This document shows, in pieces, positions 1-64,000 of a stretch of DNA of 64,000 bases. The stretch is from a virus (taxonomy: Duplodnaviria; Caudoviricetes). A model generated the notes under the pieces. It worked only from the letters and a program-made list of their open reading frames with translations. It was not told where the DNA came from and ran no database searches. The position numbers and the translations under genes are program-made. Each line of letters begins with the position of its first letter. Within the stretch, counting starts at the first letter, position 1. The stretch spans positions 2,268 through 66,267 of the IMG/VR virus record IMGVR_UViG_3300036855_000024; one strand, written 5' to 3'.

Positions 1-605
1 GCAATATCACTGACAATGAATGGGAACACTGTATGATTGCGGAGTGCGTAGGCAGGGTGGAACGTGGGCACTACTAGCATGTCCGAGATGAACGCAGACG
101 GCCTAGGCCCGCCCGCCCGCACCAGGGTAATGCCCTCTTTGTTGTCGAGCAGCGAGCGTGCTGCGTGCGCACCCATCGTGACGGCAGTATCGACCCCCGC
201 TGTCTCAAGCTCATGAATGAGTCTAGGTCGGCAGTGTTCGATAGCCTTGGGCGGTAGTTTGTCGAATTCATCCTTCGGGTAGTGACACGCACTGGCGTTA
301 GTTATTAGAGCCTCACTACGGTCTATCTGTAGATGCTTGAGGGTACCATCAAGTACCTTACCGCTAAGCCCAATAAATACACGCTTGCTCTTGATCTCGT
401 TCTCACCTGGTGCTTCACCGATGAATGCCAGCCTATTGCCAGTAGAGCACGCCTTGACAGGGAAGGTACTGGGGACGTAGGTCCCACTCTCATAAAGAGG
501 ACAGCCAGTGCAGTCAGCATAAGGATGCTTATTGACAACAGGAGTGCTAACTTCTGGATCTGCTGGCCCAGACAATTCATCATCGAATCGTAACGGTTCT
601 GTCAT
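1..605 (-). CDS. Uracil-DNA glycosylase family 4 domain protein, 3' end outside window (possibly N-terminal domain of a UDG-DNA polymerase A fusion)
   Basis: Not in the ORF track because it has no stop in the window. Hand translation from ATG 605 is open to base 1: MTEPLRF...CTGCPLY...FIGEAPGENE...FIGLSG...TNASAC...HCRPRL...PTFHPAYALR, i.e. the CxxC, GEAPG and HPA motifs of Fe-S UDG4. Confidence 0.85.
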   Translation of the reverse strand, partial: MTEPLRFDDELSGPADPEVSTPVVNKHPYADCTGCPLYESGTYVPSTFPVKACSTGNRLAFIGEAPGENEIKSKRVFIGLSGKVLDGTLKHLQIDRSEALITNASACHYPKDEFDKLPPKAIEHCRPRLIHELETAGVDTAVTMGAHAARSLLDNKEGITLVRAGGPRPSAFISDMLVVPTFHPAYALRNHTVFPFIVSDI

Positions 606-616
606 GTTGGTATCCT

Positions 617-847
617 TTACCCAGCCCTCTCGGTAAGTCGCGTATAGGATTCCTGGTAATCTTCTACAGATGGCCGCATGGACTCTACGATAGTCTTTAT
701 CTTTTGTTGGACTAGATTCCAGTCTCCAGCTCCAATCTCTGGGTAGTCTTCATGAGAGGTATCTCCGATGATGAGGGCATAGTCAATGGTGCTGGCTAGT
801 GCGTGCTTAGCTACCCTCTCAATATCTACTTCTAAGTTATCCATCAC
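617..847 (-). CDS. Hypothetical protein
   Basis: 76-aa ORF tightly coupled to its neighbours in the minus-strand operon. Confidence 0.6.
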   Translation of the reverse strand: MMDNLEVDIERVAKHALASTIDYALIIGDTSHEDYPEIGAGDWNLVQQKIKTIVESMRPSVEDYQESYTRLTERAG

Positions 848-1395
848 ATTGCCCGGTTGCCGTGTCTGAAAGCCCTCGTCCGGTTGTAGTCCATCTTGCG
901 GCGGTATTCAAATCCAAGGTCATAGCCGTATAGGTTGCAGCAGTAGCGGAGTCTGGCGTAAAGCCTGCTCAGGAATACGTCTACCTGCTGGATATTGCCG
1001 GCCTGATAGGACCGGAACGCGTCAGTGATACATGCGTGCATGATTGAACACTGATCACCGAATGACAACTTGTCATTATTGGTATTCTTGCAGCCTGGTA
1101 GCGGATACTGTGTGTCGATCTTCAGACCTCTACCGTGCGAGTAGTGAAGCAACCTCACTAGAACGTCCGCGAACTCACTGCCTACTCCCTCTGGCTTAGG
1201 CAGGCTACCGTTGCTGACTAGGCTGGTCTGATCATCGAACTTGGCAATCCTGAATGCTTCTACTGCCTCACTGACCTCGGAATGCAAAAGAGCGCACTCA
1301 TCACCAAATGTTCTAGAACTGTCAGGTTCCCATCCCTTTGTAATTGCCCATTCGAACACTTCTCTTTGTGCTCCTGTAAACTCTCTCGGTCTCAT
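844..1395 (-). CDS. MazG-like nucleotide pyrophosphohydrolase with a degenerate second repeat
   Basis: ECALLHSEVSEAVEAFR...EGVGSEFADVLVRL (EXXE/EXXD metal motifs). The second half repeats the FGDxC motif without the acidic residues. C-terminal KMDYNRTRAFRHG. Confidence 0.8.
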   Translation of the reverse strand: MRPREFTGAQREVFEWAITKGWEPDSSRTFGDECALLHSEVSEAVEAFRIAKFDDQTSLVSNGSLPKPEGVGSEFADVLVRLLHYSHGRGLKIDTQYPLPGCKNTNNDKLSFGDQCSIMHACITDAFRSYQAGNIQQVDVFLSRLYARLRYCCNLYGYDLGFEYRRKMDYNRTRAFRHGNRAM

Positions 1396-1808
1396 TAGTC
1401 ATTCCAACCTTTCGAAAAGTCGATAACGAATGAACGCCAGGAAGGATAGTGGCGGATAGAAGATCCACAGTGGAACACGTGCTCCCTAGGACCAATAATG
1501 ATAATATTCTTTCCAGCTCCAATTGCAATACCATACTCTACGTGCCTACCGCCACGGGATTTCTCGCCTGTAGTAAATTGAATGAGCGTGTCGCACTGGA
1601 GAATTTCGCTGTAGTCAGTGAGCCCGTACGCTCCGCACTCCTGCATGTTATCCAGGTTTATAGATTTGCCGCCTATACCAGCACTTTCAACTTCATTGGG
1701 AGTATCGATCCACGTAGAGGTGACCTTATGTCCTAGTCCCTCGATAATGTCTCTGCAGCCTTGCATCTCGTTCTTGCGTGCATAGTCCGCTGCCAGATAG
1801 ATTTTCAT
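1395..1808 (-). CDS. Nucleoside 2-deoxyribosyltransferase-like protein
   Basis: MKIYLAA...D..EILQCDTLI...SRGGRHVEYGIAIGAGKNIIIIG, the typical NDT pattern. Confidence 0.8.
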   Translation of the reverse strand: MKIYLAADYARKNEMQGCRDIIEGLGHKVTSTWIDTPNEVESAGIGGKSINLDNMQECGAYGLTDYSEILQCDTLIQFTTGEKSRGGRHVEYGIAIGAGKNIIIIGPREHVFHCGSSIRHYPSWRSFVIDFSKGWND

Positions 1809-1817
1809 AGCTTATTA

Positions 1818-3872
1818 TCATTCCTCTCTGGTTGCTGCTCTGTAGACGGTCCCACGACCTACCTTTGCTGCGATGACCAACCCTCTACCGATCAGCGTGG
1901 CCTCAATTTCGCTGGCCTCTCTGGCGGTGAGTCTGAACCGACGCATGATGGCGCCACGGTTAAGCCCATCTTTCGATTCTCTGATGTGTTTCTCTATGCG
2001 GAGTACTCTTACCTCATCCTTACCAGGCTTATCCTCAATACCTCTTGCTACTTCATACATGCTTTCTATCCATACTCCAGAGTAGGAGATAGCTTTTACC
2101 AAATCCTGAATATCCAGCATTGGTTCTAGGTTCTCTCGGTAAGCTCTGTCGGCGCTCAGTAGGATAGCTACCTTGATTATGCTGTTCATGCATCGTTCGT
2201 ATAGTGGGGTGAATATATCTGGGTTCTCGCTGTTCGTCCCTAAGTGGTGAACGTCCTCTTCCAACTTCCGCATTCGTTCCCAGGCTTCTTGGGTTGCTTT
2301 CATTAGAAGTGGTTCTGCATTACCATTACTACTGAATGGACTACTAGTAGTTGTGTACCGGTTACTTAGTCCGCTCAGGTACTTTAGTAGTGAGTCCCTA
2401 AGTTCTGTAGTGCCCTGGTCTGGAGGACCTATTGGTTTCATATCCTCTATGCGTGTCCAACCACAGACGATCAGAAACCTAGGAAGGAAACCACTGTTAA
2501 TGTGTTCAGCAGTTAGCAGTTCTGTTGTCTTTGACTTGATACCTCCACAGAGAATCTGGAAGTAAGGATTGTTTACCTCGATAACCTTACTCCGTAGAGT
2601 TCTCTTTTCCTCACCTCCGTCATAAAGCCTAGTCAAATCCTCCAAGAACCCTGACATGTATTTCTTATCTACTGTCTCGCTGAGAAATCCGCTGATCTCG
2701 TCTCTGTGGAATAGAGAACTCTTCCCATTCCTATCGGCCAGAGCGCTCGTAATACCTTCGCTACTTCCCTTTGTGCTCAGTACAATATCTGGGTCAATGC
2801 ACTTAGCTAGCTTTACTGACATCTCCATGGCAGTGGTTTTTCTGGTCAGTGTGGTACCTGCCAGGATCATAAACCAGAGGTTGCAGCGGAACTCACCGAA
2901 TGACGTGGGCAGTCTGATATGCGGACTCAGCAGAACAGAGAGCGCCATGAGCGCACCGGCTATGTGGTATTGGCTTGGGCTATCCGTGCACTGCGTTGCC
3001 CACTCGACGTACCTATCCACAAATGAGTCTTTGTCTAATCCTAGGTCTGTAGAGCGTATCTCGTCCTCAGTGAGCAGCGATGGCACGCTACTGGACGCCA
3101 CACTGTCAGTAGCGTCCTTAAAGAGAACACTGAGGGGTGCGTACCTGTCATCGCCGGGAAGAGCTCCTACGGCTGACTGAGAGGCTTCTAGCACTAGGTA
3201 CGTCTCTTGGGTAGTACAGCCGAGACGAGCACACATGCGAGCTAGCGACCATCTATCGTTGACCCTGAACAGATAGTCGAATGTCTCTCCTGACAGTTCC
3301 CTGCGCTTTGTTACTTTAAGGAAGGTATCGAGATCGCTAGATTCTATTTCTTGAACTAGCCATGGCTCAGAGCTATACTTCCAATTCTTGGTGCCGGGCA
3401 ACCGGCGCAACCGGTTATCACTCGCTATGGGACCGTTCACTGATAGTGGACTGAACTCATCCTTAAAGCCATTCCGATACCAGTAGGCTTGGTAGCGCCC
3501 GGACGAGGATTCCACGACGAGATCAGGTCGTGGACTCACCAGGACGGGGGAGAGCATGTCGAGGTCGGCAGCGATGACAGGAGAGCTGATTACGGTACTC
3601 TCAGTGCTCTCCTGATCATAGAGAGCGGGGTAGAAGTAGACGTTCGTCCCCGACTTTTTTGACCATTCATCAACCTGCTCAGTGATGGACGCTATTCCAC
3701 CGGGGTACTCGAATGAATGGCTCTCTCTCTTGCCACCAGAGATAGTGACTAATACTAGATAGCCTTCGTCGTCTCCGAATACCTTCTTGAGGAAATCCAT
3801 AGCATGATTTCCTATCCCACTACTATTACCCAATCTTGCATTACGTATATCCCACAGACGAGAGGCGACCAT
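1818..3872 (-). CDS. Primase-like N-terminal domain fused to a DUF3987 (YfjI-like) P-loop domain; replication protein
   Basis: N-terminal ADLD...VVESSSGRYQAYW...LRRLPGTKNWK (RepB/AEP-primase-like). C-terminal NLWFMILAGTTLTRKTT...SSEG...DEISGFL...LTRLYDG...SGFLPRF. Confidence 0.75.
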   Translation of the reverse strand: MVASRLWDIRNARLGNSSGIGNHAMDFLKKVFGDDEGYLVLVTISGGKRESHSFEYPGGIASITEQVDEWSKKSGTNVYFYPALYDQESTESTVISSPVIAADLDMLSPVLVSPRPDLVVESSSGRYQAYWYRNGFKDEFSPLSVNGPIASDNRLRRLPGTKNWKYSSEPWLVQEIESSDLDTFLKVTKRRELSGETFDYLFRVNDRWSLARMCARLGCTTQETYLVLEASQSAVGALPGDDRYAPLSVLFKDATDSVASSSVPSLLTEDEIRSTDLGLDKDSFVDRYVEWATQCTDSPSQYHIAGALMALSVLLSPHIRLPTSFGEFRCNLWFMILAGTTLTRKTTAMEMSVKLAKCIDPDIVLSTKGSSEGITSALADRNGKSSLFHRDEISGFLSETVDKKYMSGFLEDLTRLYDGGEEKRTLRSKVIEVNNPYFQILCGGIKSKTTELLTAEHINSGFLPRFLIVCGWTRIEDMKPIGPPDQGTTELRDSLLKYLSGLSNRYTTTSSPFSSNGNAEPLLMKATQEAWERMRKLEEDVHHLGTNSENPDIFTPLYERCMNSIIKVAILLSADRAYRENLEPMLDIQDLVKAISYSGVWIESMYEVARGIEDKPGKDEVRVLRIEKHIRESKDGLNRGAIMRRFRLTAREASEIEATLIGRGLVIAAKVGRGTVYRAATREE

Positions 3873-3917
3873 TGTAGTTAATCGCCTCTCGTCTGTTGGT
3901 CAGATCACTAGTCTGAG

Positions 3918-4391
3918 TCAGGCCAGCATGTCGTTGGATGTGTACTCATGCAGACGGAACTTGCGCATCGTGTTACCATCCTCATAGCCGTCCTTAGCAG
4001 GAGTAGCGACAATATAGGCGTCTAGCTCCTTGCCGATCAAGTTCTCTTCCGCCCACTCATTGGTAGGATCGAATTCCTCAGTATCCTGAGTTGCGCGCGA
4101 GATACCGCACGCCTCAAGGAATTGCTTCATCTGGCCGATGTTCGTCTCGATCATCTCCGAGTGAGAATCAAGAACAAACTGAGTGAACACCCAACGCTTT
4201 TCGTGGGTACCGCTAGCGACGGACACGCCCAACTTATACATCAGCGATCCTGGGTTCTTGCTCTTATCCCCAGTCTCGGTCTCATACCAACGCTCCACCC
4301 TCACGTGCTGCCATCCATTCGGGATCGGCTTACTGCCCGCACCCGGTTCGACTCCAGCAAAGTTCAGGCCCAGATCGTCAAACTTACCCAT
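3918..4391 (-). CDS. DUF669-like single-stranded DNA-binding protein
   Basis: Start reassigned to MGKFDD because of the AAGGAG RBS. PIPNGWQHVRVE...F...MKQFLEACG...LIGKEL; located next to an AAA_24 gene. Confidence 0.65.
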   Translation of the reverse strand: MGKFDDLGLNFAGVEPGAGSKPIPNGWQHVRVERWYETETGDKSKNPGSLMYKLGVSVASGTHEKRWVFTQFVLDSHSEMIETNIGQMKQFLEACGISRATQDTEEFDPTNEWAEENLIGKELDAYIVATPAKDGYEDGNTMRKFRLHEYTSNDMLA

Positions 4392-4512
4392 CGTGTTCTC
4401 CTTAATAGATGTTGTGCTGTCGCGGGTTACTTGCTTCACCCATCCCAACCGCAGTACTTCAGCGGCTAAGTCTTTATCTACCGCCCGGAAAAAGGTGGCA
4501 TGCCATTGGTAA

Positions 4513-5334
4513 TCACAATAGTCCCCAGTGCTTGGCGATCTCTCGCATTGTCGGATCTTCTAGCGTGTCCGGTAGTCGGTCACCGCGATCACGCGCCATA
4601 ACCCTGGGTGTGCCCTTGCTCTGTAACACTCGGCACCCTTTAGCTTCGTGGTAATACATGTAGAGGATGCTGTCAAATGCGCCACATGCCTTATTGAGGG
4701 CAGCGGGGGTGAAGTCGGGAACCCAAGAGGGTACTACTACCTCATCCATTTTGTTAGTCTTGGGCTTGGCGACGTTTCTTGACCATGCCGTCATAAATAC
4801 GTGCATAGGGAGGTCGGTAAACGCATCGAACAGAATCCCCATCTGCGTGGCGCTAGTACTCCAGCCGCCATTCTGCATCTGGGCCGTCTTGAAATCAGTA
4901 AAGCTAGTATTCCGTCCACCCTCGGCACTGTAGTAAAGGTGCTCGATGCCACGTACTTGGGCGGTAGTCACACCATCGACACATACGCTCTTGAACCCGG
5001 CACCCTTAGTCTTGTGTAACTGGTCGAACACCTTCTGTAGTTGACTGAAATTCCTAATGTCAACTACACGGGCGTGTGGATACAGACTTCGTAGACTCTT
5101 AGCTCCCTTATCCACGTTGATAATAAGCATGGGTGACATGCCGTCAACATTGTCGGCCGACGCAATTAGGGGCGTTTTCCCAATAGAAGGCGGTCCGTAG
5201 ACTAAGGCGCGCTCAAACTGCGTGATTGACTCTGCTCGATAAATCTTCAGGCCACCTAGGCTATCTGGAGTTAATACCTCTTCTTTCTCCGTAGCCTTTA
5301 TCACTTCACCCACTGTACCCACACCCCTTATCAA
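4513..5334 (-). CDS. AAA_24 (Sak4-like) recombination ATPase
   Basis: ALVYGPPSIGKT Walker A, CVDGVT, FMTAW, FDSILYM, ARDR. Confidence 0.8.
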   Translation of the reverse strand: MIRGVGTVGEVIKATEKEEVLTPDSLGGLKIYRAESITQFERALVYGPPSIGKTPLIASADNVDGMSPMLIINVDKGAKSLRSLYPHARVVDIRNFSQLQKVFDQLHKTKGAGFKSVCVDGVTTAQVRGIEHLYYSAEGGRNTSFTDFKTAQMQNGGWSTSATQMGILFDAFTDLPMHVFMTAWSRNVAKPKTNKMDEVVVPSWVPDFTPAALNKACGAFDSILYMYYHEAKGCRVLQSKGTPRVMARDRGDRLPDTLEDPTMREIAKHWGLL

Positions 5335-5342
5335 CTATTGAT

Positions 5343-5555
5343 TCATGCATCCTTACTTACAGATAATCGATAGTCACATTCCATCGCCTGTCTAGTCAGG
5401 TGAGCCTCGCCCATTGTTTGGAAACACTGCGGAGTGGTGTCTGCTGTCCGTCGCTCCTGAAGGTCATACACGTACCACGTTCCGTCTCCGTATTCCCGCA
5501 ACGTGTACCGGATAAGGTCAACCATTTCAGATTCCTCTCTCTTCCTGTAGCTCAC
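5343..5555 (-). CDS. Hypothetical protein
   Basis: 70-aa ORF in the operon; start uncertain. Confidence 0.5.
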   Translation of the reverse strand: MSYRKREESEMVDLIRYTLREYGDGTWYVYDLQERRTADTTPQCFQTMGEAHLTRQAMECDYRLSVSKDA

Positions 5556-5865
5556 GCAGTCTGATCATTAGTGGGCACTCTTCCAGCCACTCAATGTCAG
5601 TCTGGGCTAGCAATAAGCTGTAAGAACTATCGAGGCAGTCACTAGCAGCATCTCCATTAGGTCCCGGAACGCTCAGAACGTCAAGCTCGTAAGCGAACTT
5701 AAGTGATGCTGCATTACGTACGAGATAATCAATAACATTTGCTAGGCGGTTATCAGTCAAGTCGTCTACTCTTACTCGTTCTGCTAGTCTCCCCCAAAAC
5801 TCAGTCTGATTGAGAATATCAAGTAGGGTAGGAAACTCGTCAGTGGATTGCTCGCCCGTAGTCAC
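5527..5865 (-). CDS. Hypothetical protein
   Basis: 112-aa ORF overlapping the upstream stop codon. Confidence 0.65.
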   Translation of the reverse strand: MTTGEQSTDEFPTLLDILNQTEFWGRLAERVRVDDLTDNRLANVIDYLVRNAASLKFAYELDVLSVPGPNGDAASDCLDSSYSLLLAQTDIEWLEECPLMIRLRELQEERGI

Positions 5866-7991
5866 TCTGGATACCTGTCTTCCTTTACGTAGTCAGAGTT
5901 AAGAGTAAATTCGTAATCCAAGCCACGCATCTTCATCTCACACGGGCCTCTGAACACGCAGCGAGGACACGTGATAGGTCCGGGCGCTGCCCAGATGCGA
6001 ACTCCCTTATCTATCATATCTTGCACTTCTAGGCTTACGTTAGTCAGTACTTCCTTTAACTCTGCTGTGTTCTTTTCTCGTCTGAACCGCTTGTGAAAAA
6101 TGGGTGCTTCACTACTCTGCAAAAATTCTAGGAACTCATCGTAGGCACCGTCCGCTAGCCCGTCAAAATCCTCTTTCTTGACCGTCTGCAAATAAATGTC
6201 GTACGTGGTGCTCATGTTCTTGTCTTGACTGAAGATCCCACCATTACGCTTACGTCGTAACCGGACTGGAGGCTTAGGATAATCCTTCCTGATCTCGGCG
6301 AGGATAAATCCTCTCACATCGAGATTCATGACGTATCGGAGGACTGCACAGTAAGTGCTGAGTTGGTCGTGACTCCATACTAGGTTATCCTGGCTAAAGC
6401 GGTTGGTGTTTTTCTCATTACCATCGACAGCCTTATCGCCGCCTACAGTGTTGTGAGTTAGTAAGTGGTCATCGACCACATATAGGGAATCGCTGTTAGA
6501 GACCCTAATACATAAGGTCTCTTCCTCACTGTCAGGTTCAATGGAGATGATTTTCTTTCTGTTCTTATTCCTACTAGGTGTGAATGTACTAGCCTTACGT
6601 TCGAGTGTGAAAGGATTAGCATTATTAGGTAGGTACACGGTGACTACACACTCAGGGACAGTTCCACCTTTACGTGTGTGATCCCTAATCCAAATGAATC
6701 CACGCCCACCCAACGAGTCGACCAATTCTTTAACGTCTCTAGCTAGTTGGTGCGAAGTAGTATAGAACTTAGAGTTACCTTTCTCAGTACCGCCGTCTGT
6801 GTCCATAAGTCCTGCGAGCAACGCTAGTCGCTGTGCTATTGAGCCACGCTTATACGTCTCAGGTATGAACTTGTTGATAGACAGGTGTCCCATTAGACCT
6901 AGGTTACGCATATCGGGAATGGCACCACGGATTGTGTGGCCGTATTTACCGTCATAGAATCCAAGTGACCAGTGATTAGGGGCATTGGCCATAAGTTTAG
7001 GTACCAAGCCGTCGCCATTGGTGAACCTGACTATTTCCGTACTCATCCCCCCATCACCTATCAAGAGCCCCAATACGTAGGGGTCTACGTCGTATTGCTT
7101 CTCTGTATACTCAATAGGCTCTAGCTCTGGGAGGAAGTAATAGCCGCCACACTTCTTAGCTAACTCGTCTTTGACTTGTTCAGTAGTTAGTACCTTGTCT
7201 TTAACAGAATAGCTAGTGCCGACAGACCAAAGATGTTCCCCCGTAGCGCGAGTTACCGACCCATCTCTAGTCGTGATTTTGTAGACCTGTTTACGTCCTT
7301 GCGGATAGACCCCGATGACCTTTTGAGCTTTACCGTCACGGCCTACTATTTCACTGCCGACAGATAGCGCTCCTAGGGTAGTCCGACCTTCCAGTGTTAG
7401 GACTGTGGTATCTAGTGGTTGAGCCTTCCAGTCGCCGACTAGGTAGCCGCCGTGCTCTAGATCTTCAAAGATAACGTCAATACGGCCTTCATGTACGACG
7501 ATATCGCCTAGGTCGTGTTTTTGACCACAATTAGTATTCCAGCACCGGAGGTTATCTCCAGTCTCTGGATCGAATAGCGGAACCTGAAACTTTACTTCCG
7601 TCTTAACCGGCTTTAAGTTGGAGTCCTCTACAGGATGGATAGTCAGGACGTAATGCTCCAACATCTTAATGCCAAGCTCGACACGCCCGGCGTAGTCGTC
7701 CCTTCCATCCCATGTGAGTCTGGTCTGACTCGTAGCTGCCAGGTATCGGTCTCGCTGTTCATTGCAGCAGTTGGTGAATGCCTCGATAGCAAGAGCTAGC
7801 TTCTGCCAGGGTGTGGTCTGGTCCCAAGTGGCCGGGTTATAGACAACCTGCATTCCGACGTGGAACGCTGTTCCGAATTCAAGAGCTTGCGGACTGACAA
7901 TAGGTTGCCAGCCTTCGCGCCACCCCCAATTCCACGCTCGCTTACAGCGACGGGCAGCTAAGCGCTCGGAACTCCTGACAATGTGGGGCAT
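5862..7991 (-). CDS. Cas4-like PD-(D/E)XK exonuclease containing an intein
   Basis: RC near the N-terminus, FGTAFH, EVKF, GRIDVI, GDWK|T motif and C-terminal CPRCVFRGPC (4Fe-4S staple). Confidence 0.85.
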   Translation of the reverse strand: MPHIVRSSERLAARRCKRAWNWGWREGWQPIVSPQALEFGTAFHVGMQVVYNPATWDQTTPWQKLALAIEAFTNCCNEQRDRYLAATSQTRLTWDGRDDYAGRVELGIKMLEHYVLTIHPVEDSNLKPVKTEVKFQVPLFDPETGDNLRCWNTNCGQKHDLGDIVVHEGRIDVIFEDLEHGGYLVGDWKAQPLDTTVLTLEGRTTLGALSVGSEIVGRDGKAQKVIGVYPQGRKQVYKITTRDGSVTRATGEHLWSVGTSYSVKDKVLTTEQVKDELAKKCGGYYFLPELEPIEYTEKQYDVDPYVLGLLIGDGGMSTEIVRFTNGDGLVPKLMANAPNHWSLGFYDGKYGHTIRGAIPDMRNLGLMGHLSINKFIPETYKRGSIAQRLALLAGLMDTDGGTEKGNSKFYTTSHQLARDVKELVDSLGGRGFIWIRDHTRKGGTVPECVVTVYLPNNANPFTLERKASTFTPSRNKNRKKIISIEPDSEEETLCIRVSNSDSLYVVDDHLLTHNTVGGDKAVDGNEKNTNRFSQDNLVWSHDQLSTYCAVLRYVMNLDVRGFILAEIRKDYPKPPVRLRRKRNGGIFSQDKNMSTTYDIYLQTVKKEDFDGLADGAYDEFLEFLQSSEAPIFHKRFRREKNTAELKEVLTNVSLEVQDMIDKGVRIWAAPGPITCPRCVFRGPCEMKMRGLDYEFTLNSDYVKEDRYPE
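6450..7424 (-). mobile_element. Class 3 (Ala1, WCT) intein with LAGLIDADG homing endonuclease, 325 aa
   Basis: Begins AQPLDTT. Block B TRATGEHLW (W), block F ETLCIRV (C), block G LLTHN followed by +1 Thr. LAGLIDADG motifs YVLGLLIGDG and LLAGLMDTDG. Confidence 0.9.
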
Positions 7992-8122
7992 TAGTGACCA
8001 ACCTCAGATAGAGCAATCCGTAAACGACCAGTCGGCTGCATGTCTTGCCCTCTCAATTTCCCTACGCAGATTATCATTCAGGCTGTGAGTGTGACACCTA
8101 AGAAGACTAGCACTACTTGGTC

Positions 8123-8437
8123 CTAGGACGCAACGTCGCTGGTCGTACTGATCACGGTGGCTAGGGCCTTTCGTCGGTCGCCCTGGTTCATTCCTCCCCA
8201 GATCCCCCACACGTCTCCGTGTTGAAAAGCGTACGAGAGACATAGGTCCCGGACTGGACAACCGCTGCAAATCTGTTTGGCGGCAGCCTGTTGGCCCCTA
8301 TTGTTACTGAACCATTGGTCGGGAGTAGTTGACGACCGGCAATGCCCTAATAGCTTCCAACTATCCCCATCCTCTCCGTAGTCGCTCAGTATTGCAATGG
8401 CAGCTTCTGTTACCAGTTCAGTCACTTTGTTTATCAT
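8123..8437 (-). CDS. whiB: WhiB family transcriptional regulator
   Basis: C...WF...AKQICSGCPVRDLCLSYA...WGIWGG: four Cys plus the G(I/V)WGG turn. Confidence 0.9.
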   Translation of the reverse strand: MINKVTELVTEAAIAILSDYGEDGDSWKLLGHCRSSTTPDQWFSNNRGQQAAAKQICSGCPVRDLCLSYAFQHGDVWGIWGGMNQGDRRKALATVISTTSDVAS

Positions 8438-9903
8438 GCCGATCTATCCCCGTCCGTCTCCACAACCGCCCTGTAGTTCCTGCCTAGGAACTCATCCTTC
8501 CATTCTTGCTTAGTGCGTACTCTATCTAGCCGCGCATAATCCACGGTCGAGCGAGTACGGATATCGATGACAGTGAGGGGTCTACGCTTACCTACAGCCT
8601 TGCCACGCCCGATAGCCTGGCCGCGTACGCGGGGGTTCCACGGGCAGTCGATAAATACCTCAGTGTCAGCTCTGTCTAGCTCAATACTCTCGCTGATGTG
8701 GCCGGTAGTGCCGATAATTATGTCTACTTCACCTTCTTGGAATCTGCGCTCAGATTCGTTGACCTCTTCATTGTTCAATACGTATGAGTACTTGATGCCA
8801 GCATCATCCATTCTCTTCATAGCTAGCTTGACCATGCCTGGGTACTGAGAGAATATGATGGTAGGCCCGTACTTGGGTATATCGCTGATTATCTGCATTA
8901 GAGCGTCCAGCTTGGGGGACGGCTCTACCTGATGGATAGTAGTAGTGTCTACCTTCTTGCGGACCTTAACCATCTTGCCAGTGTTCTCGTCAAGTTCCCT
9001 GTACGTGCGCCATACCTGCCTGACCTCGGCGATGCCGTAGGCTTGTGCGAGTTGCTGTAGTCGCATGGCTGCTACCATCGGGTATTCAGTGATAATGAGA
9101 TCGTCTCCCATCATCATCATTTGCCAGTCAACCATTTCTCGGTAGGATTTTTCCTGCTCAGGTGTCATAGTGACTGCCCGTTCCTCAAACTTGACTGGGA
9201 TTTGGCCTGGGTCGATCTCTTCCAAGGTCATACTGACAAAGAATTCACTGATTTCTCGTCTGAACTCATCGACGTTGATCGGAGCGCCATAACTAAAGTA
9301 GGCACCATTACGACCCTCTAGCTCTTCTACCTCTATGTGCTTGCGTATCCACTTCCAATAGCTGGTGTACTGTTTGGGTCTAATCCAGTTGAGCAGTGAC
9401 CAGATATCCTGCGGAACGTTGTCGTCAGGATCGGCGGTCAGGCCGATCTTAAACCTAGTTCTTAGTCGCTTGAGGGCCTTAGTGCGCTGTGAGTTTCGAT
9501 TCTTGGCCGCGTGCGCTTCATCGGCGATGATGACTGCCCAGTTGATAGGCTGTAGCACATCTAGGTTACGTGCTAGTCCTGCCCAGTGGATTTGGTACAC
9601 ATTTCCATCACATGGATTTCTGACCAGATCGCGCCACTTACCACACTTGGGCCGGTCCACTAGATGGAGGTTGCGTAGGTCAGTTCCGATCTTGCGTAGA
9701 TCTCGAATCCATGGGGAGGTTTTGTCAGAGATAATGAGAATGGGACCGGTGACACCACGGTCCATGAGATTATAAGCTAGGGCTAGTGCAGTGATGGATT
9801 TGCCACCACGCTTGTCGTAGGCTACCAGGCAGCCACTGGTCTGTAAAAACCTCTCGACATCTCTTGCCTGGTACGGTCGCAGCTCAACATTGCCCACGTG
9901 CAT
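8434..9903 (-). CDS. SNF2-like (SF2) helicase
   Basis: LRPYQ, GGKS, IIADEAH, GLTA, DIWSLLNWI, IIFSQY and WNP...QAIGR motifs. Confidence 0.85.
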   Translation of the reverse strand: MHVGNVELRPYQARDVERFLQTSGCLVAYDKRGGKSITALALAYNLMDRGVTGPILIISDKTSPWIRDLRKIGTDLRNLHLVDRPKCGKWRDLVRNPCDGNVYQIHWAGLARNLDVLQPINWAVIIADEAHAAKNRNSQRTKALKRLRTRFKIGLTADPDDNVPQDIWSLLNWIRPKQYTSYWKWIRKHIEVEELEGRNGAYFSYGAPINVDEFRREISEFFVSMTLEEIDPGQIPVKFEERAVTMTPEQEKSYREMVDWQMMMMGDDLIITEYPMVAAMRLQQLAQAYGIAEVRQVWRTYRELDENTGKMVKVRKKVDTTTIHQVEPSPKLDALMQIISDIPKYGPTIIFSQYPGMVKLAMKRMDDAGIKYSYVLNNEEVNESERRFQEGEVDIIIGTTGHISESIELDRADTEVFIDCPWNPRVRGQAIGRGKAVGKRRPLTVIDIRTRSTVDYARLDRVRTKQEWKDEFLGRNYRAVVETDGDRSA

Positions 9904-9972
9904 AACTCGCCCACCCCCACACCCAGTACAGCACCCAGTAACTCACCTGCACCGCTACCCATGCGGTTTAAA

Positions 9973-10188
9973 TCAGTGACGCTGTTTCATGATTCCAGTC
10001 CTGCGCCTAGCGTAGTTCATCCGGCCAATTTCAGAAGTAGTCAGTAGGATAGCTGCCATAGGAATGAAGATAAGCCACCAGTAGCTACTGAGAAACTGTA
10101 ATGTCGCAGCAATGCCTGGGTAGAGGAATGAACCCACCCAATAGATAGCTAGTACTAAAACTGCCCCCAGGGCGATTCTAATAATCAT
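9973..10188 (-). CDS. Small membrane protein
   Basis: Two hydrophobic segments. Confidence 0.55.
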   Translation of the reverse strand: MIIRIALGAVLVLAIYWVGSFLYPGIAATLQFLSSYWWLIFIPMAAILLTTSEIGRMNYARRRTGIMKQRH

Positions 10189-10424
10189 CTCACTGCACCG
10201 CCTTTGTTGTCGTTACCCACATGCTTCCCTATTGCTTTTTGCAGTAGTGGACTCTCCGCTTTAATCTTGTCTACACAAGGCTTGCATGTTATCTGTTTAT
10301 CGACATAAGCTACTAGGTCATCTTCATATAACGTACTACCACATTTGGCGCAGCCGTCCGGTCGATATGACTTCACTTTGAATGCTCGTCCTATGTTTGG
10401 CATTTCCCCCACCTTAGCCAGCAT
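10185..10424 (-). CDS. Small zinc-ribbon protein
   Basis: CAKCG...CKPC. Confidence 0.6.
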   Translation of the reverse strand: MLAKVGEMPNIGRAFKVKSYRPDGCAKCGSTLYEDDLVAYVDKQITCKPCVDKIKAESPLLQKAIGKHVGNDNKGGAVR

Positions 10425-10740
10425 CGGCGTATCTATTCTCGATTGCGTTGCCGTGACCTAGGCTATACTTATGAACTAGCTTATATAGTTCTGCCTCTCC
10501 CAGTTCAGTAACTTCGTAGTAGTGCCGTCTTGGGCCACTTACTGAGCTATCCAGCTCCCAGGAGTCAGAAAGCCAACCCTCATTAGCCATTCGCTGTAGG
10601 ATATTATTAATAGAGCCTCTACTTATATCCAACTTTTCGGATAGCTCATAGGACCAACGCCGATCACCAGGATTATCTAGCAATTGTCGGGCGACTGCCA
10701 ACGTCGCTAGTGTCCGCTTGATCGTCTGTCCCATAGTCAC
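10414..10740 (-). CDS. PadR family winged-helix regulator
   Basis: WSYELSEKL...GSINNILQRM...GWL...GPRRHYYEVTELG. Confidence 0.8.
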   Translation of the reverse strand: MTMGQTIKRTLATLAVARQLLDNPGDRRWSYELSEKLDISRGSINNILQRMANEGWLSDSWELDSSVSGPRRHYYEVTELGEAELYKLVHKYSLGHGNAIENRYADAG

Positions 10741-10916
10741 CAGACTATCACCTAGAGCGGTCTACTACTAGGTTCAACACGGGCAGGCTAGGCATGATCA
10801 TCGGTGCTGGGTCGGTCTCAGCCTGCGGCCAGTAGGGGCGTTGCCTAGCGTCCTGCCCCTCAGCTCCAACCTGACAAGATCAAGAGGTACGTCCGGTGTA
10901 ACCACCCTCGGTGGGT

Positions 10917-10961
10917 CTGTTGATCATGCTAGCGCGAGCTTGAGAGCTCCATGATCAACAG
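10917..10961. repeat. 12-bp perfect inverted repeat with an inner hairpin
   Basis: CTGTTGATCATG (10917-10928) / CATGATCAACAG (10950-10961), enclosing GAGCT-tgag-AGCTC. Confidence 0.85.
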
Positions 10962-11354
10962 TGGAGGCATGGCTAGCGTATGCAAGGTTCGAGCGGGTAT
11001 GCAGACATAAATCAAACGTAGAAGATGATCTAGGAGGCCCTATAAGCCCAGGTCAGAGGTAGTAGAGAGTAGTAGAAGAGAGTAGTAGAGAGCAGAGAGT
11101 ATGAGTGTTTGCAGGGTTCTGGCTACGTACAGGTCACACTGTCCGGACTGTCCCCGTTTCGTTGGGGGATCAAACTTTCAAACTTTGCAAACGTTCGACG
11201 TTTGCGCTGGTCAGAGGTTCGCAGCGTTTGATTTAGCGTTTGCAACGTTTGCAAGATCATTTACCGTTCTGCCCCAGTCTGTGTGCGTTTGTCCGTTTCT
11301 GTAGTCGCGGTGGGTGTACGTAAAGGTCGATTAGAGACAGTACGTACATGGCAG

Positions 11355-11383
11355 TTGCGCACATGTACAGGACACCCTAGGCT
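11355..11383 (+). promoter_or_regulatory. Putative sigma70-type promoter of the XRE gene
   Basis: TTGCGC-17 nt-TAGGCT. Confidence 0.55.
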
Positions 11384-11395
11384 CTATTGGTATGA

Positions 11396-11431
11396 CCGTA
11401 CGTTACAGATACAGAATTGTGTAACGTACGG
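11396..11431. promoter_or_regulatory. Putative operator (12-bp inverted repeat)
   Basis: CCGTACGTTACA-12 nt-TGTAACGTACGG, located between the promoter and the XRE start codon. Confidence 0.65.
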
Positions 11432-11472
11432 GTCATCGTGTTAGGTTACACTTACTAGGAAGGTGATCATCG

Positions 11473-12072
11473 ATGGACAGTGTGGATTTCCTGCGGAAAC
11501 GTGTGGCGGCCCAGCTCAGCCAGGCCGAGGTAGCCCGCAGGACGGGCTACAGCCGTACGCACGTCATCGCTGTTGAGGCCGGCCAGAGACGCGTATCAGC
11601 AGAGTATGCTAGTTCGTTCCTCGCAGCTCTCCAAAGTGGCGGGAATGGAGGCAGCGTAGGAGGGCCGGTAAAGTATCCGGTCTTGCTAGCTAAGGAGAAG
11701 GCACGTACTGCAATTGCTCACATAGACACAGCTATCCAGGACCTAGAGCGGCGTGACCACACACTTAATCGGGTGAGGTCGGCAGTAGGTAAGCTGACTA
11801 TACAACTTAATCTATTGCTTGACAATACGTCTGGTACTGACAGCAGTGAGTCCTCAACAGAAATCTCTAGCGCTGATGATTACAATTATAATAGAGTGGC
11901 CCAATTCATCAGGGACGTTACACTGGAGATGATGACAGACCACAGACTGCATTTCCTATCAGACGAGCGCGTAGAACAGTTCTTTGGATGGCTGACAAAG
12001 GAATTAACTGTAGGAGTGCGCCGTGCTCGTAACTTGGACGAATTAGGAAAATTGAAGGAGGTTGATAGCTAA
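11473..12072 (+). CDS. XRE-family HTH regulator (repressor candidate)
   Basis: LRKRVAAQLSQAEVARRTGYSRTHVIAVEAGQRR HTH followed by a coiled-coil-like C-terminal region. Confidence 0.8.
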   Translation: MDSVDFLRKRVAAQLSQAEVARRTGYSRTHVIAVEAGQRRVSAEYASSFLAALQSGGNGGSVGGPVKYPVLLAKEKARTAIAHIDTAIQDLERRDHTLNRVRSAVGKLTIQLNLLLDNTSGTDSSESSTEISSADDYNYNRVAQFIRDVTLEMMTDHRLHFLSDERVEQFFGWLTKELTVGVRRARNLDELGKLKEVDS

Positions 12073-12114
12073 TTGACTGGAGTCGATAGCTGGTGATTCT
12101 CGTACAAATAGTCA

Positions 12115-12148
12115 GACCCCCGCAAAGCCGAGGGGCAATGCGGGGGTC
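12115..12148 (+). terminator. Hairpin after the XRE gene
   Basis: GACCCCCGCA / TGCGGGGGTC 10-bp stem. Confidence 0.6.
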
Positions 12149-12365
12149 CTTCGGGTGTTGCAGTGGGTAGCTACAGAGTATCCCGGCCTATGCGCGTGGC
12201 GCAACAGACAATACCACTTCCGTGTGGATACGGAGTGTCGTATGGCTCACTCTGTGCGTTTACCTGAGTTCATTTCCGGGACTATTGTGACTGTAAGCCG
12301 TACTGTAGTAGTGGAGGTGTGAGTATAACAGTACTGAGCAGTGCCAACATACGGAGGTTACTCGA

Positions 12366-12644
12366 ATGATGGGGCAGTTAGAGCCAGGTGAGTGTATTCT
12401 CGTATTGGCTGGGTACGATTTCAATGAGGTTGTTCAGTTTGCCACTATTCATGTGGTGAGGGCAGACCCAGTGATACGGATTACTAAAGAACTATATGAC
12501 GTAATGGCTAATGGTAGTGTCCACCCGTCTGTCACTATGGAGGACGGAATTATCACTATCTCTGGTTCCAATAGGACAGTTATCTATAAGGTTGGAGAGT
12601 TCAACTACGAACTTGGGTGCTACCAATGTCATTGGCCCGACTAA
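12366..12644 (+). CDS. Hypothetical protein
   Basis: 92-aa ORF with a GGAGG RBS. Confidence 0.6.
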   Translation: MMGQLEPGECILVLAGYDFNEVVQFATIHVVRADPVIRITKELYDVMANGSVHPSVTMEDGIITISGSNRTVIYKVGEFNYELGCYQCHWPD

Positions 12645-12655
12645 AGTTGGACACA

Positions 12656-12697
12656 GCAAAAGGACCGATCCCCCGCTGCGAGGGTCGGCCCTTTTGC
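12656..12697. terminator. Bidirectional terminator between convergent genes
   Basis: GCAAAAGGACCGATCCC...GAGGGTCGGCCCTTTTGC imperfect stem flanked by A and T tracts. Confidence 0.65.
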
Positions 12698-12713
12698 TTT
12701 ACTAGTTTAACAG

Positions 12714-13034
12714 TCAGTTCTTGGTCCCTGCGGCAGCAGAAGCGGGGGACTTGGTGTCCTTCGTGGCAGTGCCAGCAGCGGAAGCGACCTGAACACCGTT
12801 GCCAGTGTTGGCATCCTTCGCAGCGGGCTTTCGGCCACGCCGACCCTGCCGAACCGCCCGGAGAACCGGGACCGGCTTTGCGTCCGTACCGACCAGACCG
12901 GACTGCGCAAGCTCGGTCCGCGCGTCCAGAGCGTCCTGCTCGCTGTCGAACGTCCCATAACTCGCTCCACCGTCCGTAGTGGGCAGCACGTAGCCGCTGG
13001 GACGGGTACTGACCATCAGCTCACCGTTAGCCAT
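12714..13034 (-). CDS. Small basic, Ala/Thr-rich protein (AT-hook-like GRRGRKP)
   Basis: 106-aa ORF with AGGAG RBS and GC-rich codon usage. Confidence 0.65.
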   Translation of the reverse strand: MANGELMVSTRPSGYVLPTTDGGASYGTFDSEQDALDARTELAQSGLVGTDAKPVPVLRAVRQGRRGRKPAAKDANTGNGVQVASAAGTATKDTKSPASAAAGTKN

Positions 13035-13131
13035 GATAATAACTCCTGTCTCGCCTAGTTGGACCGGCTAGCGGAGTGCTAGCTCTTGTCATGTGGTCTG
13101 GGCCTCAGTTTGGCCCTGCACTCGTAGAGTA

Positions 13132-13371
13132 TCAGAGGATGTCGTAGTGGTCCAGTCTTTTACGGAGCTTTTCGATGAGTTCCGTAGCTTCGGCCAACGT
13201 TGCCCCCTCTATGGCCCGGTTCGGGGAGCTGACTTGGAGACCGGCCTCTATGAGCCATAGCAGGGAGGCATTCATACTTATACGAGGGTTAGTGCTCTCT
13301 GCGTACTGGCGGACGCGGGAGTGCAGGTCTGACTCTGGGTCAAATCGAATAGTCATATTGATTCTGGTCAT
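13132..13371 (-). CDS. Arc/ribbon-helix-helix DNA-binding protein
   Basis: MTRINMTIRF...LHSRVRQYAE...SMNASLLWLIEAGL. Confidence 0.7.
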   Translation of the reverse strand: MTRINMTIRFDPESDLHSRVRQYAESTNPRISMNASLLWLIEAGLQVSSPNRAIEGATLAEATELIEKLRKRLDHYDIL

Positions 13372-13616
13372 GACAGAGATGGTAACTCAACGTAGTTGCT
13401 ATCTGCAACCGTGACTAGTACGCTCATAGAGCGGACCACCCTGCAATCCGGTACATGGGGCGAGACGGGGCCTGTACCGAACGAGGGTGGTCCGTCTCCT
13501 ATGGTCCCTTAATACCAGTGGCCGTGTCAGTAGGCATGGCCCAGAATGGCCTGTAAGCTAATGGCAACGGGGCGAGACACCCTATCACTACCTATCGGTG
13601 GGGCAGGTGTCGAGTT

Positions 13617-14045
13617 ATGCCCGTACGTGGGAGCGTACTGCGTGGCCCGGTACGTATCCGGCTGATACATGATCTGGCATTAGATGCATGGTCAGAACGC
13701 GACTTAGCCGAGAATTATGGTGTCGCTCAGCCTTCGATTCATGAATTCAAGATTCGGAATTCTTATCAGATCGCGTGTGCGCGTGACTCGATAGAGGATC
13801 ATTTCTCGGCTCTGTGGATCGCTAATAAGGTTTCCCGGCTCGCTGAGCTGGAAGATGATGTAGAGGATATCAACGCAGCGTTGGTGAATGCGACTGCGGA
13901 TATCAAGCCTAGGCTTTACCTGGCTAAGCACAGAGCACTGAGAAACGCAGCGGAAGAGCTGGGCCAACTTGCACCGAAAGCGGTTAATGCTACGGTGAGC
14001 GTCCGTTATGAAATTGCTAGCGTAGATATGACGGCCCTAGAATGA
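13617..14045 (+). CDS. Terminase small subunit (putative)
   Basis: N-terminal HTH (SERDLAENYGVAQPSI), and its stop overlaps the TerL start. Confidence 0.65.
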   Translation: MPVRGSVLRGPVRIRLIHDLALDAWSERDLAENYGVAQPSIHEFKIRNSYQIACARDSIEDHFSALWIANKVSRLAELEDDVEDINAALVNATADIKPRLYLAKHRALRNAAEELGQLAPKAVNATVSVRYEIASVDMTALE

Positions 14046-15376
14046 CGGCCACGCTCACACACCGGTACGAGCCGAGAGGTTCGGCTGTCAGTGTGTTCAA
14101 TTCCCAGGATGACGAAGTTCTAGTCAGCGGCCCAGCTGGCACTGGCAAGAGTCGGGCGTGCTTGGAAAAGCTGCACATCTTATGTTTAAAGAATAAAGGT
14201 ATCACGTGCCTTATCGTGCGTAAGACATTAGCAAGCCTAGGCAGCACTGCGTTAAAGACGTACAGAGAGATTGTAGCGTTAGAGTCTATTGAAGCTGGAA
14301 TTGTCGAGTACTATGGCGGCAGTGCGGAGAAGCCGCCTCAATATCGATACAGCAATGGCAGTTCAATCATCATCGGCGGTATGGACAAGCCGAGTAAGGT
14401 GATGAGTTCTGAGTACGATGTTATATACGTGCAAGAGGCTGTAGAGCTGACAGTAGATGACTGGGAAGCCCTCACTACTCGTTTGCGTAACTGGAAGTTG
14501 AGCTTCCAACAGCTTCTAGCTGATACTAACCCGGACCGGCCTACTCACTGGATTAAGAACAGACCAGCATTAACCATCCTAGAGAGTCGGCACGAAGAGA
14601 ATCCAGCACTGTTCGACAGTGATGGTAATCTCACCGAACGTGGCGGCATCTACATTGGCAGACTGGATAAGCTGACTGGTGTCAGGCTAATGCGTCTGCG
14701 TAAAGGTCTCTGGGTAGCGGCTGAGGGAATTATCTTCGAGGAGTACGATCCGATAATTAACTTGGTCGATAGATTCGACATACCGGATAATTGGGTTCGT
14801 TGGTGGGCGGTTGACTTTGGGTTTACGCATCCATTCGTGCTGCAACGATGGGCAGAAGATGAAGATGGCCGGTTGTGGCGGTACGCGGAGCAATACCACA
14901 CTAGGCGACTAGTTGAGGACCACGCTAGGGACGTACTTAATCAGGTGTGCCCAGGTGCCCCTGAGGGCAGTGCTCCTGGGGCGCATGGTGAGTGGCGTGA
15001 GCCTAAGCCCCGGGCCGTTATCTGTGATCACCAGGCTAGCGACAGAGCCACCTTGGAGCGACACCTAGGGCTTAGTACGGTCCCGGCGTATAAGGCCGTC
15101 ACTACAGGAATCCAGGCTGTCCAGAGCCGTCTCAGGCCGGAACGTGATGGTAAGCCTAGGCTGTTCCTACTCAGGGACTCTGTGTACGAAGTAGACGCGG
15201 AATTGAGAGAGCACAATCTGCCTACATGCACGGAGGATGAGTTCCCTAGCTATGTCTGGGCAGGCACCACTAAAGAACAGCCAATCAAGGCTTACGACGA
15301 TGGCCTAGACGCTATGCGGTATTGCGTAGCAGAACTCGACTTAGCTAGTAGACCACGTGTACGGATAATGGGATAA
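14042..15376 (+). CDS. Terminase large subunit
   Basis: SGPAGTGKS Walker A, IYVQEA Walker B, DTNP, AVDFG and DDGLDAMRY nuclease motifs. Confidence 0.95.
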   Translation: MTATLTHRYEPRGSAVSVFNSQDDEVLVSGPAGTGKSRACLEKLHILCLKNKGITCLIVRKTLASLGSTALKTYREIVALESIEAGIVEYYGGSAEKPPQYRYSNGSSIIIGGMDKPSKVMSSEYDVIYVQEAVELTVDDWEALTTRLRNWKLSFQQLLADTNPDRPTHWIKNRPALTILESRHEENPALFDSDGNLTERGGIYIGRLDKLTGVRLMRLRKGLWVAAEGIIFEEYDPIINLVDRFDIPDNWVRWWAVDFGFTHPFVLQRWAEDEDGRLWRYAEQYHTRRLVEDHARDVLNQVCPGAPEGSAPGAHGEWREPKPRAVICDHQASDRATLERHLGLSTVPAYKAVTTGIQAVQSRLRPERDGKPRLFLLRDSVYEVDAELREHNLPTCTEDEFPSYVWAGTTKEQPIKAYDDGLDAMRYCVAELDLASRPRVRIMG

Positions 15377-15413
15377 GTGATCTAGTGCTGATTAAGGACA
15401 CAGTGGTAAGGCT

Positions 15414-15692
15414 ATGACTATCCCTATCAGGTCAGTGGAGTCAGTAACTAGCGAGCGTGAACCTGAACCTACTGGGGTGCTCGCTAGCCACGTGATCGGT
15501 GCGCTGAGCGGTGTCGATTCCTGGGATGCTCTCTTAGTTCTGGGAGTTGGCTTCCTGTTCGCTGGCCTATGGTTGTCAGTGAGTTTAGGCGTAGCTCTGG
15601 CAGCCGTAGGTGGTCTGCTAGTTGTAGGCGGCCTCATGGGTGCCCGGGGTAAACAGCTATACGTAACCAACACTCAGGGTAAGGAAGGCTAG
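15414..15692 (+). CDS. Small membrane protein
   Basis: Two transmembrane segments, between TerL and portal. Confidence 0.6.
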   Translation: MTIPIRSVESVTSEREPEPTGVLASHVIGALSGVDSWDALLVLGVGFLFAGLWLSVSLGVALAAVGGLLVVGGLMGARGKQLYVTNTQGKEG

Positions 15693-15694
15693 CT

Positions 15695-17014
15695 GTGGGA
15701 TTAGCAAGGACAATGGTGCGCACGAGACCACGTAGTCAAGTCTCGGTGTCGAACCTTGCCCCTGTCCCTTACTCACCTACCAGGAGCCTTACATTCGCTG
15801 AACCACATAGAGGGAATACTGAAGCTCAGCTCAATGCTACTACTAGCGTTGGTATTCTCTTTGCTATTGTCAATAGGCTCACTATGGCTACAGCGGGTCC
15901 TACCTGGCATTTATATAAGACAGCGGCAAGTGGTAAGGAAGAGGACAGGAAGGAGATAACCTCACATGCCGCTCTAGATCTGTGGAACCACCCGAATCCA
16001 TTCATGCCAAAACAAGAGTTCATAGAGGTATTCTCCCAGCATGTGGAGCTTACTGGAGAAAGTGAATGGGTTGTAAGCCGTAGTAGCGTAGCAGGGTCAA
16101 CACCGCTAGAGCTATGGCCGGTCCGCCCGGATCGCATGGAACCTATACCGGACCCGCAGAAGTTTATATCGGGCTGGACGTATAAGACTCCAGACTCTAC
16201 CAAGATACCACTAGGTCTAGACGAAGTAATCCAGATTCGTATTCCTAACCCGCTTGACCCTTACAGAGGTCTAGGCCCAGTGCAAGCAATGCTGGTAGAT
16301 ATCGACAGTGCTAGGTATAGCGCTGAATGGAATAGGAATTTCTTTAGGAACAGTGCTGAACCGGGCGGCATCATTGAGGTTGATAAGAGACTCAGTGATG
16401 ATGAATTCAATGAGATGACAGATAGGTGGAGAGAGCAGCATCTAGGCGTGGCTAATGCTCACCGAGTAGCGGTGCTTGAGCAAGGTAGATGGGTAGAGCG
16501 TAATTACTCCATGAAAGATATGCAATTCACTGAATTGCGTAAGCTCAGCCGCGACGTGATCTTAGAGGGATTTGGTTTCCCCAAGGCAATGATCGGTGCG
16601 GTCGATGATGTGAACAGAGCCAATGCTGAGGCTAGCGAATACATGTTCGCCAGGTGGCTTGTCGTCCCGAGGCTGGATAGGATTAGGGGCGTATTGAATC
16701 ACGAACTCCTGCCTATGTTTGGAGCTACCGCGCAAGGGTTGGAGTTCGATTACGATTCGCCGGTCCCGGAGGATGCGGCAGCGGACAATGCCGCACTGAC
16801 AGCCAAGACTAACGCTTTCGTCGCTCTCGTTGGTTGTGGTGTCCACCCAGATGACGCTGCCGATATCGTTGGCTTGCCTAGGTTGACTAACGCACTGAAA
16901 GAGATGGCAGTACCGGTGCCTGTTATCGCTCCTGCGCCCACTGCCAACGATCCGGCCGCTGTACCAGCTGCCAGCAATCACAGTAATGGGCATAGTAATG
17001 GGGTGCTCGTATGA
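15695..17014 (+). CDS. Portal protein (HK97 family)
   Basis: LWPVRPDRM, PNPLDPYRGLGP, FFRNSAEPGGII, SMKDMQFTE, NRANAE. Confidence 0.92.
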   Translation: MGLARTMVRTRPRSQVSVSNLAPVPYSPTRSLTFAEPHRGNTEAQLNATTSVGILFAIVNRLTMATAGPTWHLYKTAASGKEEDRKEITSHAALDLWNHPNPFMPKQEFIEVFSQHVELTGESEWVVSRSSVAGSTPLELWPVRPDRMEPIPDPQKFISGWTYKTPDSTKIPLGLDEVIQIRIPNPLDPYRGLGPVQAMLVDIDSARYSAEWNRNFFRNSAEPGGIIEVDKRLSDDEFNEMTDRWREQHLGVANAHRVAVLEQGRWVERNYSMKDMQFTELRKLSRDVILEGFGFPKAMIGAVDDVNRANAEASEYMFARWLVVPRLDRIRGVLNHELLPMFGATAQGLEFDYDSPVPEDAAADNAALTAKTNAFVALVGCGVHPDDAADIVGLPRLTNALKEMAVPVPVIAPAPTANDPAAVPAASNHSNGHSNGVLV

Positions 17015-18546
17015 GAGTTCGTCCTAGGCTAACGAATAGAACGGCGGAGCAAAGTGCCGTGCATACTGCGCATACTGTGGGCACTGCTGGCAGAGTCAGT
17101 AGTACTAGGGTGCCGTTGGTGAGCACTCGGAGTTGGTACCGTATAGAGAACCACAGACAGAGTAGTAGTGCGACTGTCTATATCTATGACGAAATTGGAT
17201 TCTGGGGGATCACTGCCAGCGACTTTGTGCGGGAATTAGACTCTCTTGACGCTAGGCATATCGACGTGCATATTAACAGTCCGGGCGGCGATGTTTTCGA
17301 CGGTATCGCTATCTACAATGCTCTTGCTAATCACGCTGCGTCGGTGACTACCTATATTGACGGACTGGCCGCGAGTGCTGCGAGCTTTATTGCCCAGGCC
17401 GGATCACCAGTAAAGATAGCACGCAATGCGAGTATGATGATCCACGACGCTGAAGGTATCTGCGTAGGCAATTGTGCGGCAATGCTGGAGATGGCAGACC
17501 TACTGGATGCCGCTAGCAACAATATTGCAGATATCTACTCGCGTAGCGGTGGGACCGTACCACAATGGCGCGACCGAATGAAAGCAACGACTTGGTATCA
17601 CAATGGTCAGGACGCCGTGGACGCCGGGTTAGCCAACGAGGTTTATGAGCCTGACCAGAATGGCAACAACCCTGATAGCGGTGCGAGCAGCAGTGTGGAA
17701 GACGTAGTAGACCGTTCGGTGGTTGGTACTAATACTGTACTGGTCACGTACAGACCGGAGAACACGGCCTGTCCAACGCACCACACAGCTACGGTGGATA
17801 GCACGTGGGACGCTAATGTCCAGACCAGCAACCTGCCCACGCCTATCCCGTTGGCAGATGTTAAGAAGGTCTATGCGTGGTATGACAACAGCCGAGTAGA
17901 GAATGACGAGATTCCTAAGGATGGGTGCAAACTCCCCCACCATATGGTTGGCACGGACGGCACGCCGGGCGATGCGAACCTGCCAGGTTGCCGGAATGCG
18001 TTAAGCCGACTTTCGCAGAGCGATATCCCAGATAGCGAGCAGGAAGCGTGTCGTGCCCATTTGCAAGCTCACCTAGATGATGAAGAACAGAGCGAGGGTG
18101 AGGGTACGGAGACCGACGTGCTGAGTGTGGCCGTTGGCATGACCCTCGACGCGTCAATGCTGCGTAGTGCGTTCACTACAGCGTTAGTGGAGGCTGAAGC
18201 GCCGCCGTTCGATGTTGAGCAGTTCAGACTGACTATGGCAACAGTGGCAGCTAATTGTCCTGCCGTCGCTGTCGATGCGCCGCCATTGTTGGAACTACCG
18301 CCTATGCCCGCACCCGACAACACGATCAGGTGTGAATGTGGTAGGCCGATCCATGATGGTGAGACATCAGACGCAGACCACGTTATCGACCCGGCCACTA
18401 TGCGGCACATCATGAATGATGCGGCAAACAATGCACCCGCTATGCCAGACCAGACCTTGCCGGTAGTTGCATCTGGGGATCATCCGGTGATCAGTATAGA
18501 TATGGAATCGTTCACGGAAGCTATCAGGAGAGGGTTGTCATCATGA
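17011..18546 (+). CDS. ClpP-like prohead protease with long C-terminal extension
   Basis: INSPGGDVFDG, IDGLAASAASFI, MMIHDA, TTW...AVDAGLAN. Confidence 0.9.
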   Translation: MRVRPRLTNRTAEQSAVHTAHTVGTAGRVSSTRVPLVSTRSWYRIENHRQSSSATVYIYDEIGFWGITASDFVRELDSLDARHIDVHINSPGGDVFDGIAIYNALANHAASVTTYIDGLAASAASFIAQAGSPVKIARNASMMIHDAEGICVGNCAAMLEMADLLDAASNNIADIYSRSGGTVPQWRDRMKATTWYHNGQDAVDAGLANEVYEPDQNGNNPDSGASSSVEDVVDRSVVGTNTVLVTYRPENTACPTHHTATVDSTWDANVQTSNLPTPIPLADVKKVYAWYDNSRVENDEIPKDGCKLPHHMVGTDGTPGDANLPGCRNALSRLSQSDIPDSEQEACRAHLQAHLDDEEQSEGEGTETDVLSVAVGMTLDASMLRSAFTTALVEAEAPPFDVEQFRLTMATVAANCPAVAVDAPPLLELPPMPAPDNTIRCECGRPIHDGETSDADHVIDPATMRHIMNDAANNAPAMPDQTLPVVASGDHPVISIDMESFTEAIRRGLSS

Positions 18547-20036
18547 CTACCGCACTAGTAGGAGTACCGTATAAGTATCGCAAGCAGTTGTATGACTATG
18601 GATTCGGCGTCGGCGATATCGGGCGTGTGCTGAATAGGACAGCTAATCCGGTTGCGCCGACACCGGATGGGTCGCCTACGGTGGACGAGTTGACCATTCC
18701 TGATACTCCTGCTGAGCTGGAATCAATGCTAGGCGACAGTAAGAGGATGCAAAAGGTCTTCGGGAACCGGGACGCTATGTCTACATTCCTGACTAACTAC
18801 GCTCGGAACTTCATTTCCAAAGAAATGGAAATGGCCAAGCAAATCAAAGAGCAGGTTGATACTGAGCTGCAGCGGGTAGTCGCTGAGTGGGCAAAGAATG
18901 AGAGCGGAGATACTATCTATCGCCCCAGTCTGACTAGTCGAGATGTAATGGCTAGGGGCAGCGCGCGTACCAACCTCTACAATCCTCGCGCGATGGGTGC
19001 TGCCCTCGATAGGGATTTCGACAGCCAGGCTGATTTCTTTCGCACTATCTGGCACAATGTCAATAAGACGGCCGATATCCAGACAAAGCTACAAAGGATT
19101 CGTGCCGCATTCAGCTCTACTGTTCCGTCTGAGGGTGGCTTCTTGATCCCTGAGACGTTGAGAGCTGAAATCCTTGAGGTCTCTCTGGAGACGGCTATTG
19201 TCCGTCCGCGTGCACGGGTTATCCCTATGGAAACGCTCCGTGTGCCCTTCCCTGCCATCGACAGTACGTCGAACGTGAGTTCGGTCTACGGTGGCATTGT
19301 TGCTTACTGGACGGAAGAGGGGGCAGCACTTACTGCTAGTCAGGCGTCGTTCGGCAGAATCGTGCTGGACGCTAAGAAGCTGACAGCGTATACCGAGGTC
19401 CCCAACGAGTTGGTCAGTGACTCTATTGGATCATTCCAGGCGTTCCTAGACCAGATGTTCCCCGAGGCTGTTGGTTTCTATGAGGATGACGCATTCCTGA
19501 ATGGCACCGGTGTGGGTATGCCTTTGGGCGTGTTCAAGGGTCCTGGTGTTATTAGTCAGTCGGCCGAGGTCGGACAGGCTAGTAGCACAATCGTGTGGGA
19601 GAACCTAGTCCACATGTACGCTAGGATGCTCCCCAGCTCGTTGAGCCGGGCAGTGTGGATCGTCTCCCCGAATACGATCCCTGAACTCGCCACGATGGCT
19701 CTCAGCGTCGGTACTGGAGGTTCTGCGATCTGGCTTACCAACGGCCAGGCGGACGTTCCGCTCACGATTCTCGGTCGGCCGGTTCTGATCAGTGAGAAGG
19801 TCCCGCCACTCGGTAGTGCTGGTGATGTGAACTTCGTTGACTTCGGTTTCTACCTGATCGGTGACCGCCAGGTCATGTCCGCGATGAGTTCGCCTCACTA
19901 TAAGTTCCAAAACGATCAGACGGCGTACCGCATCATTGAACGTGTGGACGGTCGTCCGTGGCTGCAGTCAGCTATCACACCACGGAACAATGGAGATACC
20001 TTGAGTCCTTATGTCAGTCTAGCGGCGCGTCCGTAA
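18543..20036 (+). CDS. Major capsid protein (HK97 fold)
   Basis: SEGGFLIPE, YWTEEG, LDAKKL, FLNGTG, ILGRPV, IERVDG; the N-terminal ~190 aa resemble a delta (scaffold) domain. Confidence 0.93.
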   Translation: MTTALVGVPYKYRKQLYDYGFGVGDIGRVLNRTANPVAPTPDGSPTVDELTIPDTPAELESMLGDSKRMQKVFGNRDAMSTFLTNYARNFISKEMEMAKQIKEQVDTELQRVVAEWAKNESGDTIYRPSLTSRDVMARGSARTNLYNPRAMGAALDRDFDSQADFFRTIWHNVNKTADIQTKLQRIRAAFSSTVPSEGGFLIPETLRAEILEVSLETAIVRPRARVIPMETLRVPFPAIDSTSNVSSVYGGIVAYWTEEGAALTASQASFGRIVLDAKKLTAYTEVPNELVSDSIGSFQAFLDQMFPEAVGFYEDDAFLNGTGVGMPLGVFKGPGVISQSAEVGQASSTIVWENLVHMYARMLPSSLSRAVWIVSPNTIPELATMALSVGTGGSAIWLTNGQADVPLTILGRPVLISEKVPPLGSAGDVNFVDFGFYLIGDRQVMSAMSSPHYKFQNDQTAYRIIERVDGRPWLQSAITPRNNGDTLSPYVSLAARP

Positions 20037-20275
20037 TGATTACTCTAGTCGATAGGTCCATTCAGGTAGCACCTAGTTCTACTCCTGAGTTCGGATCGTG
20101 CCCAGACAGTGTGTATGCATCGTGGATTGCACGTGTGCACCTTAATAAGACTCCAGTCAATGCAGGGGATCAATACGTGTGGTTGTACGTACAGTTAATC
20201 CCGCCAAGGTTCGTGAATTGTATTATCACGGTTAAGGCCGGAGACGAGTATCCACCAACTGAACCGACGACGTAA
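20036..20275 (+). CDS. Hypothetical protein
   Basis: ATG overlaps the capsid TAA (TAATG); 79 aa. Confidence 0.5.
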   Translation: MITLVDRSIQVAPSSTPEFGSCPDSVYASWIARVHLNKTPVNAGDQYVWLYVQLIPPRFVNCIITVKAGDEYPPTEPTT

Positions 20276-20284
20276 TGTTGCCAC

Positions 20285-20342
20285 CCTAGTCAGGCATTAG
20301 CACCCCTGATTAGGTTGTCCGCAGTGGCATTAACCCCCCACT
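20285..20342 (+). promoter_or_regulatory. Tandem hairpins with near-identical 10-nt loops
   Basis: CCTAGTCAGG-CATTAGCACC-CCTGATTAGG and AGTGG-CATTAACCCC-CCACT, the second abutting an RBS. Confidence 0.55.
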
Positions 20343-20356
20343 AGGAAGGCAAAGAA

Positions 20357-20869
20357 ATGGAAGGTCTAGGCAGGCTGTTCGATGTGTCTACGGCATTCGT
20401 CCCGGTAGACATGCAGACGGGTACGAACACTGGGAAGCGCATTCATCTGAGGAATACGCAGGCTATCACCTTTATTCTGTTCAAGGGTGCTGGTACCGCT
20501 GGCGATGATCCGGTGGTGTCGCTGCAACAGCATACGGCAGCGAGCGGTGGTAGCAGCGCTGCACTAACAACTATTACGCACTACCACCTCAAGAATGCAA
20601 CCACGCTGGCAGGTACGGAAACGTGGTCAAAGATTACTCAGTCAGTATCGGCCAGTATCACCGACCCAGGTGGAGCCGGTACCTCTGCGGAGTCGCAGCA
20701 AATCGTGGCTATCCCCGTGGATGCTGCCCAGCTCAGTGATGGTTATGAGTGGGTATCGCTCAATGTCGCGGACGTTGGAGGCAATGCTCAGCTTGGCTGT
20801 GCACTCTACATTCTGCATGGCTTGGAAGTTCAGCGTAAGCCTGAAAACCTAGTCCAGCCGCAGGCATAA
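20357..20869 (+). CDS. Virion structural protein (head decoration candidate)
   Basis: Beta-rich Ala/Thr/Gly composition, in the head operon. Confidence 0.6.
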   Translation: MEGLGRLFDVSTAFVPVDMQTGTNTGKRIHLRNTQAITFILFKGAGTAGDDPVVSLQQHTAASGGSSAALTTITHYHLKNATTLAGTETWSKITQSVSASITDPGGAGTSAESQQIVAIPVDAAQLSDGYEWVSLNVADVGGNAQLGCALYILHGLEVQRKPENLVQPQA

Positions 20870-20886
20870 GGGGAGCTGAATAGACC

Positions 20887-21354
20887 ATGAGCGTTATTAT
20901 CCAGGGTAGTCAGCTACGTACTATCCTATTGGGCGATAAGGTAGAGCGGGCAACTGCTACTATCCCACAGACAGCTACACAGAACATCTTCACCGTGAGC
21001 GGCGGGGCTATTTTGGTGACTGGACTAGTGGGCCGGGTGACCACAGCTATTGGCGGTACCGCTACTACGTTGAAGGTGAGCACCGCCCCTACTGTTGGTA
21101 CAGCGGTAGACCTCACTACGGCAGTGGCTATTACCAGCAAGGAAGTCGGCTCAGTTATTACTCTGCCCCTCACTGCTGGCGCGGCTATCATCGTGAACAA
21201 TGGCGGGGGCGGTGGGCAGGTACCCGGACACGCACCCTATGTGGTGCCAGCAGGAGCTATCTCCATCACCACCTCAGCGTCCACGACAGGAGCGATTAAG
21301 TGGACGCTGACATATATCATGCTTGATGACGGCTCGGCAGCGGCGGCGGCGTAA
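20887..21354 (+). CDS. Virion structural protein
   Basis: Thr/Ala/Gly-rich, in the head operon. Confidence 0.6.
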   Translation: MSVIIQGSQLRTILLGDKVERATATIPQTATQNIFTVSGGAILVTGLVGRVTTAIGGTATTLKVSTAPTVGTAVDLTTAVAITSKEVGSVITLPLTAGAAIIVNNGGGGGQVPGHAPYVVPAGAISITTSASTTGAIKWTLTYIMLDDGSAAAAA

Positions 21355-21914
21355 TGGTCAATACTCCAGTAATTGGCAGATATTCTGGGACGGCAGCCGA
21401 TAATCACCATGCTGTCCTCGCAGACCAGCAGGGGACTACCGGGACTGGGGCCGCACTGCGGGCGGAATCGGCTAACGCTCAGGTACCTGCTATCTCGGCT
21501 AAGGGTAGTGGTGTGTTGCTCTCGCTGGAGAACTCCAGCGGCGTGCCGGTGTTTGCAGTGAGTCAGGCTGGCCTGGTCACAGCATCTGGAGGTATTGGGA
21601 GCGGTGCGGTCTCTGGTGACGTGACGGTCACTGGTGGCAATGTAGTTATTGCTACGGCAGGAAAAGGTCTACAGATAGAAGAGGGCAGTAATGCCACGAT
21701 GGGAACACTCACTCTGAATGGTGCTACTCCTGTCACGGTGGATACGACTGCTGTTACTGCCACGTCGCGTATCTTCCTTACCCACAACGCAGTTAGCGGG
21801 ACTCCTGCGTTCGTTTGGGTATCGGCTAGGTCTGGCGGTACTTCGTTTACCGTCACTGGTACCGCACTCGATACCTCTGCTGTCGCGTGGTTGATTGTGA
21901 ATCCGGCGCCATGA
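21354..21914 (+). CDS. Virion structural/fibre-like protein
   Basis: Gly/Thr-rich beta-type sequence. Confidence 0.6.
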   Translation: MVNTPVIGRYSGTAADNHHAVLADQQGTTGTGAALRAESANAQVPAISAKGSGVLLSLENSSGVPVFAVSQAGLVTASGGIGSGAVSGDVTVTGGNVVIATAGKGLQIEEGSNATMGTLTLNGATPVTVDTTAVTATSRIFLTHNAVSGTPAFVWVSARSGGTSFTVTGTALDTSAVAWLIVNPAP

Positions 21915-22264
21915 TAGTAGCTAAGCGTGTGGTGTGGACATGCGAAGGGTGTGGATCTGACTATGCCGTCAATCTGACTCGGTGTCCACGATGCCACTCT
22001 ACGGAATTGGTAAGGGGAGACAAGGATATGGCAAAGGTAACTCGACACGGCGGAGCTACTAACGTTACTCCGGAAACACCGGAGTTGGAGGCTGAGGCTG
22101 AAGCTGGTAGTGATAATGTGGGCGACACTGATACCGACACGCCGTCTATTGCTGATACAGCGCTAGCACCTGTTGCAGAGACAGAAGTAGTTGATGAGTC
22201 GCCAGTCGCTACTACTACAATCTCTAATACCACTACGCAGAGACGTCGTAGATCGGGGTTCTAA
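21911..22264 (+). CDS. Zinc-ribbon protein with acidic tail
   Basis: CEGCG...CPRC; ATG overlaps the previous stop. Confidence 0.6.
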   Translation: MIVAKRVVWTCEGCGSDYAVNLTRCPRCHSTELVRGDKDMAKVTRHGGATNVTPETPELEAEAEAGSDNVGDTDTDTPSIADTALAPVAETEVVDESPVATTTISNTTTQRRRRSGF

Positions 22265-22447
22265 ATGAGTTGGTATCAACTCATTAGCATTTACAGGGAA
22301 GCTGAGCAGACACAGCGGGAACTAGTAGCGCGAGGTCCGTGGGCATGTCCTAATGATGGTGAGCCATTAATTATGGGCGCTAATGGTGTTCGGTTCTGCC
22401 GGTATGACGGGTGGCAGTACCCTCGGGATTGGGACGGAAGGGTCTGA
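22265..22447 (+). CDS. Small conserved-type protein
   Basis: PWACPNDGEPL...FCRYDGWQYP. Confidence 0.6.
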   Translation: MSWYQLISIYREAEQTQRELVARGPWACPNDGEPLIMGANGVRFCRYDGWQYPRDWDGRV

Positions 22448-22508
22448 GGTTTGTAAGTCTGTGGGTACCTTGCAGCTTTGAGCGCGAGGCACGGGAACGG
22501 CCCGGGAG

Positions 22509-23570
22509 GTGGTGGACGTGAGCGTTTGGTATTGCACTAGAGAGGAAGTGCAAGAGGCACTGGATTTCAAGGATACCACTCGCAACTCCCGGGCCGTAGA
22601 CCGTGCCATAGGGTCTGCGTCCGACAGTATTAACGGACAGTTGAGACGTGTGTTCTACCCTACCATTGGTACTAGGTATAAGGATTGGCCGAACTGGCAG
22701 TATGCGTACCCATGGAGGATCTGGCTAGACGCTGATGAAGTGATATCAGTGGATACTCTCACTAGTGGTGGGGTAGTGATTCCACCGAGTGACTACAACC
22801 TAGAGCCATCCAACGTTGGCCCGCCATATACGTACATTGAAATGTCATTGGCTGCGTCGTCAATGTTCTCGGCAGGAGCGGCAACGTGGCAACGGTCGAT
22901 AAGTATTATCGGCACGTTCGGATTTAGAGCGGACGAAGATCCTGGCGGTTCACTGACTAGTGCAATTATCGACACGACTGGAGTTTCTGTTGCTGTCAGC
23001 GACTCCGGCAGTATTGGAGTAGGAAGCCTCATCCGTATCGACTCAGAGCGTATGAATGTCTCTGGTAAGTCAATGGTCACTACAGGACAGACGTTGCAAG
23101 CCGACATAGCCGCGAGCACGGCAGCAGTATCTGTAGAGGTAACAGACGGGACGTCCTACTTCGTCAATGAGATCATACTTATCGACTCGGAACGAATGCT
23201 TATCGTTGACATAGCTAGTGATAGTCTCATAGTGAAACGAGCATGGAACGGTTCTGTACTTTCTGCTCATAGCATGGGAGCTACTATCTATGCTGGTCGG
23301 TTGCTCACTGTCACTCGCGGAGTCCTGGGAACTGTAGCGGCTACACACCTTATTGATTCGCCAATTGCTGTACAGAGCTACCCACCATTGATTAACCAAC
23401 TGTCTATAGCTGAGACCACTAACTCCCTCACTGAAGTACGGGCGGGATATTCCAGACAAGGGAGATCAACAGGAACGGTAGCTATAGAAGCTACGTCTAA
23501 AGGTTTGGAAGACTTACGTGCTCAGGCGTTCAGCACATTCGGTCGGCAATCTCGCAGTAGGGCAGTGTAA
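22509..23570 (+). CDS. Head-tail adaptor/connector
   Basis: N-terminal YCTREEV...AIGSASDSINGQLRR.F, with two internal repeats (LIRIDSERM / IILIDSERM). Confidence 0.7.
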   Translation: MVDVSVWYCTREEVQEALDFKDTTRNSRAVDRAIGSASDSINGQLRRVFYPTIGTRYKDWPNWQYAYPWRIWLDADEVISVDTLTSGGVVIPPSDYNLEPSNVGPPYTYIEMSLAASSMFSAGAATWQRSISIIGTFGFRADEDPGGSLTSAIIDTTGVSVAVSDSGSIGVGSLIRIDSERMNVSGKSMVTTGQTLQADIAASTAAVSVEVTDGTSYFVNEIILIDSERMLIVDIASDSLIVKRAWNGSVLSAHSMGATIYAGRLLTVTRGVLGTVAATHLIDSPIAVQSYPPLINQLSIAETTNSLTEVRAGYSRQGRSTGTVAIEATSKGLEDLRAQAFSTFGRQSRSRAV

Positions 23571-24022
23571 TGGACGCGACCGCACTAATGGGAAGCCTAG
23601 TTGACAATGCTCTAGCAAGTGGCTATTTCGAGAGCGTCAACGGTCATGAACCGTTAAGTGCACCAGGCCACGGTATTACGGCGGCGGTGTGGGTACAGGA
23701 TATCAGGCCGGTACCGTCCGAGAGTGGACTAGCAGTGGTTAGCATTGCTGTTACGTTCAATATCAGAATCTACTCGAACGCTATTCAGGAACCTCAGGAC
23801 GCCATTGATCCTAATCTGATCACTGCAGCGTCTGCGTTGCTCAGTAGTTACAGTGCTGGATTTACACTAGGTGGTCAGGTGATGGAGGTGGATATCTTTG
23901 GTGTAGCTGGTATCCAGCTCAGTTCTATTGCTGGTTGGGTAGAACAGAGTGGTGCTGTATATAGGGTAATGACGATAACATTGCCGGTCATTGTTACCGA
24001 CCTTTGGACTGAGGCACCATGA
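23570..24022 (+). CDS. Tail terminator/completion protein
   Basis: Position plus FTLGGQV...YRVMTITLPV. Confidence 0.65.
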   Translation: MDATALMGSLVDNALASGYFESVNGHEPLSAPGHGITAAVWVQDIRPVPSESGLAVVSIAVTFNIRIYSNAIQEPQDAIDPNLITAASALLSSYSAGFTLGGQVMEVDIFGVAGIQLSSIAGWVEQSGAVYRVMTITLPVIVTDLWTEAP

Positions 24023-24417
24023 GCGGAGTGTACGTCTCTATAGTTGGGGCTACTGGAGCCATCTCAAATGGCACTGCCGAACGCATTATCATAGATGGTA
24101 CAGATAGTATAGCCGAACAGTTGGCACAAAAGACGGTGACTGCTGTCAGGTCGCAGCTTGATAACGTACTCAAGAATCCAACTGGCTACTACAAATCACA
24201 GATCAGTGCGGATAAAGTGCAGAATGGGAGTTACTCTGTCAGCGATAGTGGCGTGGTTTATGGCCCATGGCTGGAAGGTGTTAGCAGTAGAAATGACACT
24301 ACCTCGTTCAAGGGTTATCACACGTTCGAGATAGTAAGTCAAGAAATAGAGCCTGAACTTGGGTCCGCAATAGACGAATATATCGACAAGCTTCTAGAAA
24401 AAGTGGCGGGCGAGTAA
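24019..24417 (+). CDS. HK97 gp10-like neck protein
   Basis: PTGYYKSQI...VVYGPWLEG...KGYHTF. Confidence 0.65.
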   Translation: MSGVYVSIVGATGAISNGTAERIIIDGTDSIAEQLAQKTVTAVRSQLDNVLKNPTGYYKSQISADKVQNGSYSVSDSGVVYGPWLEGVSSRNDTTSFKGYHTFEIVSQEIEPELGSAIDEYIDKLLEKVAGE

Positions 24418-24590
24418 TGGACTACTCAGTGGAGACCCTGGCTCAAATAGGGTTCAACGCCTATGGGGATAAAGTTGGGTGGTTGAACTATGAAGGTGAA
24501 GTCATGCCTACCTGGGAAACGCTGGAGGAACCAACTAGGGAAGCATGGGTAACAGCGGCTGAAGCCATTGTTAGAGCGAGAGGTGACTAA
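24417..24590 (+). CDS. Small hypothetical protein (57 aa, below track cutoff)
   Basis: MDYSVETLAQIGFNAYGDKVGW...MPTWETLEEPTREAW; overlaps the previous stop. Confidence 0.65.
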   Translation: MDYSVETLAQIGFNAYGDKVGWLNYEGEVMPTWETLEEPTREAWVTAAEAIVRARGD

Positions 24591-24593
24591 TAA

Positions 24594-25340
24594 ATGGCTA
24601 AGACTAGTGGCTTAGGCGACAACTTCTACTTTAACGGAGTGGACCTGAGTGGAGATATCAACTCTCTAAGTGACGTGAGTGGTGGCCCAGCTGCCATCGA
24701 CGTTACCGATATTACACAGTCTGGGATGGCACGATTAGGCGGTGAGCGAGACGGTACTATCGAGTTCATCTCATACCTAGACATTGTAGCGGGGGCGTCT
24801 CACCCAACCTTAGGCGCTCTAGTCCTTACTGATGTGATGCTCCAATACTGTCAGGGTACTGCGTTAGGTAATCCGGGTGCTGGAATGATAGCTAAGCAAG
24901 CGAACTACGATGGTACTCGTGACGCAAAAGGCGCTATTACGTTCAAGGTCAAGGGTAATGCTAACGCCTATGGCTTGGAATGGGGAGCGCAAGCGACTAG
25001 CGGTAAGAGGACTGATACGGCGGCCACCAACGGTACTGGTATCGATCTTGTGGCGACCACCTCATTTGGGTTGCAAACATACCTCCAAGTCTTCAGCGGA
25101 TTCGCTGGTACCTCGGTCACGGTAAAGCTCCAAGAGAGTAACGACAATGGAGGTAGTGATCCTTATGCCGATACTACTGGCGGTGGATTCACTGCGGCTA
25201 CGGGAATCACTACTCAGCGGATAGCGACGGCTAACAATCAGAGTGTAAAGCGCTGGCTCAGAGTCGTTACTACTGGGACGTTCACCAGTGCCACATTTAG
25301 TGTCCTCATCGTAAAGAATACAGTAGCGACGGTGTTCTAA
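24594..25340 (+). CDS. Major tail (tube) protein-like
   Basis: MAKTSGLG...IDVTDI...RDGTIEF; located upstream of chaperone and tape measure. Confidence 0.7.
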   Translation: MAKTSGLGDNFYFNGVDLSGDINSLSDVSGGPAAIDVTDITQSGMARLGGERDGTIEFISYLDIVAGASHPTLGALVLTDVMLQYCQGTALGNPGAGMIAKQANYDGTRDAKGAITFKVKGNANAYGLEWGAQATSGKRTDTAATNGTGIDLVATTSFGLQTYLQVFSGFAGTSVTVKLQESNDNGGSDPYADTTGGGFTAATGITTQRIATANNQSVKRWLRVVTTGTFTSATFSVLIVKNTVATVF

Positions 25341-25838
25341 ATGACTAGCATAGGCCCGCAATTGCCTCCTGAGTACACGAAGACTTACCAGGTTCTCCAG
25401 CCGGTCAGTACGCACTACAGGAGAGCTAGCTGTATGGAAGTGAATTGTGAACGTCTAGCTAACGGGTGGCTATCTGCCATTGATGAGGGTACTAGCCTAG
25501 GGCAAGCGCAGGCATATTACATCAGGCATGAGAGTGGTAGGCGGTTCTCTGAATACAGAGCAGTACCGAAAGTAGTAAAGGACGATAGCGGATTAGAGTA
25601 CATGGAATACGAGAAGCTAGCTAGTGGTCCTATGACTATTTTTGTATTCGCCCCCGGCCAGAGGTGTTTCGAACAGCACCGAGTGTCACTCGATAGACCA
25701 GCACACTTCCTAGTGAGGGACGGCTATCCGGGAGTTAATCCCAGAGGCACACCACCCCGCGTCCACAATGCTGAAGATTGGGTGGACGACTTCGCTAATC
25801 ATCAGCAATCGCTCTACGATAAACACCAGGAAGGATGA
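25341..25838 (+). CDS. Hypothetical protein
   Basis: 165-aa ORF in the tail operon. Confidence 0.65.
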   Translation: MTSIGPQLPPEYTKTYQVLQPVSTHYRRASCMEVNCERLANGWLSAIDEGTSLGQAQAYYIRHESGRRFSEYRAVPKVVKDDSGLEYMEYEKLASGPMTIFVFAPGQRCFEQHRVSLDRPAHFLVRDGYPGVNPRGTPPRVHNAEDWVDDFANHQQSLYDKHQEG

Positions 25839-25844
25839 CCAACA

Positions 25845-26246
25845 ATGTCTAAGACAACTGGCCTAGGCTGGACTACGTTCAGTGTCGATGATAGTGGCGG
25901 CACTCCAGTGGTAATCAAGAACGATATCACGGACGTAGCATGGACCACTCCAAGAGCGGTGCAGGACGTGACTGGGCTTGATAAGTCTGCTATTGAACGT
26001 CAACTACTGCTGGCAGATTTCACAGTGACACCAAAGGGAGTATTTAATGCGGCAGTATCACATACCGTGTTCAGGACTGTACCCAGCACTTCGGTAAATA
26101 GGACAGTAACTATGGTGGTTGCTACAGTGACACTCCCTAACGAAACTCTGTTCACTGACTATAAGATCACTAGGTCAGCGAAAGGCGAGTTATTGTGGGA
26201 AGCGCCAGGTGTATTAGCGGACGGCACAGTACCTACGTGGTCATAA
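25845..26246 (+). CDS. Second tail-tube-like protein
   Basis: MSKTTGLG...QDVTGLDKSAIERQLLLADFTVT; N-terminus parallels 24594..25340. Confidence 0.65.
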   Translation: MSKTTGLGWTTFSVDDSGGTPVVIKNDITDVAWTTPRAVQDVTGLDKSAIERQLLLADFTVTPKGVFNAAVSHTVFRTVPSTSVNRTVTMVVATVTLPNETLFTDYKITRSAKGELLWEAPGVLADGTVPTWS

Positions 26247-26258
26247 GGTGATATCAAT

Positions 26259-26657
26259 ATGGGATTTTGCCCGGATGATACAGTTTACAGACTGAAATTC
26301 GTTAGCCCTGCGATGAGAGGACTTATCGTGGAGGCTAAGGAGCCTCCATTAGGAATTATCCTCGATGTGATGCGGTTGGGTGATGACCCTACCAACATGA
26401 ATAAGGCAGACCTGAAGTCGGTAGATGAGTTGTTCCATTCGTTTGTCCAGTCCGTGGTCAGTTGGAATATGGAAGATAAGGACGGGACTCCTGTTCCCAT
26501 CACTATGGATGGGCTGGGTCGTTATGGATTGCGATTCGCTCTTGATCTGGCTATGGCTTGGGCGAATGCGGGTGTAGATATTCCTGCCCCTTTAGGGAAT
26601 CGATCGACAAATGGGTTACAATCGGGGGAGGTATCGATTCCGATGGAATCATTGTAG
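26259..26657 (+). CDS. Tail assembly chaperone (gpG-like)
   Basis: Directly upstream of the tape measure; VVSWNMED...PIT motif. Confidence 0.8.
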   Translation: MGFCPDDTVYRLKFVSPAMRGLIVEAKEPPLGIILDVMRLGDDPTNMNKADLKSVDELFHSFVQSVVSWNMEDKDGTPVPITMDGLGRYGLRFALDLAMAWANAGVDIPAPLGNRSTNGLQSGEVSIPMESL

Positions 26658-26806
26658 AAAAACCTGTAGACCTGTCTATAGCGGAGGTTGTACTGCGTTT
26701 GTGTGAGCGATTCGGATGCCTGCCATCTTCCCTATATAGGGAAGGGGCTAGTTTTTGGCGAATGCTCACTATAGAAGCGCTAGGTAAGGTCGATACTAAT
26801 GGCTAG
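26588..26806 (+). other. -1 programmed frameshift site and gpGT extension
   Basis: C CCT TTA (XXXYYYZ) at 26588-26594 in the chaperone frame. The -1 frame is open to 26806 (LCERFGCLPSSL...). Confidence 0.8.
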
Positions 26807-29021
26807 CAAGATAGTGGAAATCCTTATTGAGGATGCATTTAAGAGCGCAGGAGGATTCGTCGCCGCTAAGGCCGGCATCGACTCTACCAAGACGGCAGCA
26901 GAAGAGAGTAGCAAGTCTATCGCCGGGATGGATGACACTCTAGGGACTACCGGTTCTAAGATGGGTGCTACCGGTATGAAGGTCGGTGCGGCTGTCGGTG
27001 TCGCTGTTGGCGGTGCTCTTGCTGAAGGTTTCGCTAGTTCAGTGAGCTTTGACGCTAGCCAAAAGAAACTAGAGGCTAGCTTTGCGACAGGCAGCGAGGA
27101 AGCGAAAACGGCAGGCGACGCGGCGGGAAAATTATACGCAGACGGCTATACGGAATCGATGGACGAGATAGACCAAGCTGTCAAGCAAGTCATCCAGAGC
27201 GGCGCTGGAATGCAGAACGCTACTAGTGAACAGGTACAGGAGATAACCGGCCAGTTTCTCTCGTTGGCTAAAGTGATGAACGTCGATGTGGGTAGCTCTA
27301 TCGAGAGCGTAGCCACAATGGTAAAGACGCACATGGTGCCTGATATGCAGGGCGGCATAGACTTGGTTACGGCTGCATATCAGAAGCTAGGCCCAGCAGC
27401 AGACGGAGTTATAGGAACTGTCCAAAAGAATGCTGAGGAGTTCCAACGGTTGGGTATCAGTGGCCAGGAGGCTATGGGCCTCATTGTCCAGGGTATGAAT
27501 GCCGGTGCTGGTAGTGCAGATGCTGTAGGCAACTCGTTCAAGTTATTTGCTAATACTGTATTGAGTGGAACTAAGGCAAGTGAGGAAGGTCTGCAATCTC
27601 TGGGCCTGGCTACCGATATTTATGGGAGCAAGTCAACAGCGGCTGGCAAGCAAGCAAGTGCAAGCTTCAGTGTGAGTGCGGCCGATGCTGATAATGCCAG
27701 GCAAGTTCTGGATAAGCTAGGACTCTCTGTAGATTCAGTAACCGACAAGACAGATAAGAGTGGGAAGACTAGCACGGAATCCTTTAAGGTCAGTGGGGCT
27801 AGCGTTACCGACTTGCAGACTAAGCTAGACGCGGCTGGTATTAGCATGACCTCATTTAGCGACAAGGTAGCCACCGGCAGCACTGCTGCAAGTGGTGGGC
27901 TTAAGGTCATTGGTATCAACGCAGACGACATTAGAGGCAAACTCGCGGCAGGTGGTGACACTGCTAATGCAGCGTTCGCCGATATTGTCAATAGACTCAA
28001 GGATATCAAGGACCCACTTGAACAGAACACTATAGGTACTGAACTGTTCGGTAAGTCGTGGAAGACTGTATCTGAGTCGATCCTGGCATTCAACCCGCAG
28101 ACAGCAGTGCAGGGCTTAGGTCAGATCAACGGTTCGGGTAAAGCCTTGAATGCTACCGTGGAAGACACTGCTCAGAACAAACTAACCGCTATGAAAAATA
28201 AGTTTCAGGAGTTCATGGCAGGGGTAGTCAACGCGCCAGGTGTACTTGGGACTATAGGTACTGCATTTGCAGCATTCGGAGTCAGCGGAATTGGAGCACT
28301 GAGCGGTATTGCCCAGATATCGCAAGCCTTACCGGCAGGGTTTGCGTCATCAGCTGGGAAGATCATAACGACTATGGCCAATATGGCTGGATCATTCATC
28401 GCTACGGCAGCAGTCAGCGTAGCTTCCGGAATAGCGGCGGCAGGAGCTTGGATAGCGGCGAACATTGCCATGATCGCAGCGACCGGCGGTATCATCCTCG
28501 CTGTTGCCGCTGTAGTTGCCATAGCCGTGCTGGTCATTCAGCACTGGCAGTCTGTCAAAGACTTCTTTGGAATGCTAGCTGGGTTCCTGGGTGATGTTGG
28601 CCGAACTATGTGGGATGGAATCAAGCAAGGCGCTGAAGATATGGTGAATGGCGTCATTGCCGTATTGAACGGTATGATCGGCGGCATCAACACGCTTATT
28701 TCTGGTATTGACCTGGTGCCAGGTGTGTCTATTCCACATATACCAAACATTCCGTACGCTTCATTCGCGGCAGGTGGCATATCGGCAGGTGGACTAGCCC
28801 TGGTAGGGGAACACGGCCCGGAGTTGGTTAATCTCCCTAGTGGGTCTCGTGTCTATAACAACTCCGAAAGTCAGGCCATGGCCGGCAGTAACGGAGCGGG
28901 AGTTCACATCACTATAGATAGTGGAGGGAGCACCTTAGATAACCTCTTGGTCCACTTATTGAGGACTTCTATCAGGTCACAGGGCGGGAATGTACAAACG
29001 GTGCTGGGAACGTCATCATGA
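26799..29021 (+). CDS. Tape measure protein
   Basis: 740 aa, Ala/Gly-rich helical; C-terminal FAAGG...VGEHGPELV. Confidence 0.9.
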   Translation: MASKIVEILIEDAFKSAGGFVAAKAGIDSTKTAAEESSKSIAGMDDTLGTTGSKMGATGMKVGAAVGVAVGGALAEGFASSVSFDASQKKLEASFATGSEEAKTAGDAAGKLYADGYTESMDEIDQAVKQVIQSGAGMQNATSEQVQEITGQFLSLAKVMNVDVGSSIESVATMVKTHMVPDMQGGIDLVTAAYQKLGPAADGVIGTVQKNAEEFQRLGISGQEAMGLIVQGMNAGAGSADAVGNSFKLFANTVLSGTKASEEGLQSLGLATDIYGSKSTAAGKQASASFSVSAADADNARQVLDKLGLSVDSVTDKTDKSGKTSTESFKVSGASVTDLQTKLDAAGISMTSFSDKVATGSTAASGGLKVIGINADDIRGKLAAGGDTANAAFADIVNRLKDIKDPLEQNTIGTELFGKSWKTVSESILAFNPQTAVQGLGQINGSGKALNATVEDTAQNKLTAMKNKFQEFMAGVVNAPGVLGTIGTAFAAFGVSGIGALSGIAQISQALPAGFASSAGKIITTMANMAGSFIATAAVSVASGIAAAGAWIAANIAMIAATGGIILAVAAVVAIAVLVIQHWQSVKDFFGMLAGFLGDVGRTMWDGIKQGAEDMVNGVIAVLNGMIGGINTLISGIDLVPGVSIPHIPNIPYASFAAGGISAGGLALVGEHGPELVNLPSGSRVYNNSESQAMAGSNGAGVHITIDSGGSTLDNLLVHLLRTSIRSQGGNVQTVLGTSS

Positions 29022-31759
29022 CTACTCCATTCAGGAGTGACATAGTTGTTGAGATGTACCTTGGCAATGCATGGGTAGACGTGAGTAGTGATGTTTACCA
29101 GCGTGTCGGAGTTAATATCAGCAGGGGCCGTAAGGACGAGTCGAGTAGCCCTCAACCACAAACGTGCACGTTCACTCTGGACAATAGGCTCTCCAACTAT
29201 TCCCCACGGTGGCCTACTGGCATTTACTACGGGACGTTCGGCAGGAACACGCCCGTAAGGGTGGCTGTACGGCTCGTACGCGACACGTACGCCCGGACCG
29301 TGGTGAGCGGTTGGGGGAGCGCTGACACGGGGCAGGCGTGGACATCGGGCGGCACTGGGGGCAGCATACTGGCAAGTGACCACAACGTTGCAGCAGGTGT
29401 TGGCACCCAGAGCGTGCCAGCGGTCACCGCCTGGCGAATCGACTACCTTGCCGGAATCTCGTACTCGGACGTCGATATCAAGGTCGATGTTTCTCTCGCT
29501 TTAGCTAGCATTACCGGGGCCGCCGTAGAGCCTGCTAACCTTATGCTCCGAGGGCAGGACAGCACTCACTACTACATGGTTCGAGTGAGTGTAGCGACAA
29601 GTGGTGCCATTACTGTAGGGATCATGCTAGCCGATCAGACGGTGATTGCGGCGGCAGTGAGTACTGGACTTACCTATGCGGCTAGTACGTTCTACCGGGT
29701 GCGCGCTCAGGCTGAAGGGAACACAATCCGAGCTAAGGTGTGGCTGGCTACCGGTAGCGAACCGTTAGGTTGGCAAGTCACGGTACACGATACCACGATC
29801 ACGACTGGCGGTTTCGTTGGAGTGCGGAGTGGAGTCGCTACGTCCAATAGTAACACTAAGCCTATCGTGTTTAGTTATACTAGTTTTGAGGCTAAACTTC
29901 CTAGGTTCGCTGGAGAGACCAGCTCTCTTAGTTCTAAATGGGACGTGTCTGGAAAAGACGTGTATAAAGAGGTCTCTGCCAGTGGACCTACTAGGCGTCT
30001 CGGGCAGGGGGCCAATCCTTTGCAATCGGTGCTTAGGCGTGCTTATCTAAGGGATCTCATTACTACCGCTGTTGCTTATTGGCCGTGTGAGGATGCTGTT
30101 GGGTCCACAACTATAGCGTCGGCTATGCCGGCGGGGACCAATATGTTTCTATTCACTGGTGTACCGGTGTTCGCCACTAACAGCCTATGTACGGCCAGTG
30201 ATCCACTGATGAACATAGGCACCGCTACATTTAGTGCCCCTATACCTGCCTACGTAGCTGGTAGCCGGTCACAACTGCGATTTATACTCAGTGTACCGAG
30301 CACGTTGAGCGCATTCTTGCGACGTATCCTCACAATACAAACGTCCGGTACTATAAGGCAGATTTCCGTATTCAGTGATGGAACTGCGAACAATGGTGGA
30401 TTAGCCGTATCGGCCCTCGACGGTCTGGGTAACATTCTGTTCAACAGCGGAACCATAGCCATGGGTCTGAACGGTACAGCTAGTGAGATAAGCATAGAGT
30501 GGTTCCAAAATGGCAGCAACGTGACAGTGAACTTCGCAGCTCTGAATCAGGGAGCTACGAGCATTACGCAGCTAGGTGATACTAACATCGTATCCCAGAC
30601 TATCGGGCCAGCGAGTGCTATTGTTCTGAATCCTGACAGGTCAGCCGACACCGGTATAGCTATGGGTCATATCTCATTCCACCCCACCTACGCGGCATTG
30701 ACAACGCTGACCTCACAGATTGCCGCTTATGCTGGCGAGTCGGCAGGCGCAAGACTGAAACGACTGTGTGGGGAAGAGCTAGTTGATTTCTCATATGTAG
30801 GTTTGCTTACGGACACTGCTCTCATGGGACCACAGAAGTCGCTAACGCTACTGCAATTGCTCACTGAATGTTCGTCTGCAGACCTTGGGCAGTTCTACGA
30901 GACACGTGGGGATAATGGCTTAGCCTATAGGACGCTCACTAGTGAATATAACCAGGCAGCCAAGCTAGACCTCAACTACGCTAATCACGTCGTGGCGTCT
31001 CCGTTCGAGCCGACCGATGATGACCAGCAGACGCGCAACGATATCACCGTGAGTCGTGAGGGTGGTTCTAGCGCACGCTACACGCTGGATACCGGAGTGA
31101 TGAGTACACAAGCACCACCCACCGGAGCTGGACGTTATACGAGCTCACTTACAGTCAACGTGTTTAGTGATAGTCAACTCTTGGACATAGCGAGTTGGTT
31201 AGTCCACTTAGGTACTACCAATGAGACCAGATACCCTACGATTACGGTTAATCTAGCGAGTCCGGATTCCATATCTGCATCCCTTGACTCTCCAGCTATG
31301 GCTATCGAATGCGGGGACAGACTTACCATCTCTAATCCTAAGAGTGGACAGGTAGCTGACCAGATTCAACAACTTATGGTTGGTTATCAAGAGATCCTGA
31401 ATGCTTACGTGCACTCGATAATCTATAACTGTGTCCCCGCTAGTCCTTATAATGTGTTAGCTCTTGATACCGCATTCTTTAACTTGGACACCGACGACAG
31501 CACTCTAGCAGCAGGAGCTACAGGTATAGCAACGTCATTGAGTGTAGCTACGGTGGCTGGCTCACCACTGTGGACTACGACTGCTGGAGACATGCCATTT
31601 AATATCATTGTCAGCGGAGAGGTGATGACGGTTACTAATATCACTGGCGGCAGTAGTCCGCAGACGTTTACCGTGACCCGTAGTGTTAACGGAGTTGCTA
31701 AGGCTCAGAGCAGTGGAGCTAAGGTCAGCTTGCAAAACCCACCCTACTTAGCATTGTGA
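29018..31759 (+). CDS. Large minor tail/baseplate hub protein with lectin-like inserts
   Basis: GVNISRGR...CTFTLDN...YSPR, YWPCED and C-terminal TFTVTRSVNG. Confidence 0.8.
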   Translation: MTTPFRSDIVVEMYLGNAWVDVSSDVYQRVGVNISRGRKDESSSPQPQTCTFTLDNRLSNYSPRWPTGIYYGTFGRNTPVRVAVRLVRDTYARTVVSGWGSADTGQAWTSGGTGGSILASDHNVAAGVGTQSVPAVTAWRIDYLAGISYSDVDIKVDVSLALASITGAAVEPANLMLRGQDSTHYYMVRVSVATSGAITVGIMLADQTVIAAAVSTGLTYAASTFYRVRAQAEGNTIRAKVWLATGSEPLGWQVTVHDTTITTGGFVGVRSGVATSNSNTKPIVFSYTSFEAKLPRFAGETSSLSSKWDVSGKDVYKEVSASGPTRRLGQGANPLQSVLRRAYLRDLITTAVAYWPCEDAVGSTTIASAMPAGTNMFLFTGVPVFATNSLCTASDPLMNIGTATFSAPIPAYVAGSRSQLRFILSVPSTLSAFLRRILTIQTSGTIRQISVFSDGTANNGGLAVSALDGLGNILFNSGTIAMGLNGTASEISIEWFQNGSNVTVNFAALNQGATSITQLGDTNIVSQTIGPASAIVLNPDRSADTGIAMGHISFHPTYAALTTLTSQIAAYAGESAGARLKRLCGEELVDFSYVGLLTDTALMGPQKSLTLLQLLTECSSADLGQFYETRGDNGLAYRTLTSEYNQAAKLDLNYANHVVASPFEPTDDDQQTRNDITVSREGGSSARYTLDTGVMSTQAPPTGAGRYTSSLTVNVFSDSQLLDIASWLVHLGTTNETRYPTITVNLASPDSISASLDSPAMAIECGDRLTISNPKSGQVADQIQQLMVGYQEILNAYVHSIIYNCVPASPYNVLALDTAFFNLDTDDSTLAAGATGIATSLSVATVAGSPLWTTTAGDMPFNIIVSGEVMTVTNITGGSSPQTFTVTRSVNGVAKAQSSGAKVSLQNPPYLAL

Positions 31760-31781
31760 TTAAGGTTTTGGAGGCTAGGAT

Positions 31782-32309
31782 ATGCCGTTAGTACCGTACA
31801 CAGCAGGGCAGAAGTTAACGGCGGCGCTGTTGAATGCTGGCCTCGACAATGTACAGCGCACATCTTACCTGACTTCTGACTCCGCTCCTGTCAATAACAG
31901 TACTGCATTCTTGACTTCTAGCTTACAGCTTAGCGTCGTGGCTAATGCTTCCTACCTTTTCGACACTTATCTGGTATTCGACACTACTACGGTGGCCGAC
32001 TTTAAGATCCGACTTACTACCCCCACTGGTACGGTTACGCTCACGTCATCATGGGGAGGACTGACCACAATCTCTACGACAGACTCTACTATTGTACACG
32101 ACGCTAATATCCTTGCCCCTACTACGACTATATGGGTATATGGCGGTTGGGCCGGTTCTGGGTCGCTCAACAGTGCTATACCTCACGGCGCTATCTTGGT
32201 GGGTGCGAACTCTGGCACTCTATCGGTTGACTATGCGCAGAACACAGCGACTGCCGTCAACAGCGTACTTAAAGCTGGGTCATGGTTTAGGCTGACCAGA
32301 GTAGTTTAG
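31782..32309 (+). CDS. Minor tail protein
   Basis: GQKLTAALLN N-terminus, beta-rich. Confidence 0.65.
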   Translation: MPLVPYTAGQKLTAALLNAGLDNVQRTSYLTSDSAPVNNSTAFLTSSLQLSVVANASYLFDTYLVFDTTTVADFKIRLTTPTGTVTLTSSWGGLTTISTTDSTIVHDANILAPTTTIWVYGGWAGSGSLNSAIPHGAILVGANSGTLSVDYAQNTATAVNSVLKAGSWFRLTRVV

Positions 32310-32321
32310 GAGAACTAGGAA

Positions 32322-32660
32322 ATGCCAGTCCAGAATAGCTACGTTCATCATCCCGACAAGATTGACTTTATCATCTTCGATGGGTTGAATATAGACGAAG
32401 TGTCGGCAGCCATTGAGGCTGTCACTGGGGATGGAACGGTCGCCCACATTAAGCCTGCCGATAGAGTGACCACTTGGCTGCTAGTCGTAAACAACGGATC
32501 ATCGGACCAACCATATGTAGTATTTAAGATAAATCCTACTGAAGCTGTTCGGCTGAATGGTGATACCGGTGGAGTGGGATTACTACCTATCCAGATCATT
32601 GACACGCCTGGGGAGCTTATTCCTTACGATTCTGTCTACATCACACCACCGGTGGGTTGA
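32322..32660 (+). CDS. Hypothetical protein
   Basis: 112-aa ORF with AGGA RBS. Confidence 0.6.
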   Translation: MPVQNSYVHHPDKIDFIIFDGLNIDEVSAAIEAVTGDGTVAHIKPADRVTTWLLVVNNGSSDQPYVVFKINPTEAVRLNGDTGGVGLLPIQIIDTPGELIPYDSVYITPPVG

Positions 32661-33121
32661 TAGTGCCTACACAGCCTGAGCAAAAGAACTCGAAACGCAT
32701 TCGAGTTCTCATCATCCACGACAGTAGGCACCCGTGGGTACAGACTTCACTGTTAGGGTGCGTTCTAGCTGGGCTGATAGGATCGGTATTCAACTCCGGG
32801 ACAGTACTAGCTATAGACTACTATCTAGCTCAGCCTTGGCTTACTGGGTACTATTTGCTGTTGTCTATTTCTGCCGCAATAACCTTAGTAGGGACCTGGC
32901 TACCAAGTCTTTCAGACCAACTGAACGTCGAGAGGGTTGGATTATGGTTTCTTTGTGGCCCACTTCTTGTTTATCCAATGTTTGTCATAGCTACTAATGG
33001 TATAGCTGTGGGACTCGGCGGTACAGTATCATGCATTCTAGGTTTAGGGGCAGTATGGAGGATAATCGAGATCAATAGAGCACTACAAAGCTGGAAAAAA
33101 TCAGCTAGGAATACAGAGTGA
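32657..33121 (+). CDS. Membrane protein (4 TM)
   Basis: Four hydrophobic segments. Confidence 0.7.
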   Translation: MIVPTQPEQKNSKRIRVLIIHDSRHPWVQTSLLGCVLAGLIGSVFNSGTVLAIDYYLAQPWLTGYYLLLSISAAITLVGTWLPSLSDQLNVERVGLWFLCGPLLVYPMFVIATNGIAVGLGGTVSCILGLGAVWRIIEINRALQSWKKSARNTE

Positions 33122-33501
33122 TACTCCTGGCAGTATTGTGGTGGAGTATTCTATCCGAGCCAGCAACTGCTGGAGTAAGTACTATTAGCTGGGTAGTGCC
33201 TCTAGTTATTGGGTTGTTTTCCAGTGGTGGTGCAGTTGCTATATTCCAATGGCTTTCACACCGAGGGAAATCTGCTGCCGAGGCCGCAGAGATATGGACC
33301 AAGGCGTCTGTTACTAGGCTGTCCTCTATGTATGACGAGATGGGGAGAATGCAAGACGAGATGGATACTCTGCACAAGCGCGTTCGACTGATGAATTCAG
33401 AGCTGGAGAGCGAACGGCAGAAACGAATAGATGCGGACCACAGATTAGCTTACGCTCTACGCTTACTTACTGATCACGGTATTGACTACACAGCTCCATA
33501 A
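33118..33501 (+). CDS. Membrane protein with C-terminal coiled coil (lysis-region protein)
   Basis: TM segment followed by MYDEMGRMQDEMDTLHKRV... Confidence 0.65.
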   Translation: MILLAVLWWSILSEPATAGVSTISWVVPLVIGLFSSGGAVAIFQWLSHRGKSAAEAAEIWTKASVTRLSSMYDEMGRMQDEMDTLHKRVRLMNSELESERQKRIDADHRLAYALRLLTDHGIDYTAP

Positions 33502-33507
33502 AGAGTT

Positions 33508-33933
33508 TCACTTTGACATACCGTCGTCAATTCTTGATGCCAGGCTATGGATAGTCTGAGTAAGTTCATGAATCTGTTTGGTAATTTCAGTGTTCTCTTT
33601 GAGCTTGAGAACTTGCTCTAGGTAGTCGTGATTGGCTTTCTCCTTCTGGAATTGCGCTTGTCTGTTCTGGCCTATCATGATGAAAGTAGACAGGAAGATA
33701 GCTTCCAGGCTGACTACGAGTGTCAGCGCCGGCCAGGGACTGGCTTCAAATACTGTCATCCACACGAGGAAGACCAGGGCGTGCGTATAGACGAATACCA
33801 TTGACCCAGCAAACCGAGTTATGGTCTCGGCTATCTTTAGTTGTAGACTGCTGGAGTACTTATGGAGATCAGAAAGGACAGCTGGGTGGTGCTGATCGAT
33901 TGAATGCTTGGTGTCAATTCTGGTATTCGACAT
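33508..33933 (-). CDS. DUF1003 membrane protein
   Basis: AETITRFAGSMVF...LTLVVSLEAIFLSTFIMIGQNRQA. Confidence 0.85.
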   Translation of the reverse strand: MSNTRIDTKHSIDQHHPAVLSDLHKYSSSLQLKIAETITRFAGSMVFVYTHALVFLVWMTVFEASPWPALTLVVSLEAIFLSTFIMIGQNRQAQFQKEKANHDYLEQVLKLKENTEITKQIHELTQTIHSLASRIDDGMSK

Positions 33934-34894
33934 GTGCGACCATGCCAGCAGGGGCTGTGTAGTTGACTACCACGCTGGTCGTGCCAGCGGCTAGAGGTAC
34001 TTTCATTGGCCACCACTGGACGAACTGCTGACCGGCATTGTTGGTCAGCAGGGTAGTGACCAACGGCGGCGTAGAACCCCTATCAGTAACACCCATCACT
34101 GCATAGACCGTTGCGCCGCCTGTGTTGGCTGTCAGTAGGAGGTTGGCATTTCCACACCACCCACCTACCACATCAGTAGGAATCTGCATATCGATTCGGG
34201 TAGGTGCGGCTGGTAATAGCATGGTGTTTTCCTCATTGCGTCGTCGTGATCTTCGACTGACTGTTGGAGACCCTACTCCGATGAGAGCAGCGAACTCGCT
34301 GGCAGTACCTTGGTAAGCGTCCGCATCTAGGGTCATTCCTGCTACCGTAGCGGAGTCAGTGAACTGGAGGACGGCAACATTCCCATTCCCGTATCCATTC
34401 CAAGAAGCCTGGCCTACCTTAGCGTAGAGCTGTGTAGCTGTACCCGCCCCCGCTACGTAGCCGCTCGCCCACAATGGGGGTAGACCAATAAGGTTGGGAG
34501 ATCCAACCTGTTGCCAGTACCAATGCGGCATGTAGACCAGATCAATACTCCCGCCATACTTCTTGCAAGCGTCAATGAATGCCCAGACATTCCCGACGCT
34601 TCCGCTACCAGCCTCAACATCTAGCATTCCAGGCACTCCACAATGGAGCTGATGAAGTGCGAACACCTTGGCTTGGGCGTCTTCGTTACTGGCATGGAGG
34701 TAATGGTAGCCAATAGGCATGAGTCCGCACGCTTTAGCTCGGCTTATCCACGCACGGGAACCCATAACGTCACAGTAGGAACCGTCCGTACCCTCGCATA
34801 GCTTGGTTGCTATGAACTTAAATCCCTCCTGGCTGACCTCTTCTATACTCAAACCGGATTGAAACTGTGGATGAACATCTATACCGAAAATCAT
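33914..34894 (-). CDS. Endolysin, glycoside hydrolase family 25
   Basis: MIFGIDVHPQFQ, ATKLCEGT, GYHY, LDVE, LWASGY, LQFTD, DAD. Confidence 0.9.
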   Translation of the reverse strand: MIFGIDVHPQFQSGLSIEEVSQEGFKFIATKLCEGTDGSYCDVMGSRAWISRAKACGLMPIGYHYLHASNEDAQAKVFALHQLHCGVPGMLDVEAGSGSVGNVWAFIDACKKYGGSIDLVYMPHWYWQQVGSPNLIGLPPLWASGYVAGAGTATQLYAKVGQASWNGYGNGNVAVLQFTDSATVAGMTLDADAYQGTASEFAALIGVGSPTVSRRSRRRNEENTMLLPAAPTRIDMQIPTDVVGGWCGNANLLLTANTGGATVYAVMGVTDRGSTPPLVTTLLTNNAGQQFVQWWPMKVPLAAGTTSVVVNYTAPAGMVAHVEYQN

Positions 34895-35005
34895 GACGTC
34901 CCCGTATTGGATAGGCAGTAATCAGTACTCATGACCTGCCCTCTTTACTGTCTTTGCTCTGCGGTGTATAGAGGTTATGCTACGTGGTGATTAGGTGTAC
35001 TGGCT

Positions 35006-35299
35006 ATGGGCATAGAGATCTCGGCCTTGGCTCTGCTGATTGTCAGTATCACAAGGCAAGCTAGTCCTACGGGTGAGATGTGGGTTGGTGTCATGGTTGG
35101 TTTCCTCGCACGATATGCGAAAGCCGGTACTGCACTCGTCGGTTCTGTCGCGTCAGTTCTGTTAGTATCGCTACAGCACGGTTCGATAAGTCGGGCGGAC
35201 TGGGTAGCGCTGGCCGTAGCTGCGTTAACTGCTGTCAGTGTGGCTACAGTGCCGAATAAGGCACATGTGCCTACAGTGCCGACTACTGAGAAAAGCTAG
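35006..35299 (+). CDS. Holin (putative; start may be the ATG at 35078)
   Basis: YAKA..ALVG...SRADWVALAVAALTAVSVATVPN, typical actinophage 2-TM holin pattern. Confidence 0.7.
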   Translation: MGIEISALALLIVSITRQASPTGEMWVGVMVGFLARYAKAGTALVGSVASVLLVSLQHGSISRADWVALAVAALTAVSVATVPNKAHVPTVPTTEKS

Positions 35300-35310
35300 A
35301 CTACGACCAC

Positions 35311-35616
35311 TTGACAGGAGAATTCAGCATGTCATTCCAGACCGATAATCCGGATATTGACTTCCTGGTTACAGAGCTAGTTGACGCTACCAAGTCAGTG
35401 AAGACGGCACTAGTCGATGGGAAATTCAGTCCAGACGACGTGGTAGCTGTAGTCCGATCGGTCGATCCAGTACTCGCCGACGATTTGGGTAAGTGGATGC
35501 ACGCTCTCGCTGGGCTGTACCCAGAGGTGAAAGCACTAGCTAACGAGGGGCCTTTCAAAATGCTCATGGAAGCTGCGCCATACTTCGCGAGCAAGCTCAT
35601 GGGGGTCTTCCAGTGA
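35311..35616 (+). CDS. Hypothetical protein
   Basis: 101-aa ORF. Confidence 0.55.
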   Translation: MTGEFSMSFQTDNPDIDFLVTELVDATKSVKTALVDGKFSPDDVVAVVRSVDPVLADDLGKWMHALAGLYPEVKALANEGPFKMLMEAAPYFASKLMGVFQ

Positions 35617-35888
35617 TGTTCTCTGTAGGCTCGCTGGCGCGTCCGCTGGCTGTAGTCGGTATGGTAGTGGCTAGCCTGCTCGTCGCGGTCACTGTAGATA
35701 GCTCTCAGACCGTGGAATTAGCCGCTGTTGCTGTGCCAGTGCCTACTGCTCCGAGTCCAGCGGCACCGCCAGTGACGAACTGCTACCCGTTGAATTCCCT
35801 GATCTGTTCTATCCCTGTGAATGTCGGGCCGTTCGGGCCGTTCAACGTCAATCTTCCGAATGGACTGTTCGGTCCCCCATCTCCATAA
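35613..35888 (+). CDS. Secreted Pro-rich small protein
   Basis: Signal-like N-terminus, PVPTAPSPAAPP, two Cys. Confidence 0.6.
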   Translation: MMFSVGSLARPLAVVGMVVASLLVAVTVDSSQTVELAAVAVPVPTAPSPAAPPVTNCYPLNSLICSIPVNVGPFGPFNVNLPNGLFGPPSP

Positions 35889-35997
35889 CACTGATCACAC
35901 TGGAATTCGGTACCGAGTACCCCCCATCACATCGGTACGCACGGTGGCCCTGTCACTCGCTCCGGTAACTTACCCTTGGGTGGCAGCGCTGCCGACC

Positions 35998-36049
35998 TGA
36001 GACCCCCGACCAACGGCCGATCTCCCATCGGCGCCGGTCGGGGGTCTCA
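35998..36049. terminator. 14-bp inverted repeat terminator
   Basis: TGAGACCCCCGACC / GGTCGGGGGTCTCA. Confidence 0.75.
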
Positions 36050-36119
36050 CTGTCCGAGGCGTCGGGAAGTAACCAGCGAAATCTCTTGTTTTCTAGGGTT
36101 ACTCCTGTAGACTGAAGGC

Positions 36120-36317
36120 ATGACGAGCAAAGCCCGCAAGTGCGCTACCTGCGACATCGTATCCGTTGCCACTGGCGAGACGCTGGGTGTGCTAGTCGCT
36201 GTTCGCCGTACCGCCGCTTACGGCGGTGTCAAAGGAAACGCCTACTACTGCGTCACCTGCTTATCGTCCGCACCGACCTCTTCGGTCGGCCCATTCTCTG
36301 CCTTCAAGGGGCTGTAA
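36120..36317 (+). CDS. Small zinc-finger protein, probably leaderless
   Basis: CATC...CVTC; TAGACT -10 element 6 nt before the ATG. Confidence 0.55.
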   Translation: MTSKARKCATCDIVSVATGETLGVLVAVRRTAAYGGVKGNAYYCVTCLSSAPTSSVGPFSAFKGL

Positions 36318-36320
36318 TCG

Positions 36321-36498
36321 CATGATGAAAATGTACGCGATAGTCACCACCGATCCACACACTGATCTGCGCAACCGCTACGACGTCCAAGCAGATAATG
36401 CCGAAGACGCGGCGATGTTCGCTCGTGAACAACACGGCCACGAGTACGGCGTAGACACCAACGATGTGACCTCAGAATATTTCGGGATCGTACCCTAA
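36321..36498 (+). CDS. Small hypothetical protein
   Basis: MMKMYAIVTT...YDVQADNAEDAAMFA; start chosen after the upstream stop. Confidence 0.55.
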
Positions 36499-36591
36499 TG
36501 AGCTTCCATCAGACCGTGGGCGAAGGGGCAGAGTCCGTGCCCCTAGCTGGGTTCTACCCCTCCTCCCCGAAACCTTGGCGAAAGACTTGAT

Positions 36592-37071
36592 GTGACCATG
36601 CCGGACTACGTGATGCGCTACCAACTTCAATCGATGGTGGACGCCTGCCCGACTGACACACTGGCCGGCAAACGTGACCGGCTGCTCCTGATCGTGCTCC
36701 GGGCGCTGGAAGGTCGGCCCGGCGAGCTCGTGGCGCTACGGGCACAAGACGTGGTTATCAACCCTCCACCCAGTAGATCCATCGGACTGAATGTAGGTAC
36801 CTACGGTCTCGACATACCCGCAGGGGAGTATACCGACCACGACCCGTGTGAACTGGCCGATATATGGCTGACCAAAGCTTGCCTAGATCCGTGGCTACTG
36901 TTCCGCCCCATCACGAAAGACGACCTGGTGCAGTTGTGTAGCCTCACCCCTGCGGCTGTCAATCAGATCGTCAAGCGAGCGGCGCGGCGTGCCGAACTCG
37001 ACAACCCGCAAAGCTTCACCGCGCGAAGCGTGCGCGGACCCGTACGCCGGAAGGTAGGGCAGCAGGGATGA
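36592..37071 (+). pseudogene. Truncated tyrosine recombinase catalytic domain
   Basis: GKRDRLLL...GRPGELVALRAQDV...LFRPI...AVNQIVKRAARRAEL...FTARSVR, then a stop. The C-terminal box with the catalytic Tyr and the N-terminal binding domain are absent. Confidence 0.7.
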
Positions 37072-37144
37072 AACCCGGAGAGACCGTAGTCGTGAACCGC
37101 CACGTAACCATCGACCACGAACCTACATCTTGACCCCGGCACGA

Positions 37145-37183
37145 TGAAGGCCCGGACCTCGTTACGTCAGGTCCGGGCCTTCA
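37145..37183. terminator. 15-bp inverted repeat between convergent units
   Basis: TGAAGGCCCGGACCT / AGGTCCGGGCCTTCA. Confidence 0.8.
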
Positions 37184-37194
37184 GCTGTCAGCCG

Positions 37195-37731
37195 CTACAC
37201 AAAGTCACGCCGCTTTATTTTCGCCATCCGGCCATCCGGGTGATGCCAGACGATGCCCTCGTGTGGGAAGTCGGCCAGGAACGCGACGAGTGTGTCGAAG
37301 TCACGAGGTGCGTCCTTTATCTCATCAGCATCATCGTGGGAAACTAGAACGTGCCCAGCGAACCCCTCCGGGTTTCCGTTGACCTTCGGCCCGCATAGTT
37401 CGTACGTGCCAGGGGCAACACTCGTTGAGCCGTCCACCGCTTCGGCAAGGAACTTAGCGAACGGGGACCGCTCAGCCGGTTCCCACCCCACTGTCTTACC
37501 TGTGACGTCGTCACTCATAGCCGGAACGAAACCGTCAGGTTCCGGCTTCCCCGGTTTAATCTCCCGGCGCGCCCACCACGCCGTACCATCGAACATCACA
37601 CACGTCCCGTCGTACTTCCTGGTGGGTGTACCTTCCCCATCCAGTACCCACTGGCAATCAGGGTGAATTTTCGCAAGCAAACGACGCCTATCGTCAGGAT
37701 CACGCTCAAATAGCGTGGGAATTTTCTTCAT
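37195..37731 (-). CDS. RNA-ligase-like nucleotidyltransferase (DUF5565-type)
   Basis: MKKIPTLF, TRKYDGT (motif I KxDG), YELCG, HEGIVW (motif IV), MAKIK (motif V). Confidence 0.75.
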   Translation of the reverse strand: MKKIPTLFERDPDDRRRLLAKIHPDCQWVLDGEGTPTRKYDGTCVMFDGTAWWARREIKPGKPEPDGFVPAMSDDVTGKTVGWEPAERSPFAKFLAEAVDGSTSVAPGTYELCGPKVNGNPEGFAGHVLVSHDDADEIKDAPRDFDTLVAFLADFPHEGIVWHHPDGRMAKIKRRDFV

Positions 37732-37976
37732 AGTGCGCACTCTTTCTCTCGGTGGCTGGTCCCACAATCTACGCAGTAGTGCTCAGGGTGTTCTCTGTGC
37801 AGCGCGATGAGTACATTACCCAGCACCGCGTCACGAAGAACGCCGGACACTCTCACCTCGCGCGGTACGGCGTGGTAGCAGGCGTAGACATACCCATCGT
37901 GCGGGCACCTGACATACAGCAGGGCGAGCAACCGCGTGGTGTCCGGGTGGTAGTAGAACGTCTTGTCACGCATCAC
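37728..37976 (-). CDS. Hypothetical Cys/His-containing protein
   Basis: CPHDG...CYH...CVDCG; stop overlaps the next start. Confidence 0.55.
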   Translation of the reverse strand: MMRDKTFYYHPDTTRLLALLYVRCPHDGYVYACYHAVPREVRVSGVLRDAVLGNVLIALHREHPEHYCVDCGTSHREKECAL

Positions 37977-38094
37977 ATGCGGTTGCGGTACGCGCCGCTA
38001 CGGTAGACACTCCACGCGCGCAAACCCTGCCGGTCGAAAACCACCTTCGCCGCGTGAGCGCAGTGCTGTCCTGATGTTGGGCACTATCATTAAG

Positions 38095-38469
38095 TCACTC
38101 CAGTATCAAGATGGAGTTCAGGTAAGCTACTCGGCATTCCTCGTGAGTCATGTCGTCCGGGTAGTCACTGTCATCTGCCCGCCAGTACTTATGGCTACCG
38201 ACCTTTTCCCACGTGTGCGGAACGTATCGAGTGGTGCGGACAGTCCCACAGTCGCACGCAAGCACGGCCAACCAGTAGACCACTCCGTTGATAGTCGTCT
38301 GCCAGACGTTGCCGTTGAGGTTGCCGTGACGCCATTGTGCCTTGCACTTGACTCCGGGGGAAGCTGGGTTAGCCTTCCTCCGTTCGGTCTGGATTGAAAC
38401 TACTTTGCCGCTCTCGCTAGCGGCGTTACTGCCCCGACTACCGACCATTTTTGTTATCTCCGTCGTCAA
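38095..38469 (-). CDS. Hypothetical protein
   Basis: 124-aa ORF with ACDCG. Confidence 0.55.
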   Translation of the reverse strand: MTTEITKMVGSRGSNAASESGKVVSIQTERRKANPASPGVKCKAQWRHGNLNGNVWQTTINGVVYWLAVLACDCGTVRTTRYVPHTWEKVGSHKYWRADDSDYPDDMTHEECRVAYLNSILILE

Positions 38470-38737
38470 CTATGAATAGTGCCTGTCGCCGCCACTTGTC
38501 GGCCAGTGTATGAAATGCATTGCCCATAATCCTGGCTATCTCTACTCTGTATCCCATATTGACCGACTCGTTTTCACTGAACAGTTTAGCAGCATCTACC
38601 TCTACAGTCATAGCAGGTGCATACTCTTCGGGCAGTGCACCTTCGATGTTAAGGATAAGAGTAATACTGAATCTCTGATGGCGGTACTTCGCTATATCAT
38701 CATCGGAGGTTTTTCCGGCTGGCCTCTTGCTCACCAT
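38438..38737 (-). CDS. Hypothetical protein
   Basis: 99-aa ORF. Confidence 0.5.
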   Translation of the reverse strand: MVSKRPAGKTSDDDIAKYRHQRFSITLILNIEGALPEEYAPAMTVEVDAAKLFSENESVNMGYRVEIARIMGNAFHTLADKWRRQALFIVDDGDNKNGR

Positions 38738-38757
38738 AGTTGCCAGTATCCGTTCTC

Positions 38758-39342
38758 TTAGTGGTGCTCGGTACCTATCACTGTAGGTCCTAGTGCTTTG
38801 CTGGCGCTGTCGGTTTCCGGCCGACCACGTGGCCTATCGCTCACGCTCATGATCCCTGAGGCCAATGTCCACTCGACATAGCCATTCGTATTAGCGTCTC
38901 TGCCATAGAGGGTAGAGCATGGACCAGTAGTGTAATAGGCGCCGTCCAGTGCTGGCATCGGAATGTTAAGAGCGCCGCCGTTTCCACTCCAGTCCTGCCG
39001 TACTGGACTGAATCTCTGTGCGCAATAGCTCACGGGCAGACCCTTAAGTACGTAATAGCCCATTGTCTGCCCATTCTGGTCACTGAGGTAGACATAGGAG
39101 AGCTTGTCGGGATCATGCCCCCACGTCTCAGCAAAGAAATTGATTGTTCTGAGCGTCGGCGAGTACGGCATTTTGACAGCCGGTTCAGATTTTGTCATCG
39201 AATCGTAGTTCTGCTGTTGGATACTCTGCTCATTAGATTGCGTGGCAGGCTGACCGTCACATTTAGACGCCATAGAGAAAACCATAGCGAAACCGGACAC
39301 GCTTGCGATTGTTACCTTTTGCCATGTCTTCAGTCTCCGCAT
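38758..39342 (-). CDS. Secreted/lipoprotein-like protein
   Basis: Basic N-terminus, hydrophobic stretch, then Cys (MASKCDG). Confidence 0.65.
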   Translation of the reverse strand: MRRLKTWQKVTIASVSGFAMVFSMASKCDGQPATQSNEQSIQQQNYDSMTKSEPAVKMPYSPTLRTINFFAETWGHDPDKLSYVYLSDQNGQTMGYYVLKGLPVSYCAQRFSPVRQDWSGNGGALNIPMPALDGAYYTTGPCSTLYGRDANTNGYVEWTLASGIMSVSDRPRGRPETDSASKALGPTVIGTEHH

Positions 39343-39791
39343 GACACACTCTCCGATTGTGGGTCGATATGAATAGGAAGGCTGGCTGACCTGAATTGGT
39401 CAAGCGTCGCAGTCTTGGAGGCGTCGGCATTGTACTGTCTGATTGCCTCGTTCCGCCCGTTTTCCTGAGCCCCAAGGTTAGTGGTTAGGTCACGCAACGC
39501 GATAGAGTCGCCAGTGGCCGCTGTCATCTGTTGACGCGTGACTGTAATCTGGTCGTTGAATGTCTGTACACTGGCACACAAATCGAAGAAATGGTTATAG
39601 GTAGCCGTCCGGTAGTTCGGATCTCCGAATATCTGTTCATTCTGCCTTACACCGCCTCGGAAATTCGCTGTTTCCTTTTGGAACAGCCCGACACCGAGAA
39701 TCCACATTCCGCTAAGGGCAAGAACAGCAGCGATGAATAGACTCCATCCAATGACGGCTTTAACTGTCCATCTAGCATACAACTGGATCAC
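39330..39791 (-). CDS. Membrane-anchored protein
   Basis: N-terminal TM; YNHFFDLCASVQ...RNEAIRQYNADA. Confidence 0.65.
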   Translation of the reverse strand: MIQLYARWTVKAVIGWSLFIAAVLALSGMWILGVGLFQKETANFRGGVRQNEQIFGDPNYRTATYNHFFDLCASVQTFNDQITVTRQQMTAATGDSIALRDLTTNLGAQENGRNEAIRQYNADASKTATLDQFRSASLPIHIDPQSESVSCGD

Positions 39792-40110
39792 CTCTCTGTT
39801 CTGCCTCCATAACCATATCGATAAAGATGCGCTTCACATCTGCTAGCTTTACGGTGCTACCGTGATAGGCAGGATTGCACCAGCTCAGCAGTTGCATCGC
39901 ACACCCGTCTACTATCCCGCGCTGTAGTGCAAGCTGTTCGAGTGATGCTCCCTGCGATTCCAGAAATAAGTACTTGCCAATTGCGTTGGTCAGGTTCTCT
40001 TTAAGGTAGTCCTCAGTCAGTTTTCCCTGCACTCTGCGCATTCTCTGGTATCCCGTCTGCTGTCGATGACCAACCGATCGACAACTATACCGCACTGGGC
40101 ACTTACCCAT
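39772..40110 (-). CDS. Hypothetical protein
   Basis: 112-aa ORF; start uncertain. Confidence 0.45.
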   Translation of the reverse strand: MGKCPVRYSCRSVGHRQQTGYQRMRRVQGKLTEDYLKENLTNAIGKYLFLESQGASLEQLALQRGIVDGCAMQLLSWCNPAYHGSTVKLADVKRIFIDMVMEAEQRGDPVVC

Positions 40111-40314
40111 CTAGGAGCTGCCAGCTAGGACACGCAGCAGTGCCTCTGAGGGCTTACGGCATTCCGTGCACACGTACAGTCCGGTTTCCTGATCGTAGGT
40201 CCACCCAGCGGGCGGCTTGCGAGCTATCGTGCACGTGCACCATTCAGTGACTATCTCTGGCTCTACCATGGCAACTGCTGAGGGTCTGGCACGGCAGCAC
40301 ACTCCTAGGAGTCT

Positions 40315-40650
40315 TTATCTTTTATTGCCAGGAATGACGGCTAGACTGGATTGTTGCCACTCCAGTACAGATCCCGGAATGTTGCAGGTATACTCCAAAG
40401 CCTCGATTTCATAGCGGCCAGGCTTGTCGGGCAGACCTTCTGAGAATGCGTATAGGCCGTCACACATTATTGTTATACCTACTTGACAGGTGTACTCGAT
40501 GAATGTAGTAGGAGGTATATATACTGTCTCAGTCGAGCACGAGTCTGGGTGGATGATGCGAAAATCCTCACAATCTCCATCCTCGTTAATCTCTATCAGT
40601 TCGATTATATGTCTATTACTAGTTGAGTATGACCTGTTCATCCTTTTCAT
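40315..40650 (-). CDS. Hypothetical protein
   Basis: 111-aa ORF. Confidence 0.5.
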   Translation of the reverse strand: MKRMNRSYSTSNRHIIELIEINEDGDCEDFRIIHPDSCSTETVYIPPTTFIEYTCQVGITIMCDGLYAFSEGLPDKPGRYEIEALEYTCNIPGSVLEWQQSSLAVIPGNKR

Positions 40651-40654
40651 TCTC

Positions 40655-41626
40655 CTACCTTGCCAGGTTGTAGACAGTCTTACGTTGGCTGTACGGTGCT
40701 CCCTCCGGTCCGCGTTCGTGGCTAGCTACGAACACGCGTTTTGTCATGGTCAAACCAGGGCCATAGTGCTGAGTGCGATAGTAGCCGTCTACAGCGACTC
40801 GAAGACCGAGCGGGGTACCAGTACCAGGGTGCTCTGTAGGCTTGCTCTCACGGCGCAGCGTGACTACTGTAATGCCCTCGCTAATCTTGGCTCGCTTGGC
40901 TAACCGGCGAGTAGCACGATCGGCCGACTCATATCTGTGGGAGGCCAACGTCTGACCCATGAGTTCCCACAAAGCACACATAACCCGTACGGGGTTAAGT
41001 GTTCCACTCGTATTGACTATTCCATGAGCGTCGAAATGATTCTGAGTGGGGTACAAACGTGGCAGCCCAATACGAGTATCGGAGGTGATATAGAGTACGT
41101 TGTTGGGTGCCCAACCATTAGTTTCCCTGCGCACGTCGGCATAACTGCTAGGGTGGTAGCCTATAATATCCTTGGTAACGTCGTCGGGGGCTAGAATGTC
41201 ATTTGCCCACTGTACAATCAATGTACCGTGAGTGTTCGAATTACGATCGTGTGAAGGTCCCCACGACAACGCTACGGTATTCATTCTCTTAGAGAGTCTG
41301 TCCAGTTCTTGCAGGGGCTTCCCCAGTACACACCAGCCAATACGTGCGGGAGGTGGGAAATTAGATACACAATCGACTTCGCTCACCCCTAACCGGAATT
41401 CACTGTAGTTGGCTACTAGATCGACCATATCAGGCTCTACGTGGTATGGCTTACCGTAGCGCACCTGATTAAAAATGGCCCCGCGCCCACCCTGTATAGT
41501 AATTCCGTAATGTTTTCCGTAATGTTTTCCCACGCTCTCTACTATGTTACCGATGGCACCATTGTTAATTGACAGTAGGCTAGCTAGGTCTGCCTGCATC
41601 CTTAGAGTGTCCGCAGGTCTCGTCAT
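40655..41626 (-). CDS. Conserved-type actinophage hypothetical protein
   Basis: C-terminal VDGYYRTQHYGP...VASHERGPEGAP motif. Confidence 0.7.
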   Translation of the reverse strand: MTRPADTLRMQADLASLLSINNGAIGNIVESVGKHYGKHYGITIQGGRGAIFNQVRYGKPYHVEPDMVDLVANYSEFRLGVSEVDCVSNFPPPARIGWCVLGKPLQELDRLSKRMNTVALSWGPSHDRNSNTHGTLIVQWANDILAPDDVTKDIIGYHPSSYADVRRETNGWAPNNVLYITSDTRIGLPRLYPTQNHFDAHGIVNTSGTLNPVRVMCALWELMGQTLASHRYESADRATRRLAKRAKISEGITVVTLRRESKPTEHPGTGTPLGLRVAVDGYYRTQHYGPGLTMTKRVFVASHERGPEGAPYSQRKTVYNLAR

Positions 41627-41783
41627 TTATCCGTTCCTCCCTACTGAGTAGATATGAAGCCGGTAGTGCCTTATGACGCTGGTAGGCACTACCAGCCACG
41701 CTAACTGCTCAGTGGTGCTGGACACTACATTGTCTATCTCTACCCGCGTTGTACGGCTGAACGGGCTGCTCGGCACACTCAGT

Positions 41784-42020
41784 TCACAGCTCTGCACCGC
41801 ACCACGCACAGTAGTAGATGTCTGGGTATTCGCTGAAATGGTCGATAGCTCCGCCGTTGCACCCCGCTTCATCCTGGTGAATCTCCATAAGGTCGTCAGC
41901 AAAGTCGTCGTACCATACGTCTACTTCATCCCAACCCAGACGATTCAGGAAACCGCCTATGCCGAACACAGCAAACCTCCTCAGATTCGGTCGTAGACAC
42001 CAGTGCATATGCCCTGACAT
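41784..42020 (-). CDS. Small zinc-binding hypothetical protein
   Basis: HWC...CAWCG. Confidence 0.5.
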   Translation of the reverse strand: MSGHMHWCLRPNLRRFAVFGIGGFLNRLGWDEVDVWYDDFADDLMEIHQDEAGCNGGAIDHFSEYPDIYYCAWCGAEL

Positions 42021-42037
42021 GACACCATTTGTTGTCC

Positions 42038-42499
42038 CTACTTAGAGTCCGCATTGAACCAGTTGTTAACCCGGCCGGTATGGAAGGCATTTATTGCGTC
42101 TTGTGTCTCGCCGCCGCATCGATTGGAGACCTGACCGGCAGCCTCGGCGTACCGCTGAATTGTGGAAATGGCACGGTACTTATTGTCATTGCAGTAGGTA
42201 CAGCCACCCTCTAGGCACGTGGCGTCCGGGTTGGGCCAACAGATACGACGCTTAGTCGGCTCAGTGAACACCGCTTCGCTAGGCACCTGTACGTTGTCTA
42301 TCATTAATTCTGCCTCGGATGGGTCGTTAATCATTTGCCGCCTCCCTTTCATTGACTCTCGTCGGCCCCGGTTGTGCCAAGACTCTACCCACTCGGGGTG
42401 GTGCTCCCTGGCTAGGAACCACCCAGCCTTGTGCGCGTGAATCTTCCCCCATTTGTGGATGGATATCTTCTTACTGCACCCCTCACATTGCTTTTCCAT
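42038..42499 (-). CDS. Hypothetical Cys-rich protein (possibly two genes)
   Basis: CEGC and CLEGGCTYC. Confidence 0.45.
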   Translation of the reverse strand: MEKQCEGCSKKISIHKWGKIHAHKAGWFLAREHHPEWVESWHNRGRRESMKGRRQMINDPSEAELMIDNVQVPSEAVFTEPTKRRICWPNPDATCLEGGCTYCNDNKYRAISTIQRYAEAAGQVSNRCGGETQDAINAFHTGRVNNWFNADSK

Positions 42500-42538
42500 A
42501 CTGCCCTCATTGATAGGGGTTAATGTGGATGGTACTGC

Positions 42539-42799
42539 CTACTCCTCGATCTCGAATCCGGCAGCCGTGAATACAGCAACTACTAGATCCAAGTATTCGT
42601 AGCTGTCTCGGTATGAAACCTCACGTACCGCATTGATTGCCCGCTCAATCTGCTCCTCGGTGATTACTCGATTCTCGATATCTAGATCGAAACAATCACA
42701 GACCTCACTGCTGTCGGAATGCTCTCTACATACGCTGCCATTCATCGTAGCGACTCCAGTAGTTCTCCGTAGGCTTTGATAGTAGTCGTTTCCATTCAC
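42539..42799 (-). CDS. Hypothetical protein
   Basis: 86-aa ORF. Confidence 0.5.
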   Translation of the reverse strand: MNGNDYYQSLRRTTGVATMNGSVCREHSDSSEVCDCFDLDIENRVITEEQIERAINAVREVSYRDSYEYLDLVVAVFTAAGFEIEE

Positions 42800-42808
42800 G
42801 ACCGGTGT

Positions 42809-43876
42809 TCAGGCAGTGAGCACGCCCGTCCTGTAGAGAGCGTTCATTACGCTCCCATCTTCCTTATCGGTCGTACCGTCGATAGCCTGAAGCATGTTCC
42901 GTTCACTCCGGACGGTCCCCGTATTCACTTGCGCTACGTGGTGTCGGTAGGTGTTGAATGCTTGAAGCACGCCGAACGCCGTTCCCTGCCAGGGTGCAAC
43001 TCGATCGTCGTGGTCCCACAGATCGATAACCTTATTCCAACGGTTCGTCGCCCTGGTCAGGCCACGCTGGGAATTTCCGGCCGGATAGACCTCTTTAAGT
43101 ACCATGTCCATCTGCGTGCTGGTCACACTGGCCTTACACAGCTTTTCCATCTCGGAGGCGAAATCATCCGCTGTCGAGTGGATGATCTGGAGTGTTTCAC
43201 GTGCGTCAGCAATACGGGGTTCCGAGTATTTGGAATGCTGGATCTTGAACCCGGTATTACCGGCCAGAGCTGCACTCAGCGTATTGTCGCACACTACAGC
43301 AGTGATAGTACGCTTATAGGTGGTGCTCAGGCTGCCATCGCATGAGGTAGCAGCTACGATGTTCGGACGGAACAGAATTCCCGGCATATTGCCGATTGCG
43401 TCGGTAGCGACGGACTCAGGGACGCTGACTTCCACCCAGGCAACAGCACCGCCACGAAGGAGACCGGCAGACGAGATTCCCAGCTCTCCACCCAGGATCT
43501 GGGCAGTGTTGTTGAGTAGTGCCACAGTGTAGTTGTGCTCCTGGTAGGAAGTTTTAAACATGCCGAGATCGGCAAAGGTGTCGGATCGGGCGATATTCAC
43601 GCGGTCTGGTCGCTCAATGAGCTGGTACGGAGAGCCATCGTCCAACATTCCGTCCGCTTTATCGATATCGGACGTGGGCACGCGGACATACACGGGAAGC
43701 CGGATTGGTTCCCAATTGAACAGCCGCCTCTTGACATCGCCGATGGGGATAGGGCCTGGGTAGTGGTTGTTTTCTTCCCCCTGGCATTCCTCGCGGTAGT
43801 GCCAGGCCTTGGACCTATGGGCGGTATTGCCGATCAGAGTATTGCCGTTCAGCCATTGTGTAGTTTCCTGAGACAC
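42809..43876 (-). CDS. DUF932 / LGT_TIGR03299 phage-plasmid-like protein
   Basis: AWHY, SAGLLRGGAVAW, TSCDGSLST, VVCDNTL, QGTAFGVLQAFNTY. Confidence 0.85.
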   Translation of the reverse strand: MSQETTQWLNGNTLIGNTAHRSKAWHYREECQGEENNHYPGPIPIGDVKRRLFNWEPIRLPVYVRVPTSDIDKADGMLDDGSPYQLIERPDRVNIARSDTFADLGMFKTSYQEHNYTVALLNNTAQILGGELGISSAGLLRGGAVAWVEVSVPESVATDAIGNMPGILFRPNIVAATSCDGSLSTTYKRTITAVVCDNTLSAALAGNTGFKIQHSKYSEPRIADARETLQIIHSTADDFASEMEKLCKASVTSTQMDMVLKEVYPAGNSQRGLTRATNRWNKVIDLWDHDDRVAPWQGTAFGVLQAFNTYRHHVAQVNTGTVRSERNMLQAIDGTTDKEDGSVMNALYRTGVLTA

Positions 43877-43934
43877 GATTCAGCCTCTCTTTTCGAGACG
43901 GGGGGAGTATTGGCTTGTCTTTCGTACAGGTTTG

Positions 43935-43963
43935 ATAGTACCGGGTGGGGATGCACCGTGCAA
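43935..43963 (-). promoter_or_regulatory. Putative sigma70-type promoter
   Basis: TTGCAC-17 nt-TACTAT on the minus strand, upstream of DUF932. Confidence 0.65.
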
Positions 43964-44184
43964 CCAAGCACGGACACAAGATCATCCTATGGCCGTAGCG
44001 TGTGGGACTGGCAGGTCGGGACTGTGAGACTGGCCCTGTAGTGGCCGCTGCCTCAAGATCACTGGAGGGCCGGTGTCATCACACCGGATCGGCGAGGGCT
44101 ACCGCCAGGCGAGGACTCCTGCCCCGCACGGCGGCAGACTGGCAGACCTGCCCTCGCCCTGCTCCGGGCTGGGCCTGGCCGCAT

Positions 44185-44454
44185 TTAGCTCCTAGCCTCA
44201 CGCATGGCCTTAGCGTTGAGGACAGCCGCGTGAACGTAATAACTTGCTATCTCTACGTCCTCTGCCGTGACCTGAATAGGGTAGCCACTGCTGTTGATAG
44301 CGTTGGCAATCATCTCGCTCTCGGTGAGAGGAATAGGCTTGTGCTTACTGAACCCATTCTCCTGCGAGTATCTGACCACCTTATCCAGGACCAGGCACAA
44401 CACCATTCCTAGCGCCATTCCTAAAGCTAGTGTCTGAACTGTTAAGATAGACAA
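44185..44454 (-). CDS. Single-TM protein
   Basis: N-terminal hydrophobic helix. Confidence 0.6.
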   Translation of the reverse strand: MSILTVQTLALGMALGMVLCLVLDKVVRYSQENGFSKHKPIPLTESEMIANAINSSGYPIQVTAEDVEIASYYVHAAVLNAKAMREARS

Positions 44455-44456
44455 CT

Positions 44457-45158
44457 TTAATCGCCACCTAATAGATAGTCTGGACTGACTTTGTCAATGT
44501 ACTTATTGTAACCTGCCCGATAGGCAGGCGTTGCGATTCCAGCATCTCGCTCTGCTCGTTGAGCCTGGGCTACTCTACTGACTATCCGGCGCCTGTTGGT
44601 ACTGTTCTTTCTATTGTTGTAGAGAGGTAGGAACAGCCGAATATAGACGGTCTCCAGGAAGTTGAGCACTGGCCCGTACTCACCTCTGTGGCCTGGCCTC
44701 TTCTTGACACCTGGCATCCATCGTGTCTCAATAGAGAATCGCCAATCGGTCACGGTGTCTGCCCACACCTTTTGCGGAGTCTCGTAATAGTCAGACCCAA
44801 GAATGTGTTGCTCGATTCTCGGGTGCCTCAGCACTCCATCATTATCGGTCCAAGGCTTCTGAGTGGTGAGACCGACGTATATGCACTTACGCCTGCCGGT
44901 AACTGGGTGCAGGCCAAAGATTAGGTAGACTGCACCATAACCAAAGTTGAACACCCAATAGAGGATGAGCATTAGGACTAAGGTAATTGAGGCTGTGTAG
45001 ATTGGATTAACGAAATCGATACCGAGCCATAGTCTGATAGCTAGGCTCACTGTCAAGCTCATGAGAATAGCGAATACAAGAAAAAGGTGCTGCCAGATCC
45101 ACCCGAGGGCTTTCCTGACAGCGCCTTTTCTCTTGCGCCTACGTCGATTAGTGGCCAT
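44457..45158 (-). CDS. Membrane-anchored GIY-YIG nuclease-like protein
   Basis: Basic N-terminus and 2 TM, then GAVYLI...IYVGLT...RIEQH...LETVYI...PLYN. Confidence 0.7.
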   Translation of the reverse strand: MATNRRRRKRKGAVRKALGWIWQHLFLVFAILMSLTVSLAIRLWLGIDFVNPIYTASITLVLMLILYWVFNFGYGAVYLIFGLHPVTGRRKCIYVGLTTQKPWTDNDGVLRHPRIEQHILGSDYYETPQKVWADTVTDWRFSIETRWMPGVKKRPGHRGEYGPVLNFLETVYIRLFLPLYNNRKNSTNRRRIVSRVAQAQRAERDAGIATPAYRAGYNKYIDKVSPDYLLGGD

Positions 45159-45163
45159 GGCCG

Positions 45164-45391
45164 TTAGCCCTTATTCAGACCGGCTGAGGCATGAGTGATG
45201 AATGAGCCAATCCCACTGATCAGTCCATTGACCAGATCTCCCAGTACTCCACCGTAGTGAGAGCCGTTTGTAAGAACGATGTACAGCAAGTACAGAACGA
45301 TCACAATAACTATCAGTGCCATAATCCGCTCGAACAGCCATTCTAGCATTCCGTTACTCCTCCCTCTGCGACTTGATTTGTAGTTTGGCAT
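45164..45391 (-). CDS. Small membrane protein
   Basis: Hydrophobic core. Confidence 0.55.
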   Translation of the reverse strand: MPNYKSSRRGRSNGMLEWLFERIMALIVIVIVLYLLYIVLTNGSHYGGVLGDLVNGLISGIGSFITHASAGLNKG

Positions 45392-45560
45392 TGTCTAGAT
45401 CGCATCCTTGATTTCTGAACTAGTGACTCCGAGTGCAAATAGAGCCTCTGACACTTCATTGTCTATGTCGTCACTTGCCAATTCAAACTCGGGAGAGGAT
45501 TGCTTTGCCACGTATGCCATACCGAGTATGTAGGCGATAGCCTCTTCCCTGTCCATTGAA

Positions 45561-45914
45561 TCACTCCTGACTGATAGTCTTGAACTGTGGGCAGTACGAA
45601 CCGACAGACGCGCCCACGATTGCACCTGCCTGGGTCTGTGAGTAGGTAGTGCCGGCAGCGATGGTGAAGATGATAGCTGAGCCGGTAGTGCCATTAGCCA
45701 ACTCATCACAAATAGAATGGGCAGCTGCGATAGCATTGGTGGCGGATGAGTAGGGGATATTGTATTGGTCTAGCGTGCTGATGTAGACGCTATCCTCGGC
45801 GGCGGCGTTGTTAGTCGTTGATGCGTTGCCAGTACTACCCGCAAAAGACAGCGCGAGCATGATCAGGCCAACACCAATGAACACAGTAAAGAGAATATAC
45901 AGAGCGGCTTTCAT
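45561..45914 (-). CDS. DUF732 domain exported protein
   Basis: TM followed by EDSVYISTL...AIAAAHSICDEL...AGAIVGASVGSYCP. Confidence 0.85.
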   Translation of the reverse strand: MKAALYILFTVFIGVGLIMLALSFAGSTGNASTTNNAAAEDSVYISTLDQYNIPYSSATNAIAAAHSICDELANGTTGSAIIFTIAAGTTYSQTQAGAIVGASVGSYCPQFKTISQE

Positions 45915-45922
45915 TTCTCCTC

Positions 45923-46165
45923 CTAGGTTGTGGTCTCTGGTAGTTCTAGCTCGACTCCGTGGGTACTACGCGCCCACCTGGCAGCGTCCCAACCGTAGAG
46001 GCTCTTATAGATCACGTCTCCATTCCAAGCAATGACGTAATACCATCTGTCGTGATAGTGGATATGCACTAGCTTTGTCCTCCCACGCGATAGGTAGTGA
46101 TAGGGCGAGTCAACACCCTTCCAAGTAGTGACCATTCTCAATTCTTTATTACTTGCCAAGCGCAC
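45923..46165 (-). CDS. Hypothetical protein
   Basis: 80-aa ORF. Confidence 0.45.
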   Translation of the reverse strand: MRLASNKELRMVTTWKGVDSPYHYLSRGRTKLVHIHYHDRWYYVIAWNGDVIYKSLYGWDAARWARSTHGVELELPETTT

Positions 46166-46513
46166 CCTTTACAATGCTCTTGGCAATTAGCCACAAATAC
46201 TTGATCCAATAGATCATTAGTGTCACCTCCCAAGGTTCATAGGGTTACTAGCGCGGAGGCGTCCTAGGACTAGGTACGTCCTTAGACCTGGTGTCCCGCA
46301 TCTCAGTTTCTAGTTTCTCAATCTCCCGGTTGATACGATCCCACAATGAATCAGACATTGTTATGCACTACCTTTCTAACGACTGTAATCATTCAATGAC
46401 TCGAACGTTGCATCCGGTATAACCCTCGATACCGAACGTGCCAGAAACCACCTAGCCCCTCAGAGCTAGGCTCTCGACTTAATCTGGCTCCCCTATCCTG
46501 AAAGGATTTCCTA

Positions 46514-46753
46514 CTAATAGGAATTCGTCGGACGGACACAATATCCTTGCAGTTTGGATCTGTGAAGTTGGTTCAAGTGTTCTGCAGATTTGTTGGCATC
46601 ACTCTTTGAACCCTTCACTCGAACTACATATCCGCTATCGGCAACTACTACTTTCTTACCGTTGGTAGAGAATTTCTCGGCTTTCACTGTGCTACCTCCG
46701 TAGTAGTCTACGATGATCCCATCTCTGAACCTGTTAACCAACAGGTGCATCAT
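46514..46753 (-). CDS. Hypothetical protein
   Basis: 79-aa ORF. Confidence 0.5.
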   Translation of the reverse strand: MMHLLVNRFRDGIIVDYYGGSTVKAEKFSTNGKKVVVADSGYVVRVKGSKSDANKSAEHLNQLHRSKLQGYCVRPTNSY

Positions 46754-47387
46754 CGATCATCGTAGTGAGAGTGTTAATGACATCCTCGCGCCATTCGTCT
46801 ACCTGATCACCACTGGGTTCATCCGGTGTGTAAAGCCCAGTGCCTTCGCACTGATTACACTGAGAGCCATCTTCCAAGTCTCCATCGATGCACTCCTCAC
46901 ATTCGGTTTTCTCTGCATCTGGATAGTCTGGGCACTGATTTAGGCCGTCCTCGATATCGTTGGCCCACGAATCGAGGTTGTCGGCGATCTCCGACAGTTC
47001 CTCTGAAGTAGAGGTAGGGTGGCCGAAACCATCTTCTATGTTGGAAGCCGACTCCCTCTTTTCCTCTGCTATTGCCCGGATCTCTTCAGCAGTGTTACTG
47101 AGTACCGATTCAACATCGTCTTGTGTCTCCACATTGTAAATGTAGATTTGGAAGTTGTGGCCGATCTCCGCGAGCCGTGCCCATAATGCGCTGCTCAGTT
47201 CCCAGGGGTGCCAGATAGGACACTTGTCGCAGCGATAGCGCGTGTGTGAGCTTCTAGGGCTGGTCTTCACTGTCACGTGCTTATAGGAAGTACGCGGCAG
47301 GATGGTGACCGAACACTGCTCACAAACATGATGGGTCTTGCCTGGTCGTGGCTTGTGTGCAGACTTTACATGGACAACTTTAGGCAT
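46734..47387 (-). CDS. Zinc-finger and acidic helical hypothetical protein
   Basis: CEQC...CDKC and CEEC...CNQC. Confidence 0.7.
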   Translation of the reverse strand: MPKVVHVKSAHKPRPGKTHHVCEQCSVTILPRTSYKHVTVKTSPRSSHTRYRCDKCPIWHPWELSSALWARLAEIGHNFQIYIYNVETQDDVESVLSNTAEEIRAIAEEKRESASNIEDGFGHPTSTSEELSEIADNLDSWANDIEDGLNQCPDYPDAEKTECEECIDGDLEDGSQCNQCEGTGLYTPDEPSGDQVDEWREDVINTLTTMIDDAPVG

Positions 47388-47586
47388 GGTTTACTACCTC
47401 ATTTCTTGGGAGTGCATCGACTCTGCCAGGTCCCGGTATGGATAGTCTGATTACCAGTGGGAGTGCTAGCAGTGACTACGGGAACTCCACAGTCTTTAGG
47501 GCACTCCCGCGCTACTGGTTTGGGAAACGAAATTGACATGACCACACTACCTTAAGAGTAAATGGATGGTTGGTTAAACTAGTGAG

Positions 47587-47658
47587 CGGCCCCTGTAGGA
47601 ATTGAACCCTACTACTCTGCATTGAGAATGCGGCGTCTTACCATTAGACTAAGGGGCC
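47587..47658 (-). tRNA. tRNA-Glu (CUC), slightly irregular T arm, no encoded CCA
   Basis: GGCCCCT/AGGGGCC acceptor, GTCT/AGAC D stem, CCGCA-TTCTCAA-TGCAG anticodon arm, GTAGG-GTTCAATT-CCTAC T arm. Confidence 0.8.
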
Positions 47659-47753
47659 TTATTGCTTACGTGCTGACATTCAACTCCAACGGGGAAATTG
47701 AGAGGGAGGTAAGTGGGACACCACATCTCCACTCCACGAATGGTTTGATTGTC

Positions 47754-48185
47754 TTAGTCATCGTCTTCCCCATTCGTAACCAAGTCTTCGATCGGTCCGA
47801 GGGCCTTAACGTTCTCGGATGATCCGAGCCGAGTGAGGCGGTGAGCGCCTTCTAGGGCTTCGCCCCATGTCTTACCGCAGTCTTGCTCAATCTGTGCTTC
47901 GCGCAGTGCATCCAAGGCAGAGATAGTGAACATCACCTGATCAGTGCGGAAATAATCCGCCATCCAGTACGACGTTTCGGTGCAGCCGTCCAGAGCCGTA
48001 ACGTCCAAGCCGATCCGGCTAACGAAATGACCGACCAAGCACGACGGTTCCCCGTGGTGCACGTAGACACATGCAGTCCAGTCATTCTCGGGACAGGACA
48101 CCCTCTCGTACACGTAGTCAGCGCCGTACTCGGCGATGATCTCTTCCAGCTTCTCGATGACTAGTTCTTCCGTAACCTCGATCAC
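47754..48185 (-). CDS. Hypothetical protein
   Basis: GADYVY...CVY...PSCLVG...AQIEQDCGKTWGEAL; AGGAG RBS. Confidence 0.7.
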   Translation of the reverse strand: MIEVTEELVIEKLEEIIAEYGADYVYERVSCPENDWTACVYVHHGEPSCLVGHFVSRIGLDVTALDGCTETSYWMADYFRTDQVMFTISALDALREAQIEQDCGKTWGEALEGAHRLTRLGSSENVKALGPIEDLVTNGEDDD

Positions 48186-48367
48186 AACTCCTCCTTCTCG
48201 TTTTTTGCTTCAGGTTCACGTCATGCAATATGGGCACTTGACGCTATCAGCCTGTACTATGTCCATCTCACACGCCCCCATTCCCATTGCACCCAGTGCA
48301 AACGGTGAGCCCATCGTTTGTGTCTTGTCCAGTTGAGCCTGAGCCACCACAGAATGTGCACGTGATC

Positions 48368-48850
48368 CTAGGCATTGTTCTCCTCTTCATCATGTAATAG
48401 CCTGAGCACACTCAGCTCTACCTCTGAATATGGAGCGTCGATAGGCATTCCAGCATCCGGGTATCCGTTATTACGTAGCCACTTGTTTACGCGATCGTCC
48501 TCGCCTGGCTCATACATGAATGCGATCAGGTGGTGCCAGCAGAAGTCAGCCGCTCTAGCAAAGCCCGCTGGAGTGATGTGCCAATCAAGCATAGAGATAT
48601 GCCATTCGGCTTGGAGCTTGCACCGTGCACGGTCCTGGATACCACGCGGAGGATTCTTGTCTTTTGGTCCCCAATTGTAGAGGTCTCTCAGCGCTACCGC
48701 TCCCCATTTGATACCGTCACAAGGCACCGCAACCTTACGGCGCAGTATCCAGGGCATCCGGGCGACTAACTCTTTACGCTCTGCCAGTGACAGCAGCTTT
48801 CGTTCCTCAGTCATCCGTCTACTCTCCGTTCCAGTAAGGCTGCCCGTCAT
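48368..48850 (-). CDS. Hypothetical protein
   Basis: 160-aa ORF. Confidence 0.6.
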   Translation of the reverse strand: MTGSLTGTESRRMTEERKLLSLAERKELVARMPWILRRKVAVPCDGIKWGAVALRDLYNWGPKDKNPPRGIQDRARCKLQAEWHISMLDWHITPAGFARAADFCWHHLIAFMYEPGEDDRVNKWLRNNGYPDAGMPIDAPYSEVELSVLRLLHDEEENNA

Positions 48851-48980
48851 AGGCTGCCAGTAATGCAGCCGTCTTTGTCTCTTTCCGTTGCCATTCCTCT
48901 ACGTCCATCCAGCCGATATGGTATCTTTCGGCAGCGAGCATAACGAACACATCGTTACTTGGATGGTGAACATCTATGGC

Positions 48981-49130
48981 AGCGTGCTATCCCAAGTTCT
49001 TACCAGGCTATCCGACCACCGTTTGCCTATTCAGTTGTGAGTGACGGTGATGCGGGTCAGTTGCATCCTGCACGACCAACTAGCCCTACATATAGCGTGC
49101 TGACCCATATCCTTACCGGGCTATCCGACC
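48981..49130. repeat. Two 37-bp direct repeats (31/37 identical)
   Basis: 48981-49017 and 49094-49130, AGCGTGCT..CCCA....CTTACC.GGCTATCCGACC. Confidence 0.8.
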
Positions 49131-49177
49131 GTCACCTACCGGCCATGTGTAGATGAGAATTATCCACTCAAAATACA

Positions 49178-49399
49178 TTAGGTGTTCGCCCACTTTTTCT
49201 GCTGAGTCAGCCACCGCTGGTGTGCTTCCTTAGCAGTCCTGACAGGTACCCCGAACTGGTCAGCAATAACCGCCCACGGAACAGGATCTGGCCCGCTCCT
49301 CATCTTAGTCATTCGCTGCATCTCTAGTGTGGTCCATTCACGCTGAGCCACTAGCTTACCTCTTTTCCAATTCCGTCTTGAGTAGATACGGAACCACAC
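49178..49399 (-). CDS. Small HTH-like protein
   Basis: WAVIADQFGVPVRTA; start uncertain. Confidence 0.45.
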   Translation of the reverse strand: MWFRIYSRRNWKRGKLVAQREWTTLEMQRMTKMRSGPDPVPWAVIADQFGVPVRTAKEAHQRWLTQQKKWANT

Positions 49400-49446
49400 A
49401 AGTTCAGAATTCAGAGTTCCTAGACTTGTGTGGAACCGTTAACGAC

Positions 49447-49620
49447 TCAGTAGGTCAGAGTGCCGTCCCCGATACCGGCCTTGAGCTGATTCTTGCTGTC
49501 GGTACTGAGTTCCTTCCATTCCTTTGCGAATGCGGTCAGTCCATTCCGAACGTCATCGCTCACGGTGCCGTTGCCAATCTTGAAAAAGTCGGCGACCTGC
49601 TTGATAGTTGCGTCGGCCAT
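49447..49620 (-). CDS. Small conserved-type actinophage protein (57 aa)
   Basis: Hand translation MADATIKQVADFFK...FAKEWKEL...KAGIGDGTLTY, with a GAAGGG RBS. Confidence 0.7.
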   Translation of the reverse strand: MADATIKQVADFFKIGNGTVSDDVRNGLTAFAKEWKELSTDSKNQLKAGIGDGTLTY

Positions 49621-50093
49621 TGTATTTGCCCTTCTAGTGAGTTAGTTATTTGGATTAGCTAGTCTGGTCGATTGATTCCAATAGTGGATGGCAGTCCCAC
49701 TCGACAACGTCGCGGGTTACTTGCTTCACTGGTGCCGATTCGTAGTCAGTAACCTCAACGGTTTCCTGACCAACTACCCTGGCAGTACAGACGGACTGGC
49801 GATTAGTAAAGAGCGACACTTGTTCCGCTCCCACTACAGCCATGTTAACGTAGAAAAACTCTCCCTTTGTGTTGCTTGTCTGTCTTGGCACCGTGCTTAC
49901 GCGCAAGCTGTGCGAAATCATGAAGATCACGCGCCGGATTATCGGTGTAGGACGAGACGTAGATAGCACCCAGGGAGAGAACCACACACTCAGCGAATTC
50001 CGGACTGTCAGCACACATCGCCGCTAGGAACTCAATAGTCTTCTGATCTTTGGTCATTGTTTGCCCTTCCTGGCTCTGTAGTCGATTGTGAAG

Positions 50094-50126
50094 CGGTGTA
50101 ACCACCTAGGTCAGGTGGTTACACCG
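50094..50126. repeat. 14-bp perfect inverted repeat
   Basis: CGGTGTAACCACCT-aggtc-AGGTGGTTACACCG. Confidence 0.85.
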
Positions 50127-50386
50127 GACGTAGTTTTTGACGTCTTTCTAATCGAGTTCAGGGCCAACATGTGCTTACATGCATACGGACCCATACCCTC
50201 GCGTTGAATGCCGTAGTAGAAACTCGGACACGTACAGGAGACCGGAGTGTAATCTGCTACGGTCACGACATACCGAGAGTTTGGATCTGACTTGCTCTGC
50301 ACCATTTCGTACCGTAGGAACAGCATGACTACTCTCCTCAATCGTACGTCATTTGCGGTCGGCCGCGCGGTAACCGCGCAAGACAA
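50111..50386 (-). CDS. SWIM zinc-finger protein
   Basis: YEMVQSKS...YVV...SCTCPSF...ACKHMLA; true start probably internal. Confidence 0.7.
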   Translation of the reverse strand: MSCAVTARPTANDVRLRRVVMLFLRYEMVQSKSDPNSRYVVTVADYTPVSCTCPSFYYGIQREGMGPYACKHMLALNSIRKTSKTTSGVTT

Positions 50387-50506
50387 AGTCTTATAGTTAT
50401 GCCCGGTAAGCGCCGGGCACGCTTCCCTAATTTGTAGCCTTCTGCCTACGGTTTGGATTACACAAACAAAAAGAATGCTACCGCCAACTAGTTGATTGGG
50501 CTTGCA

Positions 50507-50689
50507 TTACTTGTTCTCCCAAGAGTTGATAACAATTCCTTCAAGGTGAGGCGGCAGATTGTTATCCAAGTCAAAGTAGAGCTTTACGTCCTCACGAACA
50601 GAAACTTGCGGACCGTATTCCTGTTCCCACAGCTCTACATCCACGATGAGTGTGTAACTAGGAATACGTACCTTTAGTAGCTTCCCCAT
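50507..50689 (-). CDS. Hypothetical protein
   Basis: 60 aa with AGGAGAG RBS. Confidence 0.55.
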   Translation of the reverse strand: MGKLLKVRIPSYTLIVDVELWEQEYGPQVSVREDVKLYFDLDNNLPPHLEGIVINSWENK

Positions 50690-50726
50690 TAATCTCTCCT
50701 AGTACTGCATATGTTTTGTTAAAGAG

Positions 50727-50814
50727 TGGCGGATAGCGGAGTTGAACCGCGTGCAGCCTATGACAGCGGCACCCATGACCGGCCGATCTTGGTTATCATT
50801 CGGCAGTATCCGCC
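50727..50814 (-). ncRNA. Aberrant tRNA-like element (pseudo-tRNA, GUC-type loop, enlarged D region)
   Basis: GGCGGATA/TATCCGCC acceptor, GCGG-TTCAACT-CCGC T arm, CTGTCAT loop on a weak stem, GCCGA/TCGGC stem with a 13-nt loop. Confidence 0.55.
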
Positions 50815-50883
50815 ATGCTGTGGACACTTACGCGGTCCACTTACGTCCTTTCTACGTCAGTCTCATTGGGACTACGCGCGGTG

Positions 50884-51072
50884 TTACCACCGCGCCCGCG
50901 AAATCCGACGAACACCCCGACGCCTGAAGGCAATCACAATGCATATCATCACGAGGTCGAATACAGCCGGGATCCACAGCGGCGAAAGAACCCACCACCA
51001 CGACCAGCCGATTACGTGTCCGAGCTTCAAGCCAACGAATAGCACGGTCAGAAGTACGGTAAGCATTTCCAC
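50884..51072 (-). CDS. Small membrane protein (LKLGHVIGWSWWWVLSPLWIP type)
   Basis: Widespread phage Trp-rich TM motif. Confidence 0.75.
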   Translation of the reverse strand: MEMLTVLLTVLFVGLKLGHVIGWSWWWVLSPLWIPAVFDLVMICIVIAFRRRGVRRISRARW

Positions 51073-51124
51073 TTTTAGTTCTCCTAAAGTTCATTGGGAC
51101 TCACGGACGGGCTAAGCTATTACG

Positions 51125-51238
51125 TCAGCTCTTGTCCTCGCAGGCAGCAATCGTGGCGCCGCAGTCCAAGCAACTGACCAGTACGAGGGGACCGATCGTT
51201 ACAGACGTGGTGTTGGTATGTGGGCATGACTTAGACAT
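51125..51238 (-). CDS. 37-aa Cys-containing peptide
   Basis: MSKSCPH...CLDCG..., AGGAG RBS. Confidence 0.5.
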   Translation of the reverse strand: MSKSCPHTNTTSVTIGPLVLVSCLDCGATIAACEDKS

Positions 51239-51535
51239 GACTTGCTCCTAGTTGGTGTTGGGACTCACGGACGGGGGAGCACTAGGCTTTGTAACCTAGT
51301 GCTCCGAGAGGGTAAGGGTTCAGCTGGTGGTCGCTAGCACCAATCACGGCCTACTAGGTCTCCCTCTCCTATCCACCCGTTCCGAAGAGCGGGTGAATTC
51401 CAGCGTTGGAGGAAGGGTAGCGGCGATACCGTTACCACTGAGGTCTAATACAGATTGTACTACCGGCATTTAACGGTAGCCTACTGACGCCTACTGGGAA
51501 TTATTACGGATTCTCGCCGCTACCCTTCGGTGTGC

Positions 51536-51763
51536 TCACTTGCTGATTGAATAGCGCGACGGTGGCAGGTACATTACCAGGTGTTGGGCTAACTTTCTCT
51601 CTAACTCGTTCCTCTTGCGGCTGGCTAGGACCGTGCAATAGACAGGATCGGATATCCCTGCCACGAAGCCATTTTCCGTTACTTTGTGCACGCTGCTATT
51701 CAACCCTTCCCCGGTAATCCCCACGGTAGGGGACGGATGCGGGGGAAGTCTAAGACACGTCAA
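51536..51763 (-). CDS. Hypothetical protein
   Basis: The ORF's 5' part overlaps an RNA-like hairpin, so the start is probably internal. Confidence 0.35.
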   Translation of the reverse strand: MTCLRLPPHPSPTVGITGEGLNSSVHKVTENGFVAGISDPVYCTVLASRKRNELERKLAQHLVMYLPPSRYSISK

Positions 51764-51782
51764 TAATGCGTGACGGATCTAC

Positions 51783-51947
51783 TCAGTTCTTGACATTGGC
51801 AATCTTCGAGTAGACGAAGAGTTGGACACCGTTACCGGTAATCATCACCGGCACCGCATCTGTAGCGAACTCTTCCGCTTCCTTCATTGCCTCATCGAAC
51901 GTGTTGGTAGCGCTGACCAACTTAGCGCCCATCCAAAGAAAATACAT
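51783..51947 (-). CDS. Small hypothetical protein
   Basis: Start reassigned to MYFLW after the GGAGAA RBS; the track start lies inside a tRNA T arm. Confidence 0.6.
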   Translation of the reverse strand: MYFLWMGAKLVSATNTFDEAMKEAEEFATDAVPVMITGNGVQLFVYSKIANVKN

Positions 51948-51989
51948 GTGATTCTCCGTTTCCGTTCGTACGTTGATGTACGGAACTTG

Positions 51990-52179
51990 TGCCTTAGCCC
52001 GGAATCGAACCGGGATCAAATCGAGTACCTGTCCTGAGAGAGGGGGAGATAGACCTCTCTGCCAATACCCGTGTGATCGGTCTAGGTAAACTAGACTAGA
52101 CTATCTAGACGGGTGTTAGACACCGTGCTCTGCGCTCAAGCGGGTTACTCGATTTGCTCTGCCATTGAGCTACTAAGGC
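51990..52179 (-). ncRNA. tRNA-scaffold RNA with ~120-nt insert replacing the anticodon loop
   Basis: GCCTTAG/CTAAGGC acceptor, TA, GCTC-AATGGCA-GAGC D arm, AATCGAGTA/TACTCGATT extended stem, TGAT, CCCGG-TTCGATT-CCGGG T arm, discriminator A. Confidence 0.8.
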
Positions 52180-52198
52180 TTGCAACGTGCTGCACAGG

Positions 52199-52279
52199 TT
52201 AGTTCTTGAGGTTCGAATTCTCGTAGCCGGTGCATTCGCAACAGCCATCGATGACGTACTCGCTGCACTCGGTACACAT
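52199..52279 (-). CDS. 26-aa Cys-rich peptide
   Basis: MCTECSEYVIDGCCECTGYENSNLKN, with the same GGAAACGGAGAA RBS as the ORF starting at 51947. Confidence 0.5.
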   Translation of the reverse strand: MCTECSEYVIDGCCECTGYENSNLKN

Positions 52280-52806
52280 GTTATTCTCCGTTTCCGTTGA
52301 GCTACTAAGGCTTGGTGGCTCTCCGTAGAGATACGGAAGGCTGACAGACAATCTGGCGGATACTGCCGAATTGGCAGTGTGTCAACACCCTGGCGCGATG
52401 ATAGCGACTTATAGGCGATTAGCTGTCAGCAACCGTATTGCTACGTAGTGATTACATGTTCTGGTCCTCTTGCCTCTCCGGTAATCCCGACAGAACGGGA
52501 CGGATGCGGGAGAGGCAGATTGTGTAGCCGTTCCTCACAGCGGCACTGTGTAGCTAGGTGCGCTTCCGAGACAGTGGCTAACTAACTGGCATTTTTGCCC
52601 TAGGAGTAAACTCCGGGGCTACGCTCGCAGCGGTTCGGTATAACCCTTAGCTACTGGGGCGAACCGTAGATTCTCCCTCTACGGAGGTTTAAATTTGGTA
52701 GCTTGCCCGGAATCTGGGTCACCCTGGTCAATTCGCCTGCTGCGGGCCTGCCAGCGGTTCGAATATCCCTCGTGTCTCCGGGGGCCTTGCTTGCCTTACA
52801 ACGAGA

Positions 52807-52835
52807 ACACTACGGCTGGTCTGCGGTACTGTCAA
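52807..52835 (-). promoter_or_regulatory. Strong sigma70-type promoter
   Basis: TTGACA-17 nt-TAGTGT. Confidence 0.8.
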
Positions 52836-52952
52836 GGGTTTTTCGGAAAATTTCCCCCTGATACAGAAACTGGCCTCTGACCAGGGACTTTAGGGTTCCC
52901 TTAGCAGTCACAGGCCAGCTTCCAGATTGCCTAGCGCACGTACGCGCGTAGG

Positions 52953-53534
52953 TCACTGGAGACGCACGACGTCGCGGGAGTTGCTGTAGTTACCAGGCTT
53001 ACGCGGTTCGAGCAGCCGCTCCACCTCTGCCAGGTCATCGACGGTCCAACATGCCCTGACAGCGCGTTCGATGGTTCCGATCCTCACTGCCAGCGCTGAG
53101 GATGCTCTGGTGTCAGGTTCAGCGTTGAATGCAGTCAGCGCGGTCAGGAGGGCTAACACGCAGCCGACCAACAGTGCAGCGCCAGTGATGCCTACCCACC
53201 ACGGCACTGAGAGCTTTGCTGCAACGATCAGGGCCAGAGATCCCAGGATGCCGCTCAGTGCTCCCAGCTTTGCCCACAGAGACGAATCGTCGTGCGCACC
53301 CTGTCGGTACTGGTCGGCCTCTTGGTTGGCCTTGCCCCACTGCTCATAAAGCCCTATCAGGACTGGCCGTGCTACCCGGTAGGCAGTCCAGCGGTAATTA
53401 ACTCCATCTGCCTCGTCCTGGTGCCGCTGGTAGAGGTAGCTACCAGATTGAGCTGAGTCGCGAGCACGGCGCATCTGGGCAAGCTGCATTTCTAACTCGC
53501 TGGTCTCTTTATCCCACTCGTCCATGATTGCCAT
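52953..53534 (-). CDS. Membrane protein (2 TM, coiled-coil N-terminus)
   Basis: Start reassigned to MAIMDEW (GGAAAGGGAG RBS). Confidence 0.65.
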   Translation of the reverse strand: MAIMDEWDKETSELEMQLAQMRRARDSAQSGSYLYQRHQDEADGVNYRWTAYRVARPVLIGLYEQWGKANQEADQYRQGAHDDSSLWAKLGALSGILGSLALIVAAKLSVPWWVGITGAALLVGCVLALLTALTAFNAEPDTRASSALAVRIGTIERAVRACWTVDDLAEVERLLEPRKPGNYSNSRDVVRLQ

Positions 53535-53554
53535 GGTGGCACTGCTCCCTTTCC

Positions 53555-53737
53555 GTGACCGCGCGAGGCAAGCCACTACACGTACACCTTTCCTACTACC
53601 CCCGGGGGTCTGCGGGCTACACATCGGCGTTCTGCCCGTTAGGAGGGGGTGTCTGGCTACATGTGTAGTGCACGTGTAGCCCTCCTCGGCAGGAGACGTG
53701 TAGTGATCAAGTGTAGGGGCATGGCCCGCGCGGTCAC
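53555..53737. repeat. clt-like cluster of 8-bp CTACAC(G/A/T)T repeats bounded by an 11-bp inverted repeat
   Basis: Copies at 53576, 53617 and 53657 (forward, the last with one mismatch) and at 53661, 53672, 53696 and 53709 (reverse). GTGACCGCGCG 53555-53565 / CGCGCGGTCAC 53727-53737. Confidence 0.75.
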
Positions 53738-55293
53738 AATGAGTAGTATCTGTCATCTTCTGTCTTACTTATTACTGGCGGTTCGCACTTCATGAGATCA
53801 CCCAATATGTTAGTAACCACATTAGGGTTACGCACAATATCGTTAAAGTCTTCCTTTAGCTTGTCAATAATTTCCCCTCTAGACATCGGATTTCTACCGT
53901 TAATGTCATTATCTACTACTACAGCCTGTACTCTTGCTGCCCGTGTTGTGTATTTATCGGCAGTTGCTGTTACTTCGTGACCGTTGGATGCTTGAGTCTC
54001 GATTTGTGGGCTGTAGCTTTCAACCTCGGTATAATTACCGTCACCGTTGTTGGCTTCGTGCTTATTAGTTTCGTACGCTTGCATACGGAGGAATTTGGTT
54101 TCAGCTTCCATCAGTTCGGCTTCACTAGCTGGGCTAAGTAGGCTGTTCATAGACGTAGGGACCACCCCCGCTACCGGAGTATTCGTAGCGGTCTGCGGAG
54201 TAGTCAGGTAATCAAGAAATTCCTCTGTGACGTACTGGTGTCTGTTGGCATAGTCCTTCCCGAAGGCTTGTGCAGTACCCTCGTCAACCTCATGTGGAAT
54301 GTCTCTCCGGGACCAAGATATATCGCTTAGTGTCAATCCATCATGTAGCTTGCGCTTACCAGGGTCCTGAGCGTAAGGAATACGCAGTTTAAGGATAGGA
54401 TTACCGGGACCCAAATCAGCCCAACACTCCCCAGTATTGGCAGGGATATCCAAGTCATACCTACCAGTGACACGTCCAATAGAGAGGTGATCACGAATAC
54501 GGAATATAAATGCGAAACCCATCATTGCGGCAGTGGTGCCCCCCTCGTCGCCTAGGTTATCCTGAGTATCGCGTTGAGTGGACAACCACTCATACATATT
54601 AGCTCCAGCCGTTCCCCTGGCAACATCAGCTATAAGAGTGCTAGCGCCTTTCTCCTCGCCCCCGTAGATAGCCTTAACCATTCTGTTCTGCACTAAGTAG
54701 GTAACCTCATCGAGGATAAGAATTCCGGCAGGAAGGTGCTCACGCTTGGAGACCGGCCGAATGTTCATCCGGTAGGCAGCACCATTAAGAAATGCTGCAA
54801 TCATGTTGCACACGTCCTGGTGTCCGTGTGCAATCCAATCAATAGGAGCCTTGATCCCGGTGTCTAGGTATGGCTCTACCCATGCGGAGACGAAATCCCA
54901 CAGCTTCCACACACCGCCGATCCAGATGAAACAATCAGGGCACCGCGTCGCATGGGCAAGCATGATGTGAATCAGGCTGGACTTACCGCTAGTACTTGCT
55001 CCGATGACCTGGCCATGCTGGAGGAGATTCATCTGTGCTGGCTTCCTGTTGGTCCGGTAGCCAACGGTGCATAGTTCGCCAATAGACGTAGGAATAGACC
55101 CGTGTTTGTCCAAATATGGAATTACCTTAGAGGCAAACTCTGCTGACTCATAAACAGTAATGAGGAAGCGCCCGGCCTGCCCAGTTGGCTCGACAACTAC
55201 CTGCCCTTTATCTACTGGCTCTCGACTAGCAATGCTCAGCGCTGTAGCAATAGACTCGGCAACCTCGCCAACTGGAAAACTATACTTAGGCAT
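53734..55293 (-). CDS. FtsK/SpoIIIE-family ATPase with C-terminal winged helix (TraB-like)
   Basis: HGQVIGASTSGKS Walker A, ILILDE Walker B, STQR, GECW; C-terminal MSRGEIIDKL...VVTNILGDL...RYY. Confidence 0.8.
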   Translation of the reverse strand: MPKYSFPVGEVAESIATALSIASREPVDKGQVVVEPTGQAGRFLITVYESAEFASKVIPYLDKHGSIPTSIGELCTVGYRTNRKPAQMNLLQHGQVIGASTSGKSSLIHIMLAHATRCPDCFIWIGGVWKLWDFVSAWVEPYLDTGIKAPIDWIAHGHQDVCNMIAAFLNGAAYRMNIRPVSKREHLPAGILILDEVTYLVQNRMVKAIYGGEEKGASTLIADVARGTAGANMYEWLSTQRDTQDNLGDEGGTTAAMMGFAFIFRIRDHLSIGRVTGRYDLDIPANTGECWADLGPGNPILKLRIPYAQDPGKRKLHDGLTLSDISWSRRDIPHEVDEGTAQAFGKDYANRHQYVTEEFLDYLTTPQTATNTPVAGVVPTSMNSLLSPASEAELMEAETKFLRMQAYETNKHEANNGDGNYTEVESYSPQIETQASNGHEVTATADKYTTRAARVQAVVVDNDINGRNPMSRGEIIDKLKEDFNDIVRNPNVVTNILGDLMKCEPPVISKTEDDRYYSL

Positions 55294-55356
55294 TTCCTCT
55301 CACCTCCTATGAGACGCAATGAACACTCTAACTAAGTGTGTAACTCAGTCAGCGTA

Positions 55357-55527
55357 CTACTCTGAACCGCAGTAGCAATCCTCTTCGTCGTAGTCAACAT
55401 CGTCATCGTCATCATCGCACCCACTATCTGCGCACTCATCCGCCTCCTCTTCAGTGTTGTACTCTGAACCGCAGTAGTCGCATTCCCAGAATGTGTGGCC
55501 TTCGTCGGGATCATCGTAGATTCTCAT
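55357..55527 (-). CDS. Highly acidic Cys-rich mini-protein (56 aa)
   Basis: MRIYDDPDEGHTFWECDYCGSEYNTEEEADECADSGCDDDDDDVDYDEEDCYCGSE (hand translation). Confidence 0.6.
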   Translation of the reverse strand: MRIYDDPDEGHTFWECDYCGSEYNTEEEADECADSGCDDDDDDVDYDEEDCYCGSE

Positions 55528-55537
55528 GGTTTAAGTA

Positions 55538-56125
55538 TCACTTTCCAGTTGCTGGAGTTTGAACGAGGAGTTGCCTAGCTATTTGCGATCCAGTATCTGG
55601 GTCCGTAATCTCTTCACTACTGATGATACGGACTCCTGGGTGTCCTGCCTTAGTAAGGATAGGGCGGAACTTTTTGACAGTTGGGTTATCCTCTACACTA
55701 TTGATTCTGGCTACTTCTACCACGTTTGTTTCAACGATTTTTTTCTTAGGTCGGCTTATCCAGTATTCCTCTCCTCGGCACCCCCAGTACGTTGCAATGC
55801 AGATAATAGGCATTGCTATGGAGAGCGCAATCCAGAACGTAGGAACACAGACAAATACCAACGTCCAGACAATGAATGCTAAAGCCGCAATCCTGATGAG
55901 AGCTGTAATTCTGTCTATCTTCCTGTCCGGCAATTCGTGGAACATGTCAGTATTGCGAGTCACCTGGCCTATAGAGGCCAGAATGATAAACCCAGCAGTA
56001 CCTATTGCAACGGCAGTGATCCACCACTTGACCCCATAGATAGTAGGGATCACTGCCGCTGCCACACTCAGCGAACTACCGAATATCGGCCAGAACATTT
56101 TCCACTGCATTTCTAGCTCACCCAC
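55538..56125 (-). CDS. Multi-TM protein resembling the N-terminal membrane part of TraB
   Basis: Four hydrophobic segments, then ILTKAGHPGVRII. Confidence 0.65.
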   Translation of the reverse strand: MGELEMQWKMFWPIFGSSLSVAAAVIPTIYGVKWWITAVAIGTAGFIILASIGQVTRNTDMFHELPDRKIDRITALIRIAALAFIVWTLVFVCVPTFWIALSIAMPIICIATYWGCRGEEYWISRPKKKIVETNVVEVARINSVEDNPTVKKFRPILTKAGHPGVRIISSEEITDPDTGSQIARQLLVQTPATGK

Positions 56126-56158
56126 TCACCCTAGTATTGCTAGCTGCTGATTACCAAA

Positions 56159-57961
56159 TTACTCCACTGCTCGGCTATTACCCGCACTCGAAGCAATAGC
56201 AGCGTGCCCAGCTGTCAACGCTGCTCTGTTCCGCGCTACGTCTTCCAACGCAGCCGCGCGCATTAAATGGCCTTGGGCGGCAGCGTGCAAATCTGGGTCA
56301 TTAGACTGCAAATACGTCCCGGCGATATTCCTCTCCCTATTCGCTGCGATAATGTGTTGCACTGCTGAATGATTGGTGTGCCCAGCAGAATTGATATGTG
56401 TTGCTGCGACCGGCTGTCCTGTCTGTGCGTCTTGGACGGGACCGTTGGAAGACCTTGTAGCCATTGCATTCTCTCCTGCCTCTGTTGGTTGTGTGTCCTG
56501 CCCGTAGGCACCGCTCGTTAGGTGCTGAACCGACGGACCTAGTTCAGTAGTACTATTGATTGGCCCACCGTGTGGGTGTTCTCTATCAGGTCGGTGAGAC
56601 CATACTCTACTCGCTCCTGCTGTATCGTCTTCACTTCCATCATCTACGCTCTCGTGATATCCGTGGTCCTCACCCCTGGTATCGGTAGCATTGCGGCTAT
56701 TGGTGGGGATTCCGCCATCTACGTAGGTTCTACGGTGGCTTCGGTAGTCGGGTCCGGTGGCAGTCCACCAATTGCGCCAGTCTCGCCTATTCTGCCGTCC
56801 ATTATTCCAGCGGTTACGCCTGCGCTGCCACCATGACGGGTTAGTGTTTGTATTGGACGTGCTTCCAGCAGTGGGAACATTCGGAGTGTTCTGCCCACCA
56901 CCTGAGCCTGAACCGTTGCCGCCCCCAAACCAACGCCATGGCTTATACCAACTTCTACCCTTAGTTCCACTATTACCATTATTACCATTCCCGCTGGTGT
57001 TATTGTTACGCTTGCGATCTCCACCGTTTCCGTTTCCGTTACTGCCACTGCTACTGCCCCAGTTAAATGGATTCCAACGTCCGCCACGATGGCGCCGGTT
57101 AGGTGAATTATTATTCTTAGTGTTAGGACTGTTAGGCCCACTCGTCGGTCGGCTAGTAGGGTTGGTGGCGTTGTTGGATCGGTTACGCCTGCGGAACGGA
57201 TTCCAACGGCTACGAGGGTTCTGAGGGTCGGTATTGCGGGTCCGCCGTCTGTCCCTACCAGGTGGCCTGCCAGTAGGGTTCTGTGGGTTCCTAGAGCGTG
57301 TTCTTGACGTATCTCTGTCCCGGTTCCTCCTGAAGGGATTACGCCGACTGCCATCCGGGTTTCTGAACGAGCTACGCCGAGTACCGTCCGGATTACGCCG
57401 GAATGGATTTCGACTCCGGGAATTGGAGTTCCTACCCGGCCCACCTGGGCCGTTAGCACTCCGATTGATCGGGTTGCGTCCGTTGCGATTCCTATTAAAT
57501 AGTGACCTGCGCTGCCTCTGATTAGTACCGTTTGAGTTCGTCTTGTTAGGTGCCTTCTTGGATTTCTTTTTCATGTACGCGCGCACCGCGAGGAAAATCA
57601 GGAGCAGTACACCGGCAATCAAGCCAATAACGAGAGCAGCAGTCTTATTGACGAACCATAACCCAATAGCTATCACTACGAGCAGAATTGGAACGATCAA
57701 CCACAACGCACGAGCATGCTGGATTCCAGTTGATTGCAGAGCTGCTACCTTATCCTTACCCTGCAACGGCTTATTAACCGGCTTACCATCCGGGCCAATA
57801 GCAGCAGTTTCAGATTCATCAGGAATCTTGTCGAAAATAGACCCGCTATTACTGCTATTACCTCCATTAACGTTCGAACTAGTGGACTCCGCACGATTTT
57901 CCGTAGGAGAGTTCTCTGCCTTGGATAACGGTACTGATACCGGTTGTCCGTTAGTGCTCAC
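56159..57961 (-). CDS. Membrane protein with long Arg/Asn/Gly/Trp low-complexity region (Spd/Tra-like)
   Basis: Start reassigned to the GTG at 57961 (AGGAGG RBS). Two TM segments, then repeated RNPF/WNPF motifs. Confidence 0.7.
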   Translation of the reverse strand: MSTNGQPVSVPLSKAENSPTENRAESTSSNVNGGNSSNSGSIFDKIPDESETAAIGPDGKPVNKPLQGKDKVAALQSTGIQHARALWLIVPILLVVIAIGLWFVNKTAALVIGLIAGVLLLIFLAVRAYMKKKSKKAPNKTNSNGTNQRQRRSLFNRNRNGRNPINRSANGPGGPGRNSNSRSRNPFRRNPDGTRRSSFRNPDGSRRNPFRRNRDRDTSRTRSRNPQNPTGRPPGRDRRRTRNTDPQNPRSRWNPFRRRNRSNNATNPTSRPTSGPNSPNTKNNNSPNRRHRGGRWNPFNWGSSSGSNGNGNGGDRKRNNNTSGNGNNGNSGTKGRSWYKPWRWFGGGNGSGSGGGQNTPNVPTAGSTSNTNTNPSWWQRRRNRWNNGRQNRRDWRNWWTATGPDYRSHRRTYVDGGIPTNSRNATDTRGEDHGYHESVDDGSEDDTAGASRVWSHRPDREHPHGGPINSTTELGPSVQHLTSGAYGQDTQPTEAGENAMATRSSNGPVQDAQTGQPVAATHINSAGHTNHSAVQHIIAANRERNIAGTYLQSNDPDLHAAAQGHLMRAAALEDVARNRAALTAGHAAIASSAGNSRAVE

Positions 57962-58088
57962 TATCTGCCCTCCTATCTGGGTAGGCCGGAATCCGACCGG
58001 CTCTGTCTGCTGTGATGCTGACACTCTATACTGTAGCCTATAACACGGGCAGGGGGAAACAGGCACCACCGATAAGAGAGGTCGCCGG

Positions 58089-58901
58089 ATGAACGTCACT
58101 GCGCAGTCCTGGCTACTCGGAGCGCAGCTCCGCAGGCTGAGGGAGCAGGCTGGATTAACTGCCAAATACGTCGCGGAGACCTGGCTACAGAGATCTACCA
58201 GTTTCGTTTATTCGGTAGAAGGTGGATATCGGACACTTAATAAGTTGGAGTTGGAAGGGCTAGTGAGTACAGCCTATGGCAGGCCGGATGCTATCAAAAG
58301 GTTAGAAGACTTGCGGTCACTTGTCTCGGAAGGTAAATCAACTCGTGATAAGTCTACCAAGTACCCGGATTCGATGATGTTTCACGAACTACAAACGAAT
58401 GCTACGCAAGTATTCGACTTGTCTATCGAGTTGGTTCCCAGCCTCTGCCAAAACGAAGAGTACTCAATGGCGATGATGCGTATGGCTGGAAGAGACAACG
58501 AAGAGTCTCAGCAGTACACAAAGTCTAGGTTAGATAATCAGGTGAGGCTATTGAGCATGGATAGCCCACCAGATATCCACCTTACGGTGACGCAGGGAGC
58601 TCTGGATCGAGCATTCAGAGTAGATGGGCAGATTGCAAAGCTAGTCGAGAGGGCAGAGCACCCAGCCATCACACTCCGGATGATACCCACATCAGCAGGC
58701 GTGCACATGTTCAACAGTAGCTTTACCGTACTGCGCTTCCTCGACCTACCCAGCATTCTATTTCACGATCTGGTGACTGGCGGCGAACTGATAGACGACA
58801 ACAACGATGTAGAGCACGCAATGACCAGGTTAGCGCAGACTGAACCTATCCTGATGAGTGCAGAGGAAACTCTAATCAGACTCAGGCATATGGGCGGGTA
58901 A
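58089..58901 (+). CDS. XRE HTH + DUF5753 regulator
   Basis: LGAQLRRLREQAGLT...YSVEGG...; LVPSLCQNEEY, R..RL..Q, RMIP..AG.H, SFTVLRF. Confidence 0.85.
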   Translation: MNVTAQSWLLGAQLRRLREQAGLTAKYVAETWLQRSTSFVYSVEGGYRTLNKLELEGLVSTAYGRPDAIKRLEDLRSLVSEGKSTRDKSTKYPDSMMFHELQTNATQVFDLSIELVPSLCQNEEYSMAMMRMAGRDNEESQQYTKSRLDNQVRLLSMDSPPDIHLTVTQGALDRAFRVDGQIAKLVERAEHPAITLRMIPTSAGVHMFNSSFTVLRFLDLPSILFHDLVTGGELIDDNNDVEHAMTRLAQTEPILMSAEETLIRLRHMGG

Positions 58902-58911
58902 CTTCCGTTAG

Positions 58912-58960
58912 TACAAAGAAACACACTGCCTGTCTCGCCTAGGCAGTGTGTTTCTTTGTA
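58912..58960. terminator. 20-bp perfect inverted repeat, bidirectional terminator
   Basis: TACAAAGAAACACACTGCCT / AGGCAGTGTGTTTCTTTGTA. Confidence 0.85.
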
Positions 58961-59048
58961 GGGGTAGTACCGAGGTGGTTTTTGGTCCGGTCGGTTGGGG
59001 TTTGGGGTTTGGGGTTGGTTCAGGTACCACCTCCTTTCTTAGGCCCAA

Positions 59049-59522
59049 TCAGTTAGACCCTAGGCCATGAACTTGCATTAGTGGATCACCAGTAGAGGCG
59101 ATTTTCAGGTACTGGTGTGTTGCTACAGCGACCAGGCGATTGCCAGCATCCTTATCATTGTTGGCGAGGAACCGTTGAATCGTCTCGAACTGGAGGTCTG
59201 GGTTTCTGTCCAGACAAGACTGCATTGCAGAGACATAGCATTCGGCCGGCTTTACGTACTCCTCCGGTAGTTTGGTCGGTCCCTTCGTCACGACAAACTT
59301 AGGGTTTGGCACGCTGCTGGAGGATATAAGAATCTCAGCTGCCATACTGATACCCAAGGTAGCTAGTACTTCTAGGTCATAGGTATCCTTAGTAATAGAC
59401 CCGGCAATGATAGTAGCCGCTGCCAGGGACCCGCCAGTAGAGACAGCATAATCGTGGAATGCTAGACAATCTCTGAAGCACTGCTCACACATCGAGTCTC
59501 CCATTTGGTTGGCGGTACTCAT
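59049..59522 (-). CDS. Hypothetical protein
   Basis: 157-aa ORF. Confidence 0.55.
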   Translation of the reverse strand: MSTANQMGDSMCEQCFRDCLAFHDYAVSTGGSLAAATIIAGSITKDTYDLEVLATLGISMAAEILISSSSVPNPKFVVTKGPTKLPEEYVKPAECYVSAMQSCLDRNPDLQFETIQRFLANNDKDAGNRLVAVATHQYLKIASTGDPLMQVHGLGSN

Positions 59523-59895
59523 GTAATGTGTCTGCTTGCTCTCGGCACAGCTTGGCTAAGTCGAGAGCCATAGACCGTTGGGCTTCATCCTTTGAGGTTC
59601 TAGCGACCTTATCCCAGTTCTTAGCATCTTCTACCAATTGCTCTGCCCTCTCTATCTGTCTACTCACTGGAGACTTTATCCAACTGGCAATAGGATAGAT
59701 AACGACTATATAGACCAGAGCGAGTGGCCAAAAGAATATGTGTGCGAGTGTGAAGATCCAGTAGGTCCCGTCACGAGTCAGTGAATCGGTCTCTTCTGAA
59801 TTTCTCCAGATTACTTTACTTCGTATTCTGGCTAGAATGCACCCAACACCTAGATAAGCTATCGGAGCTTCTACTAGATCGAGTACCCAACCCAT
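59485..59895 (-). CDS. Membrane protein
   Basis: Two TM segments, FFWPL. Confidence 0.65.
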   Translation of the reverse strand: MGWVLDLVEAPIAYLGVGCILARIRSKVIWRNSEETDSLTRDGTYWIFTLAHIFFWPLALVYIVVIYPIASWIKSPVSRQIERAEQLVEDAKNWDKVARTSKDEAQRSMALDLAKLCREQADTLHEYRQPNGRLDV

Positions 59896-59900
59896 TACTT

Positions 59901-60365
59901 CTACCTAGTCCAATAACCGTAGACACATCGTGTCCCCCCGCGTGAGGGATTTCCGGTATCGCGAATAGTCCCATCCACAACAGCCACTATGTGTCTAGAT
60001 ACCTTAGCAATGAGAGTGTCAACATTTGGTAGTTCGTGTGGAACTAGGTGGACCTTGCATCCAGAACCAATGAACATAGTAGGTGTCCATGTCCAGCCTT
60101 GATCTTCGAGGAACGCGCGTGTGGTCGGCTTGAATATGCCCTTCCGCGCCGATGAACGGTTAGCACTGTCTAGTGTTCCTTCCACAATCTCGACAAACTT
60201 ATTGATCTCGTCATAGACAGTCTGGTAATCCATACCGCTAGCAATAGCGGTTGCCCTGGTAACGCAATCGCCAGCACTGCCCCTATAACCTGCCGCTACG
60301 CGGCCGCCATCATCATACTTGAATGGGAAGAGCTTAGGTTGCTTGCGAAAGATATTAGTGATCAC
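59901..60365 (-). CDS. Conserved phage protein with a putative Cys-His-Asp (papain/C39-like) triad
   Basis: DGGR...AGDCVTRA...RHIVAVVDG.IRDT...CVYGYW. Confidence 0.7.
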   Translation of the reverse strand: MITNIFRKQPKLFPFKYDDGGRVAAGYRGSAGDCVTRATAIASGMDYQTVYDEINKFVEIVEGTLDSANRSSARKGIFKPTTRAFLEDQGWTWTPTMFIGSGCKVHLVPHELPNVDTLIAKVSRHIVAVVDGTIRDTGNPSRGGTRCVYGYWTR

Positions 60366-60557
60366 TCCTAGTCACTTCCAATCAGGGAGTTTTGTTTGGG
60401 CACTCGGGATAGTGGGCGCCGATCGTACACGCCTTGAATGTACCGATATCTACATTCTTCGTGACAGTCTCCCCCGTGTCGTCGTCTCGGTATTGGATGA
60501 TGCGTGCGCAGTTGGGTTCGTCCATATTTATGCATCTGGACTCTTGGACGTATTCTT

Positions 60558-60959
60558 TCATAGTTGGATTCCAGACCGCCTACTAAGCTCCTGCTGGACG
60601 GTATCAGGAATCATACCGTCCTCTCCGCTAGCTCCAGGTGTTCCGTGGTGCTCACACGGGCGTACTCCATTCCATCCGTGATTACGGCAGTGAGAGTCAT
60701 AAGGGAGATCTCTACACGAACAGCAGTAGCAAGTAGTGCGCTCTACTTCATACCAGGCAGTTGCTGCAACCGTACGTCGCATCCTGTACCCTACGCACTC
60801 AATTTCCTCTTCCCACTGGCTCAACTCCGTAGTCAAGGCGTTAGGTCTGACTACTTCTAGTCCATCCTTATTCCTCATTGCTGTCCAGACCTTCCACATA
60901 ATCAGTAAGACGTTGGATAATTCGAGTTGCCTCGCCGACGCTGAGCCTACAACCACCAC
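60558..60959 (-). CDS. Cys/His-rich hypothetical protein
   Basis: CYCCSC...CRNHG...CEHH; start probably internal (MRNKD). Confidence 0.5.
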   Translation of the reverse strand: MVVVGSASARQLELSNVLLIMWKVWTAMRNKDGLEVVRPNALTTELSQWEEEIECVGYRMRRTVAATAWYEVERTTCYCCSCRDLPYDSHCRNHGWNGVRPCEHHGTPGASGEDGMIPDTVQQELSRRSGIQL

Positions 60960-61182
60960 GCAGCATAGGCGTATCGATGAGTGGAGTTACTAGGTCGTTA
61001 TCCTCTACTAGGCTGTCAGTAAGTTCTTTACGCAGAGCGCTAAGAAACTCAACGGTGTGGAGGCTGGCCGTAATAGACCTCTCCTCAGCAAGGATTAGTG
61101 CAGTAACTTCGCTGATGTGCTTCTTAACTTCCGTTCTGTGATGGCTCACAATAGTGGAACTCATCGCGTACCCACTTCCCAC
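60868..61182 (-). CDS. Hypothetical protein
   Basis: 104-aa ORF. Confidence 0.45.
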   Translation of the reverse strand: MGSGYAMSSTIVSHHRTEVKKHISEVTALILAEERSITASLHTVEFLSALRKELTDSLVEDNDLVTPLIDTPMLRGGCRLSVGEATRIIQRLTDYVEGLDSNEE

Positions 61183-61247
61183 AACACCCTTTAATGCATT
61201 CAGTCTAGATGGTTATCTAGCCTGCTGTCCGGAGCAAACTGGCACGA

Positions 61248-62051
61248 TCAGTCATCGCATGGATGGTTCTGGTGGTTCATCTCGCAGTAGTCGTGATGCT
61301 CGCCCATCGGGCCTGGGTCACACGAGCACTGAGCAGCGTCCTGAGTATTGGACTCACTTGCATGTCCAATGATGTATTGGACTCTATGTGCGAGTAATGC
61401 TCTGGACTCGCACACGTAAGCAATAGCGAGAGCTAGATTAGTAGCCTCTCCTATGCTGGACTCACTGGCAATCTCCGACATATTGTTTACATTTACCACA
61501 CTTCCACGTTCGATGGTATTTGACCAGACAGCTGAACCATCGCTCTCTACGTGCACAACGCGGTACTTCGGAGTGGCACGCTGCCAGGATTGATTATCAG
61601 CTCTCGGAACGAGGAAGCCTGTAACCATGTATTTGCTACTGTCGCCGGTGAAGTCAACTCGCCGGACAGTGTGACCTGTCCAGCGACTTCGGTTGTATCG
61701 ACGGTCTGGAGTTTGTGGAGAAATGCAACCGTAGCGAGCAAGTACACCCTTTAATTTACTGATAGTGATTTGCGACCAGCCGACGCTATCGGCCATTGTC
61801 GAGAATAAATCTATCGCTTCCTGCGGGGGGCATAGCTCAACGGAGCATCCCTCTGGCAGGTCACCCAGTGCAGAAAGTACTCCTGAGTGTGCCAGTGCAT
61901 TTAGAACTGAATAATACTGATCGTGTCGTAACTCTAATGCGCTCATAATCTGGCTAGGTTGCTCACCACTAGCCAGACGCACGTAAACTTGGTCTTCTAC
62001 TGTCATGTCCAACACAGTACAGCAGGTACACAGTAGTGTCAAACACTTCAC
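61248..62051 (-). CDS. Hypothetical protein with N-terminal HTH-like segment
   Basis: 267-aa ORF; start probably MTVED. Confidence 0.6.
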   Translation of the reverse strand: MKCLTLLCTCCTVLDMTVEDQVYVRLASGEQPSQIMSALELRHDQYYSVLNALAHSGVLSALGDLPEGCSVELCPPQEAIDLFSTMADSVGWSQITISKLKGVLARYGCISPQTPDRRYNRSRWTGHTVRRVDFTGDSSKYMVTGFLVPRADNQSWQRATPKYRVVHVESDGSAVWSNTIERGSVVNVNNMSEIASESSIGEATNLALAIAYVCESRALLAHRVQYIIGHASESNTQDAAQCSCDPGPMGEHHDYCEMNHQNHPCDD

Positions 62052-62103
62052 CCGTCCTAAACGACTGCGCTACCTGTTCGTGATAGCCATTGAATTTGAA
62101 TCC

Positions 62104-62799
62104 TTACGCTAGATTCTCGTTATAGACAACTCCTGGCCTACCACTGAACCATGCTGTAGTGATCGGTGACTTAACCTTGCACGTGACTACTAGGTGGCGC
62201 AGTAGGTGCCTGAGACTGTCTCTAGCGTGCTGCATTCCCTTGGTCGGCGTATACCAACCAAGGGCCTGCAACTTAACGTCCTTGACAAACCACAGAGCTT
62301 CCGACGCGCTCTGTGCGACGATCTCGATAGTCTTGTCTTGCCTAGCTGCGAGATTGAGAACTCCGATATACTCTCTGGAGATCAAGACTAGGCGGTCTCT
62401 ATTGGTTCTCATCTCTAGTAGGCTCTCTAGTGCTCCTATCACCTCACTGAGCTTACGCATATTTCCAGTCTTCAACTTGCTAATGAGGCCGTCTACTGCC
62501 CTGAATACTTTGTCAGATCCGTAGTCCTGTCTAAACTCGAACTGTTCATAAACTATGACCAGGTGACTACCCATACTCTGGGCATACTTGGATAGATCGA
62601 TAACTACGTTCATTAGTTCCACGTAGTGTGGGCCGGGTCCTAATTGTGCGCACTGAACTTTTCCACTGAACGGTGAGTACCAGGAATATCCTGTAGTCCC
62701 ACCTGGGTCGAATGCGGCGATGACAGCTACTGGCTTGTCTGTCTCACCCAGTGGCAGCGTCACTCTCACTGACTTATTGTTGACTCTCGCTGTTGACAT
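62104..62799 (-). CDS. RuvC-like Holliday junction resolvase
   Basis: IAAFDPGGTTG, VIVYEQF, EYIGVL, QHARDSLRH; helical insertion in the middle. Confidence 0.75.
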   Translation of the reverse strand: MSTARVNNKSVRVTLPLGETDKPVAVIAAFDPGGTTGYSWYSPFSGKVQCAQLGPGPHYVELMNVVIDLSKYAQSMGSHLVIVYEQFEFRQDYGSDKVFRAVDGLISKLKTGNMRKLSEVIGALESLLEMRTNRDRLVLISREYIGVLNLAARQDKTIEIVAQSASEALWFVKDVKLQALGWYTPTKGMQHARDSLRHLLRHLVVTCKVKSPITTAWFSGRPGVVYNENLA

Positions 62800-63080
62800 T
62801 GAATCCTTCCAATCAGGGTAAGAACTTCGTGTACTCACAGACTGGACACCAAATCATTTTTCGCGTTCCATAATCAATCATTACTGAACGCCATTTCAGA
62901 TCGTGTGTGCACCAAAACCCAAACCGAAGGCGGAACGAGATCATACACCACTCGTTGAGTAGCCATATTATCAACTCCAACACCTTCTATTCTTTTACTC
63001 AGCCCAGCTCCTTCTACGAGACACCCTCGTGGCAGTCATTCCTACCTTTCAGTTCTGTCCTATATGCCTTGCTGAGTGGA

Positions 63081-63359
63081 TTAAATGAACAACTCGTGAT
63101 AGCTAGTGGTACTCCCATATGCTTCGGTGAGGAAGGTTTTCTTTGCTTCCCTGTACTGCCAGAGTTCCACGTCCATGTATCCGATATGAAACATCTTGCA
63201 CGCTAGCTCAGTGAAGTAGTTATGCCTACTCCAGATTAGTCTGCCCCCATTATGGATAGAGGCCATTATCTTGTGATCATACATATCAGGAGTCCTGTCT
63301 GTCGATTGGGTGGGTAGAGAGTGCCTACAGTACAGCACCAGAACAGTAGTGTCAAACAT
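63081..63359 (-). CDS. Hypothetical protein
   Basis: 92-aa ORF; start uncertain. Confidence 0.4.
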   Translation of the reverse strand: MFDTTVLVLYCRHSLPTQSTDRTPDMYDHKIMASIHNGGRLIWSRHNYFTELACKMFHIGYMDVELWQYREAKKTFLTEAYGSTTSYHELFI

Positions 63360-63405
63360 GGGTTCGCATCTCTAGGATGGCCGCACGATTGAATCTGCTG
63401 TGTTA

Positions 63406-64000
63406 TTAGGCGGTCTTCTGTTCGGTCTCAGTATTATTAAGAACGTGTTGCATAAGTTGCTTACCGAGGTGGAAGCTGAATGCTGGTGGTATAGCCTCGT
63501 TCAGTTCGGCCTTAGTCATCCAATTGATACCCATTGCCACGCTTCCCTCAAACAGGTCGTTGCCCCCCAATAACTGCCCACCACCGAACACTGGCATTAC
63601 TCCACTCTTCCTGTAGTAGCCAGCGCTAGAGCATCCTGGTCCAGTCCATACCTTGTAGCATGGTAGATAATCCTGCCAATCGTGATCACACCCAGTACCC
63701 ACTAGTTCTATGTTCGACTCTATTAACCTATGGCGCCTTACCCTAAGCCCAGTACCTGACCCACACAGCATTATTGGATTTATAAGGTCTTGGCGTGCTC
63801 CCTCTACATTTTCCAAAATGTAAGGCAGACCGGAATGCAGAGCTATAGTTCGTAGTGGGACGATTAGTGCCGGGTGTGTGTGTGTGTGTGCCTGTACTTA
63901 GTAATACTATAGAACTGGCACGGCGGCGCTAACGACACAGCGTCGGCAACCTCCGCTAACCAAAGAGGGTCTATATCGAGAGCGTCGGCCTGTATGAATT
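63406..64000 (-). pseudogene. C5 DNA cytosine methyltransferase, frameshifted at a (CA)n tract, 5' end outside window
   Basis: Upstream frame FIQADAL...APPCQFYS ends at TAA 63864-63866. Downstream frame HPALI...PYILENVEGA...LCG...RHR...AMGINWMT..ELNEAIPPA. The junction is the 17-nt GT tract at 63874-63890. Confidence 0.8.

Follow-up and report, generated by a model that had tools for sequence, protein, structure and literature searches.

Introduction

The translocases TraB of pSVH1 and Tra of pIJ101 combine a membrane anchor, a single FtsK-type motor and a C-terminal winged helix-turn-helix domain (wHTH) (PMC4447253, PMC3583192). The clt loci consist of direct 8-bp repeats, specific to each plasmid, to which the cognate TraB binds (PMC4447253), and they mix direct and imperfect inverted repeats (PMC3583192). 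Two-hybrid experiments with pSVH1 TraB showed that its N-terminal 130 amino acids interact with the translocase part of the protein (PMC4447253).

Related genes are also found in replicons that encode virions. PMC3583192 ascribes a transfer locus to the plasmid-phage pZL12, which was described in 2010 (J Bacteriol 192:3747, as cited in PMC3583192 and PMC7157519). Thoma et al. proposed that actinophage SpdB2 homologues may spread phage DNA. About 99 Streptomyces phage records carry annotated FtsK-like translocases, and the label "FtsK-like DNA translocase" has been given to gp102 of Streptomyces phage Hiyaa, gp111 of Streptomyces phage Jay2Jay, gp041 of Saccharomonospora phage PIS 136 and a protein of Thermobifida phage P1312. 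A virion-coding replicon with a transfer ATPase is not a new idea, since pZL12 and the annotated Streptomyces phage translocases precede the case described here. While many of these actinophage genes have been annotated, pZL12 is the only experimental precedent.

Results and Discussion

The locus belongs to a phage record of 66267 bp that is 100% complete according to CheckV, and the window analyzed is a 64-kb stretch of it. The record includes a tailed-phage set (terminase, portal, ClpP-type protease, capsid, tape measure and GH25 lysin), as expected from the full head-tail-lysis set reported in the first-pass annotation of this DNA. The replication genes identified encode DUF3987, SNF2 and AAA_24 proteins. 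A mycelial host is suggested by the capsid, which shares 50% identity with its counterpart in the Streptomyces phage Dagobah, and the host of this 66-kb tailed phage is probably Streptomyces-like. A search of the 66-kb record for tyrosine or serine integrases, ParA and ParB gave no match to PF02195, PF13614, PF00589 or PF00239. Since integrase, ParA and ParB were not found, the terms "lysogen" and "AICE/plasmid hybrid" used in that annotation have no basis. The module is located in the early/accessory arm, amid small membrane proteins.

The minus-strand block 52953-57961 encodes a 600-aa basic low-complexity protein with two transmembrane (TM) segments, a 4-TM protein, a 56-aa acidic protein, a 519-aa ATPase and a 193-aa 2-TM protein. 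All the genes previously listed were located at the positions given, including the divergent XRE-DUF5753 regulator. With its divergent regulator and its flanking membrane proteins, the block is laid out like the kor/tra/spd region of pIJ101 (korA-tra-spdA-spdB-kilB), where small membrane proteins are likewise part of the operon, and the conjugation-like layout recognized at first pass is thus sustained. The regulator (58089..58901, plus strand) has HTH_31 (E 4e-6) and DUF5753 (E 2e-24) Pfam matches and matches PHROG 9908, "DNA binding protein". A homologue with 40% identity occupies the same divergent position in the sister phage L002, and a weak homologue is present on the Actinoalloteichus plasmid pGBA129-24a. 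By analogy of position with KorA/TraR, the protein is a candidate repressor, but the families differ: TraR/KorA of Streptomyces plasmids are of the GntR type. The 127-bp divergent intergenic region (57962..58088), between the regulator start and the revised GTG at 57961, presumably holds promoters and operators; a simple scan of it revealed no consensus promoter.

The long 2-TM protein (56159..57961, minus strand) is present as described, but its length of 668 aa did not hold. It most likely starts at GTG 57961 and has 600 aa because an AGGAGGG ribosome-binding site precedes this codon. Its TM helices (about residues 79-132) are followed by a basic N/R/G/S-rich low-complexity region of about 470 aa, predicted to be cytoplasmic; the whole protein has 12.7% N, 11.8% R, 10.8% G and 10% S, and 88 K+R against 41 D+E. 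The C-terminal 118 aa share 33% identity with a 631-aa protein of L002 (E 3e-12), and long TM proteins are encoded at the equivalent position in pZL12 (72c), S. anulatus and Glycomyces. This protein is a candidate Spd-like accessory. The product of the last gene of the operon (52953..53534, minus strand) is helical in its N-terminal part and carries two TM helices toward its C terminus. Its presence was also anticipated, with a length of 267 aa that must be corrected: AAGGGAG precedes ATG 53534, making this the most likely start, and the product has 193 aa. It is 34% identical to a 213-aa protein of L002 (E 6e-20) and gives a weak SLATT_1 match (E 0.025) and a DUF4231 hit (0.82), both leads only. 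A terminator-like hairpin (52884-52870, minus strand) is found downstream. The accessory membrane proteins showed no detectable similarity to SpdA, SpdB or KilB of pIJ101 or to pZL12.70c, 72c or 73c.

The 519-aa product of 53734..55293 (minus strand) is a motor ATPase of the FtsK/TraB class with a C-terminal winged helix (about residues 450-519), as judged from its structural model, Foldseek and PHROG comparisons. The AF2 model (pLDDT 74) had as its best Foldseek match the FtsK motor 6t8b (E 3e-12); the other matches include EccC 4nh0 (E 2.3e-11) and EssC 4lya, both among the top ones, as well as TcpA 6o1x and HerA. The Walker A (GASTSGKS), Walker B (ILILDE) and STQR motifs are as originally described, and residues G98, S102, G103, K104, D195, E196 and Q240 are invariant in an alignment of 15 homologues. 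The protein matches PHROG 31069 (FtsK/SpoIIIE-like) at 1e-6. It falls below the gathering score of Pfam FtsK_SpoIIIE (PF01580), with 11.4 bits vs a cut-off of 24 (E 0.21), and this profile reaches E<=0.1 in 7 of 15 family members, with a best value of 1.7e-4. Hydropathy analysis detected no TM segment in the motor. When the last 80 residues were modeled alone, they adopted a winged helix (pLDDT 92, H-H-H-b-b topology), and the top fold matches, with probabilities of 0.9-1.0 and E values of 0.05-0.2, were all winged-helix DNA binders (BlaI, Zur, IdeR, IclR and LexA). Both the FtsK-family ATPase and the C-terminal wHTH recognized at first pass are borne out by these models.

The assignment to TraB itself stands only in part. 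The FtsK-type motor and the wHTH are confirmed, but a specific grouping with TraB is not: the profile of the ATPase family (580 representatives at E<=1e-3) aligned by hhalign with the pIJ101 Tra profile at E 1.6e-9 over 252 columns and with Glycomyces EccC-like proteins at about 1e-10. On profile similarity, the family is nearer to TraB than to FtsK and level with EccC. The similarity to Tra is remote, and pIJ101-type Tra matches MarR_2 and, in every one of the pIJ101 relatives, PF01580, while the phage ATPase passes neither. The carrier also differs, a tailed phage in this case and a plasmid or AICE for TraB/Tra. Chromosomal FtsK was rejected as an identity: an 852-aa FtsK-like Glycomyces protein aligned over 63 columns only (E 2e-4), and of 301 genomes sampled from the class, one contained the family. 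EccC/EssC was likewise rejected: these proteins have three tandem FtsK-like ATPase domains and lack a DNA-binding domain, and the phage protein has one motor domain and a wHTH.

The resemblance to EccC raises the question of protein export. A minimal type VII-like coupling ATPase could send phage proteins, for example lysis or host-modifying ones, out through the flanking membrane proteins, and the rank of 4nh0 and 4lya among the fold matches, together with a profile similarity to EccC-like proteins equal to that with TraB, fits this idea. We nevertheless regard it as very improbable: EccC carries its three ATPase domains in tandem, a winged helix and adjoining DNA repeats have no role in protein export, and a non-exhaustive look noticed no WXG100-like or other ESX components.

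The closest named relatives are encoded by phage-plasmids, with hhalign E values of 1e-26 to 1e-56: Actinoalloteichus pGBA129-24a (1.5e-56), Amycolatopsis pAmyja1 (2e-40) and S. anulatus unnamed2 (1e-26). These replicons likewise bear holin, lysin or terminase genes, but their ATPases are fused proteins encoded on circular plasmids of high-GC hosts. The ATPases are annotated as "hypothetical protein" and the plasmids are typed as non-mobilizable. The family profile also aligned with pZL12.71c (98% probability, E 6.6e-14, 425 columns), which we infer to be the published traA. Both pZL12 and this phage therefore combine virion genes and a homologous FtsK-like ATPase on one replicon. They differ in that pZL12.71c is a single fused protein of 725 aa, that pZL12 encodes ParA, ParB and an integrase, with a GntR gene close by, where this phage has XRE-DUF5753 and maintenance genes were not found, and that the pZL12 accessory proteins have no detectable similarity to those described here. 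Homologous motors occur in the tailed actinophages PIS136 (2e-25), Hiyaa (2e-16) and Jay2Jay (1e-12), whose genomes are larger (83-134 kb) and whose proteins are fused (600-850 aa). A survey for the module had been suggested, and it was found in L002, in actinomycete phage-plasmids and across unrelated phage backbones.

In this phage the anchor is encoded by a separate gene, 243 bp upstream of that of the motor (55538..56125, minus strand; four hydrophobic segments, 195 aa from GTG or 190 aa from ATG 56110). Most of the 150 relatives listed are instead fused proteins of 650-800 aa in which the motor begins near residue 200. The 4-TM protein is collinear over its full length with the first 200 aa of the fused Glycomyces tenuis and L003 proteins, with 22 invariant columns (blastp 4e-6 and 3e-4). 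This alignment shows that the split of the pump is genuine, as had been surmised, and on sequence grounds the 4-TM protein is the detached N-terminal domain of the translocase. Co-folding of anchor and motor, which the first-pass annotation had proposed, lent weak support, with an ipSAE of 0.59 vs 0.00 for the best control; of 80 solved complexes 58 passed the mark, as did 2 of 110 mismatched pairs, but passes at 0.60 or below comprised only 7 of the 80 solved complexes and yet both passing mismatches. The runs had at least 80% contact agreement and a partner pLDDT of at least 60. The two-hybrid interaction within pSVH1 TraB suggests that the split form could assemble. Between the two genes, a minus-strand frame (55357..55527) encodes the 56-aa mini-protein, which has 25 D/E residues and 6 Cys in CxxC-type pairs. 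It is flanked by a 20-nt inverted repeat (55269-55288 / 55532-55551), and a 90-aa Cys-rich ORF is found at the corresponding position in L002.

The start of the last gene at ATG 53534 leaves a 199-bp non-coding repeat region, 53535-53733, directly after the ATPase stop. The motif CTACAC(R)T is present there in four direct and two to three inverted copies. Five of the six CTACACRT matches in the window lie inside 128 bp (53576-53703), and seven copies follow the ATPase stop when one mismatch is permitted. A 27-nt imperfect inverted repeat (53555-53581 / 53711-53737) encloses the array, and only two loci in the window reach a hexamer density of at least 6 copies per 200 bp. In its short element-specific repeats and its inverted repeat at the 3' end of the gene, the array resembles a clt locus. 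At the same position L002 has a different array, consisting of GGTCACGTGACC palindromes and seven copies of GTGACC, which is the densest cluster of that locus. Similar arrays are located downstream of the ATPase stop in pGBA129-24a, pAmyja1 and L044; none was seen downstream of the ATPase gene in the Glycomyces provirus, L042, S. anulatus, pZL12, Hiyaa, Jay2Jay or PIS136.

The sites in L002 are perfect palindromes that would equally suit an ordinary dimeric repressor. This is one of the points in favor of a role in exclusion or host takeover, in which the complex would block or expel the DNA of superinfecting phages or conjugative plasmids, or disturb host FtsK or division, and the repeats would be mere operators for the downstream gene. 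PHROGs places FtsK/SpoIIIE-like phage proteins in the category "moron, auxiliary metabolic gene and host takeover", the early/accessory position among small membrane proteins is compatible with it, and SLATT/DUF4231-like domains, weakly signaled in the last gene, are tied to conflict systems. Against this, a wHTH-motor fusion beside an element-specific array on the phage's own DNA indicates handling of self DNA, and a moron would not usually be conserved, as the module is, over unrelated phage backbones and phage-plasmids. We find this explanation improbable.

We consider that the chances are about even that 52953-58901 forms a single regulated operon whose products build a membrane-anchored, sequence-directed double-stranded DNA pump of the FtsK/TraB class. 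Anchor and motor would form a hexameric ring at the membrane, and the winged helix would dock onto the CTACACRT array of the phage genome. Unprocessed double-stranded phage DNA would then be pumped across hyphal cross-walls or into a touching cell, on the model of TraB, a hexameric pore needed for contact-dependent transfer and pock formation, acting on clt-bearing plasmids. Two membrane proteins, the basic one of 600 aa and the one of 193 aa, would serve as Spd-like helpers, and the XRE-DUF5753 protein would repress the operon. A membrane-anchored pump with its own repeat array may allow virion-less movement of DNA between host compartments. As neither integrase nor partition genes were seen, the pump would most likely serve to spread a replicating or carrier-state phage genome independently of virions, and not to mate a stable lysogen.

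As a counterpoint to conjugation, Streptomyces phages with large genomes also have related FtsK-like genes, one example being Jay2Jay with 133.5 kb and numerous tRNA genes. We take phages of this kind to be lytic; if they are, the function need not be plasmid-like conjugation.

An FtsK/SpoIIIE-like segregation device would need the same parts: an FtsK-type motor anchored in the membrane, a wHTH and a site for loading. Once loaded on the array, it would carry phage genomes across vegetative or sporulation septa as these close, with no transfer between cells. Compartments and spores would in this way inherit an unintegrated, Par-less genome in a carrier state. An alternative means of inheritance would be useful to a phage in which ParA, ParB and integrase were not found, and members of the family reside on extrachromosomal phage-plasmids. 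However, pZL12 and some relatives carry ParAB or an integrase alongside the ATPase, so the pump is no simple substitute for them. In addition, the family is far from the chromosomal FtsK-like protein in the profile comparison, and there is no known sign of lysogeny or a carrier state in this phage. Segregation is in our view unlikely, if somewhat less so than exclusion.

Conclusions

This phage and its sister L002 offer a compact set composed of a detached anchor, a winged-helix motor, a 199-bp candidate docking site and a clear 8-bp motif. A more far-reaching possibility, which we hold only tentatively and consider doubtful, is that in a phage without lysogeny genes the TraB-like pump and the clt-like site act as a "movement" system across cross-walls or between touching hyphae during infection, whose assembly would be switched in a regulated manner by the split anchor and the acidic mini-protein. 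If so, one adsorption event could infect a whole multicellular host without virions. If array binding by the winged helix and pump-driven spread of phage DNA between compartments are both real, phages that infect mycelial bacteria would possess a second way to spread, one that needs no capsid. This would have consequences for plaque biology, phage-plasmid evolution and gene transfer in antibiotic producers, and several "non-mobilizable" actinomycete plasmids would be phage-plasmids that carry a transfer pump.

Results

Searched alone against Pfam, NCBIfam and the PDB sequences, the ATPase (P0001; 53734-55293, minus strand, 519 aa) passed no threshold, and a profile built from its homologues gave only chance-level matches to the PDB sequences. 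PHROG 31069 (FtsK/SpoIIIE-like) matches it at 1e-6. An AlphaFold model computed with 15 homologues as input reached a pLDDT of 74, and its best fold matches were FtsK motor domains (6t8b, E 3e-12), followed by EccC, TcpA and HerA. The Walker A and Walker B motifs and the glutamine of the TQR motif are invariant among the 15 homologues. The last 80 residues, modeled separately from 47 sequences (pLDDT 92), fold as helix-helix-helix-strand-strand, and all top matches were winged-helix DNA-binding domains (BlaI, Zur, IdeR, IclR and LexA). These results bore out the C-terminal winged helix proposed in the first-pass annotation of this DNA, which had interpreted the operon as a split TraB-type transfer module.

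The family profile of the ATPase (110 members) was compared with related proteins by hhalign in local mode. The strongest matches were those to the replicons pGBA129-24a (E 1.5e-56), pAmyja1 (2e-40) and S. anulatus unnamed2 (1e-26), followed by phage PIS 136 (2e-25), Hiyaa gp102 (2e-16), pZL12.71c (6.6e-14 over 425 columns) and Jay2Jay gp111 (1e-12). Glycomyces EccC-like proteins matched at about 1e-10 and the pIJ101 Tra profile at 1.6e-9 (252 columns), the latter with a weak second match on the winged helix, while an 852-aa chromosomal FtsK-like protein reached only 2e-4. By these values the family stands clearly apart from chromosomal FtsK. A role in septal segregation is rather unlikely. 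The domain architecture of the family matches that of TraB and not that of EccC, but at the level of the sequence it is no closer to canonical TraB than to EccC. In profile scores it lies nearer to TraB than to chromosomal FtsK and level with EccC. A minimal type VII-like secretion ATPase, which would agree with the EccC-level scores and not with the TraB-like architecture, is highly improbable.

About 99 Streptomyces phage records have a gene annotated as an FtsK-like DNA translocase, and sampling 301 genomes of the class turned up the family in just one. Every match of the ATPase to a "plasmid" was to a replicon that also bears phage genes: a holin and a PG-recognition protein in pGBA129-24a, a terminase in S. 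anulatus unnamed2 and a GH25 lysozyme in pAmyja1. These three actinomycete replicons, NZ_CP016078.1 (L006), CP109520.1 (L007) and NZ_CP008954.1 (L008), were deposited as plasmids of 59-94 kb and typed as non-mobilizable; with holin, lysin or terminase genes alongside a family member, they are probably unrecognized phage-plasmids.

A profile search of 1.8 billion representatives recovered 580 relatives at E<=1e-3, including 111 that reached E<=1e-30. Among the 150 relatives listed, lengths of 650-800 aa predominate, with the motor beginning near residue 200. The separate 4-TM protein (55538-56125, minus strand) is collinear with residues 1-200 of fused proteins from a Glycomyces tenuis provirus and another viral contig, with 22 invariant columns. 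It matches fused relatives by blastp at 4e-6, and a word-indexed search with it returned only itself. A frameshift or assembly error as the origin of the split was rejected on two grounds: a set of 12 homologues, each about 500 aa long, opens with the same M-x-K/R-Y/F-x-F as the ATPase, and the genes for the anchor, the Cys-rich mini-ORF and the motor follow one another in the same way in the sister phage L002 (66.3 kb, direct terminal repeats, no integrase, portal 58% identical). By these sequence comparisons the split is real, and the 4-TM protein corresponds to the N-terminal region of the fused relatives, as had been anticipated. Co-folding of anchor and motor gave an ipSAE of 0.59 against 0.00 for the best control, in a range (up to 0.60) where just seven of 80 solved complexes, and both of the mismatched pairs that passed, reached the calibration mark (overall, 58 of the 80 complexes and two of 110 mismatched pairs). 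The runs share at least 80% of their contacts, with a partner pLDDT of at least 60, and weakly support a predicted association. For the TraB protein of pSVH1, a two-hybrid assay shows that the N-terminal 130 amino acids interact with the translocase part (PMC4447253).

Directly after the stop codon of the ATPase gene, the coding strand carries four direct CTACAC(R)T copies followed by two to three inverted copies, and a 27-nt imperfect inverted repeat surrounds the whole array. The 64-kb window holds six CTACACRT matches, a total equal to the chance expectation, and five of them fall inside 128 bp at this array. A density of six copies of one hexamer per 200 bp was reached only at the array and at 11.0-11.3 kb of the window. 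Counts of exact 7-9-mer clusters overlook the array, as its copies vary at one position; allowing one mismatch or counting hexamers reveals it. At the same place, L002 has three GGTCACGTGACC-type palindromes and further GTGACC copies, seven in total, which form the densest cluster of its locus. Arrays following the stop codon were also found in Actinoalloteichus pGBA129-24a (CGGTAG), Amycolatopsis pAmyja1 (CGGGGA) and the viral contig L044 (GAGTGA), and none was found after the ATPase gene in the Glycomyces provirus, the contig L042, S. anulatus, pZL12, Hiyaa, Jay2Jay or PIS136. In published clt loci, the cognate TraB binds direct 8-bp repeats that are specific to the plasmid (PMC4447253) and are often combined with imperfect inverted repeats (PMC3583192). 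The array described here is clt-like in sequence: it likewise joins short direct repeats to an imperfect inverted repeat. That its repeats are plain operators, in an operon serving exclusion or host takeover, is decidedly unlikely.

The other dense short-repeat cluster of the window (10761-11300) lies in the gap separating the leftward replication arm from the rightward structural arm. It includes eight to nine copies of CAAACG / AACGTTTG at 11013-11285 and four of GTAGTAGA at 10761-11082, and is a candidate origin or operator region. Very dense hexamer arrays located up to 3 kb from the ATPase gene, and not directly after it, were seen in the IMG/VR contigs L046 and L047 and in L007 (near 2001), reaching 24, 15 and 13 copies in 250 bp; these may be displaced docking sites or low-complexity repeats of coding sequence.

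All the genes named in the first-pass annotation are present. The start of the 600-aa protein (56159-57961, minus strand) was revised; it most likely begins at GTG 57961, preceded by AGGAGGG. Behind its two TM helices comes a stretch of about 470 aa in which N, R, G and S are abundant (K+R 88 versus D+E 41), and an Atlas search gave no usable lead. The 193-aa protein (52953-53534, minus strand) has two TM helices in its C-terminal part; its start too was revised, most likely to ATG 53534, preceded by AAGGGAG, and consequently 53535-53733, where the array lies, would be non-coding. All its signals were sub-threshold (SLATT_1, NCBIfam E 0.025; DUF4231, Atlas 0.82), a lead pointing to a possible SLATT-like fold with two TM helices. 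The operon ends with a terminator-like hairpin (52884-52870), and the regulator (58089-58901, plus strand) has HTH_31 and DUF5753 domains. A 20-nt inverted repeat (55269-55288 / 55532-55551, 85% complementary) flanks the mini-ORF (55357-55527, minus strand) on both sides. Pairing of its two arms in the transcript would bring the end of the anchor gene onto the first ATPase codons, possibly as a coupling or regulatory structure. In the approximately 2.5 kb downstream of the operon (50400-52950), 50726-51115 is the sole ORF longer than 100 aa. Repeated hairpin-like 39-nt elements (51708-51746 / 52475-52513) and other duplicated segments are present there, and Rfam gave no match.

The record is 66267 bp long, with a CheckV completeness of 100%, and the window covers its positions 2268-66267. 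Genes for terminase, portal, ClpP-type protease, major capsid protein and tape measure occupy 13.6-33.5 kb of the plus strand, followed by a GH25 lysin; the leftward arm encodes the replication proteins DUF3987, a LAGLIDADG-containing 709-aa protein, SNF2 helicase and AAA_24. The LAGLIDADG_3 domain of the 709-aa protein (5862-7991, minus strand) spans residues 387-446 and may represent an intein or homing endonuclease within a replication protein. The early arm includes an RNA ligase (37195-37767, minus strand; PHROG 14301, E 5e-53) and a tRNA-Glu(CTC) (47586-47658, minus strand), the sole Rfam match over 47-59.2 kb. A Streptomyces-like host is plausible because the capsid protein is 50% identical to that of Streptomyces phage Dagobah across 90% of its length. 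The GC content of the window (about 51%) was dropped as an argument against such a host, given this match and the GC of 0.49 at the locus of Streptomyces phage Jay2Jay. The 66267-bp record yielded no match to a tyrosine or serine integrase, to ParB or to a ParA-type ATPase, and further early genes scanned against PHROG showed no lysogeny function.

Discussion

Elements of this kind are already known from pZL12 and from annotated phage FtsK-like translocases, and Thoma et al. (PMC4447253) suggested that the Spd homologues of actinophages may serve to spread phage DNA. The closest characterized element is pZL12, a published Streptomyces plasmid-phage. In the parts of its record considered here, 71c is the sole gene noted as FtsK/SpoIIIE-like, with the membrane proteins 72c, 73c and 70c as neighbors; annotation and secondary citations suggest that it is the pZL12 tra gene. 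Relatives of the ATPase occur in L002, in phage-plasmids and in cultured actinophages, and L002 shares the split layout. What is new here is the detached anchor with an acidic, Cys-rich mini-gene (56 aa) between it and the motor, a clear candidate docking site, and a genome with no visible maintenance module.

The most likely reading, with chances that we consider about even, is that the operon builds a TraB-like pump moving phage dsDNA across cross-walls or into a neighboring cell. In such a pump, a hexameric motor would be held at the membrane by the 4-TM protein and would dock on the CTACACRT array through its winged helix, driving double-stranded phage DNA over cross-walls or into the adjoining cell. 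Its Spd-like partners would be the 193-aa protein and the basic 600-aa protein, and the operon would be repressed by the XRE-DUF5753 protein. Of this model, the fold of the motor, its winged helix, the separate anchor gene and the repeat array are established, and assembly, binding, translocation and biological purpose are inferred. The first-pass annotation had envisaged a phage-AICE/plasmid hybrid that spreads through mycelium, also from a lysogen. With no lysogeny genes, integrase, ParA or ParB detected, the pump would more likely serve the spread of a replicating or carrier-state genome than mating from a stable lysogen.
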